In this document: positions 1 to 64,000 of the stretch, piece by piece
Layout of the letters: every line of letters starts with the position of its first letter
Position numbering within the stretch: position 1 is the first letter of the stretch
Assembly (NCBI RefSeq): GCF_021028975.2
Contig: NC_059427.1
Span: 156,178,001 to 156,242,000 of the forward strand
Source: Sphaerodactylus townsendi
Lineage: Eukaryota
Direction of reading: 5' to 3'
Length of the DNA stretch: 64,000 nucleotides
Notes under the pieces: generated by a model
What the model was told of the DNA's origin: nothing
What the model saw: only the letters and a program-made list of their open reading frames with translations
The model's database searches: none
Translations under genes and position numbers: made by a program

Positions 1-1144
1 TAAATTCTTTCTTTCTGCCTCTTTTTCTTTCCTGTCTCTATGCAACCCTCATCCCCACCTATACAGTCCACCACGATGCTGGTTTTCCTAACTTTGATTC
101 TTCGCCCTGTTTGTAGGGAACCCCCCCCCCCCATTCCCGCAAACCTCATTTTCAAGATGAGTAAAGATCCTATCTCTTTCACCTTCCTCCTCCCCTCCCT
201 CCCCTCCCTCCCCCACACCCTCCCCTCCCGTCTTCACCAGGCCTGATCTCTCATTGGAGCTAATGGGGACGAAAAGAATGTAAGTTATGTTCCCTTTGTC
301 TCCATAAGACTGTTGTTCTCTTTCCCCCCTCCCCTTCTGCCCTTCCCCTCCTCTCTTTCTGACTTGCTTTGTTTTAAACAGGAATACGGTTTCAGTTCAT
401 GTGCAAGGCTTTTCACGTGCATCCAGGCTCTCCAAGGACTACACGTGTAGCCCATCCTTCAGGAATGTCTCCTCGGAAGTAAACCCATTGCAATCTAAAG
501 AGGACTGATTCTCAAGCAAGGGTGCATGAGATTGCCAGCCTTTATTGCCCAGGTTACTCCCACTCGCTCCGATGGGTTTTATTCTGAGGCAAGTATGTAT
601 TGGGATAGTATAGCTTTAAGGCAAGACCCGGATCACTGGATCTCCCGCCCCCGCCCCAGAAAACCATTCCAGCAGGCTTGGCTGGTGTATATTTCTAAAC
701 AAAGACAAAATCCTACTCCTATACCCCACATTCCTTCCCCAAACTGCAAATGCTTTGTGAATGACCAGGCATATCTGTGTGTTCTTGAGCGCCTATACAT
801 TGTGTGCGTCTTACGTGTAAATTTCTGTGCATTNNNNNNNNNNNNNNNNNNNNNNNNNNNNNNNNNNNNNNNNNNNNNNNNNNNNNNNNNNNNNNNNNNN
901 NNNNNNNNNNNNNNNNNNNNNNNNNNNNNNNNNNNNNNNNNNNNNNNNNNNNNNNNNNNNNNNNNNNNNNNNNNNNNNNNNNNNNNNNNNNNNNNNNNNN
1001 NNNNNNNNNNNNNNNNNNNNNNNNNNNNNNNNNNNNNNNNNNNAAAAAGAGCTCTTATTCACAGCTTTAAAAACGACCCTTTTGTAGACGACCCACAACA
1101 AAAAAGGCAGGATACAGCGGCTTTGAAAGCAACCCGTAGGTACA

Positions 1145-1323
1145 TTTCCGCAGCCCAAAAATGCCAGCTTTATAGCTCTTGTTTGTCTCACTGCTGTGTG
1201 CGTTGAATAGAATGGAACAAAACAGGACCACAGAACCGGCTAGACGTCTGGCCTTAATTGTTTTATGGTTTAAATAAGGTGGGTGCTCCTCTCTTTGAAA
1301 CCGGCTTATTGGAATGTTTTGTC
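1145..1323. promoter_or_regulatory. Hoxc8 early enhancer (neural tube/mesoderm)
   Basis: About 3.7 kb upstream of the HOXC8 ATG. Shows the motif order I recall for the vertebrate Hoxc8 early enhancer: AAATGCCA, element A position (CTTTATAG 1168-1175), TGTTTGTCTC, AATGGAACAAAACAGG, AGACGTCTGG, TTAATTG+TTTTATGG (1254-1268), CTTTGAAA and GGAATGTTTTGTC. Confidence 0.85.
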
Positions 1324-1915
1324 TACCAGCAACAAACAACAGACACACCACCCCCTTCCATCCCCCCCTTCCCTTTGGCAGAGGAGAGAGAGGGGGAAAT
1401 CTTTTAAAACATTGCTCGGCGGGTGGGGGGGGGGAGAGGCAGCGGTTGGTAGGAGAGATAAGAGGAACGGCTACATTTCTGTGGTGCATCAACGTAAGTG
1501 TGTGTGCGCTCGCTTGTGTGTATGTACATTGTGGGCATTGTTATGACAGTAGGTGGTGGTTTAAGGTATGTAAGGGGAGGAAGTAACAAAATGAACAACT
1601 GAGCTGTGGTGACATTTTTTTAATGTTAAATTGATTTTTTTAAAAAAAACGGCTGATAAAAAGCTCGCTTGATTGATGAATGGTGATGGGTGGGACATCC
1701 CGTTCAAAATGGCCCTTCTTGAGCGAAATCCGATTTTGGTTCCGTTTGGTTCCCTTCGGGCCGAATCGGATGCACGTATTGGAAAGCTTGTAAGGAGGGA
1801 GGAGTGAAAAGAAAGAAAAAGGAGGGGTGAGATGGGGGGGGGGGGTTTGCGAGGAGCTCTTTCTCCACGTTTTGACCGAAAGGTTTTGTTGAGAGGCTTC
1901 TGCCTTGGGAAAAGC

Positions 1916-1934
1916 TGCCGCTAGATGGCGCTGT
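1916..1934 (+). promoter_or_regulatory. CTCF-binding motif
   Basis: TGCCGCTAGATGGCGCTGT matches the CTCF core CCRSYAGRKGGCRS. It lies upstream of HOXC8, on the HOXC9 side. Confidence 0.7.
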
Positions 1935-4900
1935 TGCTCAATCTTAGAAGCGATTAGCCGATTTACTTACAAAGCCGCAGGTTAACACATTCAGGACTCT
2001 TGTGCAGCCTGGCAGGAAAGCAGAGCTCAACAAATATGTACAGAAAGTCGTCTCACCTGCTATTATATTAACGTTGCCTTGCAAAAAGGACGTCAGATCC
2101 GGACTGCCCACAAACAGGCGTTTCGAGGGCTAGTGCAAACGAATATCTTGGGGCGGGGGAGGACCATACTGGAATTATATTTGTACAGTCCTACCCTACG
2201 TGTGAATGAAATGCATAGGTGCAGCGACGGTCCAGCAAGTGAAACACATGAATGATGAGTAGCAAAACCCGCTTGACGTTCATTTTCTTGAGCAAAGCTA
2301 AGACCAGATAGCAGCCTTGATACAAGCAGCTAAAGAAGAAAATCTGATTGTCAGATCCTATATGTGCATGATGGGTTCGATACACTTTTTAAAAGAGTAA
2401 TAGACAACTCCTCAGGAGGAATGGCATCGCTTCTCAAACGTTCATACATGAACAACCCATGTCCAGCAGAAACAAAGAGCCGTATTCGCAGCCACCTGAA
2501 ACGCCAAAATAATGGCTTCTCTCTGAATGTTATCCAAATGCTTTCTCTGTATGGCTCTTGCGGGTGACCAGTCCCTTCTGCGCATTTTTAAATAGCATAC
2601 TGTATGTCTCAGAATGGCACAACCTGACTTCTTTGTGTGTTGGCTTATTTTTGTGCTTGCTTGTAGAGCGTGGTAGATAGGCAATGCCCTCCCAGCAACT
2701 TTCTGCCTTCGCCGGAATTCATGGAATCGTGGTCAACAACACACACGAGAAATTCCCCCCACAAGCTGACTCCATTTCACTAAAAAGGGCTCGCCAGTGG
2801 GTTTCCAAACTCGAGAGCCAGTATTGATCAGCGCCCCTAAACAACGAGCCCATCGACTCTTATCTGCCAGTTAAGCCCTGTCAAGAGCTGCAGCGGTTGT
2901 TTAGGGGCTCCCCAGCTTGGCTACTGACTGGCAAGCCAGCCCCTTCCTTGAAAAATAGGGTGGGGGGGACCATAATTCCATGTTCAGTGTGAGACCTTTT
3001 TAATTGCATTTTAACGCAAGGCAGAAAGAGGGGGGGGGGCATCAACTCCAGCACCTCTGTTTCGAAGGAGAGGAGAATCTTATGGAACCAGATTTTTGAA
3101 ATACTTTTTTTGCAGGGGGTGGGGGGAGATGCCATTTATTTTGGTGATCTGGGTGGGAAAGGCATTTTCCTCTTCAGACGACACATTTGCTGTAAACACA
3201 AATGACAACCCAATGACAGATTTTTGGTATTATTGCCCAGTATAGGCATAGAACTCAGGAATTCAGGCTAGTTCACAAAGGCGGGGGTGCTGAGGGGAAA
3301 AGAGAAATTCTACGTCTCTAGATTTATTCTGAAGAGTGTTTTACGGTATTGCACACTTCCTAACAGTGGGGATTTCCTCGGTTTTGTTTCCCCCGATGAA
3401 ATTCATTTACTTGCTATTGGGGGTGGGGGTGGAGTGCAGAAACCCTGGAAGAGATTTCGAAGGGGGGGAGGGGTGTTCCTGATGAATTTGAGAAGGGGTC
3501 TGGCGGACAGTTAATTTATAGAAGTGAGTTTGATTTTTTTGTCATGTTTAAGGAGCTTCAAAAACCACTTCAGGAAATATTAATTTGCAAAACTTCTGAC
3601 AAAGAAGAGTGGCTCCTGCTTTTTAATGCTTCTGTTTAATGGCCCGAACTCGCTAACCGAGTCGTAAAAAATGGTTTCAGCCAATGGCCACTCCAGAGTT
3701 AGAAAAGTACAGGCTGAACAGGGCTGGTTTTCCCACTACGTGCACAACACACACAAGATACCTGGACAAATTCTCTAACATTTAAGTAATAGCAACGGGG
3801 GTGGGGGCACGAGATAGATACTACACCCACTCACCCACCCCAGCAAACACTGGACAGCCTGTGCTCTTCCCCCACCCCCAATTCCTTGGGCAAGACGTTT
3901 CCTGTAGAGCCAACTCCAAGGGACGCCTTCCAGTTTTTTCCAGGGGGGAGCAGTCCACCCACTGGCCCACAGAAAGAAAGGAGAGAGAATCATGCTCCTG
4001 AGATCTTTATTTTTCTTTCTTTCTTTTTAATAAAAAGCCAAAATATATACATAAAAGGAATAGCTATAAAGCACCTCGGGAAATCAGTGAACTTTCCATA
4101 TTGTTTTCGTCACTTTTTTACACAAAAGGGGGGGGGTATGATATGACACCCTCCCTAGACACTCACATAACTAGGATAGTTAAGAAAGATTGTGGGGGGG
4201 GGAGGTCCCTTAGCGTTATGGAACCCCTTAAAAGGCCACCTAAACCCACATACATCCCCCCCCCCCAACACAAACATTGATCTAGGTTAGCGTTTCCCAC
4301 CTATTACCTGTTGAAGTAACCTAAATTGACCTCGCTGGCGCATGTATTTGCTCAGATAAGTGAAGAGGCTCCGTTGCATAGGGGAAGGGGGGGTTGATGA
4401 GAAGAGCACCTAAGGGTATTACTGCGCACCTTTCATAACCCCGTTCCAGTCACTCGATATGAGGGTGTGCGCGTTTCCCCCCTCTTGCCTCCTTCTGCAG
4501 GGCTGCTTCTCTCACCTCGCCGTCACCCCCGCTCGAAACCCCCCGATTTCCCTGTCATTTTCTCCCTGAGCCTGTCTTGCCGGGCTGGATTGATGAATCC
4601 AGATCGCGTGTGTGTGCGAGAGAGAGTGCCTCACCGCCGGGATTTTGAGGAATTTGCCTGTGGTGTTAAAGGGAAGGGAGCAAGTAAGAGAAACTGAGAG
4701 AGAGCTCTACCTATCGACGGATATAAGAGAAGTCAAGAGCATTAGGCATAAGCAGCCATATCTACTCAGGCAGTATGAAACGTCTTTGAGAGAGCGCGTT
4801 ACAAAAAAAAAAAAAAAAACCAACAACCCACAACCAGCCACTAACCAGGACTTTTCCAGAGTCCAGGGAGAGGGGAGAGGCGAGAGTCCTTAGCACTGAT

Positions 4901-4989
4901 CTCTTAAAGCATTAAAAGACTTTTTTGGGGGGTTGTTTTTCCTTGCGAAAACCAGGGGTTGGCTCCTCTCCTCCTTTCATGCGAAAGCC

Positions 4990-5425
4990 ATGAGTTCCTA
5001 CTTTGTCAATCCGCTCTTCTCCAAGTACAAAGGCGGCGAGTCCCTGGAACCAACTTACTACGACTGCAGATTTCCACAAAGTGTTAGCAGGAGCCATGCT
5101 CTCGTGTACGGTCCGGGCACCACGGCTCCCGGCTTCCAGCACCCGTCACACCACGTCCAGGAGTTCTTCCACCACGGAACCTCCAGCATTTCCAACTCGG
5201 GATACCAGCAGAATCCTTGCGCCCTGGCGTGCCACGGAGACGCGTCTAAATTCTATGGATACGAAGCCCTGCCTAGGCAATCGCTTTATGGTGCCCAGCA
5301 AGAGGCGGCCGTGGTACAATATCCTGACTGTAAATCCTCTTCCAACAGTAACTCTAGCGAGGGACAAGGGCATTTAAATCAAAATTCTTCGCCCAGCCTC
5401 ATGTTCCCATGGATGAGACCTCACG
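4990..5425 (+). CDS. HOXC8: Homeobox protein Hox-C8, exon 1
   Basis: Reads MSSYFVNPLFSKYKGGESLEPTYYDCRFPQSV to the hexapeptide MFPWMRPH. Donor G|GTTAG at 5425/5426. Joins 6997-7289 to give 242 aa. Confidence 0.96.
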
Positions 5426-6996
5426 GTTAGGATACTTTTTTTCCCTTCTCTTTCTTGAATGTGTTTGATTTTTTTAAAAAATTATTTAAGCAGGGAAAGA
5501 AAGGAAGGGGGGTGGGGGGAAGGGGGGCATGTTTGTATTTGGAAGAGACAGAGAAAGGCAGAGAGAAGGTTCGATTGTAATAATGTTTCTGCTTCCTGTC
5601 GAGGGGGTTGGGTGTGTGGGGGGGATGCTTTTAAAAAGTAAACAAGGGTGCAGTTGGCTTAGAAAGCCAGCAAGGTGATTTCTGGGTTTAAATCACAATA
5701 AAGTAAAACTTTTTTTTAATGGCTCGCCTCGAGGAGAGCGGTAAGATACAGCTCCCACGAGGTTATTAGCATGTTCATAATACGCTGCTTTCCCCCCCTA
5801 AAATGTCATACAGATTTTTTTTTAATCGCTTGACGTCTTGAGCGAAAAGATTAGGGGGTTTGGGAAGAGGGGCATTTGTGTACTTTGCTTAAGATCACAG
5901 TAGGCTATTTTGGGGGACCCTTGGAATTAAAAGTTTAAACTTGAATGGGCAACTTTGTTCGGTATATTTTTTTTAACCATGAAACAGGAGATAAACCTAG
6001 ACTGTTCTGCCCCAGGAAGAATAGAAAAATATTATGAGTACCAATATTCATAATATAGTAATAACATACAATTAATTGGCCTCAACTTTGATTAAGGCAG
6101 CTGTACCAATGCTATAATACTTACTCAGAACAAGTTTCACTCTTTATTCAGAAGATTTGTTTATTCACACGAAAGGTCAGTTGTTTTAAGTGGGAAATTC
6201 TTTAGAATCCAGCTCTTCTTTCTTTAGGACACAACAGTCCTGTAAACACTGCTTAGGACGTGGCCCAGGGAAGCTTCAAATAAGAGACTGGAGGAATAAT
6301 AAAAGATTTAAAAGTTGCTTTTGTAAACCAGACATCTCCCCAGTAGTAAAACTGCTAAGGTAGGATTTATGTAGAGTGTTGCTAGAGTACTGTATGTATA
6401 TATGCATATGTGAGTGTGTACAGCCATGCACTCTCTATATAAACACAGAGCTTCATGTGTAGGCATTCTTGTACCGAAAAACAAAATACCATAGAATTTC
6501 AACTATACGGTATACATTTAAATAATAATAATAATATGGACACCTTCTCAATTATGATAGGCAGGGTTTCCTACAGCCATACGCTTGGGTGCATAAAAAC
6601 ACCCACTTCCCCCACAAAATGCAGAAGCATAGTCTGGATTCTTAACAAAATAGTAATAAAGAAATCTCTGCCTCGAGGACTACCAACCAAGACTGAGAAG
6701 CGAGGGGGCTGTATTTTAAAGAATGGGATTTGTATCACCAGGAGGTTTTTAAAAGTAAATATTGCGGGGGGGGGGGGGGTTGGAGGCTGAATGGAAGGAC
6801 GGCTGCTCTGGCACTACGTTCTTCAAAGGGGATGGTTTCTTTTACTGGACTGCTGGAATGCTCCGAAGGTTGTGGGGCTGGGAGTGACAGAGGGGGAAGC
6901 GTGGTCAGTGATCTGCAGTGGAGAGGAGACATTCCCAGCAAAAAAGCCTAACCGGTCCTTTTCCTCCCCCCTCTTGTTGTTGTTGGTGTCCTCCAG

Positions 6997-7289
6997 CTCC
7001 CGGAAGGCGCAGTGGCAGGCAGACTTACAGCCGGTACCAAACCCTGGAGCTAGAGAAAGAGTTTCTCTTCAACCCCTATTTGACACGGAAGCGACGCATT
7101 GAGGTCTCTCATGCTCTGGGACTGACCGAGAGGCAGGTCAAGATTTGGTTCCAGAACAGGAGGATGAAATGGAAGAAAGAAAACAACAAGGATAAACTCC
7201 CCGGGGCCAGGGAAGAGGAGAAAACCGAGGAGGAAGGCAACGAGGAAGAAGAGAAAGAAGAAGAGGAGAAAGAAGAAAGCAAGGACTGA
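6997..7289 (+). CDS. HOXC8: Homeobox protein Hox-C8, exon 2 (homeodomain)
   Basis: Acceptor CTCCAG| at 6996/6997. Reads [69 protein letters not shown], then an acidic tail. TGA at 7287-7289. Confidence 0.97.
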
Positions 7290-7401
7290 TGTCTCCCAGC
7301 TCCTTGAAGTCCTCGTTTTATGGCAGATGATAAATCGAGATGTTTACGACGGTCATTCGCTTTTATAGAGTATAGAATGGAGAGACTCACACACAACAGT
7401 A

Positions 7402-8424
7402 ACTACCTGTCAAACAGTTGTAGACCCCCTTTTTTATTGTCATCGAACTTCCCCTAGTTTTTTCTCCCGTTCTCCTATAGCAGCAATTTCCCCCCTCTTG
7501 GGCTTTCTTTGACATAAATCTAGAGCTGGTTTGACTGCGACCCAGTCCGGAACCAGCAGTACCTATTTGCAAAGAACTGGACCTTCCTATCCTCACCACC
7601 AGCAACGACCCAACCCCACCCCACCCCTTCCCGCTCCTTGCTTTATTCTGACTCTGAACCACAAACACTCTTATGTGTTTGTTTGGAAGTAAGAATGATT
7701 CCTGTTTCCTCTCTGCCCTTGTTTGCTCCCCAAGTTTAATCATATAATGGGGGCCTGGGAGGAGGTTCAGGAGTGATGCTTTATGCTTAGTCTTTTTTAA
7801 AAAACTGTCTACCTATGTATTCTTCCATGTTAAGGTCCTTTTATGATTTTTGCTTTTAGTTCTCAGTCTGTACCTACTGAAGGACAATTGGGATGGGGGT
7901 GGGTGGGTAGGTGGAGGCTTGACGTGTGCCTGAAGACAGATCCACATGCTTACCAGTTACCTATGAACATATCTGTACATACAGTCTACCTATATATGCC
8001 CTGTTCTTTGGCAGGCAAAGGTTGCGACCCTATGCATCTTACCTTAGAAGATAAATCCCACCCCAAATCAAGGGGGACTTACTTCTGAGTAAACATGCAT
8101 TGGAGAGCTGTGAAGAACGTGGAACCATGGAGTGATTTATATGGGCGTTGTTTACTATAGGACTTGTGTGAGTGCTCGAAATTCTTAACATACTACCTAA
8201 TGGGAATCCTGCAATAATATTCTGTTAGAAACAAGGTGGGGGCTTACACACTTGGGGGGGAAATAAAGAAACAAACAAACTCGGTGGAAATCATTTTTGA
8301 AAAAGGAGAGTAGAGTAATGCCCCAATGCAAGCTACTAAGTAGCAGAAATTAATAAGAATAAGTAATAAAAATACAAAAAAAAATACCCACACCCTACAT
8401 TGTAATGTATCTTATCACTACCTA
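7402..8424 (+). promoter_or_regulatory. Cluster of miR-196 seed matches in the HOXC8 3'UTR
   Basis: ACTACCT at 7402-7408, ACTACCTA at 8192-8199 and 8417-8424, CTACCTA at 7809-7815 and 7986-7992. These are complements of the miR-196 seed AGGUAGU. Confidence 0.75.
8020..8110. mobile_element. Degenerate ~90-bp palindromic MITE-like element inside the HOXC8 3'UTR
   Basis: ccctatgcatcttacc-tagaagataaatccc...gggacttacttctgagtaaacatgcattgg has imperfect self-complementary ends. It shares GACTTACTTCYGAGTAAAC with 34577-34596. Confidence 0.5.
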
Positions 8425-8520
8425 TAGAAGGAGTCATGCTTTGAAAGTATTTGTAATGCAGTTTTGTTGTCGTATGTTGCTGCTTAATTTTTTTTTTCTT
8501 GGAAAAAGGTAAATTTAATT

Positions 8521-8541
8521 CCCAACAACTGAAACTGCCTA
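8521..8541 (+). promoter_or_regulatory. Extended-complementarity miR-196 target site (HOXC8 3'UTR)
   Basis: CCCAACAACTGAAACTGCCTA versus the perfect miR-196a complement CCCAACAACATGAAACTACCTA: one bulge and one G:U pair. This is the Hox8-paralogue site type. Confidence 0.9.
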
Positions 8542-8795
8542 GATAAGAACGCACAGTATTGTATTATTTTATTGTGCTTATAATGTAGTTTAGGACTTAA
8601 ATTGCACTGAATGTATAGTTATCTATTTGTCTTGACTTATCTGTTGATGCAACATGCTCGAATTACAAAAAAAAGTCATTTGTTTTATGTAAACCATAGT
8701 TCTCTGCGTGTTCAAAACTCTGAATGTAGCAATTTCTGCCAGAAAGCCAATTCTGGCAACCGTGGATTTGTATTGTATACGTGAGACATTACGTA

Positions 8796-8801
8796 AATAA
8801 A
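8796..8801 (+). terminator. Probable HOXC8 polyadenylation signal
   Basis: AATAAA at the end of an AU-rich block downstream of the miR-196 site. Confidence 0.55.
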
Positions 8802-9396
8802 CAATTAAAAAAGGCAAAACATGAATTGTGGCTTTTTAAAAAAATAGCTGGGAAATCCCTGGGACCCATAAACTCCACCAGTAGGGAACAATTAAAATGT
8901 TCAGGTTGTGGAACTATTCAGAACACAAAACAGTTAAAAACATGCATTATGTTAGCACATTCACGGAAATAAGATTCTAAAACAAAGGGAATTTGGAAAC
9001 CAAGATCCAAGGAAATCAGTGGAATATTCTCCTTCCTCAGGTTTACTATCTAGATATCATCTGAGTAAACAAAGAGGGGAGGGAAAGCCAATACCATCCC
9101 TGCCTCTGCATATTGATCCACAAAAGGAAATCTTTCAGTAACACAAAGTGATACCCACGAATGGCTTGAGGATGGAATTACTCTCTCCCATGAATTACTC
9201 ACCATCTACCCTATTCTTCATATTCTGCAGGGACATTCCACATTACTCCTGAGTCTTTACTACTTCCACATTTGCTATGGAATGCTTAGATACCTCTCCT
9301 CTTCTCACATTAAACAAAAACTCACAAGCTTGCAATATGGCATTCACTGGGGTAGTGGATCCACTGGCAATGTTGGCTCTTTCGCAAGGTGTCTTT

Positions 9397-9462
9397 CAGT
9401 TCAATCCTAAACAGAGTCACTCATAGGATTAGACTGGAGTGACTCTGTTTAGGATGACACTG
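9397..9462. mobile_element. Short palindromic MITE-like element
   Basis: Perfect 19-bp inverted repeat ATCCTAAACAGAGTCACTC (9404-9422) / GAGTGACTCTGTTTAGGAT (9437-9455), with outer CAGT/ACTG. Confidence 0.65.
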
Positions 9463-12400
9463 TTCGTGCTACTGGGCAAAAATTAAAACAGTCCCTTTAC
9501 AAGTCTCCCTTCTAATGCTGTGGGGTACTGAAAGGAGGCGTTATGGGAGGAAGGAAAATGTATTTTGCGATGTATTAGTCTACACATAAACCATACTTGG
9601 GCTGTACTAGAAAATAAGAGTGAACTGAAGGGACAGAATTATTTTCCCACTATGTGATTTGCCACATATATACACACTTGAAGACAAAATACTATTTTGG
9701 GTGCATTTTATATGTGCTTTTAAAAGTGTGTGAGAGGGAGGGGTTTTCTGTTTTCTGGTGTGCAGAGAAATGGACAGCATCCTACACTGGTTGTTGGTCT
9801 GGAAGCGGATGGGTTGTTTATAATGATGCACTAGATAAGACATTTCAGAATTCCTAAGATACATTTTGGCTTAGTAGACTGGAGTCTGGACCAGCCTCTA
9901 GGATGTTGAGAGCCCTGTTAACAGCCAAACGGCAATTCTGAAGTTTTTAATACAGAAATGAGAGGCATGTATGTTTGTGAGAGAGACAGTCGCACAGCAA
10001 GACAGGAGGAGGAAAAACCGCTGAATATTACAGAAGAAAACTATGGGAGGAGGACATTATGTGGCATGCATTTCCCTTAGGTGCATCCCTACATGTCTGT
10101 CGATACACATGTGCCTCTATACTCACACACATGTGCATACATATTCGTGTGCATGAGCGGGCATCTATAGCTCCGTATTTCAGAGTCTTAAAATATTCCA
10201 GCTAAGTGCTTGTGACGGACTTATAGATGCTGGTACTGACCGAGGAAAGATGAAATATATGGTATCAAGGTGCTTCTTTAGAACATAAGGTGTTGGAGAA
10301 CCTGAAAAAGACGGTCAATCCTAGTAAAAGTTGTATGCAGAGAATTCACTTTTCCAAACACAAAGAACACCTTTTTTTTCCCCTTCAAAAAACAGTGGGG
10401 AGTTTCCATGATCATGAATCTAAGAGGCTCCTTAGTTCGGACTGGGAAAAGGGGGGGTGGGGTGTCAAATAAGACAATGTTGGCAGCATAATTGTGCACT
10501 ATACCATAATACACCTACGGGGAAGGCAGGTCCCTGCCCCAGCCGCTAGAATTCGAATCCACAACACCAAGGATCTTGCCTAGACATATACAGACGCACA
10601 CCCCTATTATTATCAGGCATATCCTTGAGGGGACATAGTAGATCCCACCGATTCGCTTTCTCTTGGCAAGGGACGGGCAATAAAGCCCCCATTGTCCAGA
10701 CCGGGTGGAGCTGCAGAGTTAGAAAGGTAAGCGGTTTTATTACTCGTCAAAATAAAGCCGGGCCTATCTTTCCCGACCAGTTAAATATATATTCGGAGTT
10801 TATTATTGTTATCATTATCGTTATTATTTCTCACCAGCCACTGGGAGGTGGGGGGGTCGGGTCTGAAGTGGTGGGGAAAGTTGACCCGACACCTTTCAAA
10901 GCCAAGCTGAGGACCAACTGCTTGACCAACTCAGCAGTTCCGGGTTTGAAAGCTCACCTTCTCCTTTCCTTCTCCCCAGCCAGCCCAGCCCCAAAGGTCT
11001 CAGGGAGTCTGGGAGCAGACTGTCCTTCGGTGATGTTCGAGTGGTGTATGTGTGTGGGGAGGGGGAGGCGAGAAAACTTAGTTAATTTCGAAATAAAGGA
11101 AAATTGAGGTGGCGGAGAGGACAACGGGTGGGGTGGGGTGGAAAAAAAAGCTGTATCTGCAAGCGATCAATCATTTTTAAATCAACATTCCTAAGTGGTT
11201 TGATTTGAAGGAATCTCCCAACGCTGCTGATCTATCATAGGGTTAGATGTTAAATTATTGAAATTGCAAGGGGGGGAAAGCTGTTATTTGTTTGCGGAGG
11301 GGGGGGGACACGACTGTTTATAGCTTATAGTCAACACAACCGACTGGCATCTTTAGATGACAAGCGATTTTTGGGGAAGGGGGTAATCACTCCATCATTT
11401 CCAGACCGAGAAGAAAAGAAGCAAAGGGGGGGGGGGGAGAGAGAAAGGCCATTTTTATGGGGCGAAGTAATTTGAAAGAAGATAACGGTTTCCACAAAGT
11501 GGCTGATTCGGAAATGATCATTACTTCGGTATTACCGAAATGAGATTCATCCACCCGCCTGGAGAAGAAATATCATCCTCTTCGGTGCTTTCTTTCTTTC
11601 TTTCTTTCTTTCTTTTTATTAGCCCATCACAATTCCTTCAAATCTTCATTTGTGATGTGTGAAAAATATCATTCCTCGAAATGCTGCGACGGAACATATT
11701 GCTCATTTTCTCTTAATTTATTATTCTAATCACAGCAGCCGTTACATGATAATGTACCCATTAGGCGGGTGGGGTGGGGGGGGGGGAAGAGTTTCGTTTC
11801 CCTACTCGGGAATGTACACAAATGATATGTCTCAGACATTCACAAAGTTTCCGGACTCAAGTTTTCAGACGGGTGTGGGGAAAAGTCCCAAAATCGGGAA
11901 GGGAAAGTTTCCCCATTTCTCCTGTTCCTTCTTCCTAGAGCCTTTTCTTTCTGTCTCTGCTTCTGTTTTTCTTTCTCAATTTCAAGTTAGTTATTGAGTT
12001 TTCGTTTGGGGACACTTGGGTAGACCTTCAGCCACTTTCTTTCCCACCCTCCCGCTTCCAGGTGCGAAGGAAAAGTCCGCATCTCAAGGGCAGCAGGGGT
12101 GCGGCTATCCCCACAAGGCGGGAGAGTCGTCTGAAGGGAACACATAATAGGTACAAAATGGGATGAGGGAAACGTGTCGAAGCGCCCCTTGGCCAGGGGA
12201 TGGAAATGCGGAGGACAGGTTAGGCGCTTGGTCCAGAGGTTTTAGGGTTTTTTGTTTTTAAATCCCTGTTCTCTTTATGGACCCTTTTCCTCCCTGGAAA
12301 ACGGAGACTGTCTCCAGAGCCGTGTTGTGACGGTTCCTTCCCCGTCGTAACTTTTAACTACCTGTTATAAAATTTATGGGCGGTTTGTAAAGTGAAAAAA

Positions 12401-13731
12401 GTAATTTCCCTCCCCATCCGGCTGGATTACAACCTATAATGCGGCTTCAGACAGACACACACACCCGCGCTTAGACAGAGAAAACGCGAGCATTCTCCCT
12501 TCTTCCTTCCCCAGTGAAGAATCCTGAAACATAAAAGGGAAAGTTAACTGCCATGGGGAAGAGAAAGGATATATGGGTGCAATCCGGCCCTATTGTCATC
12601 TAGTGGAGTTCAGGTAAAGTCGGACAGATATCTTTGGACAAAGGATGGCTTTCTTTTCTAGCCCCGCCACTCGGATTCTCCCAAGGTTATGACTTAGTTC
12701 TGTGGGTGTCTCTGAAGTTAGCAGTGTCAACACGTCCAGCATGTACAGACATAATATGTTTGTCTGTCTTTCTACTTGTCATTTTTCTGTTTATGTCTGC
12801 CACGGTTTCCTCTGAGTTATAACTTTTCAGAGAGGAGGGAATCCCTGAGATTTCTTGGGTATCACAGGGTTCCACCTAACACTGCTTATCCCCCCCTAGC
12901 TCGAAAACATATTTCTAGCCATTTCAGTAGTAGGACTAGTAGAACTACTAGTAATAGTAATAGTAACAGTAATAGTAATATGCTGGAGACCTGAGTATGA
13001 GTGAACAGCCAGCTCTGAAACTATGTCTAGATATGGAGGTCTAAATAATGCTGGTCTAAATAATGATTTGCATGGCTATGTATTAATTCGGAATCAAGCT
13101 GATTTTGATACCGGTCACTTGGACAGGGCCCTTGCTGAATCCGAAGGGCGTTTGCTCGGTCAGTCTTTGGTTACAGTTGTTCTTCTGGGTTATTTCAAAC
13201 TCCGATCTATGTCCCAGTATAGCCGAAATGCTTGGTGTGAACCTGAGGGGGTCCCATTGAACTGGAGTTGGGGGTTTTGGAGGGTATTTCCTCTTTCGGT
13301 GTACACGATCTCTTCCAGCCTCTGGATTCCAGAAAGTGAAAGTGTAATAGCTGATGAAATGAGCATGACAGTGTTTGGAACGTGTGAAAACTCACCTTCC
13401 CAGGAAGGGTTCTCATATTGGGAAAAGGTCCATTTGGAGTTGAACTCAGGTTTGGGAGAGGCCTTCTCCGGAGACGGTGTTTATAATGAATTCTGTTGTG
13501 TACTGAAGAAAGGTGTTGGGTATATCATCTTTGTGGCTATATAACCACCCAGTCATAATTGGGCACATTCCCTTTCGTCTCTCTTTGTTTCTTTGGTTTG
13601 GATCCCTCCCCTCATTGGTTTGCTCAATTAAAATATGTGATGGGGGGGGGCGTTGGACTTGTGTGTTTGCCCCGGAATAAGTGAACAAGAGTCCAAAATG
13701 GAAACCATAAACACATTAGCGACAACAAGGC

Positions 13732-13760
13732 GAGACAGAGCGAGAGAGAGCGAGCGAGCG

Positions 13761-13792
<32 letters not shown>
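13732..13792. repeat. (GA)n/(GAGC)n microsatellite
   Basis: Directly visible. Confidence 0.9.
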
Positions 13793-13795
<3 letters not shown>

Positions 13796-14154
13796 CATTG
13801 CATGACTGGCGCTCCCCCCTCCTCCCTCCCCCAGCATATTAGCCTGTTTGGAAAGAAATGAACAAATAGGCTTAAAAACCAGTTCCGCCTCTTCTGATCT
13901 GGCCAAATGTATCCGGTATTCATGTCTTTTAATGAGGGGGAAATGCGGGTGACAAAAGGAAGCCTTGGAAAGCGAAGTGTGCATGTGTGCGTTTATGTGT
14001 GTTTGTACACACCCAGCAACACACACACACCCCTTCACACACATGTAGCTATAAGAGAAAGGAGAATTCTATAAACATGGCGACAGAGAAGAGCGTTTGC
14101 GCTCGTCACACACCCACAGCCGGGGAAAAAAATGCAACGCATTCTTGGTTGTTT

Positions 14155-14265
14155 GCAGAAAATTTACAGCTGAGCAATAAAAGTTTACGACTGAATCACA
14201 AGTTGGATTGGCCACAGGAAGTCATGTGGACTCCATCCATGAACGTGAACTTTTTATTGTGGTTT
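14155..14265 (+). promoter_or_regulatory. Conserved distal promoter between HOXC8 and HOXC6 (shared HOXC6/C5/C4 promoter; H8/7-6 four-cluster-type element)
   Basis: CAATAAAA 14175-14182, TTTACGAC 14184-14191, inverted CCAAT (ATTGG 14207-14211), E-box-like GTCATGTG 14221-14228, then TGAACGTGAACTTTTTATTGTGGTTT. TTATTGTGGTTT is how I recall the human shared HOXC upstream exon starting. Confidence 0.7.
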
Positions 14266-14868
14266 CTCTTATGACTCTTTCGCAGTACTCTTTTCTTTAA
14301 CAGTCCAAGCAGTGCCAGTGAATCGGGGGTACGATGGTATCTGTATTTTTTTTCTCCTTTGATTATTATTAGTATTTTTGCGGAGGGGCGGGGGAAGGGA
14401 GGGGTTGGTCTCGGTTCTTTTTTTATCCCCCTTTCCTTTCCTCGGGGTTGGAATTGTTGGTTGCTCTGGGCATTTTAGCAATAATGAGTTTACTGCTGCG
14501 GCTGGTTCGCCTCCCTCCTCCTCTCATTCGCCACCCCTGGGGGCAAAAACGCACCACATTTCCTTGGGAGAATGCGATGGCGAGGGGAAGAAGGAGTTGT
14601 AAATACCTTTAAAAAATTTTTAAGGGAAAAGATAGACATCCCCTAGACATAACCTCATGTTTTTTAAAAAAAAATCCCAAGGACTGCTTTACGTTTGGGT
14701 TTATTTTTATTTTTCCCCTTTTGTCGTTGTCGTTTCTCTCTTCTTCTTTTTTTTTAATATTTCTGTGGAGCTGAACGCAGCGTCAGCGGAACAGAAAAGA
14801 GGCAGAAAAGGAAAGAGAGAGAGACAGAAAGAGGGAGAGAGAGAGAGACAGAAAGAGGGAGAGTTCTG
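14254..14868 (+). other. Putative shared non-coding first exon of long HOXC6/HOXC5/HOXC4 transcripts
   Basis: Starts at the distal promoter. Ends with TGTGGAGCTGA...CAGCGG...ACAGAA and a GA-rich tract, similar to the human exon as recalled, followed by a consensus donor CTG|GTAAGT at 14868/14869. Confidence 0.6.
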
Positions 14869-15956
14869 GTAAGTGTTCCCTTATTGGCTAAAATGTGTAA
14901 CTAATGATCCATGGCGCTGGGTGTTAAAGATAATGATGCATCGTTTTCGCGAGGCAAAGGAGAAGAGGGATGTTTGCCTGCTTATGATAGAATATGATCA
15001 GGCAAGATCGGCGCAAATGTGGTTAATTCGAGGGGCGGGGGGGGCGCGGGTTTGCTGCTGGCGGTGATGTCACTGCGGTCTGGTTTGCTGGAGAGCGGAG
15101 GAAGTCGACTGCAGTCTGCCTCCCCTGTACAATGGTGCAGTGTTTATTGGAGTGGGGAGGGCTGGAGAGGAAGGGGGGAGGCGGAGGAGAAGGCGCCCGC
15201 GGTAGTACAGTCCACCGGTTAAAGCCAAGGAGAGTGGCCGGGTCGAGCATAAGATTGGGCAAAGGTCATTGAGTCCGAAATATATGTTATATATATAGAA
15301 AAAGGCTTTTTTTATTAAAAAAATAAACAATGGCAACTTTTCATAAGAGTGCATTGGGTGCTTCTGGCACATGCGCAGTGCGGAGCCTCATCTTGGAAAC
15401 GGCGCCCCCCCTCCGGTGTGCAGCCAACAAGCAGGCGAGAGGGAGGGCCATCTTTAATGAGCAATTATGGGCCGGCTCTGTTTGTTGTGGATCGGGAGGT
15501 GCCTTGGCTTTTCTATTCCCCCACCCCGGAGTCTCCTCTCAGTTGTCTCTGCTGGAAGCCTGCCGTCCTAGACTTGAATTTTAAGGTTTTCTTGGAGAAG
15601 CCTGTCCTCTCCATTTTGGCTTGTTTCCCTTTGCCCGGTGCTGTGTCAGACTCGCCCTAATTCCCGCCCCCCCCTAGGGTTTTTTTGTTTTTTGTTTTTT
15701 GTTTTTTGTTTTGCGAAAAGGTGGTGTCCCAAAGAACCCTCATGACGCCTGGCTTTCAGGATCTCTCCATTCCACCGGCTACTTCTGCTTTAACCTCTTA
15801 CCCAACCGAATGTGCTTTGCAGAATGCTGGGTTTTCAGTGGGTTTTCTCCCTTCCAACATTTGACAAGTTTGAGTGTTTTGCTCACTTTCTGTTTTGTTC
15901 CCTGAAAACAGTTTTGGCGAATTGATTCAGAATGTTCCTTCGGTGTTTTAGTAGAG

Positions 15957-15957
15957 T

Positions 15958-16045
<88 letters not shown>

Positions 16046-16047
16046 TC
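15957..16047. repeat. (TTTC)n microsatellite
   Basis: Directly visible. Confidence 0.95.
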
Positions 16048-16726
16048 CCCCAATATATTAATCTATTAATAACCTCGGGCTGATCAAAGGAAAGAGGGTT
16101 TTTTTAAAAAATGTCTTGTCCTGTCTAGACTGTTTTGGCGTGGGTTCTCTCCACCAACGTTGCTCAGGGCAACCTTCCAATAATTACGAAATAATCGAAA
16201 CACAACAATAACAAAACGAAGGCTGAGACAATCGCACTTCTGTCAAAAAATAAAGGATTGGGGGGGAGGGGAACAAAGACCGAGGTTCCTTCCTGAATTA
16301 TTACAAATGGCTTCCCCTTGCCAATATTAATACAATATGCGGAAATGCAAATCTTTAGAACTGCACCCTGTTTGTCTCTCATTTTAAGGGCCTTCAACTC
16401 GATTCCTTAATGAAATATTTAACACATTCCGCATCCAGGTTTATAAAGGCCTCGCTGCTATTAAATTTGCCACTGAGGATAAGGGGTGCGGGGCTTTTCG
16501 AAGGGTTGCGCTTCTCTAATTGGATTGCTCCGTGGGTTGCAATGAATGACTACTGTTTATTTAAAAACAAAGCAAAACGGCAAAAGTCAGCGGTCGTTAT
16601 CCTTCGGGTGGGTGTTCAGATATCTGATCCAATGCTTCCTGGTGGTGCCTGCCATTTTCTTCTTGGAGGAAACAACAGCACCAGGCAACCTCCTTGGGTT
16701 TCTGTAAATAAGAGATGCACAAACAC

Positions 16727-16782
16727 TACAAATGGTAAGTGCTCCGTGTATATATACAAATGGTAAGTGCTCCGTGTATATA
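16727..16782. repeat. 28-bp direct tandem duplication
   Basis: TACAAATGGTAAGTGCTCCGTGTATATA twice, followed by a (TA)-rich run and a gap. Confidence 0.85.
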
Positions 16783-19700
16783 TATATGTATATATATATA
16801 AATATATATATATAAATATATATAAATATATATAAATATGTGGTTTAAAGACGGNNNNNNNNNNNNNNNNNNNNNNNNNNNNNNNNNNNNNNNNNNNNNN
16901 NNNNNNNNNNNNNNNNNNNNNNNNNNNNNNNNNNNNNNNNNNNNNNNNNNNNNNNNNNNNNNNNNNNNNNNNNNNNNNNNNNNNNNNNNNNNNNNNNNNG
17001 AACCGACTATGAGATGGTTTTGTTTCTGAGGATCGGATTTCTGGGTCGTGACGTATGCCTGGTCGCCTGGCCTCTGCGAGCTACACGTTTACGTGCTAGT
17101 AAATTGTTTGGGGCTGCAGTTCTTGAACATTAAAATGGCTGTGTCTGCTCAGGTCCATGGGCAGGACCTGCTTTCTCTGTTTGGCACCGGGTGACGGGTA
17201 AAGTCTTGGGGTGCCAAATCAGGGCGCCTCTAGATATGTGCGGTGCTGATGGTCTGATGAGGGTCGCGGGGAAGAATTTTTTACGAGTCGACAGTGATGC
17301 TGTGAACCACAGAGTTGCCGAAAGGGTCTTTTTCCTGGTCACCTCTCGGTTGTTTCCCTCGCTGGTATGTCGAGCTAGCTTTGCTCTGGTGAATGACTCT
17401 CAGTCACTCGCGTTTCTCACTTACAAAAAACCCCCCCTGATTTGGCGTGTCTGTTTCCTCTGCCCTGCCCCAACAATCGCCTCTCTCTTCAGGGCTGAGG
17501 ATCGCCCATACAAAACGCATTTTAACCTATTGATTTTCTCCTTAAACTGACATATTGCCGTCGTTCGTACAGTCAAAGCATTTGGGTGGGTAGAGGAAAA
17601 ACAGGCAGCCACGTCCTGATTTGTATGCCAGCCGTGCCCGAAGTAAATAGGTAGGCTTCCTTTATTCACATCGTCGCTATAAGACCAGGGGGTCGTAGCG
17701 AAAAGGCCCAAGTATTATTGACAGACACGCTGGGCGAAGAGGAGAATCCATGGTTTGCGACCCAGATTCGCCCCTGTCGCTGCCGCTGAAGTTTTGGCCT
17801 CAAAACCAGCGTTTGATCCCCAAGTAGCGCCACAAACCCTGCAGTAAAGGCGGACACTGAAAAAAACCCACACATTTGACTTGGCAGCGAGCAATCATAT
17901 CCGTTTATTAAGATGAGTGCCATTAAATTGAAGGCAGCAAAACCATTCGTGCAGAAGGGTCGTTAGAATGATCGCAATACCCACAATACTCCTAGCAATA
18001 CACCGATTTTTCATTTCACCGAGGGTATCCGAGGCTTGGAGGGAATAGGGTATAATTAACCAAAGTTTTTAAAAGCGTGGTAATGGATGCACTCCTTGAA
18101 ATCATGTGATATCCCTGTTTCATTCCCCGGTGTGGAGAAAAGGGGGGGGGGAGAGCGATGGGAAACATGTGCATGGAAGAAGGGGGGAAATAATTACAGT
18201 TTCCTGCATCGGTGGTCGAACCTGGAGCAATTAGAAGAGCAAGTTTGCTGGGGGGGAAAATAGAGTTTGATTGCAAAGCGACAGTAGCAGCCGACATCAA
18301 AAACATGCCTTGAATTATTGCTGGGGTAGGGGCGATATTGACACCAATTTTCAGTGTGGTTTTGGCTCGGATACCTCTTTAGAACTGCTGTTCTGTTTGC
18401 GCAGTGAGGACTTCCGGTTTCTTAACGTGAGTGGTCGGTTTCACCTAGTTATGGGCTGCTTTGAACCCCTGTCTAGAATTTCGGAAATTGGATTGTGTGT
18501 GCGTGTGTGGGGGAATGGTTCCCTCCCAATGTAAAGACATTGGAGGCTGGTGGATTTCAGTGGGAGACGATTGAAGCACGTGCTTAGATCTCCGGTTTAA
18601 ACCAAGGGGTGTCCGGTTGTTGGATCGTGCCCCTAAATATTCTTAATGGGCAGGTTTATTGTTTAAAAAAATACCCAGACAAAACAGAGCTTCGGTGAAC
18701 ATCTGGATTTTAAAAGACTAGTCACTGGGGTGAGTGTATTTTAAAAAGAAATTGAGAAGAGGACCTGCATGATTTAAGGAATTGTGTCTGGGAGGTAATG
18801 AAAAATGTTTGCAAATGTTATCTATCAAACAGAAGTCCAGGGGCACCTTTGATTCCAGCAGGAGCCTTTCTCAGTCAAAGTTCTCCAAATTTCATGGTGG
18901 GAAAGAATAGAAGAAGGCAGAAGGTCCCAAACTGAGGCATGGTGGTGTCCCTGGACTTCTGCTCTATTATGCTGCAATTGGCTAGCACGACTTCCCCTCT
19001 GCAATCTGATTTTTCTGTCCTCAAAAGCGACTGGCTACATTTCCGCCTTCCCCCGTCTTTGCGCCTTTTTTTGGGAGCCGCCTAGGCATGGGAGAGTCCG
19101 CAGAGAAATTGGCTTGAGCTTTGGGGGCCTCTCCGGATTTTGAAACCACCCCTGCATGGCATCCGATGACTTGGCTGGGCGGAAATACGTCGATATGGAA
19201 AGGGCCATCTTGAATTCTTATGGCAGACTGTCTAGAAATGTATCTGCTACTGGGAGCTTCGTGCGCTCCACCCTTTCCCCATGTCTGTATTTATTAATCA
19301 GGGGAGAACGGGGCTGAAATATATGAAGGTGGCTGTTCCGGGTATTGGTGTGGATAGCCAGTTGCAAAATCACGTCTCAGGACCCAATCTTTTTGGGCTC
19401 TTCTAGTTCACCAGTCTGAGGTTCAGGAATTGGGAATGCGTCCCTGCCTAGTGCTGGGTATACAATCTGAAATGGCCCTCTAACAAACCAACGAAACACG
19501 AGCTGTCTACCTCTAGGAACATCCATTGGATTCAAAAGCTATAGGACTAAGGAGCTGATTTGTGACACTTACCTATGATCTTGGCAGGAGCTTTGGGACA
19601 GACCCTAGCTCATTTTCCCAGGCCATTAACCGAATGTAATAAATACGTCGTCTAAGCCTGGGCAGAGTTACTCCAGTCGAAGCCAACTGAAAGCAAAGGC

Positions 19701-22700
19701 TAGAGGAACTCTGTTCGGGACTGCTTGGACAGAGCCGCCAGTTTCTCGGTCTGGAGAGGCTTTTCTATCGTTCCAGCCCTTGCAAAGTTGTCAGCAAAGT
19801 TCGCTGGCATGGAGTCAAAGGTTTTTGGTCTGTGATTCAATTGAAAAAAAGCAATGGAACAGATTCAGGCCGGACTTTGCAAAAGTTGACCTGTTTCACT
19901 CTGTCGCCTTGGACTGACGCGGATTATTAGGCACATCCCCCTTCCCGATTTGTACCATCGTACAGGCTGGCAGGACACACAACTCCCCGACCCACCCCCA
20001 ACCCCCAAACCCTTTAGATTGCATTTTATAGACAGTGGAAATTTGGAGAAAAAAACCCCCCAATCTTTCTGTTTCCCCCTTTAATTTCTCTCTTTTGTTG
20101 TTTACTTGTTTTGTATACTGCCACCAAGTGACTGAAACTTGGCAGGCCAACACTTCCCCAGTTTGGTTGTGTGCCCCCCCCCGCCCCCGCTTTCTGTTGG
20201 AGAATGAGGGTGGGTGGAAGAAAGGGGTGGCGGGGAGAGAAAGAGCAAGTCGAAAATAACGTTGTTTCAGTCGGGGAGAGAAAAGACTGGTCTGCCATAA
20301 AGGCCGGAATCAAGCAGACTTTTACTACTTTTAAAGCTGGGCCCCCTGCCCGCTGTTCCTTTTGCCATCACATATATAGCCCCCTATTAAGGTGCTGGTC
20401 GAAGACTCGAACCTTTACGAAGTTTGGTCTCCCAAAGCTATTTGGCAGTCTGAGATGGGAACTATTCAGTGGCACTCTCTTTTTCTGGCTTCCCTTCCCC
20501 ACTTCACACACCTTGTTGTTGTTTGAGAAATTCCTCCCCCCCCCCCCCCACCACGAGGCAATGTCTTTCATAGTTTCCAGCGTGGATGCATTCATAAAAA
20601 CAGAAAAAGACACCTGGGCTCAAAATCGCCACTCCTGTCCCACTCCTGGATGGGGAAGATGAGTAAGTTGAAGCAGAGCCCCAAATATTAAATCCTGGCT
20701 CAGTTAAAGGCGTTGCAAATTTGTCTGCGTTTTCCAAAGTGGGGAAAAAACGCCTCTCCAAATATATGGCTTAATTCTTTCTAAGCGATCACTTCTTATA
20801 AAAACACACATCATTAAGGCAAATAATATTGCGTCTTCGCTTATTGACTTATTGTTTCTTCTCCTCCTCTCCCTCTCTCTCCTGGCGTCCCAAGATTAAT
20901 TTTTCCCTCTCCCCCACCCCCATGTGCAAACAATAAAATAAAATAAGAACTCATAGATAATGACAACCATTTCTCATTGTTGAATTATTCTTCCTGAACG
21001 TATTAAAATCGTATTCTTCTTTGTTTAATCTGTTCACGGGCATAAGTAGTTCCTTATATCCATATTTTATATTGCTCTATAATATCACGCTTTATAATTT
21101 TTAAGCCGGTAGCTATTCTCCATGACAATTCGGTGTGACGTCATGACCGCAACTCTCTTGAATGTCAAAAGGAAAGAGGGAAATGATTGCAGAGAACATT
21201 TCCGTGCCATAAAACGGAGTAATCCAAGCCAACCATAAAGTTCTCGAAACTGAACATCCTTTGGTGAAGTTTGCTGTGCTATTGGGCTATAATAGACATT
21301 CCACAGGAGCTAGCAAAAAACCCTCTCCCCAAAACACAACTCCCCAGTGGATCAAAGCAACCAATAATATCGTTGGCCCTTGTACTGTCAGACCCTGAAC
21401 ATTCCAAATCGCAAGGAATATTTTTAAAAAGAAAAGAAAATAAGAATAAGCAGAAAACGACTAAATATTTATAGGGAGGCAAATCAGTTTTCACGTTAAC
21501 TAGATATAGACACATTCACAATTCTTTAGGGCGATAAGAAGCTTTAATCTTTTTTTAAAAAAAACAATTAGGACAGATTAAAAGCAGAAGGTATGTTTGT
21601 CAACAATAGTGGCAGTTACTTGTGAAGATCCTCCTGGAAGTCCGGAAGGTTTCGAATCTTGGGGGTGAGGAGGAAGCAAGAGATCTGAAATGAGAAACAA
21701 GAAGGAGAAGAGAGGAGAAATAAATACACAAACCAACAAACGGGAAATGTACAAACGGGGCACGCATGTGCAAGGCACGAATGGTTTAGGCGTCAGCAAG
21801 TTAGGGAATCAGGAAAGCGGGAAGGAGAGATCTACACAAACACTTAGGGACCTTAGGAAAAGAACTTGAATCCTTACTGATCTACCAGCCAGGAGGCAAT
21901 TGATTGGAAAGGGTATTAAACGCCACAATGGTTTTGCCATTCACAGACGTGTGTTTTGACCGTTTCCAGAACCCCCCATCTCCCCTTTCCTTTCCCAAAC
22001 CGTGTCCAATGGTTGGGGCATGGTGTTGTTGCCAAACTAGAAAAAAACAACAACACAGGCTGGTTCTCCCACCCCACTCCTGCACACTCTTTCCTCCACT
22101 CTCGAATTGCCCCACTAGGTACTCCTGGGAGTCCAGCAATGTTCTATGTCAAAACTGGGAACCTTTACTTTTGGAAGGAAACTTAGCATGGCAGGGTAGG
22201 GTTGATGGCAGGGATAGCAAGAAACTACCTGAAAGTTAGAATCTACAGCAGTTTCTCATAAAGCTATAGCAAGGAACCTCAAATCAACCAGGGCTCTACG
22301 TTGCCATAAACACCATCGTACATTTTTTGACTGTTTCTCCGTCCAGCAAAGGCTAGTTAGAAAGTTACAGGCCGAACCTTGGAAACGGAGTTTTTTCGAC
22401 ACAGAAAAATCTTCCTGGATTATTACTAATTCTTAATGTGTGTCTCTTTGTCAACAGAAGTGGTTTGTGGGGCTTCTCAACTTTCCTGCTCTGGAGGTTG
22501 TTGTTTTTTGTCAACACATTGAAATCCATTTGCAGCCAGGTTGAGTTAATAAAGGTGGGGGGGGGGACCCCAAACTCTGCTGGAAACCGGTAATCCGCAT
22601 GATGAAAATAACCGAGATGTAATGACTGTAATAGAAGGGCTGGATCATAACATCGCAAACAGATCCGTCAGGCACCATTGGCTGGTGGCGTTTCTGAGTA

Positions 22701-25700
22701 TTCTGAGTTGGCTTCTCCCACCCCCACCACCCCAGTTATTTACGGGCAGAAGCATCATTTGATTAAGAAGGTTGTTCTGTAGGAGCAGGGATAACTCGAG
22801 TGCAAGCGCTCTAAATAAATAATTACAAGGCAAGGAGCTCCTGCCTGTAATAAATGTCAAGTCTAAAAAGGCCGAGATAACATATATAAGGTGAGATCAG
22901 CTCCAACGAGGTATGCAGCGAAAGGTACCACGTGTATTTACATAGGACACTCAGAAAATAGCCTGGTTTTCTCCTGTGAAGACAATGACCTCACTCAAGA
23001 CTTATTTGCTATCCGGTTTTCTCTGAAAACATTGCTCTTTCTGTGGTTTTGTGCATCAAAACAAATCCCCCCCTTTTTTACAGGGGGAGGAAACAATCTC
23101 TTTTTAGATAAATTTAGATCAACTTATGCATTCCATTATATTAACACATTCAGCTTATTATACATAGGTACACATCAATGCGTCCACTCGCAAATTTGCC
23201 TTTTCACTCATGGTATACTCATTGGTACCTCTCCGTACTGGCTAAAAATTCAGAGGGAAAACACGAGCAACATACGATAAACAGGGCATGTGTGTGTCAA
23301 TAGGGAAAGTTCAAATCAATCTATCCATGAATAATAAACCAGTACAGTCCAGAGTGCAAGCTAACCCAACACATGAACAGCAAACAAATGCTTTTGACCC
23401 AGGGCAATTTTAGATGTATATTTAAAGCCAACCAGACACAACCTGCATTTATGAATAAGCAGTTTTCTACACCTAGGCAACAGACTGGGCAAGAAATCAT
23501 GAAGTTTTGTGTTGGCTACGCTTGTGTTAGCTATCTCAGCTGCTCGCTGTCTCATTAACAGCCCCCCTCCCCAACTCCTCTCTTTAGAAACAAACAAACG
23601 TCTGCGGTCCAAATTTTTATAGCAAAATCAAAATCGGACAGCATCTTGCTGAAGGGAGCTACCAGGCTGGAGAGAGAGAGAGAGAGAATGTGTGTGTGTG
23701 TTTCAAGGATTGCTCTTTCTCCCTTTTAGCAATTACTGGGATAGAAAACACATGTGTTGACTGTGCATTTTGAAGCTTTTCTTTAAATCAGTTCATCAAT
23801 TTGCTAATTACAACAGAGAGAGGAAGAGAGAGGGGGGAGGGAGGAAGAGAGAGAGAGAGAAAGCATGAATTCTAAAGAGACGTATTTTTTAACTCCTTTA
23901 CATCAGTGTGGGGTAAAATCGGGGTAAAAACAAAAACGGGAAAGCAGCTTATGAGACAGAGGATGTTATTGCAGCTTTCTGAGGGCTTTTTAACTCCAGG
24001 GGGCAGCGAGAGGGGGAGAGAGACCCGGCTGCTATTAAAGATCTACTCGAGGACTTGGGCATATTTTCGCTGCTGTGTAGCAGTTTTAATAAAACATCTG
24101 TTCTTGCTTCTGCTGATGAGTTTACATAATTGTTTGCAGACCAATTTAATGAGAAAGAGTCCTACACATTTCCCTATACATTATTTTCAGAGAGGGGGGA
24201 AAGGCGAGGAAGAGAGTTCCTTGCACCCATATTCTCCAGATCTTAACACTATCTTCTCCCCCCCCCCCCCAAGGAAATATATAAAGTGTACATTAGCTAA
24301 GAATACTTGGGGGAAGAATGTAATTACCCTGTTTCTGTCCAGTATGGTCTTGCCCTCTTCTTTTCCCACCGAACCAAACGTTAAGAGCACGACATTCCAT
24401 TGCTGAATGTCTTTGCCCCAGCTGTTTCTCCTCCCTATAATTCCGCCAGACTTCTAGATATTCTCTTCTGTTTAGAAAAGTAATAAAACACTTCGCTTTC
24501 TCCACTCCGAGTCACTTGGTAGTTAAACAGGGTCTCTCCGAAACAGGACCTGTGCAGACTCTCCAGACCCTTCGTCCTAAACCTTAAATCCCTGAGATTA
24601 AGATTGTTATGTTTTAAAAAGTCTCCAAAACTAGAGAATCTCCCCCCCCCCCACAGTGCCTCCACCACACACAAAAAAGCCAGGAGTCCTTTTAATTAAT
24701 ACATTGCTAATTTTCATCGCAGGGTTCTGTGGTTGTTATTGGTCACTGCCCAGTCTACATACAAGCAAGCACTCAGGTATATAGGAAAGGAGATTTTTCA
24801 ATAGCAAGACAACTCAAACGTTCATTAAGGAAGGAAGATGTGCGCATGAGGAGAGCGCCCAGCTCTCCCAGTTTGGGTTGACTGGGTCTAGAAACCTTCC
24901 AGCATTTTAAAGCCTTCCAATTAATGTCATTGGTTTTCAGAGCAATTCCGACTAAAACGGATTCCATTGTATTCACGACTTCCTATGTCCCTCTGTTTGT
25001 CTGTTGACCTACCGTCTCCGTGTACACATGCCTATACGTAAAGGCACAGTGGGTGTATTGTTATGTATATCTTTCTGACTGGGGAGGGGTGGGGGTTACC
25101 TTATGGTGCCTCCCCCCCACCCCCACCCCCCGCCCTCTGGAAAGTAAGGGTGTGTGTGAGTATAGGTTCCCTGTCAGTAATGCTGTGTATAGCTGAAAAA
25201 AGGAAGAAACGATAACAAATCAACCAGAAGCCCCAAAGTCTGCTTACTGGGGAATGGGCGCCCTGTGTTCCAGCCTTCAGTGTGTACAAGTTTGAATGAC
25301 AGCTGCTGCCGGATGGCAGACATGACTATTCAAGTGGGGCTTGAGCTTCATAACAATCCACATTTTCTTGCAGTCTTTTCATATGTCCTCATTTGCTTTT
25401 TTAAAAGGTGGGAAACTTTATTTTTTCTCTCTCCCTACTAACACTCAAGCAACGCTTAATGTTGTACACGATGAATCCTTGAGACCTTTTTTTGTCAGCT
25501 GTAGTCTCGTTTATGGTTTTATGACTACCATTGATTGCTTTGTTGCACAGAGGAAAAAGATCATAAAATCCTCTGGCATCCGGGTTTCTGTTAAAGCAGG
25601 GCTTGGGGGTGGGGGCGAAGTGGGGGATGTACTCCCCTTCATTCCCAACTAAAATCTGCTGGGGACGCTTCCCCTCATAGAGGAATCTGAAAAGTATTGA

Positions 25701-26831
25701 TTAATTACGAACAAAACCCACTGAGAAATACACTTCAGCTTTCCAGATATTCGTCTGATTTCATTTCATGGACTACACCACATAGATTGCTACTTTCAAA
25801 ATAATAAAACAACAAAACCACAAAAAGGTCCTCAAACAAGTACATGGGAAGGTTTCCTAGTCCTACATGATTTTTTAAACAGCAAGCCAGTGGAATGCTG
25901 AAGGAGGCAGGCTTTATTTACAGATCAGCAGGTATATTTTACATTGAAGGAACAATTTATGGCTCTGGATTGAAATTAAAATGAGATTTGCTGTCCATTT
26001 CAATTAGTGCATCGTTGCAAATCCACACAGGAGGAGAATATAATCTCCTCTCTAATCTAACTAAACATTTCCAGGGAAGTTATCTAATCAGCGACAGATA
26101 TCTGGAGCCATAAATAGTGGGTGGGATCATTTTTAGTTTTTTGGGGGGGCAAACGTAAACATGACCTGCTCTTTCCAACACACTCCACTGCAAAGGGACA
26201 AGTCAAGCTTTGAGCACTGTTAACGGTGTATATGTATGTAAACATTCCTCTAGCAGTTTCCAAACTCTCTGAAAAATTACTAAGCGAATATTTTAAAACA
26301 GAACCTTCGGAATGTGCTAAAAAAGAAGGATTAAGGTGAAACCAGAATGTTGTGGTTTGATATGAGAGAGAGAGAAAGGAGTAGAGAGAAAGACAGAGAG
26401 AGGGGCTGCAAAGTTCTTAAAATTGTAAAGTACNNNNNNNNNNNNNNNNNNNNNNNNNNNNNNNNNNNNNNNNNNNNNNNNNNNNNNNNNNNNNNNNNNN
26501 NNNNNNNNNNNNNNNNNNNNNNNNNNNNNNNNNNNNNNNNNNNNNNNNNNNNNNNNNNNNNNNNNNTGTTTCCTTTTCCCTGCTTTCAAGATGGTCATGC
26601 AAGGAACACAAGCACTTGATTCCACATTTATTGACCAATAGTAAATTAGTGGAGGGAAAGAGAATTTATGGTTTAATATTTTATGCACACTTGAGATTTA
26701 TGGCTATAATTTCTGGCCTATTTGGGTAGCTAGGTATTAAGCAAGCACTAGGAGGTGGGGGAAACCAAACATCCAGATCTTCATAATCGTTTAATTAAAA
26801 AAAAAAGTCTAATTGGACTGTGATTTTTTAG

Positions 26832-26923
<92 letters not shown>
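26832..26923. repeat. (TTTC)n microsatellite
   Basis: Directly visible, about 320 bp upstream of the HOXC6 ATG. Confidence 0.95.
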
Positions 26924-27094
26924 GTGCCTCTCCCTCCTCCCCCCTTCCCCCGAAACCATACTTACTCTTCCCGCCCCCCCTTCTCCTAAACCATCTTATA
27001 TTTAGAATTTCAAGACTTACTTTCAATGCATACTTAGTTTCAACTGGGGAATCAACACAAGCAAAAGCAATTTTTCCGTGTCTTGACATCTAGC

Positions 27095-27242
27095 TTCCTA
27101 TTGGCTCACAACAGATCAGCTGACTTTGTCATTTTGTCTGTCCTGGAGTGGAGCCGTCCCTATAACAATCTAGTTCAGACTACAAACTGGAGACAGAAAT
27201 AAATATTAAAGAAATCATACAGCCAGGTATAGGGGGGAAGAT
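27095..27242 (+). promoter_or_regulatory. HOXC6 proximal promoter / conserved 5' leader
   Basis: ATTGG and CAGCTG, then TTTTGTCTGTCCTGGA-TGGAGCCGTCCCTATAAC...TACAAACTGGAGACAGAAATAAATATTAAAGAAATCATA, which matches the mammalian HOXC6 5'UTR as recalled. Confidence 0.7.
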
Positions 27243-27642
27243 ATGAATTCCTATTTCACAAACCCGTCGCTGTCCTGCCACCTCACCAGTGGTCAAGAGG
27301 TGCTGCCCAACGTGGCTCTGAATTCCACTGCCTATGACCCTGTAAGGCATTTTTCAACTTATGGAGCCGCGGTTGCTCAAAACAGGATCTATTCATCTCC
27401 TTTTTATTCACCGCAAGATAACGTTGTCTTTAGCTCCACTCGAGGACCCTATGATTACGGATCTAATGCCTTTTATCAAGAAAAAGACATGCTTTCTAGC
27501 TGCAGGCAAAATTCTATGGGACATAATACACAAACTTCCATTGCACAGGATTTTACCAGTGACCAAAACAGGAGCACATCCCAGGAACAGAAAACTAGCA
27601 TTCAGATATACCCGTGGATGCAGCGCATGAACTCCCACAGTG
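27243..27642 (+). CDS. HOXC6: Homeobox protein Hox-C6, exon 1
   Basis: Reads [14 protein letters not shown]...[14 protein letters not shown]. Donor G|GTAAGT at 27642/27643. Joins 28561-28871 to give 236 aa. Confidence 0.96.
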
Positions 27643-27725
27643 GTAAGTTTTACAGCTTGCAGAGATAAATTAAATAAACTGAACCATCTTTACGACCGTC
27701 TCCCTAGCAGAACAGTCTCAGCTAC

Positions 27726-27745
27726 TTTTTATGGCCCCATAAAAA
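27726..27745. promoter_or_regulatory. Palindromic Hox/Cdx site pair in the HOXC6 intron
   Basis: TTTTTATGG-CC-CCATAAAAA is a perfect 9-bp inverted repeat. TTTACGAC lies about 35 bp upstream. Confidence 0.6.
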
Positions 27746-28526
27746 CAATAATATAGCTTCCTCACAGTTGCCGCTACAGGCCTTTTATTTGTTAAGTTGT
27801 TGCAAGCAAATATGGCTTGTTATGCTGTTTCTAATTAAAAGACTTGGAGAGTGTAAAATATCTATAATAAAGTGCATTCAGCTTTTATTTTTTTTCTTTG
27901 AAGGGGGGCTGGGTGGGATTGAAGGACAGACTGGAACTGAGGTGTCTATGTATGTGTGTTTGTATGCATTAACCAATATATTCTATTCGTTGTGTCCCAT
28001 GTGTGTATATACACACCACACATACACATCTCTATATCCCTGATAGGTGAGCAAGGGTATTTTTACGAAGGGGGGGGGGGGAGAGAGAGAATGCAAAATG
28101 TCTTGTCCAATAACAGGTTTGGGAAAGGGGGATTTATGTAGTCGCTCGACTTCATCGTAGGTGAGAAGGAGGGTCTCTTCTTCGTAATTAAAGCCACGTT
28201 GGAGTAAAAATCTAATGAGATTTTTTTGGTAGAGTTTGGAGAAATAATTAAAGCTAAGACATTTTGAATCTTTGGAAATAAGATGGGGGGTGGGGAGAAG
28301 GTTTCAATTCGATCCCAACCCCCTCCCCCTTTCCTCCCAGCTGGGTTTTTAATGGGCAGCTAGGCTAAGGAACAGAATTAGATTTTTGAGGGAGGGGGGC
28401 GTGTTGGTGGATGACAATGAAGGCAGACCCTAAAAGATGGGGCTGGAGGTAGACGACGGGCATCCGTTTTCTCCCCTGTTTTTCTCTGTGCATTTATGGT
28501 TGGGTTTTTTTCAACCCCGTGGTTAA

Positions 28527-28871
<345 letters not shown>

Positions 28872-29818
28872 ACGTGGGCAGCGCGGCACCTTCCCCAGCA
28901 ACCCCTCCCTCTCCTCCGACACACACGGTGCCCCCTTTCCGCCGCCACCGTCACCCCACGTTGCTGCTCGCCCTCCCCTCCACACACCCCTGTTACCACT
29001 TTCACCATTCAGACTTTGGGGCTGCGTGAACGAGAGACTCTGGGGGATGCAGGGAAAGCTCCCTGGCCCTCTCCTCCCCCTCCCCACACCGCCCTATCCC
29101 CAGCACCCCCACTTCAGAACGAGGTCCAAAACTGTCTTGACTTTCTACCTAGGAAGGCCACCTTTACCTTCCAGCCCCACCTACCTTCTCTCCTTCATTC
29201 CCACCCCCACCCCCAGCCTATTTATCCCCCTTTGCATACGGACTGTATTGAATGCAACATCACAGCCCCCCCCCCCTTCCTTTCCTCCGCCACCTCTCCA
29301 TTCCTTCTCTGAAGACAGAACGGGGCTCACAAAAAGGCCCTGCAGGGCTGATTCTGGCTGCACTGGAAACCGACCGTGTCAGTATGAACTCTATGCAGTG
29401 TTTGGCTTCCAAAATAATAATTAGAACGGGGAGGAGGGGGGGGGGACCATTGAATTCCTTGTCCCTGCGAGAGAGAGAGAAGTTTCCTCCATTCTGCCCT
29501 TTTTTCCGAGCCTCTAAGCGATGTCTACCTAAATATAGCATTTTTTTCCAGAGTAAACTAATTGTATTTAAACACTACCTGGGTCATGATGCATACTATC
29601 AACTGTGACAGTTTCTGTGTGAATATTTTTAGCTGTATTTGTGGTCTCTTGTATTTATATTTATGTTTAGCACTGTAATGTTCAAACAGTATAAAGTGAA
29701 TGGAATTAGAGCAAGTAGGAAGCAGGAAAAAAAGGGGGGCGCGGACAACCCCCTTCGTGTTAACACTCTCTAACATCATGTATAAAGGTCACGTCCAGAG
29801 GACTATGGTTGAGTATTT

Positions 29819-29824
29819 AATAAA
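29819..29824 (+). terminator. Probable HOXC6 polyadenylation signal
   Basis: AATAAA followed by T/GT-rich sequence, about 950 nt after the stop. Confidence 0.55.
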
Positions 29825-31459
29825 AACTGGATATTATTTTTAAAATTTACTTGGGTGGCTTTTGGAATTTTAATGGGGACGCTCGAGGTGGAAGGGGCAG
29901 AATTACGCGCCTGTACCCCCTTTTCGATGCTGCAGGCTCCTCCAACGCCTCTCACTATCAACTGAGCCGAGTTTACTCGGAAGTAAATCTCACGGAGTCC
30001 AGCAGTCCATGCCTTCAGTGATGCCCGCATGGGATCCTTTTCTCTCTCTGTGTGAGAGAGTGTGTGTGTGTGGTGCGTGTGTAAACACGCCAAAAGGTGG
30101 AGAGCCCCTATTCGCCCCTGTGCGCTGAAAAACAACCTTGGGAAACCTGCTTCCATCCCTTCTGGCTCTGTAATTTCAAAAGCCCCGGCAGAAGGTCTTG
30201 CTTCAGCATCTCCGAGGTCAAACGTCCCTTCCAAAACAAAATTCTAGGCAACGAGCAGCGTTTTCGCCCCACTCCCCGGTTCTTGCCTCCTTCCGCTACC
30301 CTGAAATCTCCAAAGTGAAGCTGGGACCGGTCCAGGGACTCTTCCTACCCCTTTCTAAATTTATTCCGGCATAATACGCTGGATAGTGGGAGAAAACCTT
30401 TAAAAAAGACATTTTGGGAGGGCAGGGGCTTAAAAAGTCCCATTGGCAATAAGTACCTCAGAGTGCAATCGCAGCCATTGGTGTTGCATTGTGATTCTGA
30501 GTCGGGAATTGTTCTGAGCCTTCTTGCTTTACCTCACAGGCGTCTTAGAAAGAGATACAAATTTGCAAGCGAAATCTTTGTTATCTCAAGTATATCGACC
30601 AGCGAGAAGCCTGAGCCACCCCTTAACATGTTCTGTGGAACCCCCCAGGCTCCCATCTGAACTAAACAAAAGACCAACATGCTTTCGGGCAGTTTGTTGG
30701 TTTCTCATCTTTGCTTTTCCAGAGCCCTTCCAGTTTTCTTAGGGTGTGCATGCATCAGCAGACATGTTCTGCACTCCCTGTGTGTGTCAGAGAGAAAAGG
30801 AGAGTCCCTGTTTCTTTCTTCATGCTAGTGTGCGCATGAGAGACAGAACTCAAATTCTAAATAAGGTTATTGAAGACAGCAAATATCTCTACCGTAAATA
30901 TATAAAGCAAACATATCTCTATTTCAAGGTACATAGCCACGCATCTCTCTCTTCCGAATGAAATGGAATATTTAAATATTTTGATCAGTCCTGTGAGCTG
31001 AACTTTTGGCTGCAGGTCTGGCAAATTAAAAAAACAACTCACCCTCTTAAAAATAGCTAAAGATTATATAAAGGCCTTTAAAACAGTATAAGAGGTTTAA
31101 GGTGTAAGATACCAGGAGGTCTTTAAAATCTCTCCCGTACAAACCTCAACTCCAAACATTGCACAAAAACTGGAGCAAAATCAGGGAAAATTCGGTTTCC
31201 ACTCGGCCCTTCCCTACCTTGAAACCATACAGTAAAATGGAAACGAATCCTGTTTGGTCTCGTGAGTATTCCTAAAGGCGTATTCCTTTCTCTCTCTCTA
31301 GACTGGCCAGATAAAGCCACTCTCCTGTTTGAAACGAGCAAGGGAAATGTTAACATATACCTTTACCTGTGAGTCCCCCCCCCAAAAAAAAGCTCACATA
31401 CAGACCATATAAACGAGAAACAAGGTGTATGTTTATTTCACTCGCCCACAGCATGAAAA

Positions 31460-31469
31460 TGATTTATGG
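31460..31469 (+). promoter_or_regulatory. Pbx-Hox composite site between HOXC6 and HOXC5
   Basis: TGATTTATGG is an exact composite consensus. Confidence 0.45.
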
Positions 31470-32136
31470 CCAGGCCGATTTGATTCACAACCGCCATTGG
31501 ATACACACTCACACTCACACGCAGCCACACAGCTACGAACACAGCCCACAGATCCTTCACACAGAGACCGGAAGATTAATATAGCCTTGGATCCCATCCG
31601 CTGCATATGGATGAACATCAACAGCAGCTCTGTCCGATTCATTATGCATGCATGCATGCAAAGAACACATGGCACAGACATGTGCGTCAGACACATGATC
31701 TGAATACATACAAAGCGTGCTGAGAGAATTGCCTGCGGCCCAGCCCATGTGGACTTTCTGGCACGCCAAGAGAATTCGAACCCAGCTCTTGGCGAATAAC
31801 GTCTGCGCCAAATCGCAGCACTCGCCTGGGGCTGAGAGGCACAGACAGTCGCAGCACACAAGTACACAACACCGTCTACTTCAACGGGGTAGCTTCTCAT
31901 ATCGGGTCTATCGATGAGGAAATATTATTTGCACACGTTTCTTCTCCAGGCCGTATTTCACATTATGGACTGCAAAGGCAGAAAATTCCCTGCGAGTCCT
32001 TGTGGACGGGAAATCAGCTCTTCCTTCCATCCTTTGGAAGATTTAGGCGTTTGTGGGTATTGAGGTATTCCACGCCCTTCAGCCCGGAGCGTTAGCAGAG
32101 GGGTAGTATTTTATGAAACGTCATACCCCAGACCCG

Positions 32137-32152
32137 GCACCAGGTGACGCTA
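32137..32152 (+). promoter_or_regulatory. Possible CTCF motif upstream of HOXC5
   Basis: GCACCAGGTGACGCTA has two mismatches to CCACCAGGTGGCGCTA. It lies in the C6|C5 interval, where mammals have a CTCF boundary. Confidence 0.35.
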
Positions 32153-32240
32153 TAGTCTCATTGTCTCCGTGTTTTGAGCGTGGGGCTCTTTTTTTCCCCC
32201 GGTTTCGCTATGCCAACATCTCACATACGTTTCACGGGCT

Positions 32241-32345
32241 TCCATCAATAACCTCCTGGGGTCATCAAGCCAAATTTATGACTGGCCAACATTGTCACGT
32301 GATTCTATTTAAACATCCCATATTTGGGCAGCGCACATAGAATAA
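32241..32345 (+). promoter_or_regulatory. HOXC5 proximal promoter (conserved Hox5 type)
   Basis: CCATCAATAAC 32242-32252, AATTTATGAC, E-box CACGTG 32296-32301, TATTTAAA 32306-32313 and CCATATTTGG 32318-32327. Confidence 0.7.
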
Positions 32346-32458
32346 AGAAAAGAAGGATCTCCACCTATAAATTCTGCACTTTAGAGAACAAAAAACCTGA
32401 ACTTCAAAAGGGCCACAAATCAAGCCTAATCAAAGGGGTGTGAGAGAAAAGAGCGAGG

Positions 32459-32497
<39 letters not shown>

Positions 32498-32520
32498 TGG
32501 GGGAAAATATAATTCCTGAC

Positions 32521-33001
32521 ATGAGTTCCTACGTAGCCAATTCGTTCTATAAGCAAAATCCAAATGTCCCAGCCTATGCCATGCAAAATTATGGGAATTA
32601 TGGATCTGTGGCTGAGGTTCAGCCATCCAGGTATTGCTACAGTGGGCTGGATCTGAGCATTACATTCCCTTCATCTGGGGCTTCCAACTCTCTGAACGGT
32701 GTGGACATGTCTTCAACCCCCAGAACTAACCCCGACCGACCTTCCTGTACAGTCATGGGATCTTCAGGGCACACTTTAGGCAGAGACGACCAGGCACCTC
32801 TAAACCCAGGAATTTACAGTCAGAAAACTGGTAACAGCAACACCTCCACCACGTCGATGGAAGATAGATCTAAGAGCGGTGGGGAAATCAAGAATGAACC
32901 GGTGCAAACAGCCCAGCAAAGCGGGCAGACCCATCAGCCGCCGCCGCACCAGCCGCCTCCACAAATATATCCGTGGATGACCAAACTCCACATGAGCCAC
33001 G
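32521..33001 (+). CDS. HOXC5: Homeobox protein Hox-C5, exon 1
   Basis: Reads MSSYVANSFYKQNPNVPAYAMQNYGNYGS...PQIYPWMTKLHMSH. Donor G|GTAAAC at 33001/33002. Joins 33706-33920 to give 231 aa. Confidence 0.96.
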
Positions 33002-33093
33002 GTAAACTTTCGCTTCTCGATTTTGTTTCACAGGATTTGCCTGGGTTTTATAGGCCATACGGGGCAAATAATAAGGGGGGGGGGGAACCTGGG

Positions 33094-33110
33094 GTCGTAA
33101 ATTTTACGAC
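33094..33110. promoter_or_regulatory. Palindromic Hox/Cdx site pair in the HOXC5 intron
   Basis: GTCGTAAA-T-TTTACGAC is a perfect inverted repeat, flanked by TTTTATAGG, CTCGTAAAA and TTTATGAC. Confidence 0.65.
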
Positions 33111-33705
33111 TAAGGCATCAATTGCTCGTAAAACTGTCCTCTAAAAGGCTTAGAGGCTATATACGCCCAAATTTATGACGGCATAATTGGATCATAGAAA
33201 CAAAACGGGTATAAAGGCAATATTCTGTTTGGGGGCGGTAAGGTAGAGGAGAAGGAAAGAATTTTTTTAAAGGGTGGGAAATAATTTGGAAACGCGGGCT
33301 TTCTTGAAGAGGGTTTATAGGTTTTCAGAAGCGTTGCCACATTTATTCCATAAGCTATGGCTTTCGCAGCCTAGGAAATGGACGGCGAGGTCTAATTTTC
33401 CTTCTCAGAGGCACTTTTCTCGTGGTTTGAGTAGAAATCGTTTCCTTGGGGGCTAACCTTAGCTTGAACTCCAAACTTTAGCGAGAAGGTATTAGACCCC
33501 CTCCCCCCACAAACACCCCAATGTACCAGTAAACATTTTTAAAAAAACTATGTAAAACCAAAGAATCTCCTTCACATTATTGTAGCCTTTCTGACGCTGT
33601 TCCCCTCCATCCTTTTTCTTTCTTTTTTTTTTTTTAAATCCAACAACTTCATGGTCGGTTTGTTTTGTGCTCTCTTTTTTTTATGCGCTGCCTTTTCTTT
33701 TCCAG

Positions 33706-33920
33706 AAGCAGACGGCAAACGCTCCAGAACCAGCTACACTCGCTATCAAACTCTGGAACTCGAAAAAGAGTTCCATTTTAACAGATATCTCACCCGCCGG
33801 AGGCGCATAGAGATTGCCAACAACCTGTGTTTGAATGAGAGGCAAATCAAAATATGGTTTCAAAACCGGCGGATGAAATGGAAGAAAGATTCCAAAATGA
33901 AAAGCAAAGAAGCCCTCTAG
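33706..33920 (+). CDS. HOXC5: Homeobox protein Hox-C5, exon 2 (homeodomain)
   Basis: Acceptor TTTTCCAG| at 33705/33706. Reads [71 protein letters not shown]. Confidence 0.97.
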
Positions 33921-35215
33921 GTAGAAGTCTGGGACGGGGTGGGGGCGGCGGCGGCGGCGGCGGGGGCAGGGGCAGGGGGTGGGAACCAGGTCGTGTTGAC
34001 AAGAAGTGAGCAACCTATCTTGAGAAAACTTTTTGGGGGGGGGCTTGGGCGAGGAGAGTGGGAAAGGCGGGGGGTGGGGGTGGTCGCGGACTGACCTGAG
34101 CTACTCGCTCTGGCAAATCTATCAGACAAAAGGCGTTTTCTTATTAGTATGCAAAATAAAGCCCCCCCCCTTTTAGCTTCCAGTAGAAGCCACAGTTAAG
34201 CTACTCTGGAGGACTCGTAACAAGCCGCGCTCTCTAACCTCCCGATAGGTGGGAAGGGAGACATGTGTTGGGTCAACTCACAACCCGGTCCAGAGTTGAA
34301 TGGGGGACGTTTGACGGGTCTTCAACATCACCACGAGAAACAGTATTATCATAAGTGTAGGACATGATCCTGGAAGCTGTTAGGAGTTTTGAAGTGAGGA
34401 GGAGAGGAGGGATGGTATCTTCACGACTTTGAGAAAGTCCAAAAGCCTTGGTCCCTAGCACCAGAACTCGGAAGTCGGAGATGCCTCCAGACTTTCCCAT
34501 CCAAGGCCGAGGAGGTTGAAAATTGCCATTCCTGGGCACGCTTGAGATGCGGGTGAGTCCTCCTGGGCTCCATGGAGACTTACTTCCGAGTAAACGTGCC
34601 TGGGACGGAGAAGCGTGCCCTGAGGGCGGCGTGCCCTGAGGGCGAGAGCCCCTGTTTACTTTTGAGGCGCATTGAAAGTTTGCCACATGTGGTTTTCTGG
34701 ATGCACTTAATCTGAAAGGTTGGGGAGGGCGGGGAGGGGGGGCGGTCATGCTCGTAAGAGATGAGTTCCTCGGGACTGGGGTGCGCGTGTGTTTGTATGT
34801 GTGTGTTTCACTTTATTATCTCACCACCACCCCCTTCCTCAGTGACTTATTTTTGTATTATTTGCATATGAAAGAAAAGTGAATGGACAATGAGCAAATC
34901 TGTTTTAGCGTCTCCCCTGGGAGATTTGCGCAAAAATATGAAAGCACTGTTTTGGGAGTGGGCGGGGAAGGGGAGAAGAGCAGTGAAGTCTCTGGACTTA
35001 AATATTCCTGTGTATTTATTTGCTTCGTAATTAATGTGGCTTTGCAAACAAAAAACCCGATATGCTGAATTTTCATACAAATGTACACCTTCTGTTTACA
35101 TGTACGCCATTCTAGCCAGTAATCCCTTTCCTCTCCTCGATGTTGTATTCCATATATTTATTGGTTGTAATTTCATATGTGAAAGACCATGGAACATATA
35201 TATTTTGTCATATTG

Positions 35216-35221
35216 AATAAA
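35216..35221 (+). terminator. Probable HOXC5 polyadenylation signal
   Basis: AATAAA after an AU-rich block, about 1.3 kb after the stop. Confidence 0.5.
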
Positions 35222-35286
35222 CGTTAAAGAAGACTTAAACAATTAAGGTTGTGGAAAGGAGGACTCTTTTAAGGTGCCTGTTTCTT

Positions 35287-35360
35287 AATTTTATTTATTT
35301 ATTTTTATTTTATTTATTTATTAGATTTTTATACCGCCTTATCCCCAAGGGGCTCCGGTT
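35287..35360 (-). mobile_element. 3'-tail fragment of an L2-type LINE/SINE
   Basis: (TTTA)n followed by gatttttataccgcc...ggctc. On the minus strand this reads GGCGGTATAAAAATC(TAAA)n, a typical L2/SINE 3' end. Confidence 0.5.
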
Positions 35361-38084
35361 AAGTGGTTAAGTGGTTATCATTCAAAAACCACCACCACCA
35401 CCCCTCTTTAACCTACTGTTTGTTTGGTACAAAAAAAATCTCAGGTAGGAGGGGGGATCCCCTTGATTTTTACCTGGTCAAGCTAAAAAACAAAACAAAC
35501 CCTGAGGCAGTGGTTGAACTACAGCAAACCTCTTTGAAATCCTATTGCATCCAATGGGAGAGTTAAGATATTCTCAAAAACCAAAATGCTAAATCCAAAC
35601 TTTCACAAGTTTCTGTCTCTGGATTTTGGAGTCTTCTTCATACCAATGGGTCTTACTGAGTCCTCAGGTTGGAAGGGAGTCCCTGGGGTTGACTTGGAAA
35701 CAAAGATGCATAGGATTGCGTTGGTCTTAGTTTCAACTAAGGAAGCCTGGGGACACTTGCGAATCTTGTTTTCTCCCCCCAAAGTACTGTGAGTTGTGTG
35801 CATTCCTTTTGTCTGTCTCTATGCTGTCTTCCCCAACTAGCATTTCAGAAAAGGTTGGGCCTTGCCTGAAATGCTGAGCAGTTTTTGATGTAAACATTGT
35901 ATGGCACTGAGTACTTCCACTGATGTACAAAGGACTTGGTACGTTTCTGTCTCTTCCTTTCTCTTTCTCCCATTTCCAAAATCTCAGTCGTTCGGATATT
36001 TTTAAAACTGGGTTATTTGGCAAGAATGTATTGTTTGTGACATTCCTGCTAAAGAATCCATTTTATATCTTTTTTAAAATCCCACTGAAGAGAATCAGTG
36101 GGCTCAGGCATATAGTTCTGTGTCTAGATCACTTCCCATGGACTCTGTGAAGGTAAATGTTTTATCCGAGGAATGTATATAATAGAATTAGCTAAGGATT
36201 GTACAGCAGGACAGTCGGGTAGGGCAGGCTAATTTGGACGGCTGTATCAAGTGGGCTCTTTGGGGAAAGTTTTCACTTTCTAGATGTTATGTAAGGAGAA
36301 GAAAGTGCAGCCAAACCTGCCCTATCTTTCTCCGGGTGCTTGAAGACCTCACCCCACAGATTCCTAAGGCCTTTTAAAAAATAGCTTATACAGTCTTCTT
36401 TATTTAACATGTCCAAGAATCTCAAAAGTTAACTTCGCTAACTAAAGAGGCCAATGGATGTGGGAAGGAAGGTTGTGCATGCATTTTTGGGATTTTTGTT
36501 GTTGTCTATATGCTGACTGTATACACCTCCTCACAGATCCACACTCTCAGGTGGGTATGCCTGACCTATCTTCAGAACTATTTACAGTAGAACCAAACTT
36601 GGAATGCGGGATTTCAATAGCTCAATAAAAACCTTTATAGTGTCTCCTTGACACACTCCAAACAATGGAGCCATTTCCTGAACCAGGAAACAAACATTTC
36701 TTTGCATGATGGTGGAAACTTCTAAGGGCAGAACTGGAGCAGCCTGCTAAAAATTGCCAACTTGGCAGGCTGTTCCTACCACCGACACACTCGGCTCTGT
36801 TTTTGTAGTCCACTGGTTTTATTATTGTGATTATTATTGAGTGGTCTCCGGCAGGATCAAATAATACTGTCACTAAGGCAATGACAATTTATTTTATTGC
36901 AATTTTACAGTCCATTTGAAAGTCTCTCTTCCCTTTTCCGGCTCAGCTTGTAATTTTCTTTCTTTCTTTCTTTACTTGCTTACTTGTTTGTTTAGGCATT
37001 GAGTGTTAATAAAGCCAGGGCAAAGCAGATCAAAGGTCTAGGCTTTCTTGTCTGATCCAGAGCTGTTTTTTAAAACAAAAATTGTCATTTATTTTGCCCC
37101 ATGCTTTTATAACGTACATTTCCCAAGAGGACAGCAACATAAAATGGCATATGATATATTTCGCCGATGTTTGGAAATACTTGTGTATTACCTATTTACT
37201 CAGGTGCAGAAAAGAACTTATATGTAGGTAACTCTTGTCTTAGACCCATAGGTGTTTCTCCACATCTGTTTTAATCTATTTTATCTGCAGGTTTTTCGGT
37301 TGCCCTCCTCCCCCACCCCCCCTTTAAATCTTGGCCTTTCCTTTCCCTTTAATCGGAAGTCTGCCAAAGAATAATTGGGCTTGACAGGTTAGGGTTAACA
37401 AAATCAGATGTACTTTTGTTTTATCCGGGGGGGGGGGGGGGACCCTTCGCGCGGAGACGTCCAAACTTTTCCATTACCATAACGCGAACCAGCCGAGTAT
37501 ATACAGCTTTATGATTAATTATTCGTTTATCCAGCGAACAACGTGGGACTATTTAGGCCTCTTCCCTGTCTTTTTAAAAAGTAATTTTTCAGGACTGATT
37601 AATATTTGGCTGTTGGGCTTGTCGTTGGCTTTTCGGTATTCACCACCTAGCCCCCTCCTCTTCCCTCCCCCCCCCCTCGCCTTTCTCCTGCTTTTCAGTC
37701 CCCCTCCTAAAAAGAACTCTGGCAAAGTCAAGAAGGAAATGAAACATCGCTTACCTTCACTGTCATCCGTGTCAACACGGTGGGGACTTTTTAAAAAGGC
37801 CTCCAAACAAGAAAAGAAGGGAGAGGGAAAGGGGGGGGAGAGGAGAGAGAGAGACACCCACGGTTCCAATGTTTGTGTGCTTTCAAAGAGACACAGAGGA
37901 AGGAAGGGGGGGCGGGTGGGAAGAAAAAACAACAAATAATAATAATCCAGGATTTTTAAAGCCCGGGCTTTCCCCTTTCGCTCGGAACATTAGCCGAAAT
38001 ACCCGTGGCTTCTAAGTGAATTTAGTAGTTTCAAACTTTTGAAGGTTATTTATGTGGATAGCCCAAAGCAAAAGCCCTGAATGG

Positions 38085-38210
38085 CTCTCGGTGAGCACGT
38101 GGTGTCATTAAACTAAGTTTTATGGTTTGGGGGAGCTGACATACCCACAATATATTTACATCATATATAATCTTAACTGTCCACCATCGCAGCTGCTAGA
38201 GCTGCTTAAC
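38085..38210 (+). promoter_or_regulatory. Conserved Hox5-Hox4 intergenic promoter
   Basis: E-box CACGTG 38096-38101, TGTCATTAA, TTTTATGG 38118-38125, GCTGACA and TATA-like TATATAA 38164-38170. This arrangement recurs between Hox5 and Hox4 in other clusters, as recalled. Candidate donor CT|GTAAGT at 38307/38308. Confidence 0.7.
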
Positions 38211-39403
38211 GCTGGGACGGTGGGACCAGGCAGTTAGTGCGGATTACGACGTCTCCGGCTGCTGGTGGGGAAGGTACATCTTCCCAAATGGATCCCTGGC
38301 GAGATCTGTAAGTCAATTTCGGTGTTTTCTCCCCCACCCTCCCCGCTCCCCCTCCTCCTTCTCCCCACTTTCTGCGCTCTCTCCAGCGTGGGGGGGGGGG
38401 GTTCCAGTTGCACCTTGAGTTGGGGGCAGAAGGAGAAAGGGCTGTGCGTCAGGGTCGTGCGTGTGGCGGTGGTTGGGAGCAAGCTGACTCGTCCGCCTTG
38501 CAAAATCAGACCTATCCCCCCGCCCCCCCCTTTACTTCCTCGAGGCTGGTGGAAAATCAGATGAGGAGCGCACGTCAATTCTACTGGTGAGGCTGAGCTT
38601 GGGTCCTTTCCCTTCCCCTGATCCCAGATCTCGTCCTTTTCTACACTTTTCTGCCAGGCTGGATTTGTCCAGGGAGGAATCGGTGGGGGAGGTTGAGAGC
38701 CACGTTTGCTCCCGTTAGGAAGTTTCGGCTGTGAATCCTTGGAGACGTCCTCTAGGACCTCCAGGTGTTTGAAAGGGAAAGGGGTGTGTGCTGGGGCCGG
38801 GAGGTCGAGTTGGGCTCGGCTTGCAAAGTTTGGAGGTCTCTGCTTCTTGGTCGTGTGGGCAGGTACAGGAAGAGGCCCCGGAAAGACGGGAGCTCGGCTG
38901 GGAGAGTCGAGAGGTGAGAAAGACTGGATGGAGAGAACGGAAAGGGAAGTTGGAGGGCATTTTGGGGGGATAGAGTTGATATCCCGTGTCAGCGTGGTAG
39001 GAATCTGGATTTCAAAACCAGCTTCGGTCTTCTCAAGCCTACAGGACAGGTAGTAAGCGCTGGTAGGTATGGAGACTCAAGAGGCAGTTTCTCACCTCGA
39101 AAACTCTCCCTGAGCCACGAGTTAAGAATTCCCCAGTTTCAACCTGACCTCCTTCACAGCTTACTTAGATGGCCTTCAAGCAACCTGCTGTCTCTCTGTT
39201 TGCATTCATATGCAGCTGTGTGTGTGGAAAAATCGGGCCGCCTCCCACTGAGTGATCCTATTTTGCCCACTCTCAAAAGCATTAGGCAAATGTTAGGATT
39301 GATACCTTTGCTCGGTCCTTGAGCCTTGTCCAGTCTTCCTTCCTCTCCCTACCTTGTCTGTTCACGTTTCTGTATATAAGAGGCTCAGTTATGATGAATG
39401 AAT

Positions 39404-39649
39404 GAAAACCAGCAGGTGGGGTGGTTAAGGGCCTGGAGGTAGGATCTACTAGTTAACCTGGTTTGTTTTCTACTCTTCCACATGTAGCCTCGGGATAGTC
39501 ACAGTTCTCTCAGAACTCTCTCAGCCCCACTCACACTCACCCCAGTGTCTGTTGTGGGCTTGGAGACCCCCTATGGTGTAAGCTGCTTTGAAACCACTTA
39601 TGGTGGAGAAAAGCTGGATATGAGAGCCAACTCTTCTTCATCATCATCA
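39404..39649 (+). mobile_element. Degenerate tRNA-derived SINE (Squam3-like)
   Basis: GTGGTTAAG head, body tagtcacagttctctcagaactctctcagccccac...tgtctgttgtggg, and tail gtaagctgctttga...gagaaaagc...ccaactcttctt. It is homologous to the copy at 50169. Confidence 0.75.
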
Positions 39650-40205
39650 CTTATCACAATAACCCAAGGGTTATAGTGCTATGACCTGGCTCTGCTTTTT
39701 CCACCCAACTGATAACAGTCTAACCTGGAGACTTTCTCACTCTTCCTCACTCTAAGCAGAGTAGGTGCTTCACAGGCAGACAGACTGCCACACAACCGTC
39801 CAGTAGCTGCCTTTTTGGAACTGCTTGGGTCATGGTTTGGACACTGCAATGACTATTGCAGTTCATGTAGGCCAGAAACAGGCAAATTGGAGAAAGGAAA
39901 TATACAATTGGGTTTAGGATAAAAGTGTAATGGGTTTCTATTGTCATGTTCAGTAGTTTCATTCAACAAATCCCTCAGACTCTTCTCCCCCTGCCTAAGT
40001 AGAACAGCCCTGAAATCAACATGAAAAGTAGGACTGTATCTTATTTTGGCACTGTGTGACTTCTTTGGGTTTCCCAAACATCTCGGTGCCCAAGTCAGTT
40101 TAGTTATTCTAGCAATATGGCAGTATTACAACAGTCTGAAGGCACCACATGTTTTGAAGTGAACGCTTTGTCCTAGTGTGTTTCACCAGTGAATCACTCT
40201 TGAGT

Positions 40206-40425
40206 TGGGGTGTTGTGGGGTTTCTGGGCTGTGTGGCTGTGTTCCAGTAGCATTTTCTCCTGATGTTTCTCCGTCATCTGTGGCTGGCATCTTCAGAGGA
40301 TCTGAAGATGCCAGCCGCAGATGCAGGCAAAACGTCAGGAGAAAAATGCTACTAGAACATGGCCCTACAGCCCAGAAACCCTACTCACCCCAGTTATTCC
40401 GGTCCGCAGTGAAAGCCTTCAACAA
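40206..40425 (+). mobile_element. Penelope-like-element-derived fold-back insertion, copy 1
   Basis: Inverted arms of about 92 nt (40206-40297 / 40301-40392) plus a ~33-nt unpaired tail. Direct repeat CACTCTTGAGTTG at 40195-40207 and 40426-40438 (target-site duplication). Degenerate hammerhead cores on both strands. Confidence 0.8.
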
Positions 40426-43322
40426 CACTCTTGAGTTGACCTGAGAGGCTGATGAAGGTTTTGAGTGAGGTTGGAGAATGGAGGGCCACTGAGCAGCCTT
40501 TTGCAAGATTCTCTGTGGATGAAGCTGTGGAAAGTGTTTGAAGATGTTGCCAGAAATGACAGCCCAGGTAGGCAGGCTCTTTGTCTAGTACTCATAGGAC
40601 CTCAGTCAGGATGCAACGCTGCCTTCTTCTTTGTTCACCTTCAAGAAAATGGAGAAAAGTGTACAAAGCAGGATGATGATCAGGGAAGGAAAACAGATTG
40701 GCTTCAGAATAAATCCTTGAAAGAGCAAGGCTGGGTCTCTAAGTTCCTTCATTGGGGAAACAGCAATTTGGAGATTGCCCCCCCCCCCCTGAATTTCCAG
40801 CCTTCCCAGCTATAGGAAGAAAAAGTGTGATGATCAAATTTCACTCATGAAGGCACCCAATAGGCTGTCCATGAAACTTTTTCCTGTTACATCCCTGCTA
40901 TTGGCCTACAAAGCCCAGGAGAAAGACAGTGGAAATTTGTAGGAGAAAGTTTTGCTGTAGAGAATCAAGACTGAGATTCCCCTTTCTGTTGGTACCTTTT
41001 CTAGCAACTCTTTGTTTCTATGGTTTAATTCCTTGGTGATTCTCACAAGAGAAGTTCACTCCACTGATCCCTTTTGTGTGCAACTACTTTACAGTCTGTG
41101 CTCATAGATTTTTCCTCACATCATATCACCTTTGGTAAACCTCAGAAAGGGAAATGACATAACTGTGTATACCATGCTTACAGAGCCAGCAAAAATAAAT
41201 GTGCACAACAGACAATCTTTAAAGAAAAAAAGACACTTCAGCTTCCAAGGACTCCATGGGTCTGTTGTAGGTCATACATCTTTCCAGAGTTCCCTATAAA
41301 CAGCACTACAATAAGACCCATCAGCATTGAAGAACCCTCCTGCTTTAACTTGGAACGGAAGGACTTCGGTCTCAGAAGTTGTCTGTGTGTGTGTTTGTGT
41401 GTGTGAGAGAGAAAGTGTGTGTGCATATGGAAGGTTGCAAGCTTCACACTTCTTTGAAAGCAAACCCCATTGACAATTAACAAGAGGTACTTCTGAAGAA
41501 ACATCTTTAAGAAAGAAGTCTAATCAGGAGCAAAACCGATCACTTAAATTAGAATGGTTTGTGGGCTGGGCAGTTAGCAGGAAGAGCAGAAAGGAGGAAA
41601 GGTCACCCACATACAAAAGGGAGAGGAAGGGGGGGGGGGGATATGAATTGCACTTTCCATTTTCCTCCCAAGAAAATACCTTCACAGGAACCTAGTTTAT
41701 TCTCCTGTCTACCTAATTTGATTTGCATTGGCAGGGAGATTGGAATGAAAACCACCCCATTCACTTTCAACATGGTAGAGCCCTACTTTCAGAATACTGT
41801 CATTGAGTCTATTTGTGGGTGTACTTTGTGCATGCAGCGTGTGTCCTTTTGTGTAGGCACACATGTATGCTCGGTCACACATGCCTGGTTTCTACTGTAG
41901 GGAGTGCCCATCTTTGTATGTTGATAGGTTTCAGGGAACTTCTGTGAGCCTATGGGAGAAATGGAGAATGTTTACATATTGCCTATATATTGTCCCAGAA
42001 TTTTACCTGGCTAAATACGAGAAATACAGTTTTCCTGGGTTATTTCAGGCTCCCGGGCCTGAACTAAGGTCATTTTCTGCGCCAACACAGTATTTTGCAG
42101 TGGGACACATCAGCAATTCCTACTGCACACAGGACATACATTGCAACTGCCAACTCTGTTTCATTCATCAGGCATGTCCTGTGAAATGAAGCGAAGCAGG
42201 TCCCAACTCCTCAGTGGAGAAGATTTTCATAGATGCCTTTCAGTCATCTAGAGGGGGGCTGGGTGGGATACATGAAAATAAACACAAAAACCTTCTGCGT
42301 TTCTAGGTCTTAGTGTTCTGGGCTGCGGTAACCAAACTTATTAGCACTCAGAAGGCCCAATCTGTTCTTCAGAAGCTGAAGTGTGTGTGTGTTGAAGTGC
42401 TGATTGGCAAGCAACCTTTTGCTTTTCCTGCACCTCTGCTAGTCTTTGCAGGGGTGTAGTCTGAAGTTGGAATCCTCTTGGGGAAAAGGCCTCTCCAGGG
42501 CTGAGTCCACTTCTAGGTTGGGGAGGGGACAGCTGGATACACAATTTTTTCTCAAGCTAATCCAGAGATGCAACCACAGATACAGAGAAGGGAGGGGAGA
42601 GAGGGGGAAATGGGACCTGGATTTGTACCATGCTGTATCTGCAGTGTTGTCTCTTTGGAAGGAGCTGGTTGTGAGATGTGCGGCGAAAAGGGGCTCCTCC
42701 CAATGTGTACACCTGTGACTCTTTTGACTCCTGGGCCAAGCAAACATTGTAGTGGAAGATGGCTGTGGCAAATGCCCCTGGGGATGGAAAGCAGGAGAGA
42801 TAAGAGGAAGCTTCAAAACCTGAAGCATTAGCATAGCTTGCTTGTGATGACTAGTTCAACTGGACTGCGTGGTATTTGTTGGAACGCCAGAGGGGCATTT
42901 CACCCTTTCTGAACGTGTGACAGCTGATCCTATGCGCAGCCATTGTGTTGGGGCAGGAAAAAAATCCAGCAAGGCCCCAGGGCGCTTTAATTAGGCAGCA
43001 GCTGAGCTCTTTCAATGTCAGTGGAACTGGGTGTTCCTCCCAATGGTGAGAGTGCTCTGACCCTGATGAAGCCAGGTTACATTGGGTGCCCTGCTGACAC
43101 GTCACCTTGGACGCCACTGGGAATTCAAAATGCTCCTTCCCAGATCCTAACTTGGTGTTTCCCTCAAGTAGAATGTTCAGTCATTCCACGTGATGTGCAC
43201 TTGCCTGCTCAAAGAGTTGTACGTTGTCCAGCTTTTCGGACAAGAAAGTCCACAGTGAGATGAAGAAATCAGAGCTACAAGAGGTCAGCTCAAGGTTTAG
43301 GATAGAGTCAGTGTCTTATTGT

Positions 43323-43445
43323 ATTGTCAAAGGCGTTCAAGGCCGGAATCACTAGGTTGTTGCGAGTTTTCCTGGTTGTTTGGCCGTGTTCCAGTAGCTA
43401 CTGGAACATGGCCACACAACCCGGAAAACCCACAACAACCTAGTG
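43323..43445 (-). mobile_element. Penelope-like-element-derived fold-back insertion, copy 2
   Basis: 48-nt arms (43350-43397 / 43398-43445) meet at CCAGTAG|CTACTGG. The tail is on the left. Flanked by AGTGTCTTATTGT / AGTGTCTTTATTGT. Confidence 0.75.
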
Positions 43446-44756
43446 TCTTTATTGTGACTTACTGTTCACAGGGCTTTCAAATATGCTTTCGTTTGACAGT
43501 TCCGGCTCCAAATGCGATGGAGTTTGGCTTTGAATTCATATACTGAAGTCATACATCATCAACACAGGGAAAGTGCAAAATGATAATGGACACTCGAATC
43601 ACTTGGAGAAAAGAAAGATTGAAAACACACACCAATGACCATAGGCCGCGAGAGTTAGGTAGAACCTGCATAGACAGAGCTTGTGCGTGTCTCTCTTCGT
43701 TCATGTTTTACCAGTGGATCCTAGAATACTTGGTTGGAAACAAGAATTCTCGACTGGATAGGCCTTGCTTATGAGAGTGTAATTGATCTCTGATAACCTC
43801 CTTGCTGATAGCTAGAAAGATCGATAGCTCTATCCTCATACCTATCTGTAGCCAGAGACTTTCAGTTTGGTTTCCAGTTTACTGATTATTGACACCCACA
43901 GAGAGAACTTCAGCACGTGCATCTTAAAAAGCATTTACGCCAAGTATTCCATCTCTACAATCGCCGGTGGTGGGTGGTGGATTACTTTGAGAAGTGATGG
44001 TTACAGCAAGCTTGGAGTCTCTTTCTCCCATCAATTCACTCTATTCTTTCTTGGTTCTTGTTTTGTTTTGCTTCCTCATAATAGATATTTTGGGAGGTGG
44101 CTGATGCTTCTTCTTTTTTTTTACCGACCTTTCTTCCTCTGAAAGATGGAAAGGTAGTTAGAAGATTTGTGCCCCTGTGTGAAATCAAAACTATTTCCAG
44201 AATGATGGGGAGCATGCCTGTTGTGGGGACCACGTGATCCCAGCCCTCCACTCAAGGAGAGGAAATCACACATAGGTGATGATATATGTATACAAAAGCC
44301 AAATAGAGGAGAACATGTTTTGACTGACAGAAGCAATGTGACATTCACATATGTCTGCCACATTCCCATCCTCCCCCCCTCCCACCAGGCAATCCTGTCA
44401 GATTCCATTAGTGGGAGCTTGATATTTTATTTTGACTTTAAAATTGTATCACTGTGGGAAGCTCCCCCCCCCGCCCCCCTCTTTAAATGAACCATAAATA
44501 CAACCCATCTTATGCCACAGGTAGAGAGAATAGATCACAACGCTTAACTATTCATCTCATGCTCTTTCATTGGAAATATTTGCAATTCATCGACATTCTC
44601 TCTAAAATTCTTTTCCAATGGTTTGGTGGCGGCAATGGCAAGCTCAGTACAGAGAAAGAAAACCTTCGGTTTATGGGATGTATGAAAAAAACACAGGGAG
44701 TTAAAAAAGAAATGTCGGAGCGATCTGGGAGGTGCAGTCAAAACAATAGCATTGTC

Positions 44757-44840
44757 TGCTGAAGATTCCAGCCACAGATGCACTGAAACGTCAGGAGAAA
44801 ATGCTACTGGGACATGGCCATACAGCCCAGAACCCCCCAA
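44757..44840 (+). mobile_element. Penelope-like-element-derived fragment, copy 3 (single arm)
   Basis: ctgaagattccagccacagatgcactgaaacgtcaggagaaaatgctactgg..catggccatacagcccagaac, flanked by AAACAATAGCA (44741-44751) / AAATAATAGCA (44839-44849). Confidence 0.7.
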
Positions 44841-46744
44841 ATAATAGCAGATTGTGAGAAGCCAGGTGGCCTTCTCTGGGGCATTCTGTCTTTTGTAGTC
44901 ATCTTCACTAGCATAAGGTATAATTGGGTCCAAAAGAGAGGAGAATACAAGACACATGGATTCCCCTCCACCTTCCCCCCCTCCCCCGACGGTTCTCCCT
45001 CCTAGTGCTGCAGTTTGAAGCTGGGCAACATTATCAGCAAGAGACACATAAAAGGAAAAGGACTGGAGTCTTCCTGCAAACCTGGTTTGCTCACCTCCAC
45101 TGCAGTCGTCTGAAGAGCTGAACAAAGTTATATTTGCTAGCCAAGTCCAGGGCTTGAAAGAGCAAGAGGACAGACATTGCTTGCTCTATCAGTGCTTGTT
45201 CGGGGATATTATTGCACGGCCCTGGGGGCACCTGGCACCAAGACCTAAGACCTGGGGAACATAAATGGTATGGTCCATTGAAGCCACCGTACGTGATGAG
45301 CCTGGGCAGACGTTAACACAAGACAAGGTGGAGGAGCGATTTCACAGTCCAAGGGGGGCGGGATTTTACAAGGCTGAGAACTTTCACTTTTTGGCAGCAA
45401 CCCCCGTTTAATTCCCTCCCTCTTCATAGGATGCATGCATTTTTCCACTTTGAAAAAAAACAACCCTGAAATGCTAACTGTTGTGGAAGTGGAGTTCCAG
45501 AAAAATCAGCACTCCCACATCTGGGTAATTCTGTCTAGGATCTGGGTTATTTCAAGCGTCACAGAGTTGTATCCGCGTTTTCCCCAGCAAATCTTTGCAT
45601 CCGTCAACCTGTAGGCAAATCTCGATTCCTTGCAGGGACTTTTCCCGCCTCCATTCCCCTCTTCGGGATGAAAAGAGCACATGAAAGGGGTTTTATGACG
45701 TTCTGGATCTTGTCACGAAGGAGACCTTTAAAGCACTTCCTTCTGGGGGAAATGCAGGCTTCAAGATGCGTTTTAACCGCACGAGCTTTATTGGCACATC
45801 GTCTCCTCTCCTCCCCGGGCGTTGCAAAAATGAGGATATTGTGAATGGAGTTCTGTTTGTATGCCTCCCTTGGGTGTTTTATAAATTAGAACGCTAAAGA
45901 ATTTGCTCCTACAAGAAACCCATTGAGAATATTAATGAATCTGTGGGAGGGTGTTTGGAAATATCCCCCTCTTAAAATATTGTAATAAGGTTGAGTCATC
46001 TCGACGAAAAGCGGGGAACGTGCTGGAAGGATGTAAACGGGTCTACCGGCGAGGCTGTTCCTCGTGAGTTCAATAGTTCCCGTTTGATCTCAGCGGCCTA
46101 GTGTGTGTGTGTGTTTTTTCTTGGCGAGGTGGAGAAACAGCGTTGAATATATTAGATTTTATCTACTTCTCTTAAGAAATAACAAAAAAAGGGGGGGGGG
46201 GACGGAGTGTATCATCTGTGCAAACTGCATTGACTGACTGATATGTTGCTCGTATTGATTTATGATCCGGTTCTGAAAGAGCTTCTCTGTCAAATGGCGT
46301 TTCCATTCGGTCAAGAGTTGAATTGCCAGCTATCGATTTCTATATGATTGCGGCTTGCTTGACTTGCAGTTTCTGGCTCTCCGGCCAGATACCCATCTTA
46401 ACTACCCCGGGAGAATGGTAAACACATCGCTTTCTTCCCCCTCCGTGGCGTCGGCACTTTAAGCGGCTCTCTGTTGGCTTCCAGGGTGAAACGTTTTCCC
46501 CGCAGTCCACTGCTTGCCCAGTACTCAACAGCATAAACGCTGCAATACTTTCCGGATTGTCATGTTGGGGCGGGGGGGGGGGTTTGAGGAGAACCTCTTG
46601 GTCCATCGACCCATGCATCCACATGCTTAATATCTTTTCTTACTTTTTGCAGCCTAGGAAATGGGAAAACATAATTTACAGGAGGCAAAACCTAACAAGC
46701 TATATTCAGTCCATTACCCTTCTACTGCTGTCTGTCTCCCTATA

Positions 46745-47075
46745 ATACTTTACTGTACTACCGGTATACTGTACTATATTATACTATGTTATGATATGCT
46801 ACACTATGCTATGCTATACTTTACTGTGCTATACTATACTATGATATACTATACTTTATTATTCTTTTTTATTATTTGTTAAATTTGGTATACCACACAC
46901 CTCCAAAGGGTTCTGGGCGGTGTACTAGTACTTTACTGTACATAGTAAGAAGCACATAGTACTTTACTGTACTATGCTATGCTATACTATATTGTACTAT
47001 GTTATGCTATACTGTACCATACCATACTATGCAATACTATACCATGCTAGGCTATGCTATACTATGCTATACTGT
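46745..47075. repeat. Degenerate pentamer repeat (ACTAT/GCTAT)n interrupted by an L2-type tail fragment (~46855-46925, minus strand)
   Basis: Visible pentamer periodicity. The central tttattatttgttaaatttggtataccac...ggttctgggcggtgtac resembles 35287-35360. Confidence 0.7.
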
Positions 47076-47854
47076 TTGTCTATAGGTACATATACTAGGC
47101 CAAAGGCACACACATGTTTGTAGAGGTATATCTGAACTGCTGTTATTATGGCCGTGCCTGGAATTTCCTGACAAGTACAGATTTCTCCCCGTTCCTGACC
47201 CAAGGACGGAACAGTCACGTGGGAGGGGAAGCAACTACTATTGTTGGAACGGAGTATTTACTTTCTGTCCAAGGCAGGACCAGCGTTTGCCGGAGTTTTT
47301 AACATAAACAGTAACTGTAACATGAACTGTAGTGTCATCTACAAGCATTTGCAAGAGATTTAAGAAGCCTCTTGAGTATGTCTGTGGCCAAGACGCCTCT
47401 GCTGCAGCCTGCAGCCCTTCCTCAAGGCAGGAAACTTTTTTTTGCTTGCTTGGTGGCAGGAGGGGGGAGGGGCAATGGGGGGAACCTAGTATTACTGGAC
47501 GCCGCCCCCACTTTCAAAAACGACGTCGCACCCCATCCTCTAGCCTCTGCCCCCCCTCCCCAAATCGGGTCCCACCAGGTGGTGTACAATCCTACAGTAC
47601 AATCTCCCCCCCACCCCACCTCTCCAACAAAAGTGATGGGCGGCTAGACTTTTATTACAGGGGCTCTTTCCAGGCAGGAAAGGGAGGGGGCCGTAAACGC
47701 AGGGAGGTGTCCGTTTTGATCGGTCTAATCACAGGAAGTGGGGGCAGGGGAGCTGGCCGGCTCTGGGGCTGTAGATTCCACCGTCTTGCCAGCCCTTTGC
47801 TTGCCTCTCCTTTCTCAAAGGTGCCTGTGAAAAGATGAAACAACAAGAAAAGAA

Positions 47855-47896
47855 GCGGGGCGGGGCGGGGCGGGGCGGGGCGGGCGGGGCGGGGGG
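47855..47896 (+). repeat. (GGGGC)n GC-box / G-quadruplex-prone array
   Basis: Eight G-runs separated by single C residues, in a CpG-rich patch (~47660-48300). Confidence 0.8.
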
Positions 47897-48308
47897 AGAG
47901 AAGAGAAGAGGAAAAGTGGCTGGAAAGGGTGGTTGGGTGCAATAAACTCCCCCGCTGCTCTGGTGTGGAAAGATTGCCGCTCATCCAAGCGGAGCCTTTA
48001 AACAAACACTTGTATCTCCTGCCTGGAACCCCAGACGAGTTTATTTGTAGTTTTCGACTTCTCGGAGGCTACTACGGCTAATAAGCAGAGCCCCCTTAGT
48101 GGCGAAGATGGATGCGCCAGGCGGGCGCGCCAGCCTTCCTCCCCCGGACAGTAACTTTATTTCGCGCTAAACAGCGGGGTTAAAGCACAGACAGGGACCC
48201 TCCGGAGACAGCAGGCCAGGCCCAGCTTCTCTGGAGGAGGCTGGGAAGAGGCCGAGGCAGGCTTCAGACCAGAGAGAATGTCTCCTCCTCGACTGAGATC
48301 TAGGAGAT

Positions 48309-48513
48309 CTGGGGTGTTGTGGGGTTTCCGGGCTGTATGGCCGTGTTCCAGCAGCATTTTCTCCTGACGTTTCGCCTGCATCTGATATCCTCTGAAGATG
48401 TCAGCCGCAGATGCAGGCGAAACGTCAGGAAAAAATGCTGCTGGAACACGGCCATACAGCCTAGAAACCCCACAACACCCCAGTGATTCCGGCCGTGAAA
48501 GCCTTCTACGTTG
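48309..48513 (+). mobile_element. Penelope-like-element-derived fold-back insertion, copy 4 (youngest)
   Basis: 76-nt arms (48309-48384 / 48408-48483) differ at 3 positions. Tail tgattccggccgtgaaagccttc. Target-site duplication AGGAGATC at 48302-48309 and 48514-48521. Confidence 0.85.
48388..48430 (+). ncRNA. Minimal type I hammerhead ribozyme motif (Penelope type)
   Basis: Stem I UCCU/AGGA, core CUGAAGA (48392-48398), stem II GUC...GGC, GAAA (48419-48422), palindromic ACGU stem III. Predicted cleavage after GUC at 48426. Confidence 0.7.
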
Positions 48514-48865
48514 AGGAGATCGTTTGTCGTCGTCGACCAGTCAAAAGGGAATTGTCCCCTCTTCTCCGGCCGTTGCTTTAGGGCTACAGCGGAACAGCGA
48601 GAGGCAGAACCCCACTTTGCCAAACCCTTGGACCTGGCATCTCAGCAAGTCCGCTGCCAGCGAAACAGACACACAGACAGACACAAACCCAGGCTGCAAA
48701 TCTGCCTCCCTCCTTGAAGCGATGAAGGCAGAGAGAGCCCTGCAAAGAGCGGGGTCTGTTGAAGAGGGGCGATCGGTACACCTGATCGCAACGTATTTTA
48801 CATCAAATAACGAGATGAAAACGGGTTTCTTCTGCGAAGCTGCCTAGGACGGATTCATGGGCCTG

Positions 48866-48970
48866 GGTGGATGGAGTGTATACCCTGCATGTTAGAACGT
48901 CATCTATAAATGTAACTATCATCTAGCTAGCTATCTAGCTAGCAATTTAACTAGCTATCTAGCTAGTAAC

Positions 48971-49014
<44 letters not shown>

Positions 49015-49186
49015 CTCTCTCTATTAATAAATCAATCAAAACAGCAATAGGTGGATGGAGTGTATACCTTGCATGTTAGAACGTCATCTATATATGTATC
49101 TATCATCTAGCTATCTATCTAGATAGTTGTCCAGCGCTCGCTCTCTCTCTCTCTCTCTCTCAATAAATCAATCAAATTAGCAATAG
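48866..49186. repeat. Two-unit tandem duplication (~185 + ~137 bp) containing (CTAG/CTAT)n and (CT)n
   Basis: GGTGGATGGAGTGTATACCYTGCATGTTAGAACGTCATCTATA starts at 48866 and at 49050. Both units end AATAAATCAATCAAA..AGCAATAG. Confidence 0.9.
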
Positions 49187-50168
49187 ACCTGACAGAAGCA
49201 TGCTCCTTCTGTCCTTTTTTCCCCCCCTCCTGGAATATACGCGTTTTCTCATAGGTGCTAAAGAGCTACTAGTGACGGTTCTTGAGGGGACGACAAACAA
49301 GTCCATCTTCCCCCAAACATAATTGCTTCCATAATCATAGGAAACTGACTAACCAACAGGCATTTCCAGCCTGTGGTTTTCGTTAAAAGAAGACCAGCTG
49401 GCTTCTCCATCGTTGATTTCTTTCTCGGACTCTTGCGTTATCTTTCACTCTTCAAAATCTCCTGACTAATAGACAGAAATCCTGTACCTGCCCGGGACAG
49501 TCCAACGCTTTATATCTGGGCTCCTTCTTTTGGGTGCTGAGCTGCCGAAATGAATTATTTTGCCATGCAGAGATAGGCAAGGCCGGACAGATCCTAGGTC
49601 ATTCTCAAAGTGGCCGGTTCGTGTGTAAACCTAGCGAGAGGTTCGGTGTACACGTTTCATGACAGGATCATATCTCTTATCTGGTAGCAGAAGATGGACA
49701 TGCGTGCCGATCGGATTGCTGGAAAGAAGGAGAGAAGATCGACCTTTAAGGAGATTATTCCTTGGAATAACAGCAATCCTTTTCCTCCGCGATCCTTCCG
49801 AGCAACTGGTTTTGTTTTCTGCCGTCATTCTCCCAGCATTATGGTCTTTCCTAATGAGCGTGTTGATATTCTGGGGGCTCACCTTCCTATCCCCATGAGT
49901 TTGGGCTCTAAATTGGCCCAAGGCTTTATGGGAACCCCGAATTGAGGAGGTCTATTCTCTCTTCCAAGACCCCCGCCCCCCAATCCCAAACAAGGACAGG
50001 AGGCCTGCTCGTGTCCTGTGTAGCATTCCTGAGAGTTCTCTTGTTCAGCATTGCAACTTCTTTGGCTTCGGTGGTCTTGACTGAGGACAACTGCAATTGA
50101 CCTGCAGAATTATCCTTGCCAGCCCCAGCAGGGAGAGATTTAAATCCCCTCCACCCCCCTACCCCCAT

Positions 50169-50463
50169 CGTGGCGTAGTGGTTAAGAGCAGGTGCACTCT
50201 AATCTGGAGAACTGGGTTTGAGTCCCCCTGCTGCCACTTGAGCTGTGGAGGCTTATCTGGGGAATTCAGATTAGCTCTGTGCACTCCAACACCTGGATGA
50301 CCTTGGGCTAGTCATAGTTCTTTGGAGCTCTTTCAACCCCACCCACCTCCCAGGGCGTATGTTGTGGGCAGGGGAGAGAAAGGAGATTGTCAGCCCCTTT
50401 GAGTCTCCTTACAGGAGAGAAAGGGGGATATAAATCCAAACTGCTACTACTACTACTCCTTCT
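50169..50463 (+). mobile_element. Near-full-length tRNA-derived SINE (Squam3-like, gecko type)
   Basis: Pol III A box TGGCGTAGTGG 50171-50181 and B box GGTTTGAGTCC 50215-50225. Body gatgaccttgggctagtca...ccacctcccaggg. L2-type tail gagaaagggggatataaatccaaa followed by (CTA)n. Confidence 0.85.
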
Positions 50464-51410
50464 GTAACACCCCCCCCCCCCCACACACACACACCAGCCC
50501 AAGTTCCTTTAAGTTCAGCCTGTCTACACTGTACTTACAGTTTACAGCCTTCCCTGACTTGCTGGAACTAATAAACGTTTTATTAAAAGGTTTTGATGGA
50601 TTCACCTTTGGGATTAACTAAGATAATAGTTTATTACACTGTGAAAGATTAAACTGAGAGTACCCTGGTGGGAAAAAAATAAACATTACAAATAACGAGG
50701 CTCTGCTTTAAGCAGGAGACACCATTGTTCCCAGCCACTCAAAAACATAAGTCACTGCGTGTTTTTTCCAACAGATTCAAATACGCATTTGCTCTTAAAA
50801 GGCAATTAGAAAGATCTTCTTAGACAACCACAAATGTGTTTTTGCAAACCTTTTATTTGTGTGTGCTGGGCCCGGGCCGGGCCGGGGGCTGCTGCGGTGG
50901 TGTGGGTGTTTTTTGTTTTTGCGGGGAGTCAGTGCTGGATAGAGCAGAAGAGCAAATTAGGTAGAAAATTCAGCCTCTCGGATAAAAGGGAAGGAAGCCC
51001 TGATGGGACAAAAGGGAATGCCCAATGGTCATTCCCTAAGTTCTCTCCCTTGCCCAGGAAATCTGATGTCCTCCAAATACCTTGCATTTTGGGTAGATAT
51101 CCGTGGAACGGACTCCCCTGCCAGTATATGAATGAAACTCCTTGAAACACGCTGGTACTGTATCCACAAATCATTCAATTTTTTTCGACTGTCCATAGAA
51201 GTAATGAGAATAACTAAATACAGCCTATAAAATCTGACATATGGTGGGGAGAGGGGTGTGTGGAGAGAGGAGCACATCTTTGCACATTTCTATCCCAAAT
51301 TCTGTTGACTTGTTGTTCCCTAATAGTATTTATTTACACAGATATATGTAAGTGCCTGGGGAAACCATGAATCTCTGTCAATATATATAATACATAGGAT
51401 GCTATATAGC

Positions 51411-51412
<2 letters not shown>

Positions 51413-51462
<50 letters not shown>
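51413..51462. repeat. (TG)n microsatellite
   Basis: Directly visible. Confidence 0.95.
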
Positions 51463-51466
<4 letters not shown>

Positions 51467-51892
51467 TTTGTTTGTTTGTGTGGGGCGGGGAAGAGTCAGA
51501 TGAACCACTCAAGATACCCATACAGAGCAAACATATCTTCAGTACATACATAAATACGTATAGGTATTATATGTACACATCTATATGCATATACCCGGGA
51601 ATGGCTAAATAAAATCCTTCAGAACAGTGTGTAGGAACATGCTATGACTTTCCTTCTTTTGCACATGCATATCTTGGGGGTGGGGGTGGGGGCACAGGGT
51701 TAAAAACACAATACAGTCCAAAAGAACAGATCTTTGCAGTTAAAAAAAATATCAAGGAGCGGGAATCTCTTAATAGGATTAAACTACATGTGCTTCTTAC
51801 ATCTGATTCCAAAGGTCATCAAGCTTTAAATGCTATTTAGGAAAACTGAGCAGAGCTCATCCCCCACTCTCGTGTGACCCCCCCAATTCACC

Positions 51893-51996
51893 ATCTTTTA
51901 TCTTTTATCTTTTATCTTTTATCTTTTATCTTTTATCTTTTATCTATCTTTTATCTTTTATCTTTTATCTTTTATCTTTTCTTCACCATCTTTTAT
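51893..51996. repeat. (TCTTTTA)n heptamer repeat
   Basis: Directly visible, with two interruptions. Confidence 0.9.
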
Positions 51997-52923
51997 TGAA
52001 TCTGCTCGAGTACATTGATAGTTGGGCAGTTTCGCTGGCTCGAAGACAGGACCCTGGGCAGAGCTATCTCACTCCAAGCCCTTCTGTTTCAATGGGCTTA
52101 GACTGGGCTACCTCTACATAGGATTGCATGAACAAACAAGCAGCCTGTGCTTCATAAACGAGTTCTGCCCAGCTATGGAAATCTCTTCAATCAATAGAAC
52201 TCAAGTAATAAGTCAGCTCCTCAAAGGAAAATCAGACACTGTTTGAAATCAAGTTAGGGTCAGAACGTAGAGGGGAAATGCTCAAAAGCTGGCATTGAGA
52301 TAGTTAGCATGTAAATCCTGGTGTATTCGCACTTGCCTGTTCCCTGAGGGACCACAAAATCAAGGATTGCCTTGAACAGCCAGACCTCTCAGGCAAAAGT
52401 TGTCAACAAACGAGTGTTTCTAAAAATTCAGCAATTTCACGCAGGCAGGCCATTTACACGTCCACATGTAGCTCAGCACATGTTTATGAAATCAACACAA
52501 GAATGATTCACATGTGCATAAACATCCCATAAAAATGGAGAAATCACTAGTAACATGAAATACTACACTACACTACTACACAGTACTATCACTGCCAAAC
52601 AAACCCTACCCCTGCTATATTCCTGCTGCTAAGTACCAGTATTGCGATGGATACTCTCTCACACTGACTTCTCACCTCTAAGATTTTTTGGAAGCAACAC
52701 ATCTGATTTAAAGCGAGCAAAATGCAAAGCCAGTCTGTAGACCCTTCTTTTCTCTCACCCGCACCCTCATGGATGTAACCAAATGGCTTGGAATTGAGGT
52801 ATCCAAAGCCCAAAGGACTTTTATTCAAAACTACTCAAAGCAGTCTAAAATGTGTACATATTTCCAGTCCATGTTAGAACAACTCAGTGGACAATTAAAG
52901 AAACCATCTGTGTACTTTTTATT

Positions 52924-52957
<34 letters not shown>

Positions 52958-54010
52958 TAAAATCTTTCTTTACTCCAAGTCTTTGTTTTTCCTTGAAGTC
53001 TACTCTGCTGCATTTGCAGTGGGTTCATAAGATACACATCAGAGGGATTTATAAAGCAAAGAATTGGGGAGGGGATTTTCTCCCCTTGTCTCTGTGCTTT
53101 TTTCAAAAGACAGATTCTTCCCCAAATTTTCAGTCTCCAATGGCTTGTGGCCAGCCACTAGATCCAAAGAACAAGGAACCAAGAAAAACAAACAAATAAA
53201 CAAATCCAAGCAGTTCCTCAAGAAAGAAGATGGGTCCAAGCATAGACAATTATGCAAATATAACCGTAGCAAAATAAGAGGAAACGGATATTTTCTTTGT
53301 TTTCAACGCGCCCCTATATTTGCATTCAAATTAGCATTTTAATAGCGTTGGAAGCTTTGCTCATCTCTTTAAAATAATTTTTTAAGGCATAGGTAGTATC
53401 TGCAAAAGACAAGAGACCACTATGCCCTCTTAACTCCCTCCCCCATCCCACCCCCATCCAGTGCTGGCAGTTATAGGCACATAGACCTTTTCTTTAAAAA
53501 AATCAGTAAAGCCAACAATTCCTACCCAGCTGAAAAATATTGTTTGGACTGCGGACTAGATCAGTCTCGGAGAGTTCATGAACTGAAGCCCCTCGATTAG
53601 TCATCAAATAAATAAGTATATAAACAAGGGAGATTTGCAATATAGATTCGAAGCACTGTCTTCAGCTGAGAGGGGGAGGGGAGGGGGAGGGGGAGGGAGG
53701 GACAGGGGATTGTTTCACCCCAACCAGACCCCCCCCCCATTTTTTTGTTCTGAAGGGGTGAAAAAGGTGGGATTGGGGATAAGAAAGGAGGGGAGCAGAA
53801 AGGGGAAAAACAACAACAACTATTTCTCCAGCATAAAAATGAAACATCATATTCGTTTGCCTTTGGGCTTCATTTTTTCCCTTCTACATTATAACTAGTT
53901 ATTGAACTCGCTAGAAGATCTAAAGGCCATTTGCGAGGAGACAAATATCAATGGAGGTTCCCCATCAATAACTCCTTGGCAGTGACCTATTGGATCAAGT
54001 CAAACAGTTG

Positions 54011-54027
54011 AGGTGAAATTCAGGTCA
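54011..54027 (+). promoter_or_regulatory. DR5 retinoic acid response element upstream of HOXC4
   Basis: AGGTGA-aattc-AGGTCA has the same form as the Hoxa4/Hoxd4 upstream RAREs. It is preceded by the block CCATCAATAACTCCTTGGCAGTG...GTCAAACAG. Confidence 0.85.
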
Positions 54028-56979
54028 CGCCGTCTAAGCAATATTAAAATGCGCCCACTTCTTAAAAAGCCACTTTCAACGAGATTTGAAGAAAATTGAA
54101 TTCCTGGGAGAGGAAGGGAGGGGCGAGTGGGGCCTGGGGGGCCCTTCGGAGAGAAAGAGGAAACTGTTTGCATATATATATATGTTTTCTTCTTTAACAA
54201 ACAGCAAGAATTAGCCTTCAGAGCTTTAAAACGGTGGGATAAATATTTGCAAGATTTTAGCTTCTGGAGAAGCTAAAAAGAAAAATGTGTTCTTCCTATG
54301 TTTGTGTGTGTATGTGTGTGTTACTTCTGGTGACATGCTTTGGTTATTCAAATCGTTTTGCCCCGACTCATTACTTTTCGTGACAACAGATTTAAGGAAA
54401 AATCAATTAAACATTTGCATATTTCTTTGCATAAATTAGACCTGTCTCTTTGCGTGGTGGTGGGGAACCAGGAAAGGGAGAAAGGAGGAAAACGGTTTGG
54501 TTGGCCNNNNNNNNNNNNNNNNNNNNNNNNNNNNNNNNNNNNNNNNNNNNNNNNNNNNNNNNNNNNNNNNNNNNNNNNNNNNNNNNNNNNNNNNNNNNNN
54601 NNNNNNNNNNNNNNNNNNNNNNNNNNNNNNNNNNNNNNNNNNNNNNNTAATGATATTAGCATTGCTATTTGCAGGAAAAATAAACAGCGTTTACTCTCTC
54701 CCTGCCAAAAAAAATAAATCTCTAGTCATCTTACGGTCATCTTGACAGAGAAAGCATACACGTCAACCAATGAAGCCAATGACATTTTAAGCAGGAGTTG
54801 GGGGGAAAGCAGAATTCACAGGGTTTAGGATTCACTGCAAAGTTCCAAGACCTCATCTTCGGACACATTCAAGCTGCACTCTCCTTCCCCACCCTAGTAT
54901 ATTGTATAATTAGTTAACTTGAATGGATTTTTAAAAACGAAATTAATATTCAAAGATACCAGTACTTATAAGGCATAATCACGTGTGGTCTGAAATACTG
55001 GAGGGGCTGCCCGCCCTGTGTGGCGCCCCCGTATTACAGCCATCAACACGGATTGTTTTGTGCGTCCTTGTTGGATGGTTGTGTGTAACCTTAACTGGGA
55101 AACCGTTCACATGGGGGGGGGGGGGGGTTGTATAATCATTATTATTAGTATTATAACTATTATGATTCCTAAAACCTGAAACAGCAAAGCCTCGGTGAAT
55201 ACGTACTTCATTTTTTTTCCCCCTCAAACCAAGATGCACAGATTGCAAATGGCTAGAGGTGTAGGTTACCAAGCGGTCAGTATGGTAATAGCTTTCACAA
55301 TGAATCCGCAGGGACAATGAGCGCTTATTTTTCTTCAGTACTGTCAAGGAGGCGCTTTGTGCTCTGAAATGGTCCTGGAAATGGTAGCCAGATAGATACA
55401 CGTTTGCAACCCGATTCCTGGCTCGGGTAGGAAATAAAGGCCAGAAATATATTTGATGGAAGTGTTATATTTCTCTTTGCTGTTGTCGCTTTGGACGGGG
55501 GGGGGGGGACACTCCCCCCCACATTGTTCTGCTGGTTGGGCTGAGGCCAGTGTGAAAGGGGGGGGAGGGACGCTTTAGAGACAAAAGAGGTCCCCCACCC
55601 ACGATTTTTTTTCACACGTCCTTGGAGTCTTCTTTGATAGAGACAATAAAAGGAAACTTAGGGAAGCAAGTGTTGTTGTTTTTACAAATAAATATTTTGA
55701 TGAAAATAAAACTTTAGAAAAGAGAACATGCGTACATGTGTGTGTGTGCACGCACGCATATATAAATAAACAGCAAAGGAGTAAATTTTAAAAGTTGCTT
55801 GCCTGCAATGAAATTAACAAGGAAGTAGTTAATTTCAGTCCCCTTTGGGGTTGTGTGTGCACATACACAATGAGAGAGAGGAAACTATGATTCAAGATTC
55901 AAAGCCCACTTGATTTCAGAAGTGCTTACTTTCAAGCAAATATGTAGAAGTTCGGTCTCTGAAATCAAGTGAGCATTCCACAGTCTGATCCTAACACATT
56001 TACTCACAAATTGATTCCACTTTCATTCTGAAGTTAGTATGTGTTCCTGAAACTTCATCTGGAGATTGATTGTCAGTGGAGCAACTTCCAAGGAATTAGG
56101 TTCCAAGATGACAAAGCTGTATTCCCTTCCATTCGACGTGTAAAAAAAAATAATAATTCAAGGAGTACTCATCAGCTTGTAGATTAATGGTTGCTAAATA
56201 TTTATCAGGATTGCCCTCATAAGCCAGGAGTTGTTATGCAATAGCAAGCACATCTTTTTCGGAGTAGTTCTGTTTGGATTCAGATGGGACTCCCTGGGAA
56301 ANNNNNNNNNNNNNNNNNNNNNNNNNNNNNNNNNNNNNNNNNNNNNNNNNNNNNNNNNNNNNNNNNNNNNNNNNNNNNNNNNNNNNNNNNNNNNNNNNNN
56401 NNNNNNNNNNNNNNNNNNNNNNNNNNNNNNNNNNNNNNNNNNNNNNNNNNNNNNNNNNNNNNNNNNNNNNNNNNNNNNNNNNNNNNNNNNNNNNNNNNNN
56501 NNNNNNNNNNNNNNNNNNNNNNNNNNNNNNNNNNNNNNNNNNNNNNNNNNNNNNNNNNNNNNNNNNNNNNNNNNNNNNNNNNNNNNNNNNNTTGGAAACT
56601 GGTACTGGGAAATCCTATGAGAAAGGCTGGGGCGAGTTGGGGGAAGGCGGTTAAGGAGGGCCCAGCTGGGACAACTGAACTGCTGAACTCTTTAAGCTGG
56701 TGCAAAAAGCACTATACAAGTAGGAAGCAGTTATAGCGTCAGATAAGGTGCTGGAGATCATAACACTATTATTCTTTCTCTCCCTAGAGAAAGATAGAGT
56801 TCAATGAGAGTGGGGGAGGGAGAAGAAGACCTAGCCTTTCCGCCTGATGACAGATCCATAGCAGCAGTAAGGGTAATCTCAGCCCAGGCAGTTACCGTCG
56901 TGGCCCTTGCAAACTCCCCCTCCCATGAGAACCAGTGAGACATGTGCTTCCCTCAACATCACAAAGGCCAAATTCTCCG

Positions 56980-57062
56980 GTCCTCTATATGTCCCCTGCA
57001 GAATCGAATTCGTGTGCTGTGCCTCAAGCACAGATTCGTCTCTAGGGGAGTATATGGAGGAT
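56980..57062 (+). ncRNA. mir-10c: miR-10 family precursor (HoxC paralogue, miR-10c) with divergent 5p arm
   Basis: Hairpin GTCCTCTATATG-TCCCCTGCAGAATCGAATTCGTG-loop-ACAGATTCGTCTCTAGGGGAGTATATGGAGGAT aligns end to end with miR-10 precursors. It sits at the canonical position, about 2 kb upstream of Hox4. Confidence 0.9.
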
Positions 57063-57417
57063 GCCAGAACCTTGTAAGTCTTCTGCTATCCTTGCAGATG
57101 TTGCAATTAAAGTCATAAATATCTGAAATTGGGGGAGGGGTAGCATTAGTTTATTTTTCTCTTTTCTTTCTGGTTTTTTTAAAAGACCCAAAACTTTTAA
57201 AAGGAAGTACAGATCCAGAGGAGGCGTCTCGTGCTAGATTGAACTAAGGAGTTAAAAAAAGGGGGAAGGCAAAAGGTCCCCCCATAATAAAAATCATAAT
57301 TATTACTCTTCTTGGAAAGAAGGAAGAGCAGGAACCGCAAACGCAAGCTCACACAAGCCTGTGCCAGAGAGAGAGAGAGAGAGAGGGAGAGGGAGAGAGA
57401 GACCTAACCATTTCAAG

Positions 57418-57452
57418 TGACTGATTTATGGCGTTTTACAGCCCCATAAAAA
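57418..57452. promoter_or_regulatory. Pbx-Hox/Cdx site cluster between miR-10c and HOXC4
   Basis: TGACTGATTTATGG (TGATTTATGG 57422-57431), TTTTACAG and CCATAAAAA. Confidence 0.55.
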
Positions 57453-58910
57453 CTGTTACAACCAGCCCAGAGCCTCCGACACCGCTGGCACATTTAGTCT
57501 AATAAATAAAACATAAACAGTTAACTTTATGTGGCACTTTTATTGTTATCAAGTAAAATATTGCAATGCCCTGCAAGCTATGATTTTCAACTATAATTGT
57601 TATCAAGCCGTACAAGGGATTAATCCGACTCCCAGCGCCCCATCTTAATGTAAGCGACTGATAAAGCCCTGCTCTGCCATCACCGGAGCTCTTTTAAAAG
57701 GTTTGCCTCTTCTCTTCAGCTTTCTTAACTTACCCAGGGGTCTGTTTATACTGGCATAGGGGGTGGAGTTTGGGGTACTTTGCTCTGGAATGTCTTCTGC
57801 CCACCATCCCTGATTCCACCAGGAAGTGAGATGCTCAGGACGGATGGTACCCACCTCTCCATGAATCTGGGTGCCACGGAGAGTGGAAGGGAATCAGACC
57901 TGCCTCTTGTAGAGAGGAGGGTGGGGGTGGGGAGCCATCTTCCTTTCTTATGTACCTCTCTGCTTTCAAACAGGATTGGGCACCTGCCTGTTCTTCCCGG
58001 GGTGACCAAAGGACAGCAGAACCTCCCATGGATAAAACCAGCCGAGTATTAAAAACAAAAAAGCGACTTGCCTCCCAGTTTAATAACCCCCATCCCAAAT
58101 GGCTAACAGGGGGGTGGACGGTAGTCCTGCCATCTGGCTGGGTAAGGAGCCTCCTGCTTTCCATTCACAACCACATCAGCTCCTCTCTACCAAGCAAGCT
58201 CGCCTTTCCTGCAAAGGTGGATGAGCTTTTTCACACAGATCTCCAAATGACGCCAAGGTGATTTGCATATCCCCTTTCCTTCCCTCCTCCCAGGTAACCT
58301 GTCTCCTTTGTTTCCCCCCTCTAAGCCCCTGGATCACAAAATATTTAGCCGTCTTCCAATGAGGGGGGGGGCATTGTGTGTGATTGTGGGGGGGGGACAG
58401 AACAGTTTTGCAGGCAGTGCCACTGATCGTGGAAGGAGGGAGGCGAGGGGGGAACCTCTCTCTCCCACCAGTTTTTCTTTTAAGGTGAAACCAGCAGAAA
58501 TGGTTTCAAGCCAGCTTGCTTCCCTGGGGCGTCCAAGGATCTTCTTGAGCGGGGATCAGTTCCCTCGTGGATCGCTACAGGCGAGGAGGTCCTGCTGGAT
58601 ACCTGCAAGGGGGTGGGGAGGCTCCTCCTGACCCTGAGTCTCTCCCCTGCCTCTGGTGTCCTTTCATGATGCTGCGCCTTGCTTTTTCTGGAAGGGAAGG
58701 CTCCTAGATCTCTTCCCCCCACCCTCCATCCAGCTTTTTTGGCTCCGAGTTCCAAGGGTGCTCCCAAACCACAACGAGAGCACCCACCCACCCACTGCCT
58801 TTCTCTCTCGCGCACACACACGCGCGCGCGAGCATCACACACACACACACACAAATTGGATACATTTTGAATAAGCTTTTGGTTCCTTATCCGGGGACTC
58901 GCTCGGCGGG

Positions 58911-59031
58911 CGTGATTGGCGCAACGAGTCACATGGTGAAACTAACTTTACGGGGTCGCCAGCTAGTAGGAGGGTTTTATGGAGCAGAAAAACGACAAAG
59001 CGAGAAAAATTATTTTCCACTCCAGAAATTA
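58911..59031 (+). promoter_or_regulatory. HOXC4 proximal promoter / conserved 5' leader
   Basis: ATTGG 58915-58919, GTCACATG 58928-58935, then GCTAGTAGGAGGG-TTTATGGAGCAGAAAAACGACAAAGCGAGAAAAATTATTTTCCACTCCAGAAATTAATG, typical of Hox4 leaders. Confidence 0.75.
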
Positions 59032-59494
59032 ATGATCATGAGCTCGTATTTGATGGACTCTAACTACATCGATCCGAAATTCCCTCCATGCGAGGAATAT
59101 TCGCAAAATAATTACATCCCCGACCACAGTCCGGAATATTACAGCCGGACCAGAGAGTCCAGTTTCCAGCACCACCACCAGGAGCTGTACCCTCCGCCTC
59201 CTCCTCCGCCGCCGCGACCCGGCTACCCCGAGCGCCAGTACAGCTGCGCCGGCCTCCCCGGGCCCGGGAGCAACCCCCCGGCGCACCCCAGGGGCCATGG
59301 ACCGCCGTCCGGGGGCCACCACCTCCCCGACAAGCCCCCGCAGCTCTGCGACCAAACGGCGCTCTCCAGCGCGGCCGCCTCGCCGGCCCCGGCCCCCCCA
59401 GCCTGCACCCAGCAGACCCCCGAGCATCCCAGCACCACGGCCGCCAAGCAGCCCATCGTCTACCCCTGGATGAAAAAAATCCACGTCAGTACCG
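59032..59494 (+). CDS. HOXC4: Homeobox protein Hox-C4, exon 1
   Basis: Reads MIMSSYLMDSNYIDPKFPPCEEYSQ...KQPIVYPWMKKIHVST. Donor G|GTAGGT at 59494/59495. Joins 60089-60444 to give 272 aa. Confidence 0.96.
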
Positions 59495-59689
59495 GTAGGT
59501 AACTTTGCCCGGCTCTGGCCCCCCTCTCGGGTCCCTCTCGGGTCTTGTTCTCCCCCCACCCCACCCCATCCCCAAGCCCCCTGTCTCTCCTGCACAGGCT
59601 CTCTCTCTCTCTCTGCTGCGCGTGTGTCTGCCTCTCTCTCCCCTTTCCCCATCTCTGCCTTCGCCTTCCGCGAGAGGCTCCGGGTTAGC

Positions 59690-59750
59690 ACAATTGAGCT
59701 GGATTTACGACTCCGAGCGGGTAATTACACCCACCATAAATTTTATAGCC
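59690..59750. promoter_or_regulatory. Conserved Hox4 intronic homeodomain-binding element (HB1-like)
   Basis: TTTACGAC 59704-59711, TAATTA 59722-59727 and CCATAAATTTTATAG 59734-59748. Confidence 0.75.
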
Positions 59751-60088
59751 AAGCTAGTCTGGGCAGCCCCAGCCATGTGGTTCGTTCTGTTATGTATGCG
59801 TGAAACTCCGAAGGCTTTGCGAGGGGGTGCATAAATAATTCAGGCTCTTCCCAAGCCAGGGAAACCCCTTCTTATTAGAAGAGAAAGTCTTGGGTTCTTT
59901 ATAACCCGTTTAGCTGATGACTTCTCTCTCTCTCTCTCTCTCCCTCTTTTTCCCTCCCCCTTTCTCTCGAGCCACTGGAGAGCTCTCTTTCTCTCGTTGT
60001 GCACCTCTCTGTCGCCGCGCCTTCGCCTTTCTCCCTGTATTCATGCGACCCTTTGGGGGTTTTTTTCTCCCTTTCCCCTCCTTCCCAG

Positions 60089-60444
60089 TGAACCCCAATT
60101 ACAATGGAGGCGAGCCCAAACGATCCCGGACTGCCTACACGAGACAGCAGGTCTTGGAACTGGAGAAGGAATTCCACTATAACAGATACCTGACTAGGCG
60201 GCGGCGCATCGAGATCGCCCATTCCTTGTGTCTGTCGGAGAGACAGATCAAGATCTGGTTTCAGAACAGGCGGATGAAGTGGAAAAAAGACCACCGGCTG
60301 CCCAACACCAAAGTGCGGTCGACGGCGCCGGCCAATTCCTCCGGCAGCTCGATCCCGGCTTCTTCCAACCCCGTGGCAGCCAGTGAAGAGCAGTCGCAAA
60401 GCTCATCTCAGGACCAACGGCCAGAGGATATTACAAGGTTATAA
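60089..60444 (+). CDS. HOXC4: Homeobox protein Hox-C4, exon 2 (homeodomain)
   Basis: Acceptor CTTCCCAG| at 60088/60089. Reads [75 protein letters not shown]...EDITRL*. Confidence 0.97.
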
Positions 60445-60806
60445 ACAAACAAACAAAACAAAACAAAACAGAACAGAACAGAAAACCGACCGACCGACCC
60501 CCCCCCCAACAAAAAATTGACTCTGATTATTTATAGAATCTAATATATATCTATATATTTTGGTTCTTTTTGTTCCCCCCCTCCTCGTTTTTTTCCTCGT
60601 GCTTATATATATTTAAAGAAGAGGGGGTGGAAACACACAAAAGAAAGAGATCAGGCTTGAAGATCTCACACTTACGTGCATGTATTATTAGCATGAGATG
60701 CCAGGTGGAAGTACCTGCTGGGTTTTTTTTCCCAAAAAACCCGCCATTTTCCGGGTTTTATTTATTTTTTAAAGGGAAGGAGTCGAGGAGTTGTGTGAAT
60801 GTGCCC

Positions 60807-60839
<33 letters not shown>

Positions 60840-61280
60840 TGAGTGTGTGTGTGTTCTGTGTGTGTGTTGGGGGAGCTGGATGTTCTGTTTTAGATGAATA
60901 TTCGGGGCATATGCTAATAATTATTACGCAGGCAAGGGAAGAATGTAGTTATTTTGCTCTGTGCGTTTACAAACCGGGAACAAAACAAAAGGAAAATGGA
61001 CCCTGGTAGGTTTTTTCCCCCTCTCCCCTTTCTTTTTTTTCAAAATAAACGTGGGGCAAGGTTTTACAAAAAAAAAAGAATAAAGGGGGGAAAACAGCAC
61101 AGGAGCTAGAAGTAGCAGATGAACTGATGGCTGATTTAAATGTAAGAAGAAAAAGAAAGCGAAGGAGAAAGTTGGAAGGAAAAGTCAATAGCTAGAATAT
61201 TTTTTTTTGGTTGGGATTTTTCTTTTTGTCGTGGTTCTTGTGTTTTTTGGACTGATTTTACATGATCATTGTAAACTTGC

Positions 61281-61328
61281 AATAAAAGAGTTTTAGTGTA
61301 TCTGTGAAAAGTCCCCTTGTTCAATAAA
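61281..61328 (+). terminator. Probable HOXC4 polyadenylation signals (tandem AATAAA)
   Basis: AATAAA at 61281-61286 and 61323-61328. Confidence 0.55.
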
Positions 61329-64000
61329 ACCAGTGAGTGTGACACAGATTGACTTTGGAAATGCCTGGTGAGTTATTTTGCCTTTTTTTTGTGTGTGGGG
61401 GGGTGGCTTCTTACTAAGGGAGGGCTGGGAGAGGGGGGTTATTATGGGGCACTGATTTCCTAAGATATGGGGACTGTTGTCAGTTAAATTTAAGAAGCTT
61501 CTTAAAGACATCTTCTATGTCCCTGAATCAGTGGCCAATTTGCCACTGTGTTTGGAGATTGTGCCCTTTGTACCCTGTGACATCACAACATGGGGACAAT
61601 TTGCTCCAACCCTTTGATTCTACTAGGATGCCTTGGGAATATAAAAAGTGTGGGTTTAAAAAGGAAATAACCCTGTCCTTGTATCTCCTACATGTAAATC
61701 AGGGTGTATTGTTAACGGGCTTCTCTTGCATGAGCATCTCTGTAGTTATAAAAAAAATGAAGGTTTCCTTTACTCCCCTTTCTTTCATTCTCTGCAAACT
61801 AAGTGAGCTTTAGCCCCCTCCCATCCTAAGCCCCCTCCCATCCTAAGCATTGAATACATTGTTAACATTGACACTGCTGTAGATATGATGGGAAGAAATT
61901 GTAGTGAATCAGGATTTGTTTGTTTCCCTGGGGGAAGATGAAAGGGAGATTGGGAGGAGTATAGAAATGCTTGCAAAGGGAACCTACAGTGTGTGTGTGT
62001 GTATANNNNNNNNNNNNNNNNNNNNNNNNNNNNNNNNNNNNNNNNNNNNNNNNNNNNNNNNNNNNNNNNNNNNNNNNNNNNNNNNNNNNNNNNNNNNNNN
62101 NNNNNNNNNNNNNNNNNNNNNNNNNNNNNNNNNNNNNNNNNNNNNNNNNNNNNNNNNNNNNNNNNNNNNNNNNNNNNNNNNNNNNNNNNNNNNNNNNNNN
62201 NNNNNNNNNNNNNNNNNNNNNNNNNNNNNNNNNNNNNNNNNNNNNNNNNNNNTATGTTCCCATTGCTAGTGGAAAGGGTTGTGTTTTGAAGTATACCTTT
62301 CTCCAATAAAAGCTTGTTTAAAGAGGCTTGTGGTTGTACTCCATCAAGATTATAACAGCCCAAACAACTGGTAAAGAGATTTGAAGTAAAGGGATTTGAA
62401 GGCCCTATTGCCTTTCATGCCCTTCCATGTGGATCTTTTGGCCTTCGTTCTTAATCATGCTGGTTCTTAATCATGCAGTAGTAATATTAGCATGTGTGTT
62501 TCCTGCTCTTTTCAGTATTAGTATTGTTAAAGAGCCAAGAAACTACCCCTCAGAAGTTCTGGAGGTTGAGTCAAGGAGTGGGGTTTGAAGGGGACCTCTT
62601 TTCCGCCTTTGATTTCTTTCTCTCTCTGTGTGTGCCTCTCTCCACCCAACCCCCAACCTCAATGATCTTGATATCCATTAAGTAAATCGGAGGCAGGCCG
62701 GGAGAAAGTAATTGACAAGAGGATACAGATTATGGGAGTAATCTACATCTCATTCAAGTCAAAGCAGAACTGGTATCGATTTTAAATGGGTCAGAATTAC
62801 ACACTCGGTGGCTGTAATCCAGACCCGCTTGGAAGCCAATGGCCCAGAAACCCTCAAAATCAATGAATCAGATGAGATGTGCCTCTGCCTGTTAGTTGTA
62901 TTGCTTCCTATGCTTTACTTTGCCGATTAAAAGAATCCAGGAAAGCATTCCTGTACTGGTTAATGTAGCCCAGGGCTGTATTTGCACACTTCCGGATTAT
63001 TAAACAACATGGGCTAGGTTGAGAAGCATTGTTGGGTAAGAGTGTTTCCTTCCTATGGTCAGGCCTGCTGTGTGTGTGGTGGCTGGAGGTGGGGGGGAAG
63101 TAAAGTGGCACACTTACTTTGGAGCAAGCGCCCCTGAACTCTGTTAGGTTTACTTCTATGCAAACAGGGAGGGGATTGGGCTTCAAAACTGAATTCGTCA
63201 AGACTAGAAGTGATCTCTCTCCGAGTGCTGTGTCTGTGTGCCTCTGAATAAAAAATCTGCTGCAAAAGAGGTGATGAGGGAGAGAAGAGTCCTGTCCCCC
63301 CACAGGCACAAATGGCACAGTAAACAAAGAATAAACAAAGTCCGGACTTGCCAGTCACGCTGCTGCCTGCCCCACAGGCCACATGTAGCAAAGTGGATCT
63401 TGCGGGATTCCAGAACACCCAACCCAGTCACACTTCGCCGCCTCTCTCCCCTGGAAAGTGTCACTCCCAAGAACTTCTACAGCAAGTGACTCTGGGAAAC
63501 TGGATGAGTGCATATGTAGCTGTGCTTGGGAGTGTGTTGCTTTGTGGTGTTTTGTGTTTTAATTTCACACGCAGCCTTCAGAACGTGATGGATACTTGGC
63601 CAAGTGTCTGCCAGGGAATCAGGCTGAATGTGCTCGGCCCTTTGTGTGTGTGTATGTGTAAGTGTCTCTGTGTGTGTTCTCTGTTGTGTGCCTAGGAGGG
63701 GGGGGGGACATCCATCTCTTTTGCAACTGTATAGTCTGCATATTCAGTTTTTAACAGAAAACCTTTCGGGAACAGCACCTTTAAATAGGACCTGTATACA
63801 CCTACAACCCCACCCCACCCTTTCATCTTGGAGTTGACTTCAGTGTTTATCTCCTGCGATCCTTTGTGACCTTTCTTCCTTTTCTTCCTCTCTTTTAATA
63901 TTTCATATTCTTTGGTCTTTAGACTTGGCCATGACACAATTCTTGCTGGATAGAGAGCTTATGAATGACTTAGAAAGGCAGGCAAGCAGGGGGTAAAGGG

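What the first reader, a model, noticed from the sequence alone, without database searches (positions are those of the whole stretch)
40195..48521. Four related Penelope-end insertions in 8 kb, with a shared terminus and variable fold-back points
Seen: copies at 40206-40425, 43323-43445 (opposite orientation), 44757-44840 and 48309-48513, each with its own 8-13 bp direct flank. In the three palindromic copies the inverted arm stops at the same place, about 30 nt short of the common end (...attccggccgtgaaagccttc...). The turning point differs: at the hammerhead 5' edge, before the hammerhead, or asymmetric. No RT or GIY-YIG coding sequence is present. Inference: these are independent target-primed insertions in which the cDNA snapped back, producing MITE-looking hairpins from a retroelement. 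They may form a non-autonomous hairpin family. The 48-92 bp stems could yield dsRNA for ADAR or Dicer, and copies could pair with one another in pre-mRNA.
Basis: partly seen in the sequence, partly recalled or inferred. Interest (0 to 1): 0.7.

Follow-up and report, generated by a model that had tools for sequence, protein, structure and literature searches.

The report
Twin-primed Penelope palindromes in lizard HoxC
These four short inserts between two Hox genes are truncated copies of a very common Penelope-type jumping gene (about 100,000 copies estimated); the mirror-image shape is already described, and the copies likely form when both strands of the cut DNA start copying one RNA at two sites about 30 bases apart, rather than by one copy folding back on itself.

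Summary
The four copies, their duplications and the shared arm ends are real. They are 5'-truncated insertions of a Penelope/Poseidon-type retroelement (about 100,000 copies estimated), lying between HoxC5 and a Hox4-like gene. Longer copies join the same arm to an RT plus GIY-YIG-like ORF. An inverted arm with a one-sided 30-nt tail is published Penelope anatomy, and the two arm ends (+85, +112 to +118) fit the two RT start sites mapped in vitro for the anole element.

Simple snap-back fails: the tail-less arm reaches further 5' in 38 of 67 unselected pairs, the tailed arm in 14. One tail per insertion is almost strict: 133 of 141 pairs, none with two; genome-wide, 5 two-tailed hits against 828 one-sided. 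Arms share source variants (35 of 36). The best model is two cDNAs primed from both target strands on one RNA, often running off its 5' end, then joined head to head.

The four copies have different junctions, so they are not one amplified mini-family. No empty site or RNA evidence was obtained. This scan has reported the twin-priming reading before, in at least 12 other genomes.

The parts
40195..40207 (+). Copy 1 left target-site duplication (13 bp), overlapping the arm start by 2 nt
40206..40305 (-). Copy 1 inverted, tail-less arm, element +85 back to -15
40301..40429 (+). Copy 1 direct arm with tail, element -7 to +118; shares TCTGA (40301-40305) with the inverted arm
40426..40438 (+). Copy 1 right target-site duplication
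43310..43322 (+). Copy 2 left duplication (8 bp exact, 13-14 bp with one indel)
43321..43398 (-). Copy 2 tailed arm, element +40 to +117; hammerhead absent
43397..43445 (+). Copy 2 tail-less arm, element +40 to about +84/88; zero-loop junction with a 2-nt GC overlap
43442..43455 (+). Copy 2 right duplication
44741..44751 (+). Copy 3 left duplication (11 bp with one mismatch; 7 bp exact)
44752..44756 (-). Possible 5-nt stub of an inverted tail in copy 3 (weak, could be chance)
   Evidence: longer stubs of this kind in other single-arm copies
44759..44838 (+). Copy 3 single tail-less arm from element -6, with a short deletion near its end
44839..44849 (+). Copy 3 right duplication
48302..48309 (+). 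Copy 4 left duplication (8 bp)
48309..48384 (-). Copy 4 inverted, tail-less arm, element +86 back to +11
48387..48513 (+). Copy 4 direct arm with tail, element -11 to about +112; ORF start ATG at 48398
48388..48430 (+). Minimal hammerhead motif in copy 4 (TCCT, CTGAAGA, GAAAC-GTC, AGGA), read by eye; no Rfam hammerhead match
48514..48521 (+). Copy 4 right duplication
32521..33000 (+). Context: HoxC5 exon 1 (best hits named Hox-C5, up to 87% identity); its homeobox lies near 33855
59914..60444 (+). Context: homeobox exon of the next Hox gene (Hox4-like by recalled N-terminal motif)

Best explanation
The four inserts are 5'-truncated copies of a Penelope/Poseidon-type retroelement, and each palindrome likely arose at its own insertion from two cDNAs primed on opposite strands of one staggered cut. 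Shown here: parentage, variable 7-18 bp duplications, one tailed and one tail-less end per insertion, either arm the longer, arms sharing source variants, and arm ends piling up about 28-30 nt downstream of each subfamily's TATA box. Shown in vitro by others for the anole relative: both strands are cut and extended, and RT starts at two internal sites. Inferred: (1) a dimeric protein on one RNA places one primer at about +85 and the other at +112 to +118, so the sites exclude each other; (2) both cDNAs often run off the RNA 5' end (about -13 in this subfamily) or stop earlier; (3) the two 3' ends are joined through 1-6 nt of microhomology or short filler, sometimes helped by a local fold-back; (4) an apparently single-armed copy such as copy 3 is the case where one cDNA stayed very short. 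The copies are most likely dead by-products tolerated in a HoxC spacer.
For: Parent: a 553-aa frame with RT (Pfam RVT_1, E 7e-12) in a copy that also carries the arm at its ORF start and ends in a tail-less arm. Its endonuclease part aligns at 42% with a Pfam GIY-YIG domain; relatives include Anolis proteins at 86%. Arm ends: +78..+89 and +109..+123 in 56 of 76 unselected pairs with a clear duplication; the paper maps RT starts at +111..118 and says the tail lies between two start sites. One tail per pair: 133 of 141 pairs, 0 with two tails, and all 8 'no tail' calls traced to cut-off, broken or mis-paired arms. Genome-wide, GATC-centred palindromes give 828 one-sided matches and 5 two-sided loci; 2 of the 5 in fact end tail-less further out and 3 show no clear duplication. 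Arm length: tail-less arm further 5' in 38 of 67, tailed arm in 14, within 3 nt in 15 (22 against 6 at more than 20 nt). Same source: the +84 variant agrees in 35 of 36 pairs; 27 rare variants are shared by both arms against about 5 expected in 121 pairs. Zero-loop junctions: GATC 1278 exact and window copy 2. Run-off: subfamily A arm ends at -17..-5 in 33 of 78 and at -52..-40 in 0 of 78; B/C at -52..-40 in 16 of 56; TATA boxes at about -43 and -73. About seven single-arm copies carry a short inverted stub of the opposite end type (read by eye).
Against: All genomic inference; no intermediate was seen. In vitro the RT start sites did not differ between strands and coupling was not tested. Shared arm variants could also come from two sister RNAs or from later gene conversion. 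Junction sequence cannot separate direct end-joining from a fold-back that then anneals to the second cDNA. 36 of 67 junctions carry filler and 7 have apparent overlaps above 6 nt, partly alignment run-through at a natural hairpin. One complex junction in subfamily B recurs at 6 of 20 loci with unique flanks and in both tail polarities, which suggests some junctions are inherited from a template. One single-arm copy (L048) may be two-tailed. The start site is inferred from motifs and copy ends only. 15 of 82 pairs were dropped before the length count.
Confidence: 0.75

Rival explanations
1. One cDNA folds back and copies itself, and the tail is left or trimmed on one side when the hairpin is resolved. 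Self-priming on an antisense template (PMC3846280) and endonuclease trimming of the tail (PMC8557442) are published versions.
For: Copy 1's junction is the product expected from folding at TCAGA/TCTGA with a 3-nt loop, and it recurs 571 times. Six of 20 such loci carry short templated pieces at the junction. Arms share variants.
Against: The tail-less arm is the longer one in 38 of 67 pairs, at times by hundreds of bases. At copy 1's junction the tail is on the looped arm in 7 and on the other arm in 9 of 20 loci, 4 unclear. Zero-loop palindromes are commoner. Both ends match sense-RNA RT start sites.
Confidence: 0.08
2. The palindromes are a non-autonomous family, or inherit their junctions from palindromic master loci that are transcribed and copied as units.
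For: Junctions recur exactly: 1278, 571 and 371 times. A complex subfamily-B junction occurs with unique flanks in 6 of 20 loci.
Against: The window's four junctions all differ; two are unique or nearly so. No junction pair of positions recurred more than twice among 70 unselected pairs. Recurrent junctions span subfamilies and sit at the inferred RNA 5' end. 14 of 20 copies of the B junction are one insertion carried along inside a host repeat. All four copies end before +172, the RNA length needed in vitro.
Confidence: 0.1
3. Two primers act, but on two separate RNAs held by an asymmetric dimer, each subunit having a fixed start site.
For: A predicted dimer; one-tail rule and variable arm lengths fit equally well. 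One or two pairs look mixed in subfamily (L281, L013).
Against: 35 of 36 pairs agree at +84 although both variants are common, and rare variants are shared. That needs sister RNAs from one locus every time.
Confidence: 0.06
4. A MITE or other DNA transposon with terminal inverted repeats.
For: Hairpin shape and direct flanks.
Against: Duplications of 7-18 bp, asymmetric ends, variable size, and an arm continuous with an RT ORF.
Confidence: 0.01

Closest known systems
Poseidon element of Anolis carolinensis (PAc; PMC11167929, parts 1-2 of 4 read)
   Same: ORF starts inside the hammerhead, with the cut 26 nt past the start codon (here GTC ends at +29). RT start at +111..118 matches the tail end. 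Tail lies between two start sites. AT-rich targets (72% AT duplications).
   Different: The parts read do not discuss inverted insertions or coupling of the two sites. Sequence identity to PAc itself was not measured: two arm motifs were not found in the three supplements held as text.
Endonuclease-positive Penelope-like elements with inverted pLTR and one-sided tail (PMC8557442, PMC3846280; passages read)
   Same: Head-to-head inverted 5'-truncated copy, 30-40 nt tail at one end, 8-10 bp duplications, palindromes at the junction.
   Different: Those papers propose self-priming or endonuclease resolution. Here the insertions are minimal (80-220 bp) and the one-tail rule is counted.
LINE-1 twin priming
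   Same: Both target strands prime on one RNA and the two cDNAs are joined by microhomology.
   Different: In LINE-1 the second primer lands upstream, giving a non-overlapping inversion. Here both cDNAs cover the same region, giving a palindrome.
Non-LTR retrozymes (10.64898/2026.07.22.740005, PMC4209133; passages read)
   Same: Derived from Penelope pLTRs; carry hammerheads; non-coding.
   Different: Retrozymes are tandem direct repeats; the window copies are inverted pairs or single arms, and copy 2 has no hammerhead.

Membership tests
Endonuclease-positive Penelope-like element | Parent ORF with RT and C-terminal GIY-YIG endonuclease, continuous with the terminal repeat | tested here: met
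   RVT_1 in L163 and L164; arm downstream of the ORF in most of 24 long loci. The endonuclease did not hit Pfam GIY-YIG directly but aligns at 42% with a domain that does.
Endonuclease-positive Penelope-like element | pLTR with a minimal hammerhead overlapping the ORF start | tested here: met
   Motif read by eye at 48388-48430, geometry as; arm translates as the ORF start. No Rfam hammerhead match.
Endonuclease-positive Penelope-like element | 30-40 nt tail at one end; inverted 5'-truncated copy | tested here: met
   133 of 141 pairs; 3 of 4 window copies.
Endonuclease-positive Penelope-like element | Variable-length target-site duplication | tested here: met
   7-18 bp, 41 of 56 at 11-15 bp.
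Endonuclease-positive Penelope-like element | Hammerhead self-cleavage | not testable with these tools
   No significant pile-up of copy ends at the cut site (7 of 38, p 0.17).
Penelope/Poseidon clade | Phylogenetic placement of the RT with Poseidon | not tested
   No tree built; 86% identity to unnamed Anolis proteins and matching landmarks only.
MITE / DNA transposon | Fixed short duplication, symmetric terminal inverted repeats, uniform size | tested here: not met
Amplified non-autonomous family | Copies share one junction and size | tested here: not met
   Four different junctions in the window; genome counts 571, 4 and 1.
Amplified non-autonomous family | A subset elsewhere inherits a junction from a master | tested here: inconclusive
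   Subfamily-B complex junction, 6 of 20 loci with unique flanks.
Non-LTR retrozyme | Tandem direct repeats of a hammerhead unit | tested here: not met
   No tandem in the window copies.

The most novel reading that the evidence does not exclude
Penelope elements integrate by coupled twin priming: one protein dimer on one RNA starts reverse transcription from both target strands at two mutually exclusive sites about 30 nt apart. This single step would explain the tail, the inverted pLTR and the mass of short palindromes, and the genome's copies would map the element's RNA start. The close anole relative already works in vitro, so the model can be tested directly.
Probability: 0.65. Interest if true: 0.6.

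Novelty: new member of a known kind. Interest (0 to 1): 0.35.

Why it matters
How Penelope-like elements make their tandem and inverted insertions is described as undefined (PMC8557442). The near-strict one-tail rule, the free choice of which arm is longer and the shared arm variants narrow the mechanism to something the existing anole in vitro system can test. The four copies themselves are ordinary members of a family of about 100,000, and transposons in squamate Hox clusters are known (PMC6791295). Such palindromes can be mistaken for MITEs or microRNA hairpins.

Tried and rejected
Empty sites: contigs of public runs were laid on all four copies. In organisms A, B and C they run from unique flank into the copies, so the insertions seem shared; no contig skipping a whole copy was listed. 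The joint tables were cut and swamped by repeats, so this is inconclusive. Contig breaks beside copy 4 in run X8 fall on GATC sites and look like a library effect. Expression: no RNA holder listed, so A-to-I editing and small RNAs were not examined. Rfam microRNA matches over the copies are below gathering scores and reflect generic hairpins. An apparent systematic arm difference in the top hits was set aside as query bias. Arm lengths were discarded (references with inverted stubs). Searches used one reference with a deletion; lengths were redone. An apparent pile-up at the hammerhead cut (p 0.003) vanished after that fix (p 0.17). No excess of shared A-to-G changes (4 of 27). No solved structure matched the endonuclease part. 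No Atlas result was obtained, and one Hox-cluster paper was not held.
Full report
Observation. Counting from the element's ATG (48398 in copy 4), the palindromic copies are: copy 1, -15..+85 inverted and -7..+118 direct; copy 2, +40..+117 and +40..+84/88; copy 4, +11..+86 and -11..+112. Copy 3 is one tail-less arm. Each has its own duplication (13, 8 or 13-14, 7 or 11, and 8 bp). No RT or endonuclease remnant is in the window.

Setting. The window is part of a lizard-type HoxC cluster. Four homeoboxes lie on the plus strand, and the gene at 32.5 kb has best hits named Hox-C5. The copies sit between it and a mir-10-like hairpin plus a Hox4-like gene; the names C4, C6 and C8 rest on recalled motifs. 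Transposons in squamate Hox clusters are known (PMC6791295, passages).

Parent element. Following longer copies upstream leads to an endonuclease frame and a 553-aa frame with an RT domain. The same locus carries the arm at its ORF start and ends in a tail-less arm. The endonuclease missed Pfam's GIY-YIG model directly but aligns at 42% with a domain that passes it. Close relatives are Anolis proteins at 86%. The arm is therefore the end of the pLTR plus the start of the ORF, and the tail is ORF sequence.

Abundance. 120 evenly spaced 10-kb stretches held 67 insertions, about 100,000 genome-wide; one stretch held four. One exact 31-mer occurs 13,708 times. Four copies per 64 kb is average. Their clumping has a Poisson chance of 0.0013 for a fixed 8.3 kb, but the stretch was picked afterwards and probably marks a tolerant spacer (inference).

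What is known. An inverted 5'-truncated copy with a 30-40 nt tail at one end is standard Penelope anatomy (PMC8557442 and PMC3846280, passages). For the anole element, purified protein cuts and extends both strands, is predicted to dimerise, starts RT at two internal sites with the tail between them, and needs RNA up to +172 (PMC11167929, parts 1-2 of 4). Our arm ends, +78..+89 and +109..+123 in 56 of 76 unselected pairs with a clear duplication, fit those sites. Duplications are 7-18 bp and 72% AT. Searches pairing Penelope with twin priming, both strands or head-to-head priming listed no paper stating the coupled model; most subscription papers are not searched.

Test of snap-back. A tail-primed cDNA that folds back can only give a second arm that starts at or inside its own end, and a tail-less cDNA cannot supply a tail. 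Among 82 unselected pairs, 67 were kept after dropping 15 with broken ends or central gaps over 30 nt. The tail-less arm reaches further 5' in 38, the tailed arm in 14, and 15 are within 3 nt. Window copy 1 is such a case. Its junction recurs 571 times; in 20 loci the tail lay on the looped arm in 7, on the other in 9, and 4 were unclear. Zero-loop palindromes, hard to make by folding, are commoner: 1278 at GATC, and copy 2 is one.

One tail per insertion. Of 141 head-to-head pairs, 133 had one tailed and one tail-less arm and none had two tails. The 8 others were cut off, broken, mis-paired or partly tailed. Seven of the 133 have a damaged short arm and say little, and a few loci are duplicates. 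Single-arm copies are about half tailed (56 of 117), so free choice would give about a quarter two-tailed. Genome-wide, GATC-centred palindromes gave 828 one-sided matches and 5 two-sided loci. Two of those five end tail-less further out and three show no clear duplication. About seven single-arm copies carry a short inverted stub of the opposite end type (by eye); copy 3 may have a 5-nt one, and L048 may be an exception.

One template. The arms of a pair agree at the common +84 variant in 35 of 36 cases (includes selected sets). Arm-to-arm divergence in the random set is 0.11 against 0.22 shuffled (24 pairs). 27 rare variants are shared against about 5 expected. Sister RNAs or gene conversion could also give this.

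Where the arms turn. Subfamily A ends pile up at -17..-5 (33 of 78) and B/C at -52..-40 (16 of 56; A has 0 of 78 there), each about 28-30 nt past a TATA box. Tandem units in L320 and L321 also restart at -12 to -14. So the 'hammerhead 5' edge' is probably the RNA's 5' end, where two identical cDNA ends can pair through GATC or TCTGA. A second lead, stops at the ribozyme cut, did not hold (7 of 38, p 0.17).

Non-autonomous family. The window's junctions all differ; copy 2's occurs at 4 loci and copy 4's once. All four end before +172. One subfamily-B junction occurs 371 times: 14 of 20 loci are one insertion carried in a host repeat, but 6 have unique flanks and both polarities. Inherited junctions therefore remain possible for a subset.

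dsRNA. Copies 2 and 4 would form very stable hairpins if transcribed. Whether they are transcribed, edited or diced is open.

Verdict. Real, and of a known kind. The coupled twin-priming model is the part worth testing. This scan has reached it before on other genomes; those notes are unchecked and add no independent support.

Noticed in passing
window 4900-60444: The window is a HoxC cluster segment: four plus-strand homeoboxes near 7146, 28722, 33855 and 60256. All four Penelope copies fall in the spacer after HoxC5.
   Followed up: partly
window 56985-57058: A mir-10-like hairpin scores below Rfam's gathering score (35.8 against 47.5) but folds well (z -7.5). Its 5' arm differs from the usual mir-10 seed as recalled; it may be a diverged copy or a sequence error.
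   Followed up: partly
L320:205-975 and L321:195-675: Insertions in which the tail-less side holds tandem units: three of about 182 nt (element -13 to about +169) and one of about 254 nt. They look like template jumps at the RNA 5' end or retrozyme-like repeats; +169 is close to the +172 boundary found in vitro.
   Followed up: partly
L291-L309, L044, L078: One older Penelope palindrome sits inside a host repeat that later spread, so the same insertion and flanks recur at many loci (14 of 20 sampled).
   Followed up: partly
L290, L292, L294, L298, L299, L305, L149: A complex subfamily-B junction with the same filler recurs with unique flanks and in both tail polarities, hinting at junctions inherited from a master.
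   Followed up: partly
window 47500-48700: Copy 4 lies in a CpG-rich stretch (observed/expected 0.5-0.7) and keeps 11 CpGs; its arms are 96% identical, yet it seems shared with organisms B and C, so it may look younger than it is.
   Followed up: partly
window 46751-47104 and 48866-49169: A degenerate TATAC-type tandem repeat, and a 77-nt direct repeat next to CT microsatellites.
   Followed up: no
L164:1874-3199: The parent ORF is 86% identical to Anolis proteins while most other hits are near 60%; strong conservation or horizontal transfer among lizards was not examined.
   Followed up: no

What the first reader, a model, noticed from the sequence alone, without database searches (positions are those of the whole stretch)
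48302..48521. Intact hammerhead ribozyme caged by its own inverted arm, on the Hox-transcribed strand
Seen: 48388-48430 has all hammerhead core nucleotides (CUGAAGA...GAAA, GUC triplet), stem I UCCU/AGGA, a 3-bp stem II and a palindromic ACGU in place of stem III. It sits in a 76-bp near-perfect fold-back with an 8-bp target-site duplication. Established: Penelope-like retroelements carry minimal type I hammerheads of this form, which cleave as dimers through the palindromic stem III. Inference: in a + strand transcript the left arm is made first and pairs with the GAAACGUCAGGA half, so the ribozyme would be switched off unless the hairpin is melted or edited. This could explain why the insertion is tolerated in an interval that long HOXC4/miR-10c primary transcripts must cross, or it could act as a conditional cleavage site.
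Basis: partly seen in the sequence, partly recalled or inferred. Interest (0 to 1): 0.8.

Follow-up and report, generated by a model that had tools for sequence, protein, structure and literature searches.

The report
Ordinary Penelope retrotransposon stub with hammerhead
The fold-back with a hammerhead ribozyme motif is real, but it is a routine dead, truncated insertion of a very abundant Poseidon-type Penelope-like retrotransposon, and its inverted arm is the normal layout such insertions leave, not a purpose-built switch.

Summary
There are 76-nt inverted arms (96% complementary), a 23-nt loop, an 8-bp direct repeat, and one motif with every hammerhead core nucleotide at 48388-48430 on the + strand, which is the strand of HOXC8, C6, C5 and C4.

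The element is a 204-bp, 5'-truncated stub of a Penelope-like element (PLE). It aligns without gaps at 77% (aligned by eye) to the published Poseidon_Ac (PAc, Anolis carolinensis) template RNA. Three numbers match PAc:
- the ATG sits at the start of stem II;
- the cleavage site lies 26 nt after the ATG;
- the insertion ends at +115/116, inside PAc's mapped reverse-transcription start zone (111-118).

The 30-bp tail on one side only and the adjacent inverted 5'-truncated copy are textbook PLE insertion features. Three more stubs lie within 8 kb, with different fold-back points and longer target duplications.

The "cage" is thermodynamically real: the ribozyme fold costs about +45 kcal/mol. The same fold is already disfavoured by 8-10 kcal/mol without the left arm. 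PAc's hammerhead cleaves only with its own protein.

No RNA read covers the flanks in two related-species runs. No read ends pile up at the cleavage site. No Rfam hammerhead model scores.

The scan has noted many such stubs elsewhere in this genome. There is no evidence for a conditional cleavage site or for selection. Ordinary; low interest.

The parts
48302..48309 (.). Left copy of the target-site duplication AGGAGATC. The last C could equally be the first base of the left arm, so the duplication is 7-8 bp.
   Evidence: (family D11)
48309..48384 (-). Left arm: an inverted, 5'-truncated copy of the PLE terminus, sense on the - strand. It covers PLE positions about +11 to +86 from the ORF ATG. 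It holds GAAACGUCAGGAG but no CUGANGA box, so there is no complete hammerhead on the - strand.
48385..48386 (.). Head-to-head junction between the two cDNA-derived arms. Other family copies continue past this point, as the loose ends at 48384 and 48387 show.
   Evidence: table 7
48387..48513 (+). Right arm: the sense, 5'-truncated PLE copy. It starts 5 nt upstream of the hammerhead core. From the ATG it is 77% identical, without gaps, to the published Poseidon_Ac template RNA over 115 nt (aligned by eye).
48388..48430 (+). Minimal type I hammerhead motif: stem I 48388-91/48427-30; CUGAAGA 48392-98; bulged U 48399; stem II 48400-05/48413-18 with an A.A mismatch at 48403/48415; GAAA 48419-22; palindromic CG 48423-24; UC 48425-26. 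The predicted cut is at 48426|48427.
   Evidence: criteria from PMC4209133
48398..48400 (+). ATG homologous to the PLE ORF start codon. [quoted passage not shown] The remnant reading frame is 38 codons long and ends at the TGA at 48512-48514.
48484..48513 (+). [quoted passage not shown] It spans the interval between the two reverse-transcription start sites (+86 and +115/116).
48514..48521 (.). Right copy of the target-site duplication AGGAGATC.
40209..40428 (+). Related stub 2. The fold-back junction lies deeper, so the left arm holds a full but mutated hammerhead on the - strand. The right arm has G12 changed to A. The tail is on the right. The target duplication is about 12-13 bp.
43330..43445 (-). 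Related stub 3. It is a short fold-back that stops before the hammerhead, with the tail on the left. It is flanked by an imperfect duplication of about 12-13 bp.
44759..44837 (+). Related stub 4. It has a single arm, with no inverted copy and no tail. The core boxes are kept, but the 5' strand of stem I is absent and the base of stem II is damaged.

Best explanation
The feature is a fixed, non-autonomous, dead-on-arrival insertion (48310-48513) of a Poseidon-type Penelope-like retrotransposon in the HOXC5-HOXC4 intergenic interval.

Inferred origin. The element's protein nicked both target strands. Each nick primed cDNA synthesis inside the element RNA. One started at the proximal start site (+86 from the ORF ATG), the other at the distal site (+115/116), which accounts for the one-sided 30-bp tail. 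Both cDNAs stopped early and were joined head to head. This left a 76-bp fold-back flanked by a 7-8-bp target duplication.

The hammerhead. It is simply the piece of the element's pseudo-LTR/ORF-start region that the longer arm happened to retain in full. It keeps all core nucleotides.

Why it is expected to be inert here:
- As a monomer with no helix III, its active fold is disfavoured.
- Its best-studied homologue needs the element's own protein to cleave.
- In any + strand transcript the 76-bp hairpin outcompetes the ribozyme fold by about 45 kcal/mol.

The 'cage' is therefore a mechanical by-product of insertion, not a regulatory device.

What is shown: the anatomy, the homology, the end positions, the sharing across species and the energetics. 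What is inferred: the two-strand priming origin and the lack of function.
For: - Anatomy.
- Homology: ungapped alignment by eye to the Poseidon_Ac template RNA printed in Frangieh 2024 gives 89/115 identical from the ATG. C17 falls at +29 in both.
- PAc concordances: the ORF starts at stem II; the cut site is 26 nt after the start codon; reverse transcription starts 111-118 nt into the ORF; the tail is the interval between the two start sites; PAc cleaves and extends both DNA strands. Here the arms end at +86 and the tail ends at +115/116.
- Insertion layout: Craig 2021 lists high 5' truncation, an adjacent inverted 5'-truncated copy and a 30-40-bp tail at one end only as standard PLE features.
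- Other copies: three more family stubs within 8 kb have different fold-back points and duplication lengths of 8 versus about 12-13 bp.
- Abundance: 17,000-21,000 contigs of related species lay on the element. Loose ends show A/T-rich flanks and the family continuation.
- Age: the junction with unique flank is present in contigs of two other species labels (table 8).
- Energetics: +45.4 kcal/mol with the cage and +8.0 to +9.7 without it. The full hairpin folds at -162.6 kcal/mol, z = -20.
Against: - No reverse-transcriptase or GIY-YIG coding sequence is linked to this family within the window.
- The 38-aa peptide read from the ATG found only three short ORFs called over similar repeats, and no RT-bearing protein.
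- The alignment to Poseidon_Ac was done by eye, not by a tool.
- Lack of function is inferred, not shown.
- The RNA runs come from a related species and unknown tissues, and only 6-19% of each run was read. Read-through Hox transcription is therefore not excluded.
- The motif is the only fully intact one in the window. Chance retention and selection cannot be told apart from one locus.
Confidence: 0.88

Rival explanations
1. The hammerhead is a conditional cleavage site in long HOXC4/miR-10c primary transcripts. The left arm keeps it off, and hairpin melting or editing releases it. Alternatively, the cage is why the insertion was tolerated.
For: - The core is intact and lies on the Hox-sense strand.
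- The cage is energetically real.
- The insertion is kept in three species labels.
- A mir-10-like hairpin lies downstream on the + strand.
Against: - The fold-back is generic to PLE insertion and recurs at other stubs whether or not their hammerhead is intact.
- The monomer fold is unfavourable even without the cage.
- Minimal PLE hammerheads show very low activity even as dimers. PAc's needs PAc protein, and no RNA-seq ends were found at its site.
- No intact partner for dimerisation exists nearby: stub 2 has G12 changed to A and stub 4 has a damaged stem II.
- There were zero RNA reads on 2.8 kb of unique flank in two runs, and no pile of read ends at 48426/27 among the family reads at 500-700x depth.
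- Species that differ by 1-2% share neutral insertions anyway.
Confidence: 0.04
2. The 76-bp near-perfect hairpin acts as a double-stranded RNA source (miRNA, endo-siRNA or an ADAR substrate) when transcribed, independently of the ribozyme.
For: - The hairpin is very stable.
- It comes close to threshold for the Rfam families MIR7504 (72 bits against 83) and mir-2041 (62 bits against 70).
Against: - Both strands score alike and both fall below gathering score, which is what any long perfect hairpin would give.
- No local transcription was detected.
- No small-RNA data are available.
- The many similar fold-back stubs noted elsewhere in the genome make a locus-specific role unlikely.
Confidence: 0.05
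3. It is a DNA-transposon MITE, for example hAT-like with 8-bp target duplications and long terminal inverted repeats, that merely resembles a hammerhead.
For: An 8-bp direct repeat flanks a structure with long inverted arms.
Against: - Duplication length is not fixed in the family: 8 bp here against about 12-13 bp elsewhere.
- The arms are asymmetric, with a 30-bp tail on one side.
- The fold-back junction differs in every copy, and one copy has a single arm.
- There is clear collinear homology to the Poseidon_Ac retroelement, including its ORF start.
Confidence: 0.02

Closest known systems
PAc / Poseidon_Ac, the Penelope-like element of Anolis carolinensis (Frangieh et al. 2024, PMC11167929)
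   Same: - Collinear homology over the hammerhead, the ORF start and the tail: 77% without gaps, aligned by eye.
[quoted passage not shown]
- Insertion ends fall at the two internal reverse-transcription start sites.
- Family flanks are A/T-rich.
   Different: - This copy is a 204-bp stub with no ORF.
- Position 7 is A here and G in PAc. This is a free position.
- The fourth pair of stem II is an A.A mismatch here, shared by stub 2, while PAc pairs all six positions.
- This particular target site is not A/T-rich.
Metazoan PLE minimal hammerheads (Cervera and De la Pena 2014, PMC4209133)
   Same: - No helix III, with a palindromic 15.2-16.2 pair.
[quoted passage not shown]
- A long helix II and a 4-bp helix I.
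- Mostly solitary motifs in truncated PLEs. That paper also reports pairs of motifs on opposite strands 100-700 bp apart.
   Different: Here the opposite-strand arm is truncated before its CUGANGA box, so only one complete motif exists. Activity was not tested.
Complex tandem/inverted PLE insertion structures (Evgen'ev and Arkhipova 2005; Craig et al. 2021, PMC8557442)
   Same: An inverted 5'-truncated copy abuts the sense copy. A 30-40-bp tail is present at one end only. Truncation at the 5' end is strong.
   Different: This is the extreme miniature case: both copies are truncated to about 80-130 bp, so the whole insertion is one hairpin.
Rfam hammerhead families (type I, II, III, HH9, HH10)
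   Same: The same catalytic core boxes.
   Different: No model scores even at E<=10 on a 63-nt query. This fits the absence of any helix III hairpin.

Membership tests
Metazoan PLE minimal hammerhead (min-HHR) | Core boxes CUGANGA and GAAA, plus a U-H cleavage dinucleotide | tested here: met
   CUGAAGA 48392-98, GAAA 48419-22 and UC 48425-26. It is the only descriptor match in the window, with 0 matches in 200 shuffles.
Metazoan PLE minimal hammerhead (min-HHR) | An unpaired nucleotide between A9 and 10.1, and a G10.1-C11.1 pair | tested here: met
   U48399 is unpaired and G48400 pairs with C48418.
Metazoan PLE minimal hammerhead (min-HHR) | No helix III, with palindromic positions 15.2-16.2 that allow dimerisation | tested here: met
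   ACGU at 48422-48425.
Metazoan PLE minimal hammerhead (min-HHR) | A long helix II (6-8 bp) and a short helix I (4-5 bp) | tested here: inconclusive
   Helix I has 4 bp. Helix II has six stacked positions, but the fourth is A.A, so there are 5 pairs. PAc pairs all six.
Metazoan PLE minimal hammerhead (min-HHR) | Self-cleavage at C17 | not testable with these tools
   There is no pile of read ends at 48426/27 among the family RNA reads (table 6). Published homologues are weak or need protein.
Poseidon-type Penelope-like element insertion | Sequence homology to a characterised PLE terminus | tested here: met
   89/115 identical, without gaps, to the Poseidon_Ac template printed in PMC11167929. 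The alignment was made by eye.
Poseidon-type Penelope-like element insertion | A 3' end at the internal reverse-transcription start sites, with an optional 30-40-bp tail at one end only | tested here: met
   The arms end at +86 and the tail (30 bp, 48484-48513) ends at +115/116. PAc starts reverse transcription at 111-118.
Poseidon-type Penelope-like element insertion | 5' truncation with an adjacent inverted 5'-truncated copy, the whole unit flanked by a target duplication | tested here: met
Poseidon-type Penelope-like element insertion | Family members that encode an RT plus GIY-YIG endonuclease ORF | tested here: inconclusive
   No such ORF exists in this stub or anywhere in the window. The 38-aa N-terminal remnant found no RT-bearing protein at E<=0.001. 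The link rests on homology to Poseidon_Ac.
Rfam hammerhead families | A score at or above the gathering threshold of a hammerhead covariance model | tested here: not met
   No hammerhead hit at gathering score or at E<=10.
hAT-like MITE | A fixed 8-bp target duplication and symmetric terminal inverted repeats | tested here: not met
   Duplications are 8 bp here against about 12-13 bp in other copies. The tail is one-sided and the fold-back points vary.
miRNA precursor (MIR7504, mir-2041) | A score at or above the gathering threshold, on one strand | tested here: not met
   72 bits against 83 and 62.4 bits against 70, with near-equal scores on both strands.

The most novel reading that the evidence does not exclude
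In Hox-expressing embryonic tissue a + strand read-through transcript crosses this stub. Its hairpin or hammerhead then affects RNA processing upstream of the mir-10-like hairpin and HOXC4, either through double-stranded-RNA editing or dicing, or through protein-assisted cleavage when PLE protein is present. This would couple retrotransposon activity to HoxC transcript integrity.
Probability: 0.03. Interest if true: 0.6.

Novelty: already known. Interest (0 to 1): 0.1.

Why it matters
It matters little in itself. It is one of a very large number of PLE stubs, and each of its structural features has been published.

Its modest value is as a clean natural illustration of the two internal reverse-transcription start sites and the two-strand priming that Frangieh et al. 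2024 saw in vitro. One arm ends at +86 and the other at +115/116, inside a single insertion.

It also warns that any intact hammerhead core in such genomes should be read as a PLE terminus first. Only a genome-wide bias of caged over uncaged intact motifs on gene-sense strands would make the 'cage' idea interesting.

Tried and rejected
- **Rfam scans.** I ran a gathering-score scan of the whole window, then E<=10 scans of 421 nt and 63 nt. No hammerhead family appeared. Sub-threshold miRNA, SRP and isrG hits reflect only the long hairpin and were rejected.
- **Link to an RT protein.** A search of protein-cluster representatives with the 38-aa remnant ORF gave three short ORFs called over similar repeats and no RT. 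It is inconclusive because the query is short.
- **Poseidon_Ac supplement.** The supplement text of PMC11167929 holds no sequence. The template sequence turned up in the Methods instead.
- **Dimer energy.** The intermolecular helix III crosses stem I in dot-bracket notation, so I made only a rough sum: about -14.5 kcal/mol for the hammerhead dimer against -34.8 for the best non-hammerhead dimer. I do not rely on it.
- **RNA evidence.** Two RNA runs of a related species gave no reads on the unique flanks. This is absence of support, not proof of silence.
- **2026 retrozyme preprint.** It has nothing on reptiles or inverted stubs.
- **MITE reading.** Rejected on the variable duplication length, the one-sided tail and the homology to Poseidon_Ac.

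Full report

Yes. The repeat finder gives inverted arms at 48309-48384 and 48408-48483: 76 nt, 96% complementary, 23 nt apart. It also gives an exact 8-bp direct repeat, AGGAGATC, at 48302-48309 and 48514-48521. The three arm mismatches are 48329/48463 and 48330/48462, which form one CpG site (CCCGG against CCTAG), and 48361/48431. As RNA the 220-nt stretch folds into one hairpin of -162.6 kcal/mol, with z = -20 against shuffles.

The hammerhead anatomy, read:
- stem I: UCCU (48388-91) with AGGA (48427-30);
- core box CUGAAGA: 48392-98;
- a single unpaired U: 48399;
- stem II: 48400-05 with 48413-18 (G-C, U-G, C-G, A.A, G-C, C-G) and a 7-nt loop;
- GAAA: 48419-22;
- palindromic CG: 48423-24;
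- UC: 48425-26, with the predicted cut at 48426|48427.

The real arrangement is the "bulged nucleotide plus long helix II" typical of these motifs.

I wrote a relaxed minimal-hammerhead descriptor and ran it on both strands. This is the only match in 64 kb, and there were none in 200 shuffles. No Rfam hammerhead model sees it, at gathering score or at E<=10 on 421-nt and 63-nt queries. That is expected for a motif with no helix III hairpin.

**2. Strand and setting.**

Homeobox and hexapeptide exons place four genes on the + strand: HOXC8 (5.4/7.1 kb), HOXC6 (27.6/28.7 kb), HOXC5 (33.0/33.8 kb) and HOXC4 (59.5/60.2 kb). A mir-10-like hairpin sits at 56985-57058 on the + strand. It scores 35.8 bits, below the 47.5-bit gathering score.

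**3. What it is.**

BLAST of the element against the window finds three more family members:
- 40206-40428, + strand;
- 43330-43445, - strand;
- 44759-44837, + strand (aligned).

Stubs 2 and 3 are also fold-backs, but their junctions fall at different points of the family sequence. Stub 4 is a single arm. Target duplications are 8 bp here and about 12-13 bp at stubs 2 and 3. In each fold-back only one arm carries an extra tail of about 30 bp. The tail-less arm always ends at the same family position.

Variable duplication length, variable junction and a one-sided tail rule out a cut-and-paste MITE. They match what Craig et al. [quoted passage not shown]

The link to a specific PLE is direct. 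Frangieh et al. [quoted passage not shown] I aligned it by eye, without gaps, from the ATG. The window copy is identical at 89 of 115 positions (77%), and the hammerhead boxes are in register.

Three published numbers for PAc recur here:
[quoted passage not shown]" Here the ATG is at 48398-48400, spanning A9, the bulged U and G10.1.
[quoted passage not shown]" Here 48400 + 26 = 48426, which is C17.
[quoted passage not shown] Here the tail-bearing arm ends at +115/116 (48512/13) and both arms' common end is +86 (48483 and 48309).

The motif also shows every non-descriptor trait that Cervera and De la Pena 2014 list for PLE minimal hammerheads. [quoted passage not shown] That paper also reports solitary motifs in truncated PLEs, pairs on opposite strands, and presence in reptiles.

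**4. Population and expression data.**

I laid contigs of two other species labels and raw RNA reads of one of them on 47000-50000.

*DNA.*
- Contigs run from unique left flank 27 nt into the left arm in both species (47918-48336 and 47918-48335).
- In one species a contig also runs from the tail into the right flank (48481-48964).
- The insertion is therefore shared by taxa whose flanks differ by about 1-2%.
- Between 17,000 and 21,000 contigs lay on the element itself. Their loose ends show the family continuing beyond this copy's junction, and mostly A/T-rich flanking DNA. This fits PAc's preference for A/T-rich targets.

*RNA.*
- Neither RNA run had a single read on the 2.8 kb of unique flank.
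- The element itself is covered 500-700x, equally in both mate directions. Of those reads, 85-92% run on into unlike sequence, so they come from other copies.
- No position qualifies as a place where many molecules begin or end, including 48426/27. Frangieh et al. likewise found no RNA-seq ends at the PAc hammerhead site.
- Caveats: the runs are from a related species and unknown tissues, and only 6-19% of each run was read.

**5. How it most likely arose and works.**

*Shown in vitro for PAc:* the protein cleaves and extends both DNA strands, and it starts reverse transcription at two adjacent internal sites.

*Inferred here:* two cDNAs were primed from the two nicked strands, one from the +86 site and one from the +115/116 site. 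Both terminated early and were joined head to head. The result is the fold-back with a one-sided tail and a 7-8-bp duplication. The longer arm happened to stop 5 nt upstream of the hammerhead core, so one complete motif survives. The shorter arm stops inside stem II.

*Energetics.* The table gives the ensemble cost of forcing stems I and II to form with the core left unpaired.

| Transcript context | Cost of the ribozyme-competent fold (kcal/mol) |
|---|---|
| Full fold-back | +45.4 |
| 56-nt motif alone | +8.0 |
| Right arm without the left arm | +9.7 |

It adds little, though, because the ribozyme is already off by default. [quoted passage not shown] No intact partner for dimerisation is nearby. 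Stub 2's sense copy has G12 changed to A, and stub 4 has lost the G10.1-C11.1 base of stem II and the 5' strand of stem I.

**6. Rivals.**

- *Conditional cleavage site, or tolerance through caging.* Not excluded, but without positive evidence. The cage is generic to these insertions, no local RNA was found, and one locus cannot show selection. I give it about 4%.
- *Double-stranded-RNA or miRNA source.* The near-threshold Rfam hits to MIR7504 and mir-2041 occur equally on both strands and below gathering score. About 5%.
- *MITE.* Rejected, about 2%.

**7. Comparison and novelty.**

The feature works like, and is a member of, the Poseidon-type PLE family. Its hammerhead is a member of the published minimal-hammerhead class. 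It is not a member of any Rfam hammerhead family by score.

Earlier notes of this scan list many similar stubs in this genome. Two follow-ups reached the same "known insertion layout" reading. I treated these as leads only.

**8. Limits.**

- The alignment to Poseidon_Ac is by eye, because the published sequence could not be typed into a tool.
- The peptide search did not recover an RT-bearing relative.
- Transcription in the relevant embryonic tissue is untested.

Verdict: the feature is real, correctly recognised as a PLE hammerhead, and ordinary. Interest is 0.1.

Noticed in passing
window 40209-40428, 43330-43445, 44759-44837, 48310-48513: Four stubs of the same PLE family lie within 8.3 kb of the HOXC5-HOXC4 interval. 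Three are on the + strand and one on the - strand. None was found elsewhere in the 64-kb window by BLAST. Whether this is local clustering or chance is unknown.
   Followed up: partly
window 56985-57058 (+): A mir-10-like hairpin scores 35.8 bits, below Rfam's 47.5-bit gathering score. It was therefore missed by the gathering-score scan. The 5p arm is divergent and the 3p arm is better kept.
   Followed up: partly
Rfam RF03760 (mir-2041) against window 48345-48447: The mir-2041 model consensus is itself a perfect hairpin holding ACGUUUC...GAAACGU. It aligns with the hammerhead half of the PLE fold-back at 62 bits. That miRNA family may itself derive from a PLE fold-back stub.
   Followed up: no
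protein P0001: A 378-aa predicted 'protein' consists of seven tandem 54-aa repeats, each resembling the translated hammerhead/ORF-start region. This implies a tandem array of 162-nt hammerhead-bearing units, satellite-like or retrozyme-like, in some other genome.
   Followed up: no
window 48431 onward, in RNA reads of runs X6 and X7 (table 7): Between 311 and 443 RNA reads per run match up to the hammerhead's 3' end, then continue with a different 30-nt sequence on which they agree closely (0.89-0.92). This points to an expressed subfamily or chimeric transcript that diverges right after the cleavage-site region.
   Followed up: no
window 48295-48312: The target site carries a local 9-bp tandem (GAGATCTAG / GAGATCTGG) that overlaps the left duplication copy and the start of the left arm (D8). 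Part of the apparent duplication boundary is therefore ambiguous by 1-2 nt.
   Followed up: partly
window 48515-48615 and 49020-49120: Contigs of organism C give no depth in the 100 bp just right of the insertion, so its right junction is unconfirmed there. Both species give none at 49020-49120, which the tool flags as a skipped repeat.
   Followed up: no
window 834-1043, 16855-16999, 26434-26566, 54507-54647, 56302-56591, 62006-62252: Six runs of N, 133-290 bases long.
   Followed up: no

What the first reader, a model, noticed from the sequence alone, without database searches (positions are those of the whole stretch)
56980..57062. miR-10c with a rewritten 5p seed but a conserved 3p arm: possible new seed or arm switch
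Seen: the predicted 5p (56992-57014) is UCCCCUGCAGAAUCGAAUUCGUG. Established: miR-10-5p begins UACCCUGUAG, with seed ACCCUGU across bilaterians. Relative to UACCCUGUAGAAUCGAAUUUGUG there are three changes (A2C, U8C, U20C), two of them in the seed, giving CCCCUGC. The 3p arm (57030-57051, ACAGAUUCGUCUCUAGGGGAGU) keeps the miR-10b-3p-type 5' end. The basal stem still pairs (UCCUCUAUAUG with UAUAUGGAGGA), so the hairpin looks maintained. Inference: a Hox-embedded miRNA has either acquired a new target repertoire, shifted to 3p dominance (as in Drosophila miR-10), or begun to decay. GCAGGGG matches occur twice in the HOXC5 3'UTR (33966-33978), though in low-complexity sequence. TGCAGGG, the match for a +1 isomiR, occurs twice in the HOXC6 3'UTR (29048, 29341).
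Basis: partly seen in the sequence, partly recalled or inferred. Interest (0 to 1): 0.85.

Follow-up and report, generated by a model that had tools for sequence, protein, structure and literature searches.

The report
Gecko mir-10c with rewritten seeds
The HoxC copy of the ancient microRNA gene mir-10 in the gecko Sphaerodactylus townsendi has lost the seed that eight other tetrapods keep, yet its hairpin has become tighter, probably as a by-product of a local GC-enriching burst that also hit the neighbouring HOXC4 gene.

Summary
A strong hairpin lies at 56980-57062 (+), about 2 kb upstream of the HOXC4 start codon. By position and alignment it is the orthologue of reptile mir-10c. The window is Sphaerodactylus townsendi.

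Eight other tetrapods were fetched: Eublepharis, Lerista, Elgaria, Hemicordylus, a turtle, alligator, eagle and Xenopus. All keep the 5p seed ACCCUGU. Only this gecko has CCCCUGC.

The 3p arm is not untouched. It carries A4G relative to all seven amniote orthologues.

The lineage has nine derived changes in 78 hairpin sites, against none in Eublepharis. Six are AT-to-GC. Two more form a compensatory G-C to C-G swap in the basal stem.

The fold is about 10 kcal/mol more stable than any orthologue. Only 0.27% of random placements of the same kinds of change reach that stability. Simple decay is therefore unlikely.

HOXC4 exon 1 shows the same AT-to-GC burst (25 changes against 2; GC3 0.81), which points to a regional GC-biased process.

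Duplex-end energies now favour 3p loading. Seed-match counts in the Hox UTRs are at chance.

No reads or small-RNA data could be obtained, so processing and arm use remain untested. I class it as a new variant of a known kind, of moderate interest.

The parts
56980..57062 (+). pri-miRNA stem-loop of the mir-10c (HoxC, Mir-10-P1c-type) orthologue
   Evidence: MFE hairpin of 34 pairs, -44.0 kcal/mol over 56975-57067, z = -6.5. Rfam RF00104 at 35.8 bits over 56985-57058. Aligns to hairpins about 2 kb upstream of HOXC4 in 8 other species.
56992..57014 (+). predicted 5p arm; seed CCCCUGC instead of ACCCUGU (derived A2C at 56993, U8C at 56999, U20C at 57011)
   Evidence: Arm ends are inferred from homology, not from small-RNA reads.
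57019..57026 (+). apical loop (8 nt); shorter than in the orthologues because the derived 57028 T>G extends the upper stem
   Evidence: reverting 57028 costs 6.1 kcal/mol.
57030..57051 (+). predicted 3p arm; 21 of 22 bases identical to the amniote consensus, derived A4G at 57033 inside its seed (same base as Xenopus mir-10c)
56983..56983 (+). 5' half of a compensatory basal-stem swap (G>C); pairs with 57059
   Evidence: fold_alignment pair 9-86 is GC in 6 sequences and CG in 1; polarised.
57059..57059 (+). 3' half of the compensatory basal-stem swap (C>G)
59032..59493 (+). HOXC4 exon 1 coding part (MIMSSYLMDSNY ... YPWMKKIHVST); same-strand neighbour 1.97 kb downstream; shares the AT-to-GC burst
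   Evidence: ORF; homologues named Hox-C4; 25-27 lineage-specific changes (22-23 W>S) and GC3 0.81.
60088..60444 (+). HOXC4 exon 2 with the homeobox (start approximate)
33855..33920 (+). end of the HOXC5 homeobox exon with its stop codon; upstream same-strand neighbour, 23 kb from the hairpin

Best explanation
This is the true orthologue of reptile and amphibian mir-10c, lying between HOXC5 and HOXC4 on the Hox-coding strand of Sphaerodactylus townsendi. Nine substitutions accumulated in the 83-nt hairpin after the split from eublepharid geckos. Most are AT-to-GC, and they are part of a local GC-enriching burst that also rewrote HOXC4 exon 1. The pattern is the one expected from GC-biased gene conversion at a recombination-prone promoter region. 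A functionally redundant mir-10 paralogue could tolerate such changes (inferred). Pairing stayed under selection throughout: one basal pair was swapped G-C to C-G, mismatches became C-G pairs, and the stem grew to 34 pairs. The locus therefore most likely still serves as a Drosha/Dicer substrate (inferred). Its products no longer carry the miR-10 seed. The 5p reads CCCCUGC, and its 5' end is now locked in a U-A plus four C-G pairs. The 3p 5' end sits next to a bulge, so loading should shift towards the 3p arm, whose seed is CAGAUUC (inferred from energetics, not shown).
For: Orthology and synteny: HOXC8, C6, C5 and C4 homeoboxes all lie on the + strand. The hairpin lies 1.97 kb upstream of the HOXC4 ATG, as in 8 other species. 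PMC9498476 places mir-10c in this spacer in lizards.
Lineage specificity: the 5p seed is invariant in Eublepharis, Lerista, Elgaria, Hemicordylus, Natator, Alligator, Aquila and Xenopus. Those hairpins score 52.5-61.3 bits on RF00104, against 35.8 here.
Acceleration: 9 derived changes in 78 sites against 0 in Eublepharis; alignable non-coding flanks show 109 against 120 in 3209 sites (Fisher p = 0.0015-0.0017).
GC bias and regional scope: 6 W>S, 1 S>W and 2 S<>S in the hairpin. HOXC4 exon 1 has 25 changes against 2, with 22 W>S. A codon-wise recount gives 27 against 5, of which 15 are synonymous and 12 non-synonymous; GC3 is 0.81, against 0.71 in Eublepharis and 0.56-0.60 in other squamates.
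Structure kept: -44.0 kcal/mol against -32.8 to -36.2 in orthologues and -34.3 for the parsimony ancestor. Only 0.27% of 3000 random placements of the same number and types of change reach -44.0, and only 11.6% even keep the ancestral stability. There is one compensatory pair.
Arm prediction: the first 4-6 nt of the 5p 5' end pair at -5.2 to -10.1 kcal/mol, against 0 for the 3p 5' end. The ancestor is nearly balanced.
Not an assembly slip (indirect): contigs of a second sample of organism A hold 71% of the 21 sampled 31-mers of 56900-57160, and another species in the same study holds 62%. About 47% of all possible words in that stretch avoid every derived base.
Against: There are no small-RNA or RNA reads, so processing, arm ratio and 5' ends are unknown (one search listed no RNA holder; read laying failed).
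The hairpin's substitution density (11.5%) is about what unconstrained DNA would show on this branch, so primary-sequence constraint was effectively absent.
The next 249 aligned sites downstream have only 7 derived changes. The burst is therefore patchy rather than uniform, which is not what a simple broad conversion hotspot predicts.
GC-biased gene conversion is inferred from the pattern alone; no recombination or polymorphism data were used.
Whether mir-10a and mir-10b are intact in this genome (the assumed redundancy) was not tested.
Arm choice in mir-10 is known not to follow duplex energetics alone (PMC3049427).
U8C and U20C do not improve pairing, so selection for structure does not explain them.
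Confidence: 0.55

Rival explanations
1. Early pseudogenisation. With mir-10a and mir-10b supplying canonical miR-10, the HoxC copy lost constraint and is drifting. The intact stem would then be a by-product of GC-ward change, and the hairpin would no longer be processed usefully.
For: Substitution density in the hairpin (9 of 78) is near the neutral level and far above the flanks. Both seeds are hit. Loss of miR-10 paralogues from duplicated Hox clusters through redundancy is described in PMC3049427. U8C and U20C are neutral or slightly destabilising. The Rfam score is below gathering.
Against: Stability rose by about 10 kcal/mol. Only 0.27% of GC-biased random placements reach it, and 88% of them lose stability. 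A G-C to C-G swap needs selection for pairing. There are no indels, the stem has 34 pairs and the arm geometry is kept.
Confidence: 0.25
2. Adaptive neofunctionalisation. The new 5p seed (CCCCUGC), or the 3p, was driven by positive selection to regulate a new target set, possibly within the Hox clusters.
For: Changes are concentrated in an element otherwise invariant from frog to bird. The rate exceeds that of conserved flanks. The hairpin is maintained.
Against: Seed-match counts are at chance: GCAGGGG 9 against 5.9 expected, P = 0.15; TGCAGGG 7 against 5.9. The HOXC5 pair lies in a low-complexity G-run. The AT-to-GC bias shared with synonymous sites of HOXC4 (15 synonymous W>S) fits a non-adaptive process better. 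The 5p 5' end is now energetically disfavoured for loading.
Confidence: 0.12
3. The hairpin is kept for a role in cis: a Microprocessor cleavage site that trims or destabilises the long HoxC primary transcripts running through it. Under that role only the structure matters, not the mature sequence.
For: Structure is conserved or strengthened while both mature sequences changed freely. In the public annotation the hairpin lies inside the range of a + strand gene model (348 aa, homeodomain plus DUF4074) that spans the whole locus.
Against: No data bear on this. In eight other species the mature sequence is strictly conserved, so the ancestral function was in trans.
Confidence: 0.05
4. An assembly or polishing artefact: the true sequence is canonical.
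For: No read pile-up could be inspected. The assembly used 10X linked reads with ONT gap filling and NextPolish (10.1101/2021.08.13.456260).
Against: Nine substitutions with no indels, including a paired compensatory swap, do not look like polishing errors. The AT-to-GC pattern continues into HOXC4. Independent runs from a second sample and from other species hold 48-71% of the exact 31-mers.
Confidence: 0.03

Closest known systems
mir-10c of reptiles (miRBase aca-, oha-, ami- and cpi-mir-10c; the HoxC paralogue of MIR-10)
   Same: Same genomic slot (HOXC5-HOXC4 spacer, Hox strand, about 2 kb upstream of HOXC4). Same hairpin architecture. It differs from the gecko Eublepharis at 10 of 93 positions across the hairpin span (BLAST gives 89.9% over 99 nt). 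The 3p arm is 21 of 22 bases identical.
   Different: The 5p seed differs at positions 2 and 8, plus position 20. The 3p seed differs at position 4. It scores 35.8 bits on RF00104 against 52.5-61.3 for orthologues. The stem is about 10 kcal/mol more stable, with a shifted pairing register at the 5p 5' end and a 2-nt bulge near the 5p 3' end.
[quoted passage not shown] 2011, PMC3049427)
   Same: A mir-10 locus whose functional output may move from the 5p to the 3p arm, changing targets while the gene persists.
   Different: In flies and beetles the duplex sequence is identical and the switch is encoded outside it. Here the duplex itself changed, and the switch is only predicted from end energetics.
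GC-biased accelerated regions (gBGC-driven bursts in otherwise conserved elements, as argued for many human accelerated regions; from general knowledge)
   Same: Clustered, lineage-specific, AT-to-GC-skewed substitutions in deeply conserved elements, affecting neighbouring coding and non-coding elements alike.
   Different: No recombination or polymorphism evidence here. The affected element is an RNA hairpin in which pairing was simultaneously preserved.
Loss of miR-10 paralogues from duplicated Hox clusters (noted in PMC3049427; no mammalian HoxC locus was examined here)
   Same: The same class of redundant paralogue with relaxed sequence constraint.
   Different: Those copies are gone. This one keeps, and tightens, its hairpin.

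Membership tests
MIR-10 gene family (by descent), HoxC paralogue mir-10c | Location upstream of a Hox4 paralogue, on the Hox-coding strand, between Hox5 and Hox4 | tested here: met
   HOXC5 stop at 33920, hairpin at 56980-57062, HOXC4 ATG at 59032, all on the + strand. Same arrangement in 8 other species.
MIR-10 gene family (by descent), HoxC paralogue mir-10c | Alignable, orthologous hairpin sequence | tested here: met
   81-90% identity over about 100 nt to the hairpins of six reptiles; multiple alignments A1-A4.
Rfam RF00104 mir-10 | Covariance-model score at or above the curated gathering score (47.5 bits) | tested here: not met
   35.8 bits, E = 6.7e-7; no hit in the gathering-threshold scan. 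Orthologues score 52.5-61.3 bits.
miR-10 seed family (functional class) | 5p seed ACCCUGU at positions 2-8 | tested here: not met
   CCCCUGC at 56993-56999. The seed is invariant in 8 other species.
Canonical animal miRNA gene | Stable stem-loop of about 35 bp with a small apical loop | tested here: met
   34 pairs, 8-nt loop, -44.0 kcal/mol; z = -6.5.
Canonical animal miRNA gene | Reads of about 22 nt from both arms with fixed 5' ends and 2-nt overhangs | not testable with these tools
gBGC-accelerated region | Lineage-specific excess of AT-to-GC substitutions over neighbouring elements regardless of function | tested here: met
   Hairpin 6 W>S to 1 S>W. HOXC4 exon 1 22 to 1, and 23 of 27 codon-wise, including 15 synonymous. 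GC3 0.81.
gBGC-accelerated region | Elevated recombination, or a skew of derived GC alleles towards high frequency in population data | not tested
   No polymorphism or recombination data were available.

The most novel reading that the evidence does not exclude
A bilaterian-conserved, Hox-embedded microRNA gene has left its seed family while staying an active miRNA gene. The Sphaerodactylus mir-10c would still be processed and would now deliver a non-miR-10 seed (3p-dominant CAGAUUC and/or 5p CCCCUGC). The push would have come from GC-biased gene conversion, with pairing rescued by compensatory selection. That would be a documented route by which a neutral genomic force creates a new miRNA specificity inside a Hox cluster.
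Probability: 0.3. Interest if true: 0.75.

Novelty: new variant of a known kind. Interest (0 to 1): 0.5.

Why it matters
The seed of miR-10-5p is among the most conserved regulatory sequences in animals. Here it is unchanged from Xenopus to eagle at this very locus. A copy that changes two seed bases yet tightens its hairpin is a natural experiment on three questions: how miRNA genes leave a seed family, whether structure and mature sequence can be selected separately, and whether GC-biased gene conversion can rewrite deeply conserved regulatory RNAs and the adjacent Hox coding sequence. If the arm output has switched, it would be a vertebrate counterpart of the insect mir-10 arm switch. If the hairpin is dead, it is simply one more redundant paralogue on its way out.

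Tried and rejected
No letters of 57480-57564 were sent as a query to any search afterwards; they were masked to N in my local BLAST queries.

2. Papers were searched for the variant 5p string and near-variants, and no paper holds it. 'Mir-10-P1c' returned no hits.

3. I tried to find the hairpin in other sphaerodactylids. Exact look-up of the three ORFs that span the hairpin, and of two HOXC4 ORFs, found nothing in the protein collection. Euleptes HOXC4 has no contig on record. Zootoca and Latimeria look-ups returned nothing. The only Logan contig found (L006) is a non-gecko lizard and starts downstream of the hairpin. A homologue search with the short hairpin-spanning ORFs was considered and dropped as too unlikely to repay its cost.

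4. Paralogous gene conversion from mir-10b was considered. By my recollection of mir-10b, only one of the four arm changes (3p A4G) matches it. Rejected.

5. Target co-evolution in the Hox UTRs was rejected, because counts are at chance.

6. The status of mir-10a and mir-10b in this genome could not be reached. Earlier scan notes had nothing on HoxB or HoxD.

7. L007 turned out to be the same genome as the window (100% identity). It had been part of the local BLAST subject set, before its identity was known.

Only the exon 1 ORF was searched, by reference.

Full report
**What is there.**
- Positions 56992-57014 read TCCCCTGCAGAATCGAATTCGTG, and 57030-57051 read ACAGATTCGTCTCTAGGGGAGT.
- The 106-nt stretch 56970-57075 folds into one long hairpin of -46.8 kcal/mol, z = -6.5, and none of 200 dinucleotide shuffles folds as well.
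- A default Rfam scan of the whole window finds nothing. A permissive scan finds mir-10 (RF00104) at 56985-57058 on the + strand with 35.8 bits and E = 6.7e-7, below the 47.5-bit gathering score.

**Context and identity.**
- Four homeoboxes lie on the + strand, and their sequences identify HOXC8, HOXC6, HOXC5 (stop at 33920) and HOXC4.
- HOXC4 exon 1 begins at 59032 (MIMSSYLMDSNY ... YPWMKK). Its best database relatives are all named Hox-C4.
- The hairpin therefore sits 1.97 kb upstream of the HOXC4 ATG and 23 kb downstream of HOXC5, on the Hox strand. A lizard genome paper places mir-10c in this slot, and cites miRBase entries for anole, alligator, king cobra and turtle (PMC9498476).
- The locus fetched through the S. 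townsendi HOXC4 protein (GCA_021028975.2, CM037616.2) is 100% identical to every unmasked part of the window. The window is therefore Sphaerodactylus townsendi.

**Orthologues.**
- Using HOXC4 proteins as handles, I fetched 10 kb upstream of HOXC4 from eight species: Eublepharis macularius, Elgaria, Hemicordylus, Lerista, the turtle Natator, Alligator, Aquila and Xenopus laevis.
- Each has a mir-10 hairpin about 1.5-2.3 kb upstream of the annotated HOXC4 coding start, scoring 52.5-61.3 bits on RF00104.
- In all eight the 5p seed (positions 2-8) is ACCCUGU. In the six non-avian reptiles the whole 23-nt 5p is identical.
- A published table lists the same canonical 23-mer, with Anolis carolinensis given as the source species of the matching miRBase entry (PMC6053560).
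- The seed change is therefore private to the Sphaerodactylus lineage and arose after its split from eublepharid geckos.
- The 3p arm is not unchanged. All seven amniotes have ACAAAUUCG, while the window has ACAGAUUCG, which is also the Xenopus state.

**How unusual the change is.**
I polarised substitutions with Eublepharis as sister and three other squamates as outgroups.

| Region | Sites | S. townsendi-specific | Eublepharis-specific |
|---|---|---|---|
| Hairpin 56980-57062 | 78 | 9 | 0 |
| Alignable non-coding DNA around it | 3209 | 109 | 120 |

- Fisher p is 0.0017 for the rate and 0.0015 for the asymmetry.
- The nine changes are 56983 G>C, 56985 T>C, 56993 A>C, 56999 T>C, 57011 T>C, 57020 C>T, 57028 T>G, 57033 A>G and 57059 C>G.
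- Six are AT-to-GC, one is GC-to-AT, and two are G<>C.

**A regional cause.**
- HOXC4 exon 1 has 25 S. townsendi-specific changes against 2 in Eublepharis, and 22 of the 25 are AT-to-GC. The part of exon 2 examined has 15 against 8.
- Counted codon by codon, exon 1 has 27 against 5. Of the 27, 15 are synonymous and 12 non-synonymous, and 23 are AT-to-GC.
- GC3 is 0.81 in S. townsendi, 0.71 in Eublepharis, 0.56-0.60 in other squamates and 0.53 in the turtle.
- Conserved non-coding blocks further upstream (50-55.6 kb) show no such asymmetry.
- This is the signature usually ascribed to GC-biased gene conversion. That reading is an inference from pattern only.
- The burst is patchy. The 249 aligned sites just downstream of the hairpin have only 7 derived changes.

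**Structure was kept, not lost.**
- Over the same 92-94-nt span the S. townsendi hairpin folds at -44.0 kcal/mol. The six reptile orthologues folded fold at -32.8 to -36.2, and the parsimony ancestor at -34.3.
- Positions 56983 and 57059 form a pair that is G-C in six species and C-G here, which is a compensatory double change.
- A2C turns a mismatch into a C-G pair, and 57028 T>G extends the upper stem. Reverting either costs 5-6 kcal/mol.
- I placed the same number and kinds of substitution (6 W>S, 1 S>W, 2 S<>S) at random in the ancestral hairpin. The mean was -28.6 ± 4.8 kcal/mol, only 0.27% of 3000 trials reached -44.0, and only 11.6% kept the ancestral stability.
- Plain neutral decay is therefore unlikely, and pairing remained under selection.
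- U8C and U20C do not help pairing. They look like passengers of the GC-ward process.

**Predicted consequence.**
- In the new fold the 5p 5' end is held by a U-A pair followed by four C-G pairs. The 3p 5' end lies next to a 2-nt bulge (C20, G21).
- Mini-duplex energies for the first 4-6 nt are -5.2 to -10.1 kcal/mol at the 5p end against 0 at the 3p end. The ancestor is nearly balanced.
- By the asymmetry rule this favours loading of the 3p arm.
- This is a prediction only. Griffiths-Jones et al. showed that mir-10 arm choice is not set by duplex energetics alone (PMC3049427).
- The public gene table shows a + strand gene model (348 aa, homeodomain plus DUF4074) whose range spans the whole locus. 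The hairpin is therefore probably inside a transcribed unit.

**Targets.**
On the + strand of the window, GCAGGGG occurs 9 times against 5.9 expected (P = 0.15) and TGCAGGG 7 times against 5.9. The two HOXC5 'sites' lie in a GGC/G-rich low-complexity run. There is no evidence of target co-evolution.

**Is it an assembly error?**
- I could not lay reads.
- Indirect evidence comes from the 21 sampled 31-mers of 56900-57160. The best holder, which may be the assembled sample itself, has all of them. A second sample of the same organism has 71%, another species of the same 2021 study has 62%, and a species from a 2025 study has 48%.
- Only about 47% of all possible words in that stretch avoid every derived base. 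The 71% and 62% holders therefore very probably carry some of the derived bases.
- The genome paper describes resequencing of several Sphaerodactylus species (10.1101/2021.08.13.456260). This fits the coded organisms, but the codes were not resolved.
- Nine substitutions without indels, including a paired swap and a pattern that continues into HOXC4, are not what polishing errors look like.

**Verdict.**
- This is a real, orthologous mir-10c whose two seeds were rewritten in one gecko lineage, while the hairpin was preserved and tightened.
- The most likely cause is a local GC-biased substitution burst acting on a redundant paralogue, with compensatory selection for pairing.
- By descent it belongs to the MIR-10 gene family. 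By seed and by the Rfam threshold it no longer does.
- Whether it is processed, and from which arm, is the open question that small-RNA data would settle.
- No paper found here describes the variant.

- N runs were not filled.
- No human contig was met.

Noticed in passing
window 59032-59493 and about 60088-60444 (HOXC4 coding exons): HOXC4 of S. townsendi evolved 4-12 times faster than that of Eublepharis (exon 1: 25-27 changes against 2-5). The changes are almost all AT-to-GC and include 12 amino-acid changes. GC3 is 0.81, against 0.56-0.60 in non-gecko squamates.
   Followed up: partly
L011 8181-8255 (Aquila chrysaetos) and L009 8413-8484 (Xenopus laevis): A canonical mir-10 hairpin lies upstream of HOXC4 in an eagle (60.7 bits) and in a frog (53.3 bits). 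mir-10c is therefore not restricted to non-avian reptiles, as PMC9498476 suggested from miRBase entries.
   Followed up: partly
L009 about 8420 (Xenopus laevis mir-10c 5p): In this X. laevis copy the first base of the 5p is C instead of U, with the seed intact. Its 3p has ACAGAUUCG, like S. townsendi.
   Followed up: no
L007 (same genome as the window), whole locus: The public gene table has a + strand model of 348 aa (homeodomain plus DUF4074) whose range spans HOXC4 and the hairpin. It is probably a HOXC3-type gene with far-upstream exons, which would put the hairpin in an intron.
   Followed up: no
window 56982-57059, minus strand: The reverse complement also matches RF00104 weakly (22.2 bits, E = 0.012), as expected for a near-symmetric hairpin. 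The eagle shows the same (34.5 bits).
   Followed up: no
Neither place was filled or searched.
   Followed up: no
L006 (Logan contig of SRR31946006): An unnamed run holds a HOXC4 exon 1 that is 96-97% identical to Hemicordylus and Lerista, so it comes from a non-gecko lizard. The contig stops short of the hairpin.
   Followed up: partly
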